The notes below the pieces were generated by a model that saw only the letters and a program-made list of their open reading frames with translations, ran no database searches and was not told the DNA's origin. From the NCBI GenBank assembly GCA_964467875.1, contig CAYXVO010000002.1, positions 1 through 24,399 on the forward strand: a DNA stretch of 24,399 nt. The letters are read 5' to 3'. Made by a program: the position numbers and the translations under genes. The stretch is from an uncultured Pseudomonadales bacterium. Its GTDB lineage: Bacteria > Pseudomonadota > Gammaproteobacteria > Pseudomonadales > Oleiphilaceae. Shown here one piece after another: positions 1 through 24,399 of the stretch; position 1 is the first letter of the stretch; each line of letters starts with the position of its first letter.

Positions 1-1255
1 TGATTTTGCCGATTAGCAGGCCCGGCTCGCCCTTCTTGACCCGTTCCATGCAGCCCTTGGCATTGCGAATGGGATCGCGGGTGCACTCGTGGTATTTCAC
101 CAGGGCGAACGGTGCCGTGGAGAATCCGACGGTGTTGTCCATGTTGAGCAGGTTGCTGAAGCCGATGTTGCCTTCCGAGGAGGCATAGAGTTCGGCGACC
201 TGCTCGATCCCGAAGCGCTCCTTGAAGGGCTTCCAGATGGACGGGCGCAAGCCATTGCCGACCATCTTGCGCAGGCTGTGAGTGCGCTCGGCCGGTTGCG
301 GCGGCTGGTTTAGCAGGTAACGGCACAGCTCGCCCACATAGCCAAAGCAGGTGGCCTGGTACTTGTGAACGTCGGCCCAGAACTCGGTGGCGGAGAAGCG
401 CCGGCGCAGTGCCAGTGTCGATGAGCCGGCCAGCGCCGCGCCCCAGCACACCAGCAGGGCGGTCGCGTGGTAGAACGGCAACGTCACGTAGATGACGTCC
501 TCGGGCTTCATGTTAAGCGCGATCAGGCCAAAGCTGCCGTAGGCCTTGAACCACTTCTTGTGATTGATCGGCGTCGCCTTGGGCAGCCCCGTGGTGCCTG
601 ACGTGAACAGATACATGGCGGTATCCCCCAGTTGCACCGGCGCACTGGGCGTCGGGTTGGAGGACGGGCATTTGGCGATGCTGTCCGCCAGATTGACGTA
701 GCCCCGGGGCGCCGTGCCCGGATCAACCAGGGTATTGGTGTCGGCGAGGTAGAGAAGACTGTTGGCGTGGGCCACGTTCAGCTGGTTTTTAACCGTTTCA
801 AAGTTTTCGAGTAATTCCTCACCCACCACAAACATCTTGGGCCCGGTAATCGCGATGCTGTGCTCCAGCACCTTGCCTTTCTGCGAGGTGTTGAGCATGG
901 CGGCGGCCGCGCCCAGCTTGTTGATTCCGATCAGGGCCGCCAGCAGCTCCGGGCGATTTTCCAGGTAGAGCGCAACCACGTCGCCGTGGCCAATGCCCTG
1001 GGCATGGAAATAATGAGCAAAGCGATTGGCCCACTCATTGAACTGGCGATAGCTAATGCGGACATCCTGATAAAGGATGGCGGCATTGTCTCCCAGGGTA
1101 TCGGCAATTTCCTCGATCTTCTGCCCAATGGACAGGGGCTTCGCCGCATTTTTGATGGAGTAGTAATAGTACCCCCGGGCGATCGAGGGCAGTCTCGTCA
1201 GCAGATTGGGTACCTGCTTGAACACATCCTTGGCGGTAACGGCATCGGTGGTCAT
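1..1255 (-). CDS. Long-chain acyl-CoA synthetase, FATP/SLC27 (FadD6-like) family; 3' end runs off the window
   Basis: Manually translated from ATG at 1255 (MTTDAVTAKDVFKQVPNLL...). It is absent from the ORF track because it has no stop in the window. Contains the AMP-binding motif YLFTSGTTGLPKA and the FATP motifs TLPFYHA, RRRFSATEFWADV, YVGELCRYL, GNGLRP and ELYASSEGN. A purine-rich RBS (GGGAAGGG) lies upstream. Confidence 0.93.
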   Translation of the reverse strand, partial: MTTDAVTAKDVFKQVPNLLTRLPSIARGYYYYSIKNAAKPLSIGQKIEEIADTLGDNAAILYQDVRISYRQFNEWANRFAHYFHAQGIGHGDVVALYLENRPELLAALIGINKLGAAAAMLNTSQKGKVLEHSIAITGPKMFVVGEELLENFETVKNQLNVAHANSLLYLADTNTLVDPGTAPRGYVNLADSIAKCPSSNPTPSAPVQLGDTAMYLFTSGTTGLPKATPINHKKWFKAYGSFGLIALNMKPEDVIYVTLPFYHATALLVCWGAALAGSSTLALRRRFSATEFWADVHKYQATCFGYVGELCRYLLNQPPQPAERTHSLRKMVGNGLRPSIWKPFKERFGIEQVAELYASSEGNIGFSNLLNMDNTVGFSTAPFALVKYHECTRDPIRNAKGCMERVKKGEPGLLIGKI

Positions 1256-1586
1256 GGTCGTGTAATTCCCTTCCCTACTATCAATCTTGTTGTGCCGACC
1301 CGGCCTGCTCGTACTGATGGCCGAATCGTGGGCAGTTGGAAAAAAGATGTCACTCCGGCACCGGAACAGCGGTATAGGGTGGAGTAAATTCTGACGCGTG
1401 TCGCCAGGGTATCCGAGAGCAGGGTGGCACGCATTGGCGATAAAGACAGCCTTTGGGGGAATTTCGGCCAGTCGCTGTGGCACGACGGCTATGGTGCGAC
1501 GCAGTGGGGGATGCCCGACCACCCTGGTCGGACAAGGCCGGACCCGATGATTAAAATTTGTGCCAAGGCGCTGGTGCCGGACTCGG

Positions 1587-1628
1587 TAGAGGTTCCAGGC
1601 TTGATAGAGGTTCCAGACTTGATAGTGG
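1587..1628 (+). repeat. 18-bp tandem repeat, about 2.3 copies
   Basis: TAGAGGTTCCAGGCTTGA (1587-1604), TAGAGGTTCCAGACTTGA (1605-1622), then partial TAGTGG. The two full copies match at 17/18 positions. Confidence 0.9.
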
Positions 1629-1661
1629 AGCTCGTATGACTCAAGACATGGATACGTCGCG

Positions 1662-2360
1662 ATGAATTGCAACGTCTTCTTGGTGGATGATCACACTCTG
1701 GTACGGGTGGCTCTGCGTGGCTTGCTGGAGTGCATTGAAGGGGTGCGGGTGATCGGTGAAGCCGGAGATGGATGGGCGGCTGTCGAACAGGTCCAGGGTT
1801 TGAATCCGGATCTTGTGTTGCTGGATGTCGAGCTGCCGTTGCTGAACGGTATCGAGGTGCTGGTCCAGATGAAGCGGGGGCGGCCGAATCTGCGGATCAT
1901 GATGCTGTCGATGTACGACAGTCAGGAAACGGTGATCCAGGCGTTACGTGCGGGGGCCTGCGGTTATCTGCTCAAAGGCGCGCAGGCGGTCGAGTTGGAG
2001 CTGGCGCTGGGCGCGGCCATGCGTGGTGAACGTTATCTAAGCTCGCGGCTTTCCAAGCCGGTGCTGGATCGCTTGCTGAATCCGGTGCCGGATGCGGTGG
2101 CGACCGACACTGCGGATCTTACCCCGCGTCAGACCCAGATCCTGGCCCTGATCGCCCAGGGGCGGGCGGCCAAGGAAATCGCGTTCGAACTGAACCTGAG
2201 CGTGAAGACCGTGGCGTCGCACCGGGCTCAGATCATGCGCCGCCTGGATATTCATGATGTGGCGGGGCTGGTGCTCTATGCCGTGCGCCAAGGGTTGATT
2301 CCGCTCGAGAACAACGGCAACCGGCGCGCCCAACGGCCAAGCTTAGTAGTACCGAGATAA
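1662..2360 (+). CDS. NarL/FixJ-family response regulator (REC + LuxR-type HTH)
   Basis: REC domain has VFLVDDH, the phospho-acceptor in DLVLLD, and GYLLK. C-terminal LuxR HTH is LTPRQTQILALIAQG...KEIAFELNLSVKTVASHRAQIMRRL. Confidence 0.95.
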   Translation: MNCNVFLVDDHTLVRVALRGLLECIEGVRVIGEAGDGWAAVEQVQGLNPDLVLLDVELPLLNGIEVLVQMKRGRPNLRIMMLSMYDSQETVIQALRAGACGYLLKGAQAVELELALGAAMRGERYLSSRLSKPVLDRLLNPVPDAVATDTADLTPRQTQILALIAQGRAAKEIAFELNLSVKTVASHRAQIMRRLDIHDVAGLVLYAVRQGLIPLENNGNRRAQRPSLVVPR

Positions 2361-2420
2361 CCCGCAGTTCAGCCTAAACAGCAGTGCCAGAGAACGCGCA
2401 CGTCAACATTAACAGCAGCT

Positions 2421-2456
2421 CAACAGATACCGCGGTTCAAACAGATACAGCCGTTC
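2421..2456 (+). repeat. 18-bp imperfect tandem duplication in an A/C-rich leader
   Basis: CAACAGATACCGCGGTTC followed by AAACAGATACAGCCGTTC; 15/18 identical. Confidence 0.75.
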
Positions 2457-2520
2457 AGTAGAGACAAAACAGAGACAACCATCCGGGATTAACAACAAGA
2501 ACGAGTCTGGGGGTGTTGCC

Positions 2521-4080
2521 ATGGTCAGAGCAAGGACTTGGTCTTTGCGTACACGCGTGATTGGTTTGGTGCTGGTGATCATCCTGGCGCTGCTGCTATT
2601 TCTGGTGGGGCGCACCACGACCTGGCTCAGTGGATGGAGCAGTGGATGGCTCGGCGTGCCGATAGTCGGCATGGGGCTGGCGCTTCTGTGGCAGACGCTC
2701 AAGCCCTACGACGCAGTGGCCCAGCAGTTGACCGGCATGCTCGCCGGACGCCGTTCGGTGCGAGCAGGCGCGACTGAGGCGGCGGGCGGCTGCGATGGGC
2801 TGGCGCGGCAATTGACCAATGTGCGTCTGGAGCTGCACGAACTTCGAGGTGAATCCGAACGGTACCGGCATCAATACCGGGATCTGCTCGAGCGGATGCC
2901 GCTGGCGGTGTTGTCTCTGGATGCAGAGCAGCGTGTGGTCTACGCCAACCCTCAGTTCGAGGCTTTGACGGGGCTGCACGCGACCGACCTGCAGCGTCAG
3001 CACTGGAGCCAGATCCTGGTGCCGGACGACCGCTCCCTGATGGCATTGTACTGGCAGGATCTGCTGGTGGGTGGTGGGCACCGTGGCATCCGCCTGCAGC
3101 GGCACGATGGGCAGGCGCGCTGGGTCGAGGTCCGGCTCTGCCCGCTGGGAAACCCGCGGGGCGAAGCGGGCTGTCTGGTGATCCTGCAGGATCTGACGGT
3201 CGAGAAGCAGGCGCTGGATCTGTTGCACCTGGAACGGCGTAAGGCCATGGCGGTGCTGGATAACGTGGCTGATGCGGTGTTTCTGGCGGATGACGCGGAC
3301 TTCCTCCTGTATCTGAACCAGAGCGCCCTGCGCCTGCTGGGGCAGGCGGCGGAAACGCTGGTGGGCCAGCCTCTGGCGGTGGTTCTGCGGCTACAGGATG
3401 ATGCAGGTTCTGCCTCTGTGGAAGAGCAAGGGCGGGGCTACCGGCTGGAAACCGCGGACGGTCGTCAGGTGTCCGTGCGGCTGCGGCTCATTCCCGTGCG
3501 GGATGAGGAAGCCGATGCTGGCTATCGCATCTATCTGGTTCGCCCCTTGCGTGGTGCGCAAGAGGTCGCGCAGGATCGGCTGGCCCAGGACCCATTGACG
3601 GGGCTGGCCAGTGCTCTGGTGTTCGAGGCACGCCTGGTCGAGGCATTGGCTGCGTCACGCCAGGGCACCAGCCCCAGTGTACTGGCGCTGGTGGATCTGG
3701 ATCATTTTCGCGGCATTAATGAGCAAGGTGGGCACGGGGCGGGTGATGCGGTACTGTGCGAGGTGGCACGGATTCTGGCCAGTCGCCTGCGCCAGGGAGA
3801 TCTGGTGGCGCGCCTGGGCGCGGATGAATTCGGCTTGCTCCTGAGCGGCTGTGACAGCCAGCAGGCGCTACCGCTGGTGGAGGCGTTGCGGGCCGAGCTT
3901 GAGCAGCAACGCCTGCAGTGGAATGGCCAGGAGTACCGGATGACGGCCAGTATTGGCGTCACGGAAATCGGGGCCACTGACCAGGCTCTGGACGGAATTT
4001 TGCGACGTGCCGATGAAGGCTGTGCCCGGGCCAAGGCCCAGGGGCGTAACTTGATCAGGTTGGTGCCCTGGGTTGCCTGA
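2521..4080 (+). CDS. Membrane-anchored PAS-PAS-GGDEF protein (diguanylate cyclase-like, GADEF variant)
   Basis: Two N-terminal hydrophobic helices, then two PAS-like segments (VVYANPQFEALTG; LLYLNQSALRLLG). The GGDEF domain has DPLTGL, DLDHFRGINEQGGHGAGD, RQGD (I-site), ARLGADEF, TASIGV and ADEGCARAKAQGRN. Confidence 0.92.
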   Translation: MVRARTWSLRTRVIGLVLVIILALLLFLVGRTTTWLSGWSSGWLGVPIVGMGLALLWQTLKPYDAVAQQLTGMLAGRRSVRAGATEAAGGCDGLARQLTNVRLELHELRGESERYRHQYRDLLERMPLAVLSLDAEQRVVYANPQFEALTGLHATDLQRQHWSQILVPDDRSLMALYWQDLLVGGGHRGIRLQRHDGQARWVEVRLCPLGNPRGEAGCLVILQDLTVEKQALDLLHLERRKAMAVLDNVADAVFLADDADFLLYLNQSALRLLGQAAETLVGQPLAVVLRLQDDAGSASVEEQGRGYRLETADGRQVSVRLRLIPVRDEEADAGYRIYLVRPLRGAQEVAQDRLAQDPLTGLASALVFEARLVEALAASRQGTSPSVLALVDLDHFRGINEQGGHGAGDAVLCEVARILASRLRQGDLVARLGADEFGLLLSGCDSQQALPLVEALRAELEQQRLQWNGQEYRMTASIGVTEIGATDQALDGILRRADEGCARAKAQGRNLIRLVPWVA

Positions 4081-4144
4081 TAACCGTGGCCGTTTGCCTG
4101 ATAAGATAGCCAATCGTCGTGCAAACATGCAGTGAGGAGGCCGT

Positions 4145-5131
4145 ATGGGCTTGTTGGTGAATGGACAATGGGTGGATCAGTGGTACGACACGGAAGCCAG
4201 TGGGGGAGAATTCCAGCGGGAGTCAGCCCAGTTCCGGAACTGGCTGACCGCCGATGGCTCGCCTGGACCTGTTGGACAGGGCGGCTTCCCAGCGGCCTCC
4301 GGGCGTTATCATCTGTATGTGTCGCTGGCGTGCCCGTGGGCGCACCGGACCCTGATTTTTCGCCACCTGAAAGGCTTGCAACCGCATATAGGTGTGTCGG
4401 TGGTGCATCCCCACATGCTGAAGAGTGGCTGGGAGCTGCGTCACGACGATGGCTCGAGTAGTGATGATCTTTACCGCCTGAACTGTCTCTATCAGCTGTA
4501 TCTCCGGGCCAATGCCGGGTATAGCGGGCGCGTGACCGTGCCCGTGCTCTGGGACAAGCAGCGCGAAACCATCGTCAGCAATGAATCCGCCGACATCATC
4601 CGCATGTTCAACCAGGCCTTTGACGGCATCACGGGCAATACCCTGGACTTCTATCCGGACGCGCTGCGCGCCGAGATCGACGAACTCAACGCCGACATCT
4701 ATGAAACGGTGAACAATGGCGTTTACCGGGCGGGCTTCGCCACCTCCCAGGAGGCCTATGAGGAAGCCTTCGGTCGTCTGTTTGCGACCCTGGACCGGCT
4801 GGATACGCGGCTTGGACGGCAACGCTACCTGACGGGGGCACAGCTGACGGAGGCGGACTGGCGGCTGTTCACGACGCTGGTGCGATTCGACGCGGTGTAC
4901 TTCGGGCACTTCAAGTGCAATCTGCGGCGCATTGCGGATTATCCCCATCTGTCCGGCTATCTGAGAGATCTGTACCAGCAGTCGGGGATCGCCGACACGG
5001 TGAACTTTTGTCATATCAAACAGCATTACTACTACAGCCATGACACCATCAATCCCACCCGCATCGTGCCACTCGGCCCGGCGCTGGATCTGGCGGCAGC
5101 TCATGAGCGCGCGGAGCTCCTTAACAGGTGA
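4145..5131 (+). CDS. yqjG: Glutathionyl-hydroquinone reductase / omega-like glutathione S-transferase (YqjG/ECM4 family)
   Basis: N-terminus MGLLVNGQW, F.RESAQFRNW, catalytic YVSLACPWAHR, RVTVPVLWDK, IVSNESADI, INPTRIVP. Strong RBS GAGGAGG upstream. Confidence 0.95.
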   Translation: MGLLVNGQWVDQWYDTEASGGEFQRESAQFRNWLTADGSPGPVGQGGFPAASGRYHLYVSLACPWAHRTLIFRHLKGLQPHIGVSVVHPHMLKSGWELRHDDGSSSDDLYRLNCLYQLYLRANAGYSGRVTVPVLWDKQRETIVSNESADIIRMFNQAFDGITGNTLDFYPDALRAEIDELNADIYETVNNGVYRAGFATSQEAYEEAFGRLFATLDRLDTRLGRQRYLTGAQLTEADWRLFTTLVRFDAVYFGHFKCNLRRIADYPHLSGYLRDLYQQSGIADTVNFCHIKQHYYYSHDTINPTRIVPLGPALDLAAAHERAELLNR

Positions 5132-5380
5132 TTACCTGACGACCTGTAAAATTTTCCGACCTCGGCCTCAGGCTTTGTAATTCTTGCTGTCCCGCCCCGT
5201 CAAATAGCCAGATTTTGCCTGGTCTGCGCGTTGAATTCTGCACTAAATATCTGTTATCAAAGCGCGTTCTGGAATTGGCCTGGGATGTGCTCTTTATCAG
5301 CCTGTAAGCCATAAGAAGGCGCGGGGCCGGTCCTGGCATTGCCTGGGGCGGGTGTTCCCGAGCCAAAAAAGGAGACGTCT

Positions 5381-5557
5381 ATGCTTTACTGGGCTCTGAT
5401 ATTTTTTGTCGTCGCAATCGTGGCGGGTTTGTTTGGATTTGGAGGCATTGCCGGGACTGCGGCGAGCATTGCCCAAATTCTGTTCTTTGTGTTTCTCGTG
5501 TTGCTGGTGGTATCGCTGATTGCTCATGTGATGAAGGGGCGACCACCACGGTTTTAA
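5381..5557 (+). CDS. ytjA: DUF1328 (YtjA/UPF0391) small membrane protein
   Basis: [46 protein letters not shown] is the family signature. RBS AAGGAG precedes the ATG at 5381. Confidence 0.93.
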
Positions 5558-5735
5558 CAGCAAACCAAGGTAACCGGGAAACTGAAGACCCTGACCATTC
5601 CTGTGCGGCGGATGCGAACCCGCTGTGGGCATGTTCCGGTTGTAGCATGATCCTGTAATAGCCGTCACAACGCCCTGGATGTCGCTGCCGTGCTCTGGAT
5701 GGTCTTTCACCCAGGAAGAAAATGGAGAAAAGCCT

Positions 5736-5927
5736 ATGAACGCTGATATTGCCGAAGCCAAGTGGAAGCAACTGAAGGGTAACCTGAAGCAGCAGTGGGG
5801 CAAGTTGACCGACGATGATCTTGATCGCATCAACGGCAAGCGGGAAGAGTGGGCCGGCATCATGCAGGAGCGGTATGGCATGGGAAAGGAAGAGGCCCAA
5901 CGTGAATTTGAGAAATTCAACCACTGA
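5736..5927 (+). CDS. yjbJ: CsbD/YjbJ-family general stress protein
   Basis: MNADIAEAKWKQLKGNLKQQWGKLTDDDLDRINGKREEWAGIMQERYG matches the CsbD pattern (W.Q.KG..K..WGKLTDDDL). RBS GGAG precedes the ATG at 5736. Confidence 0.93.
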   Translation: MNADIAEAKWKQLKGNLKQQWGKLTDDDLDRINGKREEWAGIMQERYGMGKEEAQREFEKFNH

Positions 5928-6027
5928 ATGATGATTCCGTGCTTTGAGATCACGCGTAAAGCGCAACCCCCCGCGGCATCGTGAGGCGCTACTGCCCAGG
6001 ACAGCAGACCTGTTTGATGCTGACATT

Positions 6028-6052
6028 AAGCCCGCCTTGTGCGGGCTTTTTT
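6028..6052 (+). terminator. Rho-independent terminator after ytjA-csbD
   Basis: Stem AAGCCCGC / GCGGGCTT with a 5-nt loop (CTTGT), followed by a T-run. Confidence 0.88.
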
Positions 6053-6165
6053 AGGTGTGCAGGTTGGACTCGGTGCCAGGGCCGAGCGTAATCTGATACC
6101 TGAACGACACCTGAATCCGGACGACTCCTGCGACGGGTATAGCACCCGCGAAGGCACTTTCAGCC

Positions 6166-6540
6166 ATGTCCTATTATCTGGCGGCAAACCTGGTTGCTCT
6201 GCTTCATTTTGGCTTCGTGCTGTTTGTCGTGGCGGGCGGACTGTTGGTCTGGCGCTGGCCGGCTCTGGCCTGGATGCATGTGCCAGCGGTGCTGTGGGGG
6301 ACGCTGGTGATCTCACTGGGCTGGGTTTGCCCACTGACGCCGCTGGAGAATACGCTGCTAAACCAGGCGGGCATGAATGGCTACCAGGGCGGATTCGTGG
6401 AGCGCTACATCATGGCGGTCATCTATCCGGAAGGTTTGACGCGCCGCATTCAGATCCTGCTGGGTGGCCTGGTCGCCGCCGTCAACCTGATGGTGTACGG
6501 CGGCTTACTGTACCGCCACAGAAATCGATACCGGAGTTGA
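6166..6540 (+). CDS. DUF2784-family membrane protein
   Basis: A.LV..LHFGFVLFVV.GGLL, HVPAVLWG, W.CPLTPLEN, GY.GGFVERYI...IYPEGLT: the typical DUF2784 pattern. Confidence 0.88.
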   Translation: MSYYLAANLVALLHFGFVLFVVAGGLLVWRWPALAWMHVPAVLWGTLVISLGWVCPLTPLENTLLNQAGMNGYQGGFVERYIMAVIYPEGLTRRIQILLGGLVAAVNLMVYGGLLYRHRNRYRS

Positions 6541-6595
6541 TGATGTCTTTGCTGTGGCCTTGGCTATGACGGTGGCTGCGAGCTTCGCGATGGTT

Positions 6596-7162
6596 TTAGT
6601 GGGGGACGCCAGCGCCGGTGCCTGCCAGTAGACGGCGATCGTCCGGCGTGGCGGGGAGATTCACAAATTCCAGGTGACTGCTGAGCAGATCCAGTGCCTG
6701 GTGGTGCTTGCGTAACAGTCGCGCGTCACGGGTCTGGTAATGCAGCAACTGCGCATGGTGGCGGTCGGACACACCGGCAAACACATGAATGACCGGACGC
6801 CGGTGTTCATCCTGGGTGACTACGCCGAGAATCCGGATCTCAAGGCGCTTTTCGCCGGTGAAGCGTGGTGGCAATTGCTGAACCACGCCTTTCGCCGAGG
6901 GTTCGATTTCCCGGATGGCGCTGCGAAACCAACCCGCGGGAGTACGGTGAAGGCGCTGGGTGGGATGTACCCGCAGTGCCGCTTCCTCAGTGTTGGTATC
7001 CGGGGCCTGGTAGGCGGCAATGTTGACATCATCCAGGCGCTGCCAGCCGTCCGGCAGGACGAACCGGAGCCGGCCCACCTGCTCCAGGGCCTGCGAGGTG
7101 AGGGGGGTGATCAACAGAAAAAGACCGATTACGGCCGTGGCAAGTCCTCGTCCTGAAGACAT
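6596..7162 (-). CDS. Exported hypothetical protein (possible PsbP/DcrB-like fold)
   Basis: RBS AAGGAG before the ATG at 7162. Sec-type signal ending ...TSQA, followed by LRFVLPDGW. The fold assignment is inference only. Confidence 0.7.
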   Translation of the reverse strand: MSSGRGLATAVIGLFLLITPLTSQALEQVGRLRFVLPDGWQRLDDVNIAAYQAPDTNTEEAALRVHPTQRLHRTPAGWFRSAIREIEPSAKGVVQQLPPRFTGEKRLEIRILGVVTQDEHRRPVIHVFAGVSDRHHAQLLHYQTRDARLLRKHHQALDLLSSHLEFVNLPATPDDRRLLAGTGAGVPH

Positions 7163-7405
7163 GGCAGCTCCTTGCTGACTAGCAGGCTTTCATGCAGTTC
7201 CGCCATGTCTGTCAAAGCTGGCGCGAAGCCGGCACGGACGGCAGCCTGGGCGGAACGATGACTAAATACTACTGATGCGGCGGCTGTGGGTTCAACGTGT
7301 AGCAGGCGCTGACCGCAGGAAATTTTGCGAAGCCCTCCTCAATTTTGCATCGGGTCTGTGTCGTAAGCAGCCTTTGGCTGCGCCCGCAAGCAGCTGACGC
7401 GGGCG

Positions 7406-8686
7406 TCAGATCTGCTTTGCTAGGCGCTGGCCGGCTTCCACGTCGACGCGGGTCAGGAGCAAACCACCCGCGATAAACAGAACCGCAATCGACAGAATCG
7501 CAAGGCGCGGGCTACCGCTGAGGTAACTGACGGTGCCGACCATGGCGGGCCCTATGATGGCGGCGAACTTGCCGAGCAGACCGTAAAAGCCGAAGAACTC
7601 GGCGGATTTTTCCGGGGGAATCAGGCGCGCATAGAGGGACCGACTCAGACTCTGGATGCCCCCTTGCACCAGGCCAATGACGGCCGCCAACATGTAGAAC
7701 TGGGTTTCTGACTCCAGATACGCACCCCACAGGGTGACACCCAGATACACAACCAGGGCGATATAGATACCGGTTTTGGGCCCGAAGCGGGCACCTATGT
7801 GGCCAAACACCAGTGCCGAGGGAAAGCCGATGAACTGGGTCAGCAGCAGCGCGACGATCAGGCTTTCCGGTGCGAACCCGAGCGCCAGACCGTAATCCAC
7901 CGCCATGACGATGATGGTGTCGACCCCGTCGATGTAGAGCCAGTAGGCCACCAAAAAGGTCGCGATGACCCGCATGCTCCGCACGTTTCTGAAGGTCTCC
8001 CGTAACTGGCGAAACCCCAGGCGTATGGCCTGCCCCGGAGGCGTTCGCTCGGACGTCGCCGGTTCTGGCACGTTGCGAAACAGGGGCAGGGCGAACAGGG
8101 CCCACCAGGCCGCCACGGTCAGAAACGACCAGCGCACGGCCTCGCCGGCATCGCTCAGGCCAAACCACTCGGGCTTGAGTGTCATGGTGACGTTGAGGGC
8201 GAACAGCAGACCGCCGCCCAGATATCCCAGGGCAAAGCCCAAAGCCGAGACCCGGTCCAGTTCGGTGTCGCGGGTGATGCCGGTCAGTAGGGAATCGTAG
8301 AAGATGTTGCCGCCGAGAAAGCCAAGGCTGGCGCCCACATAGAGCGCGATGGCAAACGGCCAGTTGCCCTGATCCACCAGGAAAAGTCCCGCCGTCAGCA
8401 GAATGCCCAGGCTGGCGAAGAAACCGAGGAAATGCTTTTTGCGGGCGCTACGGTCGGCAATGGCGCCCAGCAGCGGGGCAATGACGGCGATCAGCAGGCT
8501 AGCCGCACTGTTGGCCAGCCCCAGGCGGAAAGTGGAGAGCGTGACATCGGCACCCGCACTCCAGTACTGCTTGAAAAAGATCGGGAAGAATCCGGCCATG
8601 ATGGTGGTGGCAAAGGCCGAGTTCGCCCAGTCGTAAAAGGCCCAGCTAACGGTTTGGCGATTCAGGGCGCCTTTCATGAAATTCAT
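7406..8686 (-). CDS. MFS transporter, UMF1/Atg22-like family
   Basis: SWAFYDWANSAF.T, PLLGAIAD...KK, NIFYDSLL, YIDGVDTII, QSLSRSLYARLIP..KSAEFFGFY, plus about 12 hydrophobic segments. Start placed at ATG 8686 (RBS AGGAG upstream); 8677 is an alternative. Confidence 0.92.
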   Translation of the reverse strand: MNFMKGALNRQTVSWAFYDWANSAFATTIMAGFFPIFFKQYWSAGADVTLSTFRLGLANSAASLLIAVIAPLLGAIADRSARKKHFLGFFASLGILLTAGLFLVDQGNWPFAIALYVGASLGFLGGNIFYDSLLTGITRDTELDRVSALGFALGYLGGGLLFALNVTMTLKPEWFGLSDAGEAVRWSFLTVAAWWALFALPLFRNVPEPATSERTPPGQAIRLGFRQLRETFRNVRSMRVIATFLVAYWLYIDGVDTIIVMAVDYGLALGFAPESLIVALLLTQFIGFPSALVFGHIGARFGPKTGIYIALVVYLGVTLWGAYLESETQFYMLAAVIGLVQGGIQSLSRSLYARLIPPEKSAEFFGFYGLLGKFAAIIGPAMVGTVSYLSGSPRLAILSIAVLFIAGGLLLTRVDVEAGQRLAKQI

Positions 8687-8988
8687 CCTGCTTGCTCCTG
8701 CGCATTCGGTCCTGGCCAGAACATGGCGGTGCGGCCATTCAGGGGGCATATGCTTCGTTGGTCAGCTGCCTTGTCGGTCAACTGCCGCGTGGATCATGCC
8801 CCGGTGGGTGATGATAGTCGTGATAGGTTACTCTGTCGCGTTTTCCACGATGGCCTGCACGGATCGATGCTGGTGCCGGGCGCGTGGTGTATTCGAGACT
8901 ACACTCTTGGATGATTCTGCTTATAGCAATCGCCGTTATGCCCGGCACAATAAGTCCCTTGAACCTGACCGATTGGAACAACCGCCGT

Positions 8989-10026
8989 ATGATTCAGTCT
9001 GTTTCCTCACTGGGACGGCAAAGAGCTCACTTGCCGCTGCCCCGGTTACTGGCGCCTGGCCTGTTTCTGATTGCTCTCGGTCTTTTCGTGCCAGCTTCCT
9101 TTGCCCAAGATACCGTCTCGGATCAGGTCATAGCGCCCGACACGGCGCCGTCTGGCGACCCGGACCCTCAGCGCACTGCCAAGCCATTTGTGCCATCGTC
9201 GGGACCGGCCGGCAAGCCATCAGACATTGGCTGCACCCTGACGGAGTGTGAGCAGTTCGAGGCGTGGGCCGTGGGCAAAACGGTACTGGCCAATGGTCGC
9301 GTGGTTTTTGTGGCGGAAACTCCGGGCTATTGGGCGGATCAGGCGGAGCATCGCCTGGCCTTCGTTTACACACCGGGCCGTTGCGATGAGCCGGCTTTGT
9401 ACTTCCGTTATCCGCTGCGATCGGAGCAGGCACGACCGCCAACGACTCTGAGTGGACGTTTCCGGGTCAATGCCGCTGACTGGTATGACTTCCAGGGCCG
9501 TATTTTTTTCCCCGAAGGTCGCATCGGCACGGGCTACTTTGATGTGTTTCAGCCATCGCTGCCGAACTTCATCAATGCCGTTAAACAGGGCCAGACTCTC
9601 AATTCGCTCAGCGCCCCCGACCGCTCCCCGGTGGTCCTGCATGAATATCGGCTGGATGGCTCCAGGGCGGCCATGGACGCGGCCCAGAAACAGTGTGGCG
9701 AGGCGCCATTGCAACAGGCGTTGCCGGCACAGGAAACGCTGGCCTCAGAACCCTCCGGCGAAGCAGGCGAGCGCCTTCGGGAACGGGAAATACGGGCTGC
9801 CATGGAGGGCGTCAGTGCGACTTGCCGGGATCTTGGGTTTCTCAACAACCCGCTGATGGCGGCCGAATTCGATCACCTCAACCGACGCCTGCGGGCCGAA
9901 TTGCAGATTGATCTGGAAGGCTTGGGCATTCCCTACGAGGTTGTCTGTCAGGACCTGCTGGATGGCTTCAATGCCGAGGCTCTGGCCGACGCCCTGATTG
10001 AGAAATACCGGCCGGTCCTGAATTAG
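8989..10026 (+). CDS. Exported hypothetical protein (Pro-rich linker, Cys-containing, possible IalB-like domain)
   Basis: Long ORF with a signal-peptide-like GLFLIALGLFVPASFA-QD and a Pro-rich linker. Start is uncertain: ATG 8989 is preferred over the track's 8884. Confidence 0.65.
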   Translation: MIQSVSSLGRQRAHLPLPRLLAPGLFLIALGLFVPASFAQDTVSDQVIAPDTAPSGDPDPQRTAKPFVPSSGPAGKPSDIGCTLTECEQFEAWAVGKTVLANGRVVFVAETPGYWADQAEHRLAFVYTPGRCDEPALYFRYPLRSEQARPPTTLSGRFRVNAADWYDFQGRIFFPEGRIGTGYFDVFQPSLPNFINAVKQGQTLNSLSAPDRSPVVLHEYRLDGSRAAMDAAQKQCGEAPLQQALPAQETLASEPSGEAGERLREREIRAAMEGVSATCRDLGFLNNPLMAAEFDHLNRRLRAELQIDLEGLGIPYEVVCQDLLDGFNAEALADALIEKYRPVLN

Positions 10027-10028
10027 CG

Positions 10029-10052
10029 GCGGGTCGTCAACGAGCGACCCGC
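10029..10052. terminator. GC-rich hairpin between convergent genes (possible terminator or pause site)
   Basis: GCGGGTCGT / GCGACCCGC stem immediately after the stop at 10026. There is no clear U-tract, so it is not a classical intrinsic terminator. Confidence 0.45.
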
Positions 10053-10135
10053 ACTGAACGCCGGGCCGATCGTTGACTCGAGCCTTTCATGGGAAAGGGG
10101 CACTACAACCTGAGGCATTCGCGGCCCGAATTATT

Positions 10136-12580
10136 TCAAATCCGGCGTTCGGGCGTGGCCGGCTCAATCGCGCGGCCTTTGTCCTGGGCCTCAAACTCAT
10201 CCACCTGAATCAGACGGCGCAGGGCTTCATTGGCTTCGCGAATGGCTTCCGCCTCTGGCGGCGTAATCAGTTCACGGGCCAGGCCTTCCTCAATCGCTTC
10301 ATGATAATTGGTTTCGTTGATGCGACGGTTGAGTGCCTTGCCCAGCTTGCTCTCCAGCGGTTCCACCTCCAGGATCCGGCGAAAGTTATACTCGACCTGG
10401 CCCAATGAGTCAGCGGGATCATCGGAGATGAACGCGCCAGCCGTCAGCCGGTCACGGGAGGCGTTCGGTGCCAGGAGAATGTTCGCGGCAGACCGCCCCT
10501 GGCTATCCTTGGGCCCCTGTTGGCGTCGACCCCGGGGCAGAACGATCCAGTGCAGAATGTGGCCGAGCAGGGTTGATGGATAATTTCGCAGTAGCTCGCT
10601 CATGCGGGTCTCGATGGTACGCAGGGAGTCCTCCAGCGCCCACTGGACCAGCGGCAGATCGTTGCGCGGCCGGCCATCGTCCTCGTAGCGCTTGAGGGTT
10701 GCCGAGGCCAGGTACAGATGGCTGAACATGTCCGCCAGGCGGCCCGACAGTTTTTCCCGTTGCTTGAGCTGGCCACCCAGGCTGAGCATGGTGACGTCGG
10801 CGAGAAACGCAAAGGCGGCGCTGGCCCAGGCCAGACGCTGGTAATACCGCGCCGTCGGCCCCTCATGGGGAACCTTCACCAAGCGGGCGCCCGTCAGCCC
10901 CAGAAAGAGCGCACGGGCCGCGTTGGAGAGGGAAAGCTGGACATGGCTGCTGAGCAGGCGGTCGAACGTTTGCAGGCCCTGTTCGGCGTTTGGATCCGCC
11001 GCCGCTTCCATTTCCCGCAGCACATAGGGATGGGAGCGGATCGCACCCTGGCCGAAGATCATCAGGCTGCGGGTCAGAATGTTGGCGCCTTCCACCGTAA
11101 TGCTAATGGGAATGGCCTCATAGGTACGCCCGAGGAAATTGAGCGGACCCAGGCAGATGCCGCGTCCGCCGAGAATATCCATGCCATCGTTGACCACACC
11201 CCGCATGCTCTCCGTGAGGTTGTACTTGAGGATGCCGGACACCACGCTGGGCTTCTCTCCCAAATCCAGGGCACCGGCCGTCATGATGCGGGCGGCATTC
11301 ATGCGGTAGGTGGTACCGGCCATCCGCCCCAGAACTTCCTCTACCCCTTCGAACTTGCCCACTGGAACCCGGAACTGCTTGCGCAGGCGAGCATAGGCGC
11401 CCACCGTGCGGCAGGCAAACTTGGCGGCGCCGGTACTCAAGGCGGGCAGGGAAATGGAGCGGCCGGCCGCCAGGGAGTTCATCAGCATCATCCAGCCCTG
11501 GCCAATTCGGTCCTGGCCGCCGATGACCCAGGATAAGGGGATGAAGACATCCTTGCCGCGGGTCGGCCCGTTCTGGAATGCGGAGCTTAACGGATAATGG
11601 CGGCGGCCGATCTCGACGCCGGGAGTGCTGGTGGGAATCAGGGCACAGGTGATGCCCAGGTCTTCCCGGTCGCCCAGCAAGTGATCCGGGTCGCGCGCCT
11701 GGAACGCCAGGCCCAGCACCGTGGCGATGGGCGCCAGGGTGATATAGCGCTTCTCCCAGGTGAGGCGAAAGCCAAGCGTCCGTTCGCCCTCGAATTCTTC
11801 TTCGCACACAATGCCGTAGTCGGGAATGGCGCCCGCATCGGAGCCGGCGTAGGGGCTGGTCAGGGCAAAACAGGGAATTTCCTCACCACTGGCAAGGCGC
11901 GGCAGGTAATGAGTCTTTTGCTCCGATGTGCCGTAATGCAGCAACAGCTCACCAGGGCCGAGGGAGTTTGGCACCATCACCGTGACGCCGGCCGATATGC
12001 TGCGGGTGGAGATTTTCATCACCGCTTCACTGTGAGCCAAAGCGGAGAAGCCGAGGCCACCGTATTCCTCGGGGATGATCATGCCGAAGAACTTTTCCCG
12101 CTTGATGAAATCCCAGACGTTGGCGGGCAGGTCGTTGAGCTCCTGGGTAATCCGCCAGTCATCCAGCATGCCGCATAATTGCTCGACCGGGCCATCAAGA
12201 AAGGCCTGCTCCTCAGGGGTCAGGCGGGGCAGTTGGTAGTGGCTCAGGGTATGCCAGTTGGGATGACCGGTGAAGAGTTCACCGTCCCACCACACGCTGC
12301 CGGCGTCGATCGCCTCGCGCTCGGTATCGGAAATGGGCGGGAGCACCTTTTTAAACCAGCGAAACAAGGGTTCCACCACTAGGCTTTGACGAATGCTGTC
12401 GACATTCAGAATGACCGCCACCACGATGAAGAGGAGCCAGAGCAGGATCAGCGAGTCATCGTCGATCAACTCGCCGGTGACCAGCAGCACAAAGCCCGCC
12501 AGCGTCCACTGCCGCAAGGACGCGCGAAAATACGCCAGCGCCCCGAGGGTGGCAATCACAATTAAAAACCAGATCAGCAT
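10136..12580 (-). CDS. fadE: Acyl-CoA dehydrogenase FadE (long, membrane-anchored type)
   Basis: 814 aa from ATG 12580 (RBS AAGGAG). N-terminal TM region, then LPPISDTEREAIDAG..WW.GELF.G.P, VMVPNSLGPGELL.HYG, PCFALTSPYAGSDA, GRSISLP, GGRGICLGP, ITVEGANILTR. Confidence 0.97.
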   Translation of the reverse strand: MLIWFLIVIATLGALAYFRASLRQWTLAGFVLLVTGELIDDDSLILLWLLFIVVAVILNVDSIRQSLVVEPLFRWFKKVLPPISDTEREAIDAGSVWWDGELFTGHPNWHTLSHYQLPRLTPEEQAFLDGPVEQLCGMLDDWRITQELNDLPANVWDFIKREKFFGMIIPEEYGGLGFSALAHSEAVMKISTRSISAGVTVMVPNSLGPGELLLHYGTSEQKTHYLPRLASGEEIPCFALTSPYAGSDAGAIPDYGIVCEEEFEGERTLGFRLTWEKRYITLAPIATVLGLAFQARDPDHLLGDREDLGITCALIPTSTPGVEIGRRHYPLSSAFQNGPTRGKDVFIPLSWVIGGQDRIGQGWMMLMNSLAAGRSISLPALSTGAAKFACRTVGAYARLRKQFRVPVGKFEGVEEVLGRMAGTTYRMNAARIMTAGALDLGEKPSVVSGILKYNLTESMRGVVNDGMDILGGRGICLGPLNFLGRTYEAIPISITVEGANILTRSLMIFGQGAIRSHPYVLREMEAAADPNAEQGLQTFDRLLSSHVQLSLSNAARALFLGLTGARLVKVPHEGPTARYYQRLAWASAAFAFLADVTMLSLGGQLKQREKLSGRLADMFSHLYLASATLKRYEDDGRPRNDLPLVQWALEDSLRTIETRMSELLRNYPSTLLGHILHWIVLPRGRRQQGPKDSQGRSAANILLAPNASRDRLTAGAFISDDPADSLGQVEYNFRRILEVEPLESKLGKALNRRINETNYHEAIEEGLARELITPPEAEAIREANEALRRLIQVDEFEAQDKGRAIEPATPERRI

Positions 12581-12862
12581 GGTGCAAACTCCTTGTGCGC
12601 CTGTTGGGCAAGTCCATCCGCGACTTGCTTGAGAGAGGGGTGCGACGTGCCGCCGGAGCTCGCAATCGAGTGGGTTGTTCAGTCCATCGGGGCTGGTCGT
12701 ATGCTCAACAATATGCAATGTCACCTTAAAAACCAACCCTTTCGGCACGAATGCCAAGGCTTGGACCCTCCATGTACAGCACTGCTACACTGCCAATTGC
12801 GCGCGCGGAATCCTAAGGTGTATTGGTCGCCTGGTCCGTGCCGGGAGCATCTATTGGGAAGA

Positions 12863-12930
12863 TTACGTCGGTGCGAGGCTTACGTCGTTGGGCGAATTAC
12901 GTTGTTGAGCGGATTACGTCGTTGGGCAGC
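12863..12930 (+). repeat. Tandem array of four 17-bp units, consensus TTACGTCGTTGGGC-N3
   Basis: TTACG recurs at 12863, 12880, 12897 and 12914, an exact 17-bp period. Units: TTACGTCGGTGCGAGGC, TTACGTCGTTGGGCGAA, TTACGTTGTTGAGCGGA, TTACGTCGTTGGGCAGC. Confidence 0.92.
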
Positions 12931-12962
12931 GAGTGTCGCCCTGATTTCGACCGGGGCATCAG

Positions 12963-14114
12963 ATGACCTGTGAATTTGTCGAGCGCATATCGCACATCGG
13001 TGCTGACGCCTGGAATGGTCTGACAGGCACGGCTTATCCCTTCTTGCGCTATGAATACCTGCACGCGCTGGAGGCTTCCCGTTCCGTCGGCGGGCGCACC
13101 GGCTGGCGACCCTGCCATCTGATCGTCCGTGACGATCAGGGCTTGGCGGGCCTGCTGCCCCTGTATGAGAAGAGCCACTCCTGGGGAGAATATGTGTTCG
13201 ACTGGAGTTGGGCGGAAGCCTACGAGCGCAGTGGACTGACTTATTACCCCAAGTTGCTGAGTGCGATCCCCTTCACCCCCTGTGAGGGATCACGCCTGGT
13301 GTTGCGTGGTGATCGCAAACCGGCGTTAGCCGGCCAGATGCTGAATGCGGTGCAGACGCGGGTTCGGGAGCAGGGACTGTCATCCTGGCATCTGCTGTTT
13401 CCCGATCCGGAATGCCAGGCCCTGGTCGAGGGCCTACCGCTGGCGAAGCGTCTGGGCGTGCAGTTTCATTGGCATAATCAGGGTTGGGCCAGCTTTGAGC
13501 AGTTTCTGGAGTCGTTTGTCTCGCGCAAGCGCAAGAACGTGCGTAAGGAGCGCACCAGCGTACAGGCGCAGGGCATTGGATTTCGCTGGTTTGAAGGCGT
13601 GGAAGTAACGGAGGCGGTACTCAATCAGTTTTACCTGTTCTACCAGGCCACCTATCTCAAGCATGGCCAGCACGGCTACCTCACCCAGGACTTCTTTGCA
13701 CGCTTGCTGGCCACCATGCCGGAGCAGGTGGTGCTGGTGCAGGCGGAGCTCAGTGGAAAACCGGTCGCCGCCGCCTGGTTTCTGAAGAGCGAGACAACAC
13801 TCTATGGCCGCTACTGGGGTTGCCAGGACGACTATAACCATCTGCACTTCGAAACCTGTTACTACCAGGGCATCGAATATTGCCTGGCGCAGGGGCTTAT
13901 GAACTTCGACGCCGGCGCCCAGGGCGAGCATAAGCTGTTACGAGGCTTTTTACCCCGCTTGACCTGTTCCTACCACTGGCTGGCCGACGCCCGCTTTGGC
14001 CCGGCCATTGCCGATTTTTTGCGTCGCGAGCGCTCGCATGTGGAAGCCTATCTGGCGGAGGCCGAGACCTTACTGCCTTATCGCCGCGACCAGGGCACCG
14101 ATGCCGGCCCGTAA
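12963..14114 (+). CDS. GNAT/FemAB-like protein of the DUF482 family
   Basis: YPFLRYEYL.ALE.S.SV, SHSWGEYVFDWSWA.AY, YYPKLLSAIPFTP, LGVQFHW.N, LYGRYWG, HFETCYYQGIEYC, AGAQGEHKL.RGF.P. Confidence 0.92.
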   Translation: MTCEFVERISHIGADAWNGLTGTAYPFLRYEYLHALEASRSVGGRTGWRPCHLIVRDDQGLAGLLPLYEKSHSWGEYVFDWSWAEAYERSGLTYYPKLLSAIPFTPCEGSRLVLRGDRKPALAGQMLNAVQTRVREQGLSSWHLLFPDPECQALVEGLPLAKRLGVQFHWHNQGWASFEQFLESFVSRKRKNVRKERTSVQAQGIGFRWFEGVEVTEAVLNQFYLFYQATYLKHGQHGYLTQDFFARLLATMPEQVVLVQAELSGKPVAAAWFLKSETTLYGRYWGCQDDYNHLHFETCYYQGIEYCLAQGLMNFDAGAQGEHKLLRGFLPRLTCSYHWLADARFGPAIADFLRRERSHVEAYLAEAETLLPYRRDQGTDAGP

Positions 14115-14135
14115 GGGCGGCATTGGCTTTACGGC

Positions 14136-14164
14136 TTCGACCTGCCCATGGCGGTTGCTATACT
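14136..14164 (+). promoter_or_regulatory. Sigma70/sigmaS-type promoter upstream of gloC
   Basis: TTCGAC (14136-14141), 17-bp spacer, TATACT (14159-14164), with an extended -10 TGCTATACT. It lies 34 bp upstream of the ATG. Confidence 0.65.
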
Positions 14165-14198
14165 GCGGCTTCTTCAGACTCTGCTCGGATAACGCACC

Positions 14199-14831
14199 AT
14201 GAAATATCAGATGATTCCGGTTACCGCCTTCGCCCAGAATTGCAGCCTGCTGTGGTGCGAGAAAACCCGCCAGGCCGCGGTGGTCGATCCCGGTGGCGAT
14301 CTGGACAAGGTGTTGGCGGTGATCGAGCGCGAGCAGTTGCAGCTGACCAAGATCCTGCTCACCCACGCCCACATCGATCACGCCGGCGCGGTTGCCGAAC
14401 TGGTGGCCAGATGCGCGCTGCCCATCGAGGGGCCGCAGTTGGCCGACAAGTTCTGGATTGATCTGCTGCCGCAGCAAAGTGCCATGTTCGGGTTTCCCGC
14501 CGCCCAGAGCTTCACGCCAGATCGCTGGCTGGAGCAGGGCGATCAGGTGCAGGTGGGCGAGGAAACCCTGGAGGTCTTGCACTGCCCGGGGCACACGCCG
14601 GGACATCTGGTGTTCTTTCACGCCCCCAGTCGCCTGGCGATTGTTGGTGATGTGCTGTTCGCCGGCTCCATCGGGCGCACCGATTTTCCCCAGGGCAACC
14701 ATGCCGACCTGATCCGTTCCATCAAGGAGCGCCTGTGGCCACTGGGGGACGAGGTGGCGTTCATTCCCGGGCATGGCCCCATGTCGACCTTTGGCCAGGA
14801 GCGCCGCACCAATCCGTTTGTAGCGGATTGA
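14199..14831 (+). CDS. gloC: MBL-fold hydroxyacylglutathione hydrolase GloC (YcbL)
   Basis: IPVTAFAQNCSLLWCE, VVDPGGD, THAHIDH (HxHxDH), HCPGHTPGH, GDVLFAGSIGRTDFP, PGHGPMSTFG.ER..NPF. Confidence 0.93.
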   Translation: MKYQMIPVTAFAQNCSLLWCEKTRQAAVVDPGGDLDKVLAVIEREQLQLTKILLTHAHIDHAGAVAELVARCALPIEGPQLADKFWIDLLPQQSAMFGFPAAQSFTPDRWLEQGDQVQVGEETLEVLHCPGHTPGHLVFFHAPSRLAIVGDVLFAGSIGRTDFPQGNHADLIRSIKERLWPLGDEVAFIPGHGPMSTFGQERRTNPFVAD

Positions 14832-14840
14832 ACGTCATCT

Positions 14841-16100
14841 TCATGTAGGAACGCACTCCGGCTCGACCAGCAGGATCTGGTCGGCCCGGACCGGGTCCGA
14901 TGCATAGAGTGTCAGCACATCCGGCGTTTCCAGTGGTTGGGTCAAACCAACGCACCAGTGATACAGCCGCGCCATATATGCCTCGGCCTCAGGCTGCCAG
15001 TCCGGATCGGTGGCGACACGGTAGGCAAGACGGTTCAGACTGGCGGACGACAGCCCCCAGAGGGTCATGGGACGGCTGACGAAGAGTAGACGATCGAGGA
15101 AGTAGTCGAGCGTTGTATCCCGCTGGAACAGGGCAAAGGAGCCCGCGTCAAAGAGATAGGCCCGGCCCTCATGCTCATGGCGGGCGGCCCGGTCAAAATG
15201 GCCGGTGGGAAAGTTGCGGTTGCGATAGCGCTCGCTGTCATAGCCATCCCGGGCGCCGGTGAACCAGGCCAGGTTTTCCTGGCGTTGGCGAAAACCGTGG
15301 GCCAAGTCGTTGAGATTGCGCTTGACCTCGATGGCTGCCAAGACCCGCACCGCGCCGCCATTTGGCGGTAGGCCGACCACCAGTTGATCGAACTCCACCG
15401 GGCCGCTCCCCAGGCGCACCCCATGTAGAACCTGAACCTCCGTAAAGCGCTCAAAATCTGGTGTTATGGCTTGTAACCGGGGCAGGATGCGCTCGCCAAT
15501 CAGGGCCTGTACCTGCTTTTCGAATTGCTCGCCGCTTCGCCCCGATGCCTGTCCCTGGCTGCGGAGCAGATCGTCAAGCCGTTGCGCCTCCCGATCCAGG
15601 CTCAGATGTGCGCGTTCGGCCTGAACCTGCTGCTCCAGATCCAGCAGCTTCTGCTGCATCGGATTGGCCAGCCGTAGTTGGTTGTAGTCGGTCAGCATCG
15701 TCTGGTGCTGCGAGTGGAAGCGGGCCAGCTTTTGTTCGAGCTGCAGCCTGCGTTCGCTGCTGGCGGCGGCGATCGCCTGTGACAAGCCAGTCTGGGCCTT
15801 GAGGTTGTCCGCCAGTTGCCGCGCCAGCATGGCGGCCTGAGCAAAGGCCGGCGTCGAGGCGAGCTGACGCCGGCTCTCCCGCTCGTCCCGCTCCAATTGC
15901 CGTAGTCGGGGGTGGGCTCGGTAGATCTCGCGGATCTCAACCCGCTGGCGGAAAATCGGATTCTTTCGCCAATGGACCAGGTGCGCCTCAAGCCACCTGC
16001 CAAAACTGGGCGGATCGAGGCGGCGGAAGTCCTGGTTGTAATCCCGGAGTAGCAAGGCCAGGGTGCTGCGACCGGATTCGATGCGGATACTGTGTGTCAC
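14841..16100 (-). CDS. Hypothetical protein: N-terminal coiled coil + PD-(D/E)XK nuclease-like domain
   Basis: 419-codon ORF (GTG start). Q/E/R/L-rich helical N-half, then GEQFEKQV (E194), VEFDQLVV (D238) and IEVK (E258/K260). The ORF is solid; the nuclease call is motif-based inference. Confidence 0.7.
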   Translation of the reverse strand: MTHSIRIESGRSTLALLLRDYNQDFRRLDPPSFGRWLEAHLVHWRKNPIFRQRVEIREIYRAHPRLRQLERDERESRRQLASTPAFAQAAMLARQLADNLKAQTGLSQAIAAASSERRLQLEQKLARFHSQHQTMLTDYNQLRLANPMQQKLLDLEQQVQAERAHLSLDREAQRLDDLLRSQGQASGRSGEQFEKQVQALIGERILPRLQAITPDFERFTEVQVLHGVRLGSGPVEFDQLVVGLPPNGGAVRVLAAIEVKRNLNDLAHGFRQRQENLAWFTGARDGYDSERYRNRNFPTGHFDRAARHEHEGRAYLFDAGSFALFQRDTTLDYFLDRLLFVSRPMTLWGLSSASLNRLAYRVATDPDWQPEAEAYMARLYHWCVGLTQPLETPDVLTLYASDPVRADQILLVEPECVPT

Positions 16101-16204
16101 GTGACAAATATTAATCTATTCCTTACCAGGCAACTAAGGTATTCTGGCCGGTGCCGAGGGTTAGGCAGATTTGATGAAATTATTCGCAAGGATGGCGAGA
16201 GGCA

Positions 16205-18379
16205 ATGTCTAAATTCACAATTTTGCAGGCTTGCGTGCTGGGGATGGCCTGGAGTCACGCGGCGGTAGCCGCCGTGCCAGCCATGGCGCTGGACGGCGCC
16301 CCTGGCGAGACGGCCTGGCATGCCCTGGTCTGGGTGCTGCTGGCGGTTGGTTCGGTGGTGGCCAGCGCCCTGTTTATATTGGGTTACTTCAATCGGCGCC
16401 TGCGCCGGGCCGTGGATCAAAAGACCCAGCAATTGGTGTTGGCCAACGATGCCCTGTTCCGCCACACCACGAATCTGGTGGAAAAGGAACGGGCCCTGTT
16501 CCTGCTGAATCAGGAGCTGGAGCAACGGGTTGCAGAGCGGACCCAGGCCTTGACCGATATCAATGCCACGCTGCAGCGTGAAATCGAGGATCGGGCACGG
16601 CGTGAACTGTCGCTGCGGCTGCTCTCGAACGCAGTGGAAAGCTGTCGCAGCGGGATCATTGTCGCCGACGTGACCGGCGTTGTGGTCTACGTCAATGCCG
16701 CCTTTCTTGACCTCGTGGGGTTGACTCGCGACCAGGTCTGCCACAAGCCGCTCTCCGCCCTGCAGCCACGTCTGGAATTGCCGGATCTGGCGCTCTCCTC
16801 TTCCGAATCCAATACTCCTAGCCTGTTACGCAGCGAGCTGGAATGCTTTGGTGCCAACAATAGTCGTGCCTGGGTTCAGGTTTCCGTGTCGGGGATTCAG
16901 GATGGTCAGGGCCAGCGGACCCATTATGTGATCGCCTGTGAGGACATCACCCTGCTCAAGCAGAATCGGGACGAGATGGAACGGCTGGCGTTCTATGACA
17001 GCCTGACCGGCCTGGAGAATCGCCTGCTGTTCAAGCTGCGGTTGGAAAAGGCAGTGGCCAACGCACAGCGGGAAAAGGTTCGCACCGCCTTGATGTTCAT
17101 CGACATCGACCACTTCAAGCAGATCAATGACACCTTCGGCCATGACGCCGGTGATGAGGTGTTGCAAGCGGTGGCCGCGCGCATTCGCCAGAGCGTTCGC
17201 AATAACGACACGGTGGCCCGGGTCAGCGGTGACGAGTTCACGGTGCTACTGGGCGGGGTACATTCCAACGAAGACGTGCGCAGGGTGGCGCAGGGTATTC
17301 TCAAGACGTTGAGCCAGCCGGTGAAACTGGCCGGCAACGAGTATTTCGTGTCTGCCAGCATCGGCATTTCCGTGACCCCGGGCGACGGCACGGGCGTTGA
17401 CGAACTCATGAAGAACGCCGACCTGGCCATGTACGAAGCCAAGCGCAATGGGCGTAACAATTTCCAGTTTTTCTCCAAGCGACTTAATGAAGAAGCCAAG
17501 CGCAATCTGGATCTGGAGCAGGAGCTGCGGGCGGCGCTGGCGGACCGTCATTTCTTTATCGCCTACCAGCCGCGCATCTGCCTCAAGACCATGCGGCTGG
17601 CGGGGGTGGAAGCCCTGGTGCGGTGGCGTCACATCGAGCTTGGCACCCTCTATCCGGAATACTTTCTGGGATTTGCCGAAGACTCCGGCTTTATCGTTGA
17701 GCTGGGCAAGTGGGTGTTGTCGGAATGTAGTCTGTCGGCGCGGATATTGCGGGATGCCGGTTTCAGCGAGGCCCGCCTGTCGGTGAACGTATCGGCCCGC
17801 CAGTTGCGCGACCGAAGCTTGCTGGAGGACGTTGCCTATCTCTTTGGGCACGGTGACAACGTCATCAGCAATGTGGAACTGGAAATCACGGAAGCCTCGC
17901 TGATTGAAAACCACAGCGACAGCCTGCAGACCATTGAGGAGCTGCGGAGCATGGGCTTTACCCTGTCCATCGATGATTTTGGCACCGGCTACTCCGCACT
18001 GAACCATCTCAAGCGCTTGCCGGTGGATTTCGTCAAGATCGACCGCTCCCAGGTGGAAGGTCTCCCCACCGATGCAAGCAGCGCGGAGACGGTGCGGGCG
18101 GTCATCGGCATGGCCCATGGATTGAATCAGCGCGTGGTGGCGGAGGGCGTGGAGAGCCCGGCGCAGGTCGAGTTTCTCAAAGACCTCGGCTGCGATTATG
18201 CGCAGGGCTACTTCTTCGGCCAGGCGATGCCGCTACGGGAGTTGATGCGGCGCTATGAACCGCTCAGAGGAACTGGCAACGCCCAGCCGGTTGCGGGTTT
18301 GCCGGCTGAGAGTTTGCCGGCTGAGAGTTCGCCGGGCGTAGTGAGGGAGCAGCCCTGTGCGTCCGAACAGAGAGGTTAA
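16205..18379 (+). CDS. Membrane-anchored PAS-GGDEF-EAL protein (probable c-di-GMP phosphodiesterase)
   Basis: GGDEF domain: YDSLTGL.NR, DIDHFKQINDTFGHDAGD, RNND, ARVSGDEF. EAL domain: YQP, VEALVRW, LSVNVS, ELEITE, IDDFGTGYS, VKIDRS, VVAEGVE, DYAQGY. Confidence 0.95.
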   Translation: MSKFTILQACVLGMAWSHAAVAAVPAMALDGAPGETAWHALVWVLLAVGSVVASALFILGYFNRRLRRAVDQKTQQLVLANDALFRHTTNLVEKERALFLLNQELEQRVAERTQALTDINATLQREIEDRARRELSLRLLSNAVESCRSGIIVADVTGVVVYVNAAFLDLVGLTRDQVCHKPLSALQPRLELPDLALSSSESNTPSLLRSELECFGANNSRAWVQVSVSGIQDGQGQRTHYVIACEDITLLKQNRDEMERLAFYDSLTGLENRLLFKLRLEKAVANAQREKVRTALMFIDIDHFKQINDTFGHDAGDEVLQAVAARIRQSVRNNDTVARVSGDEFTVLLGGVHSNEDVRRVAQGILKTLSQPVKLAGNEYFVSASIGISVTPGDGTGVDELMKNADLAMYEAKRNGRNNFQFFSKRLNEEAKRNLDLEQELRAALADRHFFIAYQPRICLKTMRLAGVEALVRWRHIELGTLYPEYFLGFAEDSGFIVELGKWVLSECSLSARILRDAGFSEARLSVNVSARQLRDRSLLEDVAYLFGHGDNVISNVELEITEASLIENHSDSLQTIEELRSMGFTLSIDDFGTGYSALNHLKRLPVDFVKIDRSQVEGLPTDASSAETVRAVIGMAHGLNQRVVAEGVESPAQVEFLKDLGCDYAQGYFFGQAMPLRELMRRYEPLRGTGNAQPVAGLPAESLPAESSPGVVREQPCASEQRG
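18297..18335 (+). repeat. 15-bp in-frame tandem repeat (LPAES x2 plus partial)
   Basis: GTTTGCCGGCTGAGA at 18297 and 18312, then GTTCGCCGG. Confidence 0.9.
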
Positions 18380-18391
18380 GGCGGTTAAGGC
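18374..18391. repeat. Perfect 9-bp tandem duplication GGTTAAGGC x2 carrying the stops of both convergent genes
   Basis: GGTTAAGGC at 18374-18382 and 18383-18391. The + strand TAA is at 18377-18379; the - strand stop is at 18385-18387. Confidence 0.9.
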
Positions 18392-20085
18392 CGAGCCAAC
18401 AGTTCGTGCAGAATGGCTGGCCGCTTGCGTTCGATGAGCTGCTCCAGGTTACGGGCCACGCGCAGCAGCAAATGTTCTTCCCAGGGCCGACCAATCAGTT
18501 GCAGGCCAATGGGCAGTCCCTCCGGCGTGTAACCCACCGGTAGTGTCAGTGCCGGGTAGCCGGTGAGGTTGGCACTGGTGGCAAACCGCATCAGCTCGGT
18601 CAGCGCGCCCAGGTTGGATTCACCCGCCGGCAGGGCCTTCTCATTGATGCGCGGTGCCGCGATGCCGGTGGTGGGCGTCACGATGATGTCGACCTTCTGA
18701 AACGCCTGTTCGAACTGATCAATGGCGTAGGTCCTGATCTGCTGTGCCTTGATGTAGTCACGGCTGCTGAAGGCATGGGCGAGTGCCAGGTTGAGCCGGG
18801 TTTCCAGGCCAAAGCGGTGGCGTTCGCGACGGTAAGGGCCGTCGAGCGCGGCCAGCATCTCGCTGGCAATGGTCACCGTATGGGCCAGGCGTTGGGCGTC
18901 GAGCTGGCCGATCTCGATGTGGTGCATGGTGGCACCGCGGCTCTTGAGCCGCTCCAGCGCCAACTGGCAGGTCTGCACCAGATCGCGGCTGGCGTGGTTG
19001 AACCAGGGCAGGTACACCCCGATGCGGACATCATCGAGTTTGGACTTGAGGTAATCCTGCAGGTGAACGGCCGGCTGCTCCAGAGACCAGGGGTCGTGGC
19101 TATCCGGCCCCGCGATCAGGCTGTAGGCCAGGGCCACGTCGTCGACGCTGGCGCCAATCGGACCCACGTGGGCCACGCTCCAGCACAGGGGCGTGGCACC
19201 GAATTCGCTGACCCGACTCCAGGTAGGCTTCAGGCCCACCACGCCACAGAGCGCGGCGGGAATGCGCACCGAACCACCGCCGTCGGCACCTAGCGCGACC
19301 GGGCAGAGACCGGCGGCGACCGCCGCGGCCGAGCCGCTGGAGGATCCTCCGGTGTGGTGGGCGGGGTTATAGGGGTTGCGACAGACGCCGTAATGGGCGT
19401 TGGCGCCGGTCACCCCAAGACCGACCTCCTGCATGTTGGTCTTGCCGATCAACAGGGCGCCCGCCGCCCGCAAGCGAGCCACGGCGGTGGCATCCTGATT
19501 GGCCGAGGCGTCCTGCCCCAGCACCTGCGTGCCAACGGTGGTGGCATAGGGCACCAGGTCCAGCTCATCCTTGATCGCCACCGGCACGCCGTCGAGCACG
19601 CTGAGCGGGCGACCGGCCTGGATCCGGGCCAGGGATTCCCGGGCCTGGGCCAGAATGTTCTGCTCATTGAAGTTGATCACCGCGTTCAGCGGCTTGTCAC
19701 CGCTGTTGGATTGCCGGATGGCGGCGATTATTTTTTCCGCAATCGCGACCGGGGTGGTTTCTCCGGCGCGATAGGCGCGGGCATAATCAAAGGCGGTTGG
19801 TAACCGGAAGCCGGCTGCGTCTGGCACCTGATAATGATCATGCTGCAGCACCGCCAGCGAGGCACGCGCCTGCTCTGGATTGGGCGCGCGACCTGGCGGA
19901 TGCTTGGGCTGATGGGTGGGAGATTCCTGAATGTCTAGCGCCCGCAGGCGATGGAGGCCGCCTTCCTTGAGCATGGGCGATTCCAGCAGGCGTCGCGAAT
20001 AGCCGTTTTCCAACAGGCTGACCAAGGTCTTGAGTGGTTTTCCCGACAGTTGAGGGACTTTCAGGGACTGCAGGTCATACGGCAT
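18385..20085 (-). CDS. Amidase-signature family enzyme, fatty acid amide hydrolase (plant FAAH)-like
   Basis: Ser-cisSer-Lys signature: [21 protein letters not shown]...[28 protein letters not shown]. Start ATG 20085 with RBS AAGGA. Confidence 0.93.
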
Positions 20086-20116
20086 CAATGTGTCCTTCGG
20101 GCGCACGGTGTACAAT

Positions 20117-20184
20117 CAGTCGCAAGCGGTACCAGTCGCAAGCTGTACATGAAGCAATCGCAAGCTGTATATGAACCAGTCGCA
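20117..20184 (+). repeat. Tandem repeat array, core CA(G/A)TCGCAAGC(G/T)GTA, in units of 16, 22 and 22 bp plus a partial unit
   Basis: CAGTCGCAAGCGGTAC (20117), CAGTCGCAAGCTGTACATGAAG (20133), CAATCGCAAGCTGTATATGAAC (20155), CAGTCGCA (20177). Confidence 0.9.
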
Positions 20185-20442
20185 GTTCGTGCTTGCGCGA
20201 GTCGCGACGGCTGCTTTAACGATACGCTGTCACTGACGTTTGCGGTAAACGGCTCGCGCTAAACCTCCAGCCAGGAGACGAGCTGACAGGATCGCGGATG
20301 CCATAGCCGCCGGAGCGGTCTTTTGTGAGTGCAAGGATAGTTCGCTCCTGGCTGATTCTCCAGGGGATTCTCTGGCGAGCGGGTGTTGAACGACGCGAGA
20401 CGTATCGCATCCAACGCAAGGTTTTTACGTGGGATATTATTG

Positions 20443-23100
20443 ATGTCGGTATCTGTTCCAGCGCGCATGCTGTTATTGGTGGTGTTCGGTGTGGCCTTGG
20501 CCGCCTGTGGTGGCGATAAGGATTCTGACCGCAAGGTGTTCAAGCAGCCCTTGGCCACCTTGAGTGGCGTGATCGGCATTCCGGCAGGGACTCTGGTGGA
20601 TCTTGATGTCGCCACGGATGACGATGGAACCAGTCTGAAGCGCAACAACGACTTCTCCAGCGCCCAGCGTATTCTCAATCCCGCCGTGATCGGTGGTTAT
20701 GTCAGTGACCTGCCTGGCCTATATGTGGTGCAAAACCAGGAGGGGCAGCCGAGTAACCGGAATTATCCGCAAGATCTGGCGGATGCGTTCAAGGTCAGGC
20801 TGTTTGCTGGCCAGACCCTGCAGCTTGAAGTGCATGATGCGGACGACGATCTGGTGTCAGCAAGCGGCGAGCCCAACCAGGATGGCCGGCGGCCCCGGCT
20901 CGCCCTGCAATTATTCCTTGAAGATGCCCCACAAACGGAGGTGGCCAGCGTCGCCGTGGGCGGGGCGCCCGAGGAGGTCGTCAGCGTGGGCCGGTTGACG
21001 GTGCCCGAGACCGGCGACTACTTCATCAGGGTCATGCCCCTGCCCAACCGGTCCGCCGACCAGGGTGGACCTGCTAATTATGTCTTGCGCCTGGAACAGA
21101 ACGTGGCGCCAAGCACAGCGTTGTCGGCGGTGGACGATTTTGTACCGGGTGAGGTCCTGGTGGCATGGGATCAGGAGCCCCCGACCAGCACCATGCGCAG
21201 CCAGAGCGCGCCGCTGACACTGGTGCAGGATGCAGGCCCGGTTCGCCGCATGCGGATCAATCATCCGGCGTTTACCAACACGGCTCGCAGCGGGACGGGT
21301 GGCGCCAGTGCCGCGCAGCTCCTTGAGCAAAAGCGAATCACGGTGGAGACGATTCGCGAGCTTCGCCGCCAGCCGGGCATCAAGTTCGCCGAACCCAACT
21401 ATATTCGCCGTGCGCTCGCCGTCCCCTCCGATCCCTATTACGCCCGCCAATGGCATCACGCCTTGATCAACCTGCCGTCTGCCTGGAACAGCAGTCAGGG
21501 TGAGGGCGTGATCGTGGCGGTGATCGATTCAGGCGTGCGTTTCGATCATCCGGACCTGGCCGGCCAGTTCGTGAGTGGCTATGACTTTGTCAGTGACCCG
21601 GACATCGCGCGGGATGGCGACGGCTATGACAGCAATCCGACCGACCCCGGCGATGAGGACGGCGGCAGCAGTTTTCATGGCACCCATGTGGCCGGTGTCA
21701 TCGCGGCACTGGCGGGCAATGGTCAGGGTGGGGTTGGTACGGCCCATGGCGCAAAGGTCATGCCGTTGCGAGTCCTTGGGCGTAAGGGCGAGGGGTTGGA
21801 TTTCGATGTGGCGCAGGCCGTACTTTATGCCGCCGGATTGGACAACGCCTCTGGGCGGCGGCCTCAGCGTCGGGCCGATGTCATCAACCTGAGCCTGGGC
21901 TCGCCCAGCGCTTCACAGACCCTCCAGGACGCGGTGGACCTGGCGAGCCGGGCGGGCGTCATCGTGGTGGCGGCGGCCGGCAATGAAAACTCCCCCCAGG
22001 TGGTTTTTCCGGCCGGGTACGCGTCGGTCTTCGCGGTCAGTGCGGTGGGGCCCGATAAAATCAAGGCACCTTATTCCAATCATGGCAGTAGCATCGATCT
22101 GGCCGCGCCAGGCGGTAATTTTAGGTTGGACATGGACAACGATGGCTATGCTGACGGCATTCTCAGCACCTGGGCCGATGACAGCTACGCCACGCCCCGG
22201 CCCGGATATGCCTGGATGGAGGGCACCTCCATGGCGGCGCCCCAGGTAGCCGGCGTGGCGGCTCTCATGAAGGCGGCGCGGCCCACCCTGACTGTGGCGG
22301 AGTTTCGCCAGTACCTGAACGAAGGCAAGCTGACGCAGCGGCTGGATCCGTCGAGCGATTACGGCAAGGGCTTGATCGATGCCTCCAAGGCCGTGTCGAC
22401 GGCGATCACCGGCGAGCCCAAGGCTATTCTGACAGCATTTCCCGGTTCTCTGGTGTTTGAAGGGCTGAAGGATAATGCGGAGTTGACGTTGGATAATGGT
22501 GGCAGCAACACCTTGCCGCTGACGTTGCAGGGGGCACCCGTGGTTGAGGACGGCGGATTGGGTTGGCTGAGCGTCATGCCGGTGGACGTCAGCGCCGAAG
22601 GGCTGGGACGCTACCTCGTCAGCATTGACCGCTCGGACTTTGTTCCGGGCGTGAGCTATTCCGGGCGGATTCTCGCCCAGTCCAGTGCCGGACCGGTGGA
22701 AATACCGGTTGTGGCGCGGGAGCCTGACCCGGAACGGGTTGCCAATGCCGGCACCCAATTTCTGCTGTTGCTGGATGCGGAGACCTTCCAGCCGGTGCGC
22801 TCGCTGGTGCTGGATCCGCCCCAGAATGGGTTCTATAACTTCACCCTGGAAAATGTGCCGCACGGCCGCTATACGCTGATGGTATCGTCGGACCTGGATA
22901 ACGATCTGCAGCTCTGTGACGGTGGTGAAGCCTGCGGCCTGTATCCGGTCGGCCAACAGCAGGTTTTCCGGGTGCCGGAGGATGTGGGTCAACCGCTGCT
23001 GTTTAATACCGGTTTCCACTCCGGTCTGGGCAGCCGTGCTTTGTCCGTGGATGCCGAGCCTGCCCCCGCCCCCGCAAGATTTCAGAGGATTCAACCATGA
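20443..23100 (+). CDS. Lipoprotein subtilisin-like (S8) serine protease with accessory domains
   Basis: Lipobox LAAC (Cys22 from ATG 20443). Catalytic triad VAVIDSG (D codon 21526), HGTHVAG (H codon 21676) and GTSMAAP (S codon 22228); oxyanion AAAGN; acidic loop DGDGYDSNPTDPGD; propeptide-like FVPGEVLV...AEPNY. Confidence 0.95.
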   Translation: MSVSVPARMLLLVVFGVALAACGGDKDSDRKVFKQPLATLSGVIGIPAGTLVDLDVATDDDGTSLKRNNDFSSAQRILNPAVIGGYVSDLPGLYVVQNQEGQPSNRNYPQDLADAFKVRLFAGQTLQLEVHDADDDLVSASGEPNQDGRRPRLALQLFLEDAPQTEVASVAVGGAPEEVVSVGRLTVPETGDYFIRVMPLPNRSADQGGPANYVLRLEQNVAPSTALSAVDDFVPGEVLVAWDQEPPTSTMRSQSAPLTLVQDAGPVRRMRINHPAFTNTARSGTGGASAAQLLEQKRITVETIRELRRQPGIKFAEPNYIRRALAVPSDPYYARQWHHALINLPSAWNSSQGEGVIVAVIDSGVRFDHPDLAGQFVSGYDFVSDPDIARDGDGYDSNPTDPGDEDGGSSFHGTHVAGVIAALAGNGQGGVGTAHGAKVMPLRVLGRKGEGLDFDVAQAVLYAAGLDNASGRRPQRRADVINLSLGSPSASQTLQDAVDLASRAGVIVVAAAGNENSPQVVFPAGYASVFAVSAVGPDKIKAPYSNHGSSIDLAAPGGNFRLDMDNDGYADGILSTWADDSYATPRPGYAWMEGTSMAAPQVAGVAALMKAARPTLTVAEFRQYLNEGKLTQRLDPSSDYGKGLIDASKAVSTAITGEPKAILTAFPGSLVFEGLKDNAELTLDNGGSNTLPLTLQGAPVVEDGGLGWLSVMPVDVSAEGLGRYLVSIDRSDFVPGVSYSGRILAQSSAGPVEIPVVAREPDPERVANAGTQFLLLLDAETFQPVRSLVLDPPQNGFYNFTLENVPHGRYTLMVSSDLDNDLQLCDGGEACGLYPVGQQQVFRVPEDVGQPLLFNTGFHSGLGSRALSVDAEPAPAPARFQRIQP

Positions 23101-23684
23101 TGCGAGCCTCTAATCGCCGCACAGCGCTTCGGGTCCGGGTCCCTGCACAGAAAGGGATCGGGCTGTTTATCCTCGGCAGCATGCTGCTGGGCTGTCAGGC
23201 CGATGAACTGGTGTTCCCGACCCAGAGCCAGCCCCAGGGGCTGGTGGGCGAGCAACTGTTTGTGGGGCAGCGCTGCGCCATGAAGCAGGCGGGCATTCAG
23301 TGGCTGGATTCCGAGGCGGACTGGCGGCGCCATCAGAGCGCCGCACCGCGCCAGGTTATTGTGCTGGACGACACCGTGCCGTCTCCGACGGACAAGCCGG
23401 CCATCGATTTCACCACCCACGCAGTCGTTATCGTGGGGCTGGGACAGAAGCCCAGCGGCGGCTATGCCGTCATGCTCGGTGCCGAAGGCGTGCAGCGCGC
23501 CGGCGACAGGCTGCTGGTTCATGTGCGGGTGGAGGAGCCGGCAGCGGACGCCTTCGTCACCCAAGCCCTGACCGCGCCCTGCGTCGCCGTAAAGGTGCCG
23601 CGCGTAAAAGTGCAGACCCTGCGTGCCCTGGATCAAAACGGACAGGTCATCGCGGAGGCCGCTCGGGCGGCAGGCCAAGGTTGA
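23097..23684 (+). CDS. PrcB-family protease-complex lipoprotein
   Basis: Lipobox LLGC. C-terminal IDFTTHAVVIVGLGQKPSGGYAV...VTQALTAPCVAVKVP matches the PrcB C-terminal pattern as recalled. ATGA overlap with the S8 stop, and RBS AGAGGA. Confidence 0.85.
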   Translation: MMRASNRRTALRVRVPAQKGIGLFILGSMLLGCQADELVFPTQSQPQGLVGEQLFVGQRCAMKQAGIQWLDSEADWRRHQSAAPRQVIVLDDTVPSPTDKPAIDFTTHAVVIVGLGQKPSGGYAVMLGAEGVQRAGDRLLVHVRVEEPAADAFVTQALTAPCVAVKVPRVKVQTLRALDQNGQVIAEAARAAGQG

Positions 23685-23708
23685 CCTTTGACCGACTTGC
23701 GATAAGCT
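23681..23708 (+). promoter_or_regulatory. Putative sigma70 promoter for parE
   Basis: TTGACC (23681-23686), 16-bp spacer, TAAGCT (23703-23708). A second TTGACC sits at 23688. Confidence 0.4.
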
Positions 23709-23793
23709 ACCTGTTAATTCATCCAGCCAATCGAATACGCCATCTTCCGGCGCGCCGCCTGTATCCGGCGTGGCCAAGCATTCAGGAGTCACT

Positions 23794-24399
23794 GTGAATC
23801 AAGTCTATAACGCCGATTCCATCGAGGTTCTCAACGGCCTGGATCCGGTGCGCAAGCGCCCCGGCATGTACACCGACACCACCCGTCCCAATCACCTGGC
23901 CCAGGAAGTCATCGATAACAGCGTCGATGAAGCCCTCGCCGGTCACGCCCGGCAGATCGATGTGGTGCTCAACGAAGACGGGTCGCTGTCGGTCTCCGAT
24001 GATGGCCGCGGCATGCCGGTGGACATCCATAAGGAAGAAGGCATTCCCGGCGTCGAGCTGATCCTCACCAAGCTGCACGCGGGTGGCAAGTTCTCCAACA
24101 AGAGTTACCAGTTCTCCGGCGGTCTGCACGGGGTGGGTGTGTCGGTGGTGAATGCCCTGTCGCAGCATCTGGAAGTGCTGATCAAGCGCGACGGCAACGT
24201 CTATCGCATCACCTTCGCCAACGGTGACAAGGCCAGTAACCTGGAAATCGTCGGCACCTGCGGCAAACGCAACACCGGCACCACGGTCACCTTCCTGGCC
24301 GATCCCAAGTATTTCGACTCCCCCAAGTTCTCCCTGACCCGCATGCGCCACGTGCTGCGGGCCAAGGCCGTGCTGTGCCCGGGCCTGAAGGTCACCTTC
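23794..24399 (+). CDS. parE: DNA topoisomerase IV subunit B, 5' part (runs off the window)
   Basis: Manual translation from GTG 23794 (RBS AGGAG): YNADSIEVLNGLDPVRKRPGMYTDTTRPNHLAQEVIDNSVDEA, DDGRGMPVD, LHAGGKF, SGGLHGVGVSVVNALS. TDTTRPNHL..EVIDNSVDEA is characteristic of ParE rather than GyrB. Confidence 0.96.
   Translation, partial: MNQVYNADSIEVLNGLDPVRKRPGMYTDTTRPNHLAQEVIDNSVDEALAGHARQIDVVLNEDGSLSVSDDGRGMPVDIHKEEGIPGVELILTKLHAGGKFSNKSYQFSGGLHGVGVSVVNALSQHLEVLIKRDGNVYRITFANGDKASNLEIVGTCGKRNTGTTVTFLADPKYFDSPKFSLTRMRHVLRAKAVLCPGLKVTF

What the first reader, a model, noticed from the sequence alone, without database searches (positions are those of the whole stretch)
18385..20085. Bacterial amidase apparently colinear with plant-type fatty acid amide hydrolase
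Seen: outside the generic amidase signature it has an N-terminal extension ([19 protein letters not shown]...), [37 protein letters not shown]...AL..GESN...LTELMRF...ANL.GYPA, and a C-terminus [10 protein letters not shown]. From memory these parallel Arabidopsis FAAH (KAPHLTG..FKLFV.LLE; RDYAYAYRS..TTP; SASDYIAAQ; DVIVTPTTGMTAP; LMRF..AANL.GFPA; KKPAIFYDIL). Established: plant FAAH hydrolyses N-acylethanolamines and has been reported to act on acyl-homoserine lactones. Inference: this may be a bacterial N-acyl amide hydrolase for lipid scavenging or quorum quenching, with possible inter-kingdom history.
Basis: partly seen in the sequence, partly recalled or inferred. Interest (0 to 1): 0.65.

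Follow-up and report, generated by a model that had tools for sequence, protein, structure and literature searches.

The report
Bacterial plant-type fatty acid amide hydrolase
This bacterial gene encodes an enzyme that matches plant fatty acid amide hydrolase from end to end, so it probably cleaves fatty-acyl amide lipids or signals; it belongs to a widespread bacterial branch of that family that, in the papers searched, nobody has characterised.

Summary
Window 18385-20085 (-) encodes a 566-aa amidase-signature protein.

**Match to plant FAAH.**
- Its best solved relative is Arabidopsis FAAH (6dhv): E 2.5e-123, 415 bits, aligned over residues 3-563. The best GatA scores 207 bits.
- An AlphaFold model superposes on 6dhv at TM 0.93 with 39% identity. 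GatA reaches about 0.73.
- The triad K172/S248/S272, the N-terminal helical cap and most acyl-pocket positions are conserved.

**Distribution.**
- It is one of many ~560-aa bacterial proteins labelled only "amidase", found in Oleiphilaceae/Hahellaceae, many Chloroflexota and about eight other phyla.
- These form one well-supported clade, separate from plant, algal, fungal, oomycete and sea-urchin members.
- A tree with bacteria and eukaryotes as sister clades fits best (AU p 0.74). A recent inter-kingdom transfer is therefore not indicated.

**Function and context.**
- The most likely function is hydrolysis of long-chain N-acyl amides. The natural substrate is unknown.
- There is no conserved operon, and no EutB or LuxI was found in this 81%-complete MAG.
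- No paper on a bacterial member was found.
- An earlier scan note (e1-5198974) reported the same kind of gene in another genome.

**Verdict.** A solid new member of a known kind, of moderate interest.

The parts
18385..20085 (-). Complete CDS of the 566-aa FAAH-type amidase (P0001), stop codon 18385-18387
   Evidence: End-to-end match to AtFAAH 6dhv. AF2 model with pLDDT 89.5 and TM 0.93 to 6dhv.
19939..20079 (-). N-terminal family-specific module, residues 3-49. It carries the YDLxSxKxPxLxG motif and three helices (15-26, 28-42, 44-49). It corresponds to the alpha1/alpha2 membrane-binding cap of AtFAAH.
   Evidence: Aligned to AtFAAH 20-66. Helices are present in the model. The motif is shared by bacterial, archaeal and eukaryotic members and absent from outgroup amidases.
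18463..19725 (-). Amidase-signature catalytic domain, residues 121-541
   Evidence: PF01425, E 3.3e-105.
19570..19572 (-). Catalytic Lys172 (= AtFAAH K205)
   Evidence: Codon checked. Invariant in 34 bacterial homologues and in all 53 tree rows. AtFAAH numbering from PMC7033180.
19342..19344 (-). cis-Ser248 of the GGSSSGS signature (= AtFAAH S281)
19270..19272 (-). Nucleophile Ser272 (= AtFAAH S305); Arg274 (= R307) lies two codons downstream
   Evidence: 8eww is the S305A mutant of AtFAAH.
20093..20098 (-). Shine-Dalgarno-like GAAGGA, 7 nt before the ATG
   Evidence: Read directly from the sequence.
20114..20184 (-). Four direct repeats with core TGCGAYTG (minus strand), spaced 16-22 nt, 30-100 nt upstream of the start. 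Candidate regulator-binding array; function unknown.
   Evidence: Only the proximal copy is conserved in the 94%-identical relative L006, and none in more distant relatives.

Best explanation
The gene encodes a cytoplasmic, possibly membrane-peripheral, serine amidase of the plant-type (AtFAAH-type) fatty acid amide hydrolase family.

Shown:
- It shares the whole architecture of Arabidopsis FAAH: the N-terminal helical cap, the amidase-signature core with the Lys172 / cis-Ser248 / Ser272 triad, and the C-terminal tail.
- It keeps the family-specific pocket residues.

Inferred:
- A fatty-acyl amide enters an open hydrophobic acyl channel lined by L8, V10, M38, L44, L223, I406, L435, A436, F439, L492 and M499.
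- Ser272 attacks the amide carbonyl.
- A free fatty acid and an amine head group are released. The head group could be ethanolamine, ammonia, homoserine lactone or an amino acid.
- The fatty acid can then feed beta-oxidation.

The gene is a stand-alone transcription unit with its own upstream region. It belongs to a monophyletic bacterial clade that has spread patchily across phyla. The natural substrate is not known.
For: Sequence:
- 6dhv/8eww AtFAAH score E 2.5e-123 and 415 bits, aligned over query 3-563. This is twice the score of any other solved amidase.
- No NCBIfam model passes its cut-off; AtzE, GatA and IAM hydrolase are all well below.

Structure:
- AF2 model has pLDDT 89.5 and pTM 0.93.
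- Foldseek gives TM 0.93 and 39% identity over 579 columns to 6dhv, against 0.72-0.74 for GatA and AtzE-like proteins.

Catalysis:
- K172, S248, S272 and R274 are invariant.

Pocket:
- Of the 14 hydrophobic/Gly substrate-pocket residues listed for AtFAAH in PMC7033180, 13 are hydrophobic or Gly here (mapping).
- H402, I406 and M499 are nearly invariant across the FAAH-type clade and differ in outgroups.
- The three acyl-channel positions that are Tyr in short-chain-preferring legume group II FAAH (PMC10169808) are T403/A436/L492 here. The mapping was validated on the legume protein P0176, which reads Y/Y/Y.

Phylogeny:
- The protein falls in a clade with all bacterial ~560-aa homologues, inside the FAAH-type family and away from its own genome's other amidases.

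Other:
- A green-algal member, Lobosphaera P0191, is named 'lipid body protein' by its depositors.
Against: - No enzyme of the bacterial clade has been assayed, as far as the searchable literature shows.
- At 39% identity, substrate class can shift within the amidase-signature superfamily.
- The N-terminal cap of this protein and its closest relatives is the least hydrophobic of the set: 0.38 hydrophobic fraction against about 0.5. Membrane association is therefore uncertain.
- Three of six polar pocket residues of AtFAAH are replaced: N59>G, T258>V, T535>L.
- No lipid-metabolism partner is conserved next to the gene across phyla.
- No ethanolamine ammonia-lyase was found in the MAG. It is 81% complete, so this is weak.
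Confidence: 0.65

Rival explanations
1. It is specifically a quorum-quenching amidase. It cleaves N-acyl-homoserine lactones made by neighbouring bacteria inside the cell, giving fatty acid plus homoserine lactone.
For: - AtFAAH has been crystallised with N-(3-oxododecanoyl)-L-homoserine lactone (8ey1) and hydrolyses long-chain AHLs (PMC10169808).
- The head-group channel here has Ala267/Trp302. This is the nonpolar/Trp state of legume group II FAAH, which prefers microbial acylamides (PMC10169808).
- The producer has no LuxI hit, so any AHL would be foreign.
Against: - Trp302 is also the commonest state in algal and protist members, so it is not a marker of AHL use.
- No LuxR-solo or AHL-related gene is linked.
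- Many carriers are Chloroflexota, where AHL signalling is not an obvious theme.
- There is no experimental datum.
Confidence: 0.15
2. It keeps the FAAH fold but acts on a non-lipid or short amide, such as an aromatic or xenobiotic amide, a peptide amide or a metabolic intermediate. The N-terminal helices would serve dimerisation or substrate gating rather than membrane access.
For: - The amidase-signature superfamily is very promiscuous in substrate; the PDB neighbours include aryl acylamidase, urethanase and biuret hydrolase.
- The cap is less hydrophobic than in other members.
- The neighbourhood gives no lipid link.
Against: - The acyl-channel lining is hydrophobic and open, with no Tyr closure.
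- Family-specific pocket residues H402/I406/M499 are conserved with the lipid-amide enzymes.
- The whole cap module is retained across bacteria at high conservation; Y3, D4, L5 and P11 are invariant.
Confidence: 0.17
3. It is a GatA-type glutamine amidotransferase subunit or another housekeeping amidase, and only looks like FAAH.
For: Some source annotations call homologues 'Asp-tRNA(Asn)/Glu-tRNA(Gln) amidotransferase A subunit family amidase'.
Against: - It scores 227 bits against the GatA cut-off of 481, while the genuine GatA sits on contig C253 at 603 bits.
- The GatA structures cover only the core, at TM about 0.73.
- No gatB or gatC neighbours are present.
Confidence: 0.01

Closest known systems
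Arabidopsis thaliana fatty acid amide hydrolase, AtFAAH (PDB 6dhv, 6dii, 8eww, 8ey1), plant FAAH group I
   Same: - Full-length colinearity at 39% identity and TM 0.93.
- Same Lys-Ser-Ser triad, offset 33 residues.
- Same N-terminal two/three-helix cap motif.
- Same C-terminal tail: [10 protein letters not shown] against KKPAIFYDIL.
- Open acyl channel without Tyr.
   Different: - About 40 residues shorter: a shorter leader before the YDL motif and a shorter linker at residues 50-95.
- Less hydrophobic cap.
- Trp302 where AtFAAH has Gly335, and Ala436 where AtFAAH has Phe476.
- Bacterial and cytoplasmic, with no known endogenous NAE signalling.
Legume group II FAAH (MtFAAH2a type; here Stylosanthes P0176)
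   Same: Nonpolar residue plus Trp in the cytosolic (head-group) access channel: A267/W302 against Val/Trp.
   Different: Group II closes the acyl channel with three Tyr. This protein has Thr/Ala/Leu at those positions.
Algal and protist FAAH-type proteins (Chlorokybus P0131, Lapot gusevi P0130, Lobosphaera 'lipid body protein' P0191)
   Same: The six discriminating pocket positions read A/W/A/T/A/L here and C/W/A/T/A/L in Lapot. These are the nearest eukaryotic pocket states.
   Different: The eukaryotic proteins are about 600-620 aa with a longer N-terminal leader. They fall outside the bacterial clade.
Mammalian FAAH-1 (rat 1mt5, human-rat chimeras)
   Same: Same superfamily, triad and chemistry. 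Same class of substrates, by inference.
   Different: - Only the signature core aligns (residues 157-322, about 92 bits).
- FAAH-1 has an N-terminal TM helix, and its membrane cap is made by alpha18-19 rather than by the N-terminus (PMC7033180).
Bacterial AHL acylases PvdQ / QuiP / AiiD (Ntn-hydrolases)
   Same: They would catalyse the same bond cleavage if this enzyme takes AHLs.
   Different: Unrelated fold. They are periplasmic or secreted and autoproteolytically matured (PMC5474475). This protein has no signal peptide and is an amidase-signature enzyme.

Membership tests
Amidase signature (AS) superfamily, PF01425 | Signature GGSS(S/G)GS and the Ser-cisSer-Lys triad | tested here: met
   PF01425 at E 3.3e-105. 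GGSSSGS at residues 246-252. K172/S248/S272 are invariant.
Plant-type (AtFAAH-type) FAAH family | Full-length sequence and fold match to AtFAAH that is clearly better than to any other AS enzyme | tested here: met
   415 bits over residues 3-563 against 207 bits for GatA. TM 0.93 against 0.74 or less.
Plant-type (AtFAAH-type) FAAH family | N-terminal alpha1/alpha2 cap module preceding the AS core | tested here: met
   Motif and helices are present and aligned. They are absent from outgroup amidases. Hydrophobic fraction is lower here, 0.38.
Plant-type (AtFAAH-type) FAAH family | Hydrophobic substrate-binding pocket residues (list in PMC7033180) | tested here: met
   13 of 14 hydrophobic/Gly positions are conservatively kept, and 3 of 6 polar ones are kept (mapping; conservation).
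Plant-type (AtFAAH-type) FAAH family | Phylogenetic placement inside the family, away from GatA and other AS clades | tested here: met
   inside the FAAH-type group, in a bacterial clade with SH-aLRT 100. The outgroups are separate.
Plant-type (AtFAAH-type) FAAH family | Hydrolysis of N-acylethanolamines and other fatty acyl amides; inhibition by MAFP/PMSF | not testable with these tools
   Needs an enzyme assay.
Plant-type (AtFAAH-type) FAAH family | Homodimer with membrane access channel | not tested
   Only a monomer model was made.
GatA (TIGR00132) | Score above the curated cut-off; partner GatB/GatC | tested here: not met
   227 bits against a cut-off of 481.1. The true GatA lies on contig C253.
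AtzE / indoleacetamide hydrolase / allophanate hydrolase equivalogs (NCBIfam) | Score above the curated cut-off | tested here: not met
   All are 100-240 bits below their cut-offs.

The most novel reading that the evidence does not exclude
The ~560-aa bacterial clade is a widespread, so far unassayed class of intracellular fatty-acyl amide hydrolases. It occurs in Oleiphilaceae/Hahellaceae, very many Chloroflexota, Gemmatimonadota, Planctomycetota, Myxococcota, Leptospiraceae, SAR324 and others. Its natural substrates would be signalling amides: AHLs from neighbours, or NAEs and alkamides from plants and algae. On this reading bacteria would have an amidase-signature route to quorum or host-signal quenching, alongside the Ntn acylases and lactonases. 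The bacterial clade would also be the sister, and possibly the source, of the pan-eukaryotic plant-type FAAH.
Probability: 0.2. Interest if true: 0.6.

Novelty: new member of a known kind. Interest (0 to 1): 0.42.

Why it matters
The plant FAAH literature treats this enzyme as eukaryotic; one abstract calls it 'widely conserved in eukaryotes' (PMC10169808).

This work shows a complete version, with the N-terminal cap, in bacteria of at least ten phyla and in one marine archaeon. The bacterial members form one clade.

That provides three things:
- Easily expressed bacterial models of the plant-type fold.
- A set of candidate enzymes for cleaving N-acylethanolamines, primary fatty amides or acyl-homoserine lactones.
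- An outgroup for asking how the eukaryotic family arose.

For this genome the practical gain is a better annotation than 'amidase'.

Tried and rejected
- **Operon context as a guide to substrate.** I called ORFs in 80 related loci and clustered the neighbours. No partner is conserved across phyla.
  - Oleiphilaceae/Hahellaceae share S8 protease (divergent) - amidase - MBL hydrolase / GGDEF-EAL.
  - Anaerolineales share UPRTase - PEMT/ICMT-like methyltransferase - Zn-ADH - amidase - DUF1801 - methyltransferase.
  - The apparent cross-phylum 'cluster 2' was a chain of unrelated signal-transduction proteins (HK, REC-HD-GYP, GGDEF-EAL) linked by shared domains. I do not count it as evidence.
- **Ethanolamine use (EutB) and own AHL synthesis (LuxI) in the MAG.** Neither was found. 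The MAG is 81% complete and the LuxI control rang nowhere, so this is uninformative.
- **Recent horizontal transfer from plants.** Not supported.
- **GatA identity.** Rejected.
- **Literature on a bacterial member.** Six of the seven full-text searches looked for one and found none (one search failed on a format error; only sought the structure paper). The AtFAAH structure paper (PMC6509493) is not held. Its definitions were taken second-hand from PMC7033180 and PMC10169808.
- **The look-up of encoding contigs.** Metagenome neighbourhoods of the protein-database hits could not be read, and genome-contig loci were used instead.
- **Dictyostelium FAAH and human FAAH-2.** They could not be put in the tree because no tool returned their sequences.

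Full report
**Observation**

Window 18385-20085 on the minus strand is an open frame of 566 codons plus stop.
- The ATG at 20085 is preceded by GAAGGA 7 nt upstream.
- Pfam finds only the generic Amidase domain, at residues 121-541.
- No NCBIfam model reaches its cut-off.

**Comparison with plant FAAH**

A phmmer search of all PDB chains puts Arabidopsis FAAH (6dhv, 8eww) first.
- AtFAAH scores E 2.5e-123 and 415 bits, in one alignment from query residue 3 to 563 (chain 20-604).
- The next hits are GatA at 207 bits, starting only at residue ~102.
- Mammalian FAAH-1 aligns only over the signature core, at about 92 bits.

An AlphaFold2 model was built on 34 bacterial homologues (A1). It has mean pLDDT 89.5 and pTM 0.93, with three N-terminal helices at 15-26, 28-42 and 44-49. 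Foldseek against the PDB gives 6dhv_A at TM 0.93, 39% identity and 579 columns. GatA, AtzE-partner and peptide amidase reach 0.68-0.74. The colinearity is therefore real and specific.

**Active site and pocket**

- AtFAAH K205/S281/S305 (PMC7033180) map to K172/S248/S272, at a constant offset of 33. With R274 they are invariant in all sequences examined.
- I used the pocket list in PMC7033180 and the alignment. Of the 14 hydrophobic/Gly positions, 13 stay hydrophobic or Gly: L8, V10, M38, L44, G222, L223, G224, I406, L435, A436, F439, L492 and M499. The exception is V442>T403.
- Of six polar positions, three are kept (H402, N432, T496) and three become apolar or Gly (G42, V225, L495).
- H402, I406 and M499 are almost invariant throughout the FAAH-type family and differ in outgroup amidases.
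- PMC10169808 describes positions that separate long-chain-preferring group I from short/aromatic-preferring group II legume FAAH. The legume representative P0176 reads Val/Trp and Tyr/Tyr/Tyr, as that paper describes, which validates my column mapping.
- The window protein reads Ala267/Trp302 in the head-group channel and Thr403/Ala436/Leu492 in the acyl channel. The acyl channel is thus not closed by tyrosines.
- The combination is nearly the same as in the protist Lapot gusevi and close to the streptophyte alga Chlorokybus.

**N-terminal module**

- The motif Y-D-L-x-S-x-K-x-P-x-L-x-G-x-x-L-K-x-f-x-x-L-l-E, followed by two more helices, is shared by bacterial, archaeal and eukaryotic members. 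It is missing from the outgroups.
- In AtFAAH this region is the membrane-binding cap (PMC7033180, PMC10169808).
- In this protein and its closest relatives it is the least hydrophobic of the set, with hydrophobic fraction 0.38-0.46 against about 0.5-0.56. Membrane binding here is an open question.
- I see no signal peptide or transmembrane segment by eye in the sequence. No predictor was run.

**Who else has it**

- The 5.8-billion-protein search returned more than 120 full-length homologues (99% coverage, ~560 aa) at 51-94% identity. They are named only 'amidase' or 'GatA family amidase', and come from Alkalimarinus, Hahella, Mangrovitalea, Marinobacteraceae, Anaerolineae and Calditrichaceae.
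The best 80 are all full length. They come from Hahellaceae/Oleiphilaceae and many Chloroflexota (51 of the 75 loci in which a complete amidase ORF was called). They also come from Leptospiraceae, Gemmatimonadota, Planctomycetota, Acidobacteriota, Myxococcota, SAR324, Thermodesulfobacteriota, Verrucomicrobiota and others.
- In the window's own taxonomic family, 15 of 24 genomes have it. In 16 other families of the order, none has it.
- In an even sample of the phylum, 0 of 293 good genomes has a match at E 1e-100 or better.
- The distribution is therefore patchy, and phyla are intermixed inside the bacterial clade. That points to transfer among bacteria.

**Relation to eukaryotes**

- The exhaustive HMMER search of 1.84 billion representatives also returned many ~600-aa proteins.
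- Look-ups identify members from Chlorokybus, a legume (Stylosanthes), the chlorophytes Lobosphaera (called 'lipid body protein' by its depositors), Auxenochlorella and Bryopsis. Others come from the sea urchin Diadema, the chytrid Powellomyces, the oomycete Pythium and the protist Lapot gusevi. One comes from a Poseidoniales archaeon.
- In an IQ-TREE (LG+C20+F+G4) tree of 53 rows, rooted with the genome's own paralogous amidases, all labelled bacteria plus the ~560-aa metagenomic representatives form one clade (SH-aLRT 100). The eukaryotic lineages sit in an unresolved basal polytomy.
- Forcing all non-bacterial FAAH-type rows into one clade gives a tree 12.4 log-likelihood units better than the free search found, with p-AU 0.74.
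- Two sister clades, bacterial and eukaryotic, is therefore the best current picture. The data neither need nor indicate a recent inter-kingdom transfer, and the direction of any ancient one is unresolved.

**Context in the window**

- The amidase is monocistronic. It is convergent with a PAS-GGDEF-EAL gene (16205-18379, +) and divergent from an S8 subtilase-PrcB pair (20383-23684, +).
- The S8 / amidase divergent arrangement recurs in relatives of the same family. Outside that family the neighbours change completely.
- FadD-like and FadE-like genes lie in the window but 6-17 kb away.
- The genuine GatA is on another contig.
- EutB and LuxI were not found in the MAG, which is 81% complete.

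**Interpretation**

- Membership in the plant-type FAAH family is met on every feature that can be tested in silico.
- The most probable activity is hydrolysis of medium- to long-chain N-acyl amides to fatty acid plus amine (confidence about 0.65).
- Which amide matters in nature is not decided by anything found here. Candidates are NAEs or primary amides from plant and algal detritus in compost, AHLs from neighbours, or bacterial N-acyl amino-acid lipids.
- No publication on a bacterial member was found in the held library.
- An earlier first-reader note of this scan (e1-5198974) reported the same kind of gene in another genome. It has had no follow-up.

**Verdict**

The functional inference is reasonable but unproven. 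The inter-kingdom idea reduces to a deep sister relationship. This is a new member, in a bacterial clade with no characterised member that I could find, of a known enzyme kind. Interest is moderate.

Noticed in passing
window 20114-20184: Four direct repeats with core TGCGAYTG (read on the minus strand), 16-22 nt apart, lie 30-100 nt upstream of the amidase start in the amidase / S8-protease divergent region. Only the proximal copy (TTGCGACTGATTGTACAC) is kept in the 94%-identical relative. More distant relatives lack the motif.
   Followed up: partly
L015-L020 and window 14199-23100: Within Oleiphilaceae/Hahellaceae the order S8 subtilase (divergent) - FAAH-type amidase - MBL-fold hydrolase - large GGDEF/EAL or hybrid kinase is conserved. 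The S8 protein has diverged to 25-38% identity while the amidase stays at 57-61%.
   Followed up: partly
L022, L023, L024, L031, L034, L035, L044, L047, L049, L051, L077: Anaerolineales and relatives share a different co-directional string around the amidase: UPRTase, a PEMT/ICMT-like membrane methyltransferase (weak Pfam hit), a Zn-alcohol dehydrogenase, the amidase, DUF1801, a small SAM methyltransferase and an unknown 144-aa protein.
   Followed up: partly
L029, L037, L039, L064, L082: In several unrelated phyla the gene next to the amidase is a signal-transduction protein, sometimes 3-56 bp away: a 7TM-PAS histidine kinase, a REC-HATPase or a REC-HD-GYP. These families are abundant, so this may be chance.
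   Followed up: partly
L007 (G003:C27:31123-32814): The 68%-identical homologue in a same-genus genome carries one in-frame TAG. It may be a pseudogene or an assembly error.
   Followed up: no
P0188: A 548-aa FAAH-type protein with the same N-terminal motif is encoded by a Poseidoniales (marine group II) archaeon MAG and 10 near-identical metagenome proteins.
   Followed up: no
L022 vs L084: The amidases of an Anaerolineales MAG and a Thermodesulfobacteriota MAG are almost identical in the tree, with end branches of 0.11 and 0.18. This could be very recent transfer or a binning error.
   Followed up: no
window 12963-14114: A FemAB_like/GNAT (PF04339) gene sits divergently from a bacterial-type FadE acyl-CoA dehydrogenase (10136-12757). 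It was not examined here.
   Followed up: no

Follow-up and report, generated by a model that had tools for sequence, protein, structure and literature searches.

The window analysed here, a 24,399-nucleotide stretch of DNA from an uncultured bacterium of the Pseudomonadales, carries two genes that are the only ones between an amidase gene and parE. The first codes for a large S8-family subtilase (S8) with a lipoprotein-type signal peptide, and the second codes for a small putative lipoprotein of the PrcB family (PrcB). The coordinates of both genes and of their features are given in Table 1.

Table 1. Features of the S8-PrcB locus, as positions in the window; gene coordinates include the stop codon.
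Feature	Position	Strand	Residues	Details	Basis
Intergenic leader, divergent amidase gene to S8 gene	20116..20442	+			ORF map, sequence
S8 subtilase lipoprotein gene	20443..23100	+	885 aa		Translation, Pfam
S8 type II signal peptide	20443..20508	+		Lipobox LAAC; Cys22 codon 20506-20508, then GG
N-terminal all-beta domain, PPC-like	20554..21102	+	38-220	Ahead of the prodomain
Internal propeptide	21139..21417	+	233-325	Predicted autoprocessing site near Leu325/Ala326
Catalytic subtilase domain	21418..22413	+	326-657		Structure match, invariant triad
Catalytic codons	21526-21528; 21685-21687; 21982-21984; 22228-22230	+	D362; H415; N514; S596
Two C-terminal beta-sandwich domains	22429..23007	+	663-760 and 772-855		AF2 model
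Shine-Dalgarno for PrcB gene	23084..23089	+		AGAGGA, within the S8 gene 3' end
PrcB-family lipoprotein gene	23097..23684	+	195 aa
PrcB type II signal peptide	23097..23195	+		Lipobox LLGC; Cys33 codon 23193-23195
Cys60 codon	23274..23276	+	60	First half of the Cys pair marking S8-linked PrcB
PrcB_C domain	23424..23600	+	110-168	GxxPSGGY and QxxTxPC motifs, then Cys162 codon 23580-23582	GxxPSGGY and QxxTxPC motifs

The same-genus orthologue favours the ATG at 20443 as the start of the S8 gene over an alternative GTG start at 20383. Full-length homologues of the protein number more than 3300, with identities of about 40%, and its Pfam match to Peptidase_S8 (PF00082, residues 353-629) has an E value of 1.8e-55 and 188.7 bits against a gathering cut-off of 21.8. 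A comparison of 96 S8 homologues shows that the D362/H415/S596 triad, which is in canonical order, and the oxyanion residue N514 are all invariant. The signal peptide, MSVSVPARMLLLVVFGVALAAC, ends in the lipobox L19-A20-A21-C22 with Gly at +2. In the same 96 homologues the lipobox Cys, with its C-GGGG linker, is at least 90% conserved, and a lipobox is found in the S8 of 20/20 loci from the GTDB family of the source. Strands of the N-terminal domain span residues 38-218 in the AF2 model; Pfam matches PPC only weakly in this domain (E 0.77), and PPC is recorded in many of the homologues. The propeptide is modelled as a beta-beta-beta-alpha-beta unit and has a Fervidolysin_NPro-like match in Pfam (E 0.008). 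The Tk-subtilisin and subtilisin E precursors align with S8 starting at residues 302-304, and the mature chains of 5yl7, 9g8v, 3lpa and 1thm begin at model residues 326-329, and it is this alignment that places the mature N-terminus. The catalytic domain that follows matches Pro21717, StmPr1, AprV2/BprV and thermitase with Z scores of 45-51. Finally, the second C-terminal beta-sandwich domain contains a Cys825/Cys831 motif in which both cysteines are at least 90% conserved among the 96 homologues.

Several characterised proteases share parts of this layout. StmPr1 from Stenotrophomonas maltophilia, AprV2/BprV from Dichelobacter nodosus and Pro21717 from Pseudoalteromonas arctica are 41-44% identical to S8 over the catalytic domain (Z 47-51), which is all that their solved chains cover, and they have the mature N-terminal motif (xPxDPxY..QW) at the equivalent position. 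Their accessory domains are C-terminal, and they are secreted soluble proteases that are not known to have a lipobox or a PrcB partner. SphB1 from Bordetella and NalP from Neisseria are, like S8, lipobox-bearing S8 proteases of diderm bacteria. However, SphB1 and NalP have an autotransporter beta-barrel at the C-terminus, whereas the AF2 model of S8 has two beta-sandwich domains and no barrel, and the putative partner of S8 is a separate lipoprotein.

PrcB is a small all-beta protein with the lipobox L30-L31-G32-C33 and Gln at +2. Its lipobox Cys is kept in 102/107 homologues, and the lipobox is found in the PrcB of 15/15 family loci. The C-terminal domain matches PrcB_C (PF14343) with an E value of 3e-13 and 50.2 bits against a gathering cut-off of 24 in Pfam, scores 52.3 bits in a six-frame search of the genome, and has G116, G122, P148 and P161 as invariant residues. 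AlphaFold DB clusters that were automatically named 'PrcB family' match the PrcB model with E values down to 5e-13. No usable PDB match for PrcB was obtained by sequence profile, by Foldseek or by an exhaustive VIA-align search (best Z 3.6), so no function can be assigned from its fold. Both S8 and PrcB show the lipoprotein pattern [LVI][ASTVI][GAS]C, preceded by a positively charged n-region and a hydrophobic h-region, and both are predicted to be lipidated. A sequence-only reading of this locus had described a large subtilase with an intact triad and a LAAC lipobox that overlaps, by ATGA, a second lipoprotein (LLGC) with a PrcB-type C-terminal motif, neither protein having Asp at +2, and every one of these features is borne out by the results given here.

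The overlap itself is read directly at 23097-23100 in AGAGGATTCAACCATGATG, where the S8 stop codon TGA occupies 23098-23100 and the PrcB start codon ATG occupies 23097-23099. Other lineages have comparable overlaps or gaps of about 4 nt at this junction, and the two genes are best read as a translationally coupled operon. A pattern scan of the leader found no sigma-70 promoter upstream of S8, and it located a terminator-like hairpin at 20306-20319 that is followed by a T-run. Contigs from compost metatranscriptomes span S8, PrcB and their junction. Their depth is just as uniform across the adjacent genes and the DNA between genes, and they therefore do not demonstrate transcription of the pair.

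We explored the recurrence of this gene pair with the C-terminal region of S8, which is specific to this S8 family and served as the family probe; a scan with the single S8 protein returned mostly unrelated S8 genes, with a same-genus MAG as the sole relevant match. The order S8 then PrcB beside parE is present in 17/25 genomes of the source's GTDB family. A 300-genome class sample contains 36 other genomes with PrcB_C, and in 16 of these S8 is immediately upstream of PrcB and has the same orientation. The two genes are also adjacent in 4/6 of the distant S8 homologues sampled, and the pair is found on contigs labelled Nitrospirae and Desulfobulbaceae. The adjacency is far beyond chance, and the module is widespread and not peculiar to the source lineage. 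The sequence-only reading had named the lack of a PrcB_C hit and the lack of recurrent S8 adjacency as outcomes that would refute it, and it withstood both tests. That reading had also called the pair probably uncharacterised in this lineage. This stands insofar as no paper or experimental work among the literature searched describes S8-PrcB pairs outside Treponema; it needs tempering insofar as the module is widespread and UniProt and NCBI already label such proteins automatically as 'protease complex subunit PrcB family protein'. PrcB is not a fixed companion of the S8 family. Specifically, three genomes of the same family (G008, G010 and G023) have S8 syntenic with parE and no PrcB, a further one (G017) has the S8 family and no PrcB_C match, and PrcB is missing downstream of 26/42 S8-family copies in the class sample. 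An origin of the locus as a mobile element or horizontal island was rejected because its GC is unremarkable and its synteny with parE and the amidase gene holds throughout the family.

Phylogenetic analysis separates the PrcB proteins that accompany S8 from other members of their domain family. The S8-linked clade contains 44 rows, 38 of them linked, with a support of 91/84. The C60/C162 pair, which is predicted to form a disulfide, is present in 44/44 members of this clade, whereas in the other PrcB_C clade Cys60 occurs in 1/14 and Cys162 in 0/14. The pair marks the S8-linked PrcB subfamily and is absent as a pair from unlinked PrcB_C proteins. PF14343 is heterogeneous, comprising this Cys-pair subfamily, unlinked members and tandem-repeat wall proteins. 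Its core motifs are common to the protease-unlinked clade and to fusions with SLH, Cu_amine_oxidN1 and sigma-factor domains, which suggests that the role of PrcB_C may be more generic. No natural S8-PrcB_C fusion is present among 10 multidomain PrcB_C proteins. A mirror-tree comparison indicates that PrcB distances best follow those of the second C-terminal domain (C2) of S8 (r 0.75, partial 0.64), a correlation that is confounded by shared ancestry and that we treat as a weak lead.

The known system to which this pair can be compared is dentilisin (CTLP), a surface protease complex of the spirochete Treponema denticola, which is encoded by a prcB-prcA-prtP operon (PMC8167434). There, the acylated N-terminal fragment of PrtP is removed by cleavage after Tyr158, PrcB and PrcA1 retain their lipids and are the proposed anchors of the complex, PrcB is present in equimolar amount in the active complex and remains in it upon purification, and a non-polar prcB deletion abolishes the PrtP protein (PMC8167434). 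The dentilisin literature calls PrcB unique to oral treponemes (PMC8167434). Both systems pair an S8 subtilase that is acylated, by prediction in the case of S8, with a PrcB_C lipoprotein of about 20 kDa, and in both the catalytic domain is followed by C-terminal beta domains. In both, too, activation cleavage falls C-terminal to the lipid anchor of the protease, so that the mature enzyme loses this anchor, by prediction in the case of S8. However, there are several differences. The PrcB gene is first in T. denticola, whereas S8 is first here; S8 carries an additional PPC-like domain ahead of its propeptide, and its catalytic domain is nearer the thermitase/AprV2 type; and the host is a compost gammaproteobacterium and not a spirochete. 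Likeness to T. denticola PrcB is confined to the C-terminal domain of about 60 residues. The equivalog model denti_PrcB (NF033596) gives 41.4 bits against a cut-off of 125 (E 1.3e-10) with model positions 100-166 of 176 aligned, and S8 scores 87 bits against a cut-off of 300 with the equivalog model denti_PrtP (NF033595) and higher, at 179 bits, with a mycosin model. By these scores neither protein is an equivalog of its dentilisin counterpart. The source genome, which is 81% complete, contains no match to PrcA (NF033597), in agreement with the earlier remark that there is no obvious PrcA.

By analogy with dentilisin, and in view of the PrcB_C homology, the translational coupling, the recurrent linkage, the distinct S8-linked clade, the lipoboxes conserved in both partners and the predicted loss of the S8 anchor, we favour, with somewhat more belief than doubt, a role of PrcB as a lipid-anchored subunit that stabilises and tethers the subtilase in a dentilisin-like arrangement lacking PrcA. 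It seems unlikely that PrcB is instead a dedicated protease inhibitor or immunity lipoprotein that blocks the subtilase in the envelope until release or export. Such a role would liken PrcB to staphostatins and AprI/Inh, which are operon-encoded protease inhibitors, and it would suit a small all-beta protein that is encoded directly downstream of, and probably co-translated with, a broad-type protease, that is dispensable in some lineages and whose domain also forms tandem PrcB_C arrays on cell-wall anchors, an architecture known from multi-headed inhibitors. However, PrcB resembles no solved inhibitor fold in the Foldseek and VIA-align comparisons with the PDB, and in T. denticola it is an equimolar constituent of an active complex, where its loss removes PrtP and causes no activation (PMC8167434). 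Somewhat less probable again is that PrcB assists the folding or secretion of the subtilase as a transient chaperone (foldase) and stays outside the final enzyme. Tight operon linkage and translational coupling would provide one-to-one production, with PrtM for lactocepin and Lif for lipases as comparison cases, and conservation of the Cys pair points to a protein that is stable outside the cytoplasm. The loss of PrtP in the T. denticola prcB mutant also fits a chaperone, but dentilisin PrcB stays in the purified complex (PMC8167434) and S8 already has an intramolecular chaperone of its own in the propeptide. That the two proteins merely share an operon and do not interact, PrcB_C being a generic envelope domain with its own co-expressed function, is very improbable: unrelated genes flank about half of the PrcB_C genes of the class sample, and a few S8-type-clade PrcB genes lie apart from S8 genes or in genomes in which the probe detected no S8 of this family (G074, G285 and G340), but 38 of the 42 placeable Cys-pair-clade PrcB proteins, from several phyla, are encoded directly behind one S8 family, often with overlapping stop and start codons, a pattern that is hard to explain other than by a functional link.

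With PrcB as a stabilising and tethering subunit, the subtilase would be made as a zymogen that has, in order, a signal peptide, lipobox, Gly linker, PPC-like domain, propeptide, catalytic domain and two beta-sandwich domains. Both proteins would be exported and lipidated. Since neither has at +2 the Asp that causes inner-membrane retention under the E. coli Lol rule, which may not be the rule of this host, both would be sorted to the outer membrane. The subtilase would cut itself at about 325/326, such that the catalytic and C-terminal domains part from the lipidated N-terminal fragment; as the alignment of the catalytic domain to mature proteases begins at residue 326, this autoprocessing would shed the lipid anchor, as occurs with dentilisin PrtP. 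PrcB would bind the mature enzyme, perhaps via the last beta-sandwich domain, stabilise it and hold it on the membrane by means of its own lipid anchor. More tentatively, and here with rather more doubt than belief, dentilisin may be a specialised case of a widespread 'anchor hand-over' in diderm bacteria, in which a large family of lipidated subtilases sheds anchor and propeptide together at activation and a Cys-pair PrcB lipoprotein then holds the mature enzyme on the membrane and stabilises it by binding its C-terminal beta-sandwich domain.

These results locate genes for PrcB-type lipoproteins directly after those of a single large, uncharacterised lipoprotein-subtilase family, both in Gammaproteobacteria and on contigs labelled Nitrospirae and Desulfobulbaceae. 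If the pair is dentilisin-like, it would offer a simpler two-gene system, in non-pathogenic environmental bacteria, for studying the way in which PrcB stabilises a subtilase, the means by which a protease is retained on the membrane once its own anchor is gone, and the function of the PrcB_C fold, the last being worth study because this fold has no solved structure. It would also provide a functional annotation for many gene pairs that are now listed as 'S8 family peptidase' and 'PrcB family protein'.

The S8 subtilase lipoprotein P0001 and the PrcB-family lipoprotein P0002 are encoded by a classic translationally coupled pair of genes, since the S8 stop TGA is overlapped by the PrcB ATG (junction AGAGGA-TTCAACC-ATGA) and a Shine-Dalgarno sequence is located 7 nt upstream of the PrcB start codon. 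P0001 is a genuine S8 peptidase, with residues 353-629 matching Pfam Peptidase_S8 (E 1.8e-55) and with D362, H415, N514 and S596 invariant in an alignment of 96 family members. Its N-terminus (MSVSVPARMLLLVVFGVALAAC-GGDKD) forms a type II signal peptide (lipobox LAAC, Cys22, Gly at +2). Of two candidate starts, ATG 20443 is favoured over the upstream GTG 20383 because a same-genus orthologue (from a MAG labelled 'Proteobacteria bacterium') starts at the equivalent Met. P0002 is a bona fide PrcB_C protein, with a PF14343 match at residues 110-168 (E 3e-13; 50.2 bits against a cut-off of 24) behind a long basic n-region and lipobox LLGC (Cys33, Gln at +2), and its gene is the sole PrcB_C gene of the source genome (81% complete, 607 contigs). 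The sequence-only reading had described an LAAC subtilase with a D/H/S triad overlapping by ATGA an LLGC lipoprotein with a PrcB-type C-terminal motif, neither with Asp at +2, and had proposed a Pfam check for PrcB_C; these details all hold.

Genes of the S8-PrcB pair and regions of their predicted products
Feature	Position	Strand	Basis
S8 subtilase lipoprotein gene (P0001)	20443-23100	+	ORF map, translation, 885 aa
PrcB-like lipoprotein gene (P0002)	23097-23684	+	ORF map, translation, 195 aa
P0001 signal helix			AF2 model
P0001 disordered linker	residues 23-33		AF2 model
P0001 all-beta N-terminal domain, PPC-like	residues 38-220		AF2 model
P0001 beta-beta-beta-alpha-beta unit	residues 233-320		AF2 model
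P0001 catalytic domain, between the preceding unit and the beta-sandwiches			AF2 model
P0001 two beta-sandwiches	residues 663-760 and 772-855		AF2 model
P0001 disordered tail after second beta-sandwich			AF2 model
P0002 N-terminal beta-hairpin-plus-helix unit, flexible loop after	residues 47-82		AF2 model
P0002 six-stranded beta domain	residues 108-189		AF2 model

The P0001 family is very large: >3300 proteins, some 850-970 aa long, match at ~40% identity with a length coverage of 90% or more, and their source labels include Competibacteraceae, Hahellaceae, Chromatiales, Desulfobulbaceae, Myxococcota and Nitrospirae. The lipobox Cys and following poly-Gly linker are at least 90% conserved among the 96 aligned members, and the Pfam PPC domain is weak in P0001 yet recorded for many homologues. 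When solved subtilases are superposed on the AF2 model (mean pLDDT 81), the first residues of mature Pro21717, StmPr1, AprV2/BprV and thermitase fall on residues 326-329 (Z 45-51). For Tk-subtilisin and subtilisin E, alignments of the precursors begin at residues 302-304. Together these place the canonical propeptide/mature boundary near Leu325/Ala326 (NYIRRAL|AVPSDPYYARQWHH) and, therefore, the lipid anchor upstream of the propeptide. With this layout, ordinary autoprocessing would leave the catalytic and C-terminal domains without their lipid anchor. Note that the family's last beta-sandwich, the S8 domain whose divergence best tracks PrcB, carries a near-invariant motif, D-x-N-N-D..(I)CD-x-GEACG-x-Y, with two conserved Cys (P0001 residues 825-831, window 22915-22935).

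Relatives of P0002 fill 2228 representative clusters at E <=0.001 in a sensitive search, most being single-domain proteins of 160-180 aa. Of 107 aligned relatives, 102 have the lipobox Cys, and G116, G122, P148 and P161 are invariant. P0002 (AF2 pLDDT 85) has no match among solved structures by sequence profile, Foldseek or exhaustive structural alignment (best Z 3.6); its AlphaFold DB matches are only clusters auto-named 'PrcB family' or 'PrcB C-terminal domain-containing', and this small-protein family already carries automatic database names. Among ten PrcB_C proteins with other architectures none is fused to S8. They include P0133 (1317 aa), with seven tandem PrcB_C copies behind SLH domains, and P0248 (565 aa), an ECF sigma factor (sigma-70 regions 2 and 4) fused to at least two copies; tandem repeats are also fused to Cu_amine_oxidN1 domains. 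The sigma-factor and SLH fusions are a hint that PrcB_C does more than partner proteases.

In a maximum-likelihood tree, 58 mature PrcB_C proteins fall into two clades (support 91/84). The first clade has 44 rows, 38 of them S8-linked, four unlinked and two at contig edges, and every member has both Cys60 and Cys162 (window numbering). The second has 14 rows, 13 unlinked and one ~0.9 kb from a different S8, with Cys60 in one member and mostly Phe or Tyr at position 162. Both Cys occur in 95/107 rows of the wider alignment, and the pair is predicted to form a disulfide of the kind usual in extracytoplasmic proteins. Core motifs GxxPTGGY and QxxTxP are common to both clades and are probably signatures of the fold, not of S8 binding.

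An adjacent same-strand S8-PrcB pair is present in 17 of 25 genomes of the window's GTDB family, the window's own counted, and one genome from a different family also has it; both proteins have lipoboxes at all family loci. In this comparison parE is immediately 3' in 18/20 loci fetched and an amidase gene is upstream in many, indicating that the locus is vertically inherited; a mobile locus is rejected on the same grounds. Three family genomes (G008, G010 and G023; loci L078, L076 and L077) have the order amidase, S8, parE, so PrcB was lost or never gained while the protease was kept; S8 and parE are only ~80 bp apart in L077. G017 has the S8 family and gave no match in a PrcB_C search, and in the fragmented assemblies G005 and G009 the two genes are on different contigs.

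Leaving aside the window's own genome, 36 genomes of a 300-genome class sample carry PrcB_C, and in 16 of them the gene immediately follows an S8 of the P0001 family. Counted from the S8 side, PrcB is downstream of 16/42 S8-family copies. Other PrcB_C genes adjoin unrelated genes (response regulator, HemN, Ldh_2, MgtE, SIMPL, T2SS ATPase). At L027 and L028 (G074, G285) MgtE is directly followed by a Cys-pair PrcB gene, a probe found no S8 of the P0001 family in either genome, and these loci look like protease loss with an orphan PrcB left; L090 has the order MgtE, S8, PrcB. Outside the class, S8 then PrcB_C also occurs beside metagenomic PrcB relatives, and four of six distant S8 homologues sampled (one Nitrospirae-labelled, one Desulfobulbaceae-labelled, two others) have PrcB_C directly downstream, several of the gene pairs being separated or overlapping by 0-4 nt. 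The sequence-only reading had named a lack of recurrent S8 adjacency in homologues as a refuting result; the adjacency does recur. The remaining two of the six S8 homologues, one Myxococcota-labelled and one Competibacter, have no PrcB_C downstream; in the Competibacter MAG a frame overlapping the S8 3' end (L088 4695-5250) has a weak PrcB match (28 bits) and may be a decayed remnant. On metagenomic contig L044 (1184-6479), genes for Lgt (prolipoprotein diacylglyceryl transferase), S8, PrcB_C and a CsgG/LpoB-like lipoprotein follow one another in that order on one strand, a cluster themed on lipoprotein processing.

The pair is flanked by an amidase gene upstream on the opposite strand and by parE downstream, among ordinary chromosomal neighbours (AMP-binding enzyme, LuxR-type response regulator, PAS-GGDEF, GGDEF-EAL, GST, and a FadE with ~60% identity to its best named relatives in Gammaproteobacteria MAGs, Natronospira and Wenzhouxiangella), and GC content along the window shows no island. 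A scan found no sigma-70 promoter between the amidase and S8 genes and flagged as terminator-like a GC-rich hairpin followed by CTTTTGTG in the S8 leader (window 20268-20354, core 20306-20319). As listed, the parE ORF begins at GTG 23770 (23770-24399); orthologue starts correspond to GTG 23794, which has AGGAG 7 nt upstream and gives a PrcB-parE spacer of ~109 bp. Compost and manure metagenomes contain near-identical DNA, and near-identical compost metatranscriptome contigs cover S8, the S8-PrcB junction (22554-23356) and PrcB, a signal that may be DNA carry-over because flanking genes and intergenic DNA are covered just as evenly.

In dentilisin, the acylated PrtP becomes active on cleavage after Tyr158, the purified complex lacks the acylated PrtP N-fragment, and lipids are kept only by PrcB and PrcA1, the proposed anchors of the complex (PMC8167434). 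A non-polar prcB deletion leaves prtP transcribed and PrtP protein undetectable, and PrtP expression also requires the PrtP C-terminal domain (PMC8167434). P0001 follows the same plan: its anchor precedes the propeptide, and its catalytic domain is followed by C-terminal beta domains. However, the two proteins fall short of being dentilisin-subunit equivalogs (P0001 scores 87 bits against a cut-off of 300 and P0002 41 against 125), the gene order is reversed (S8 then PrcB), and no PrcA was found in the source genome (81% complete), in agreement with the earlier proposal of a module without an obvious PrcA. Thus, the module is not a member of the dentilisin system, although by analogy it plausibly works like it. 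PrcB was said to have no homologues elsewhere than Treponema (PMC8167434), and our literature search found no description of S8-PrcB pairs outside that genus.

Because the anchor, propeptide and C-terminal layout of P0001 follows dentilisin logic, we lean towards PrcB being a lipid-anchored subunit that stabilises and tethers the mature protease. In a mirror-tree style comparison of 18 syntenic S8-PrcB pairs, the second C-terminal S8 sandwich gives the best correlation with PrcB distances (r 0.75; partial 0.64 with the catalytic domain controlled for), which is only a lead since shared ancestry confounds such comparisons. PrcB acting as a dedicated inhibitor is unlikely, its acting as a transient foldase is less likely still, and we consider it quite improbable that S8 and PrcB do not interact at all. 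The many orthologous S8 genes without PrcB show that for the S8 family PrcB is an optional accessory and no obligatory partner. Where it is present as a stabilising and tethering subunit, autoprocessing near Leu325/Ala326 would free the catalytic and C-terminal domains, and PrcB, through its own lipid anchor, would stabilise and tether the mature protease.
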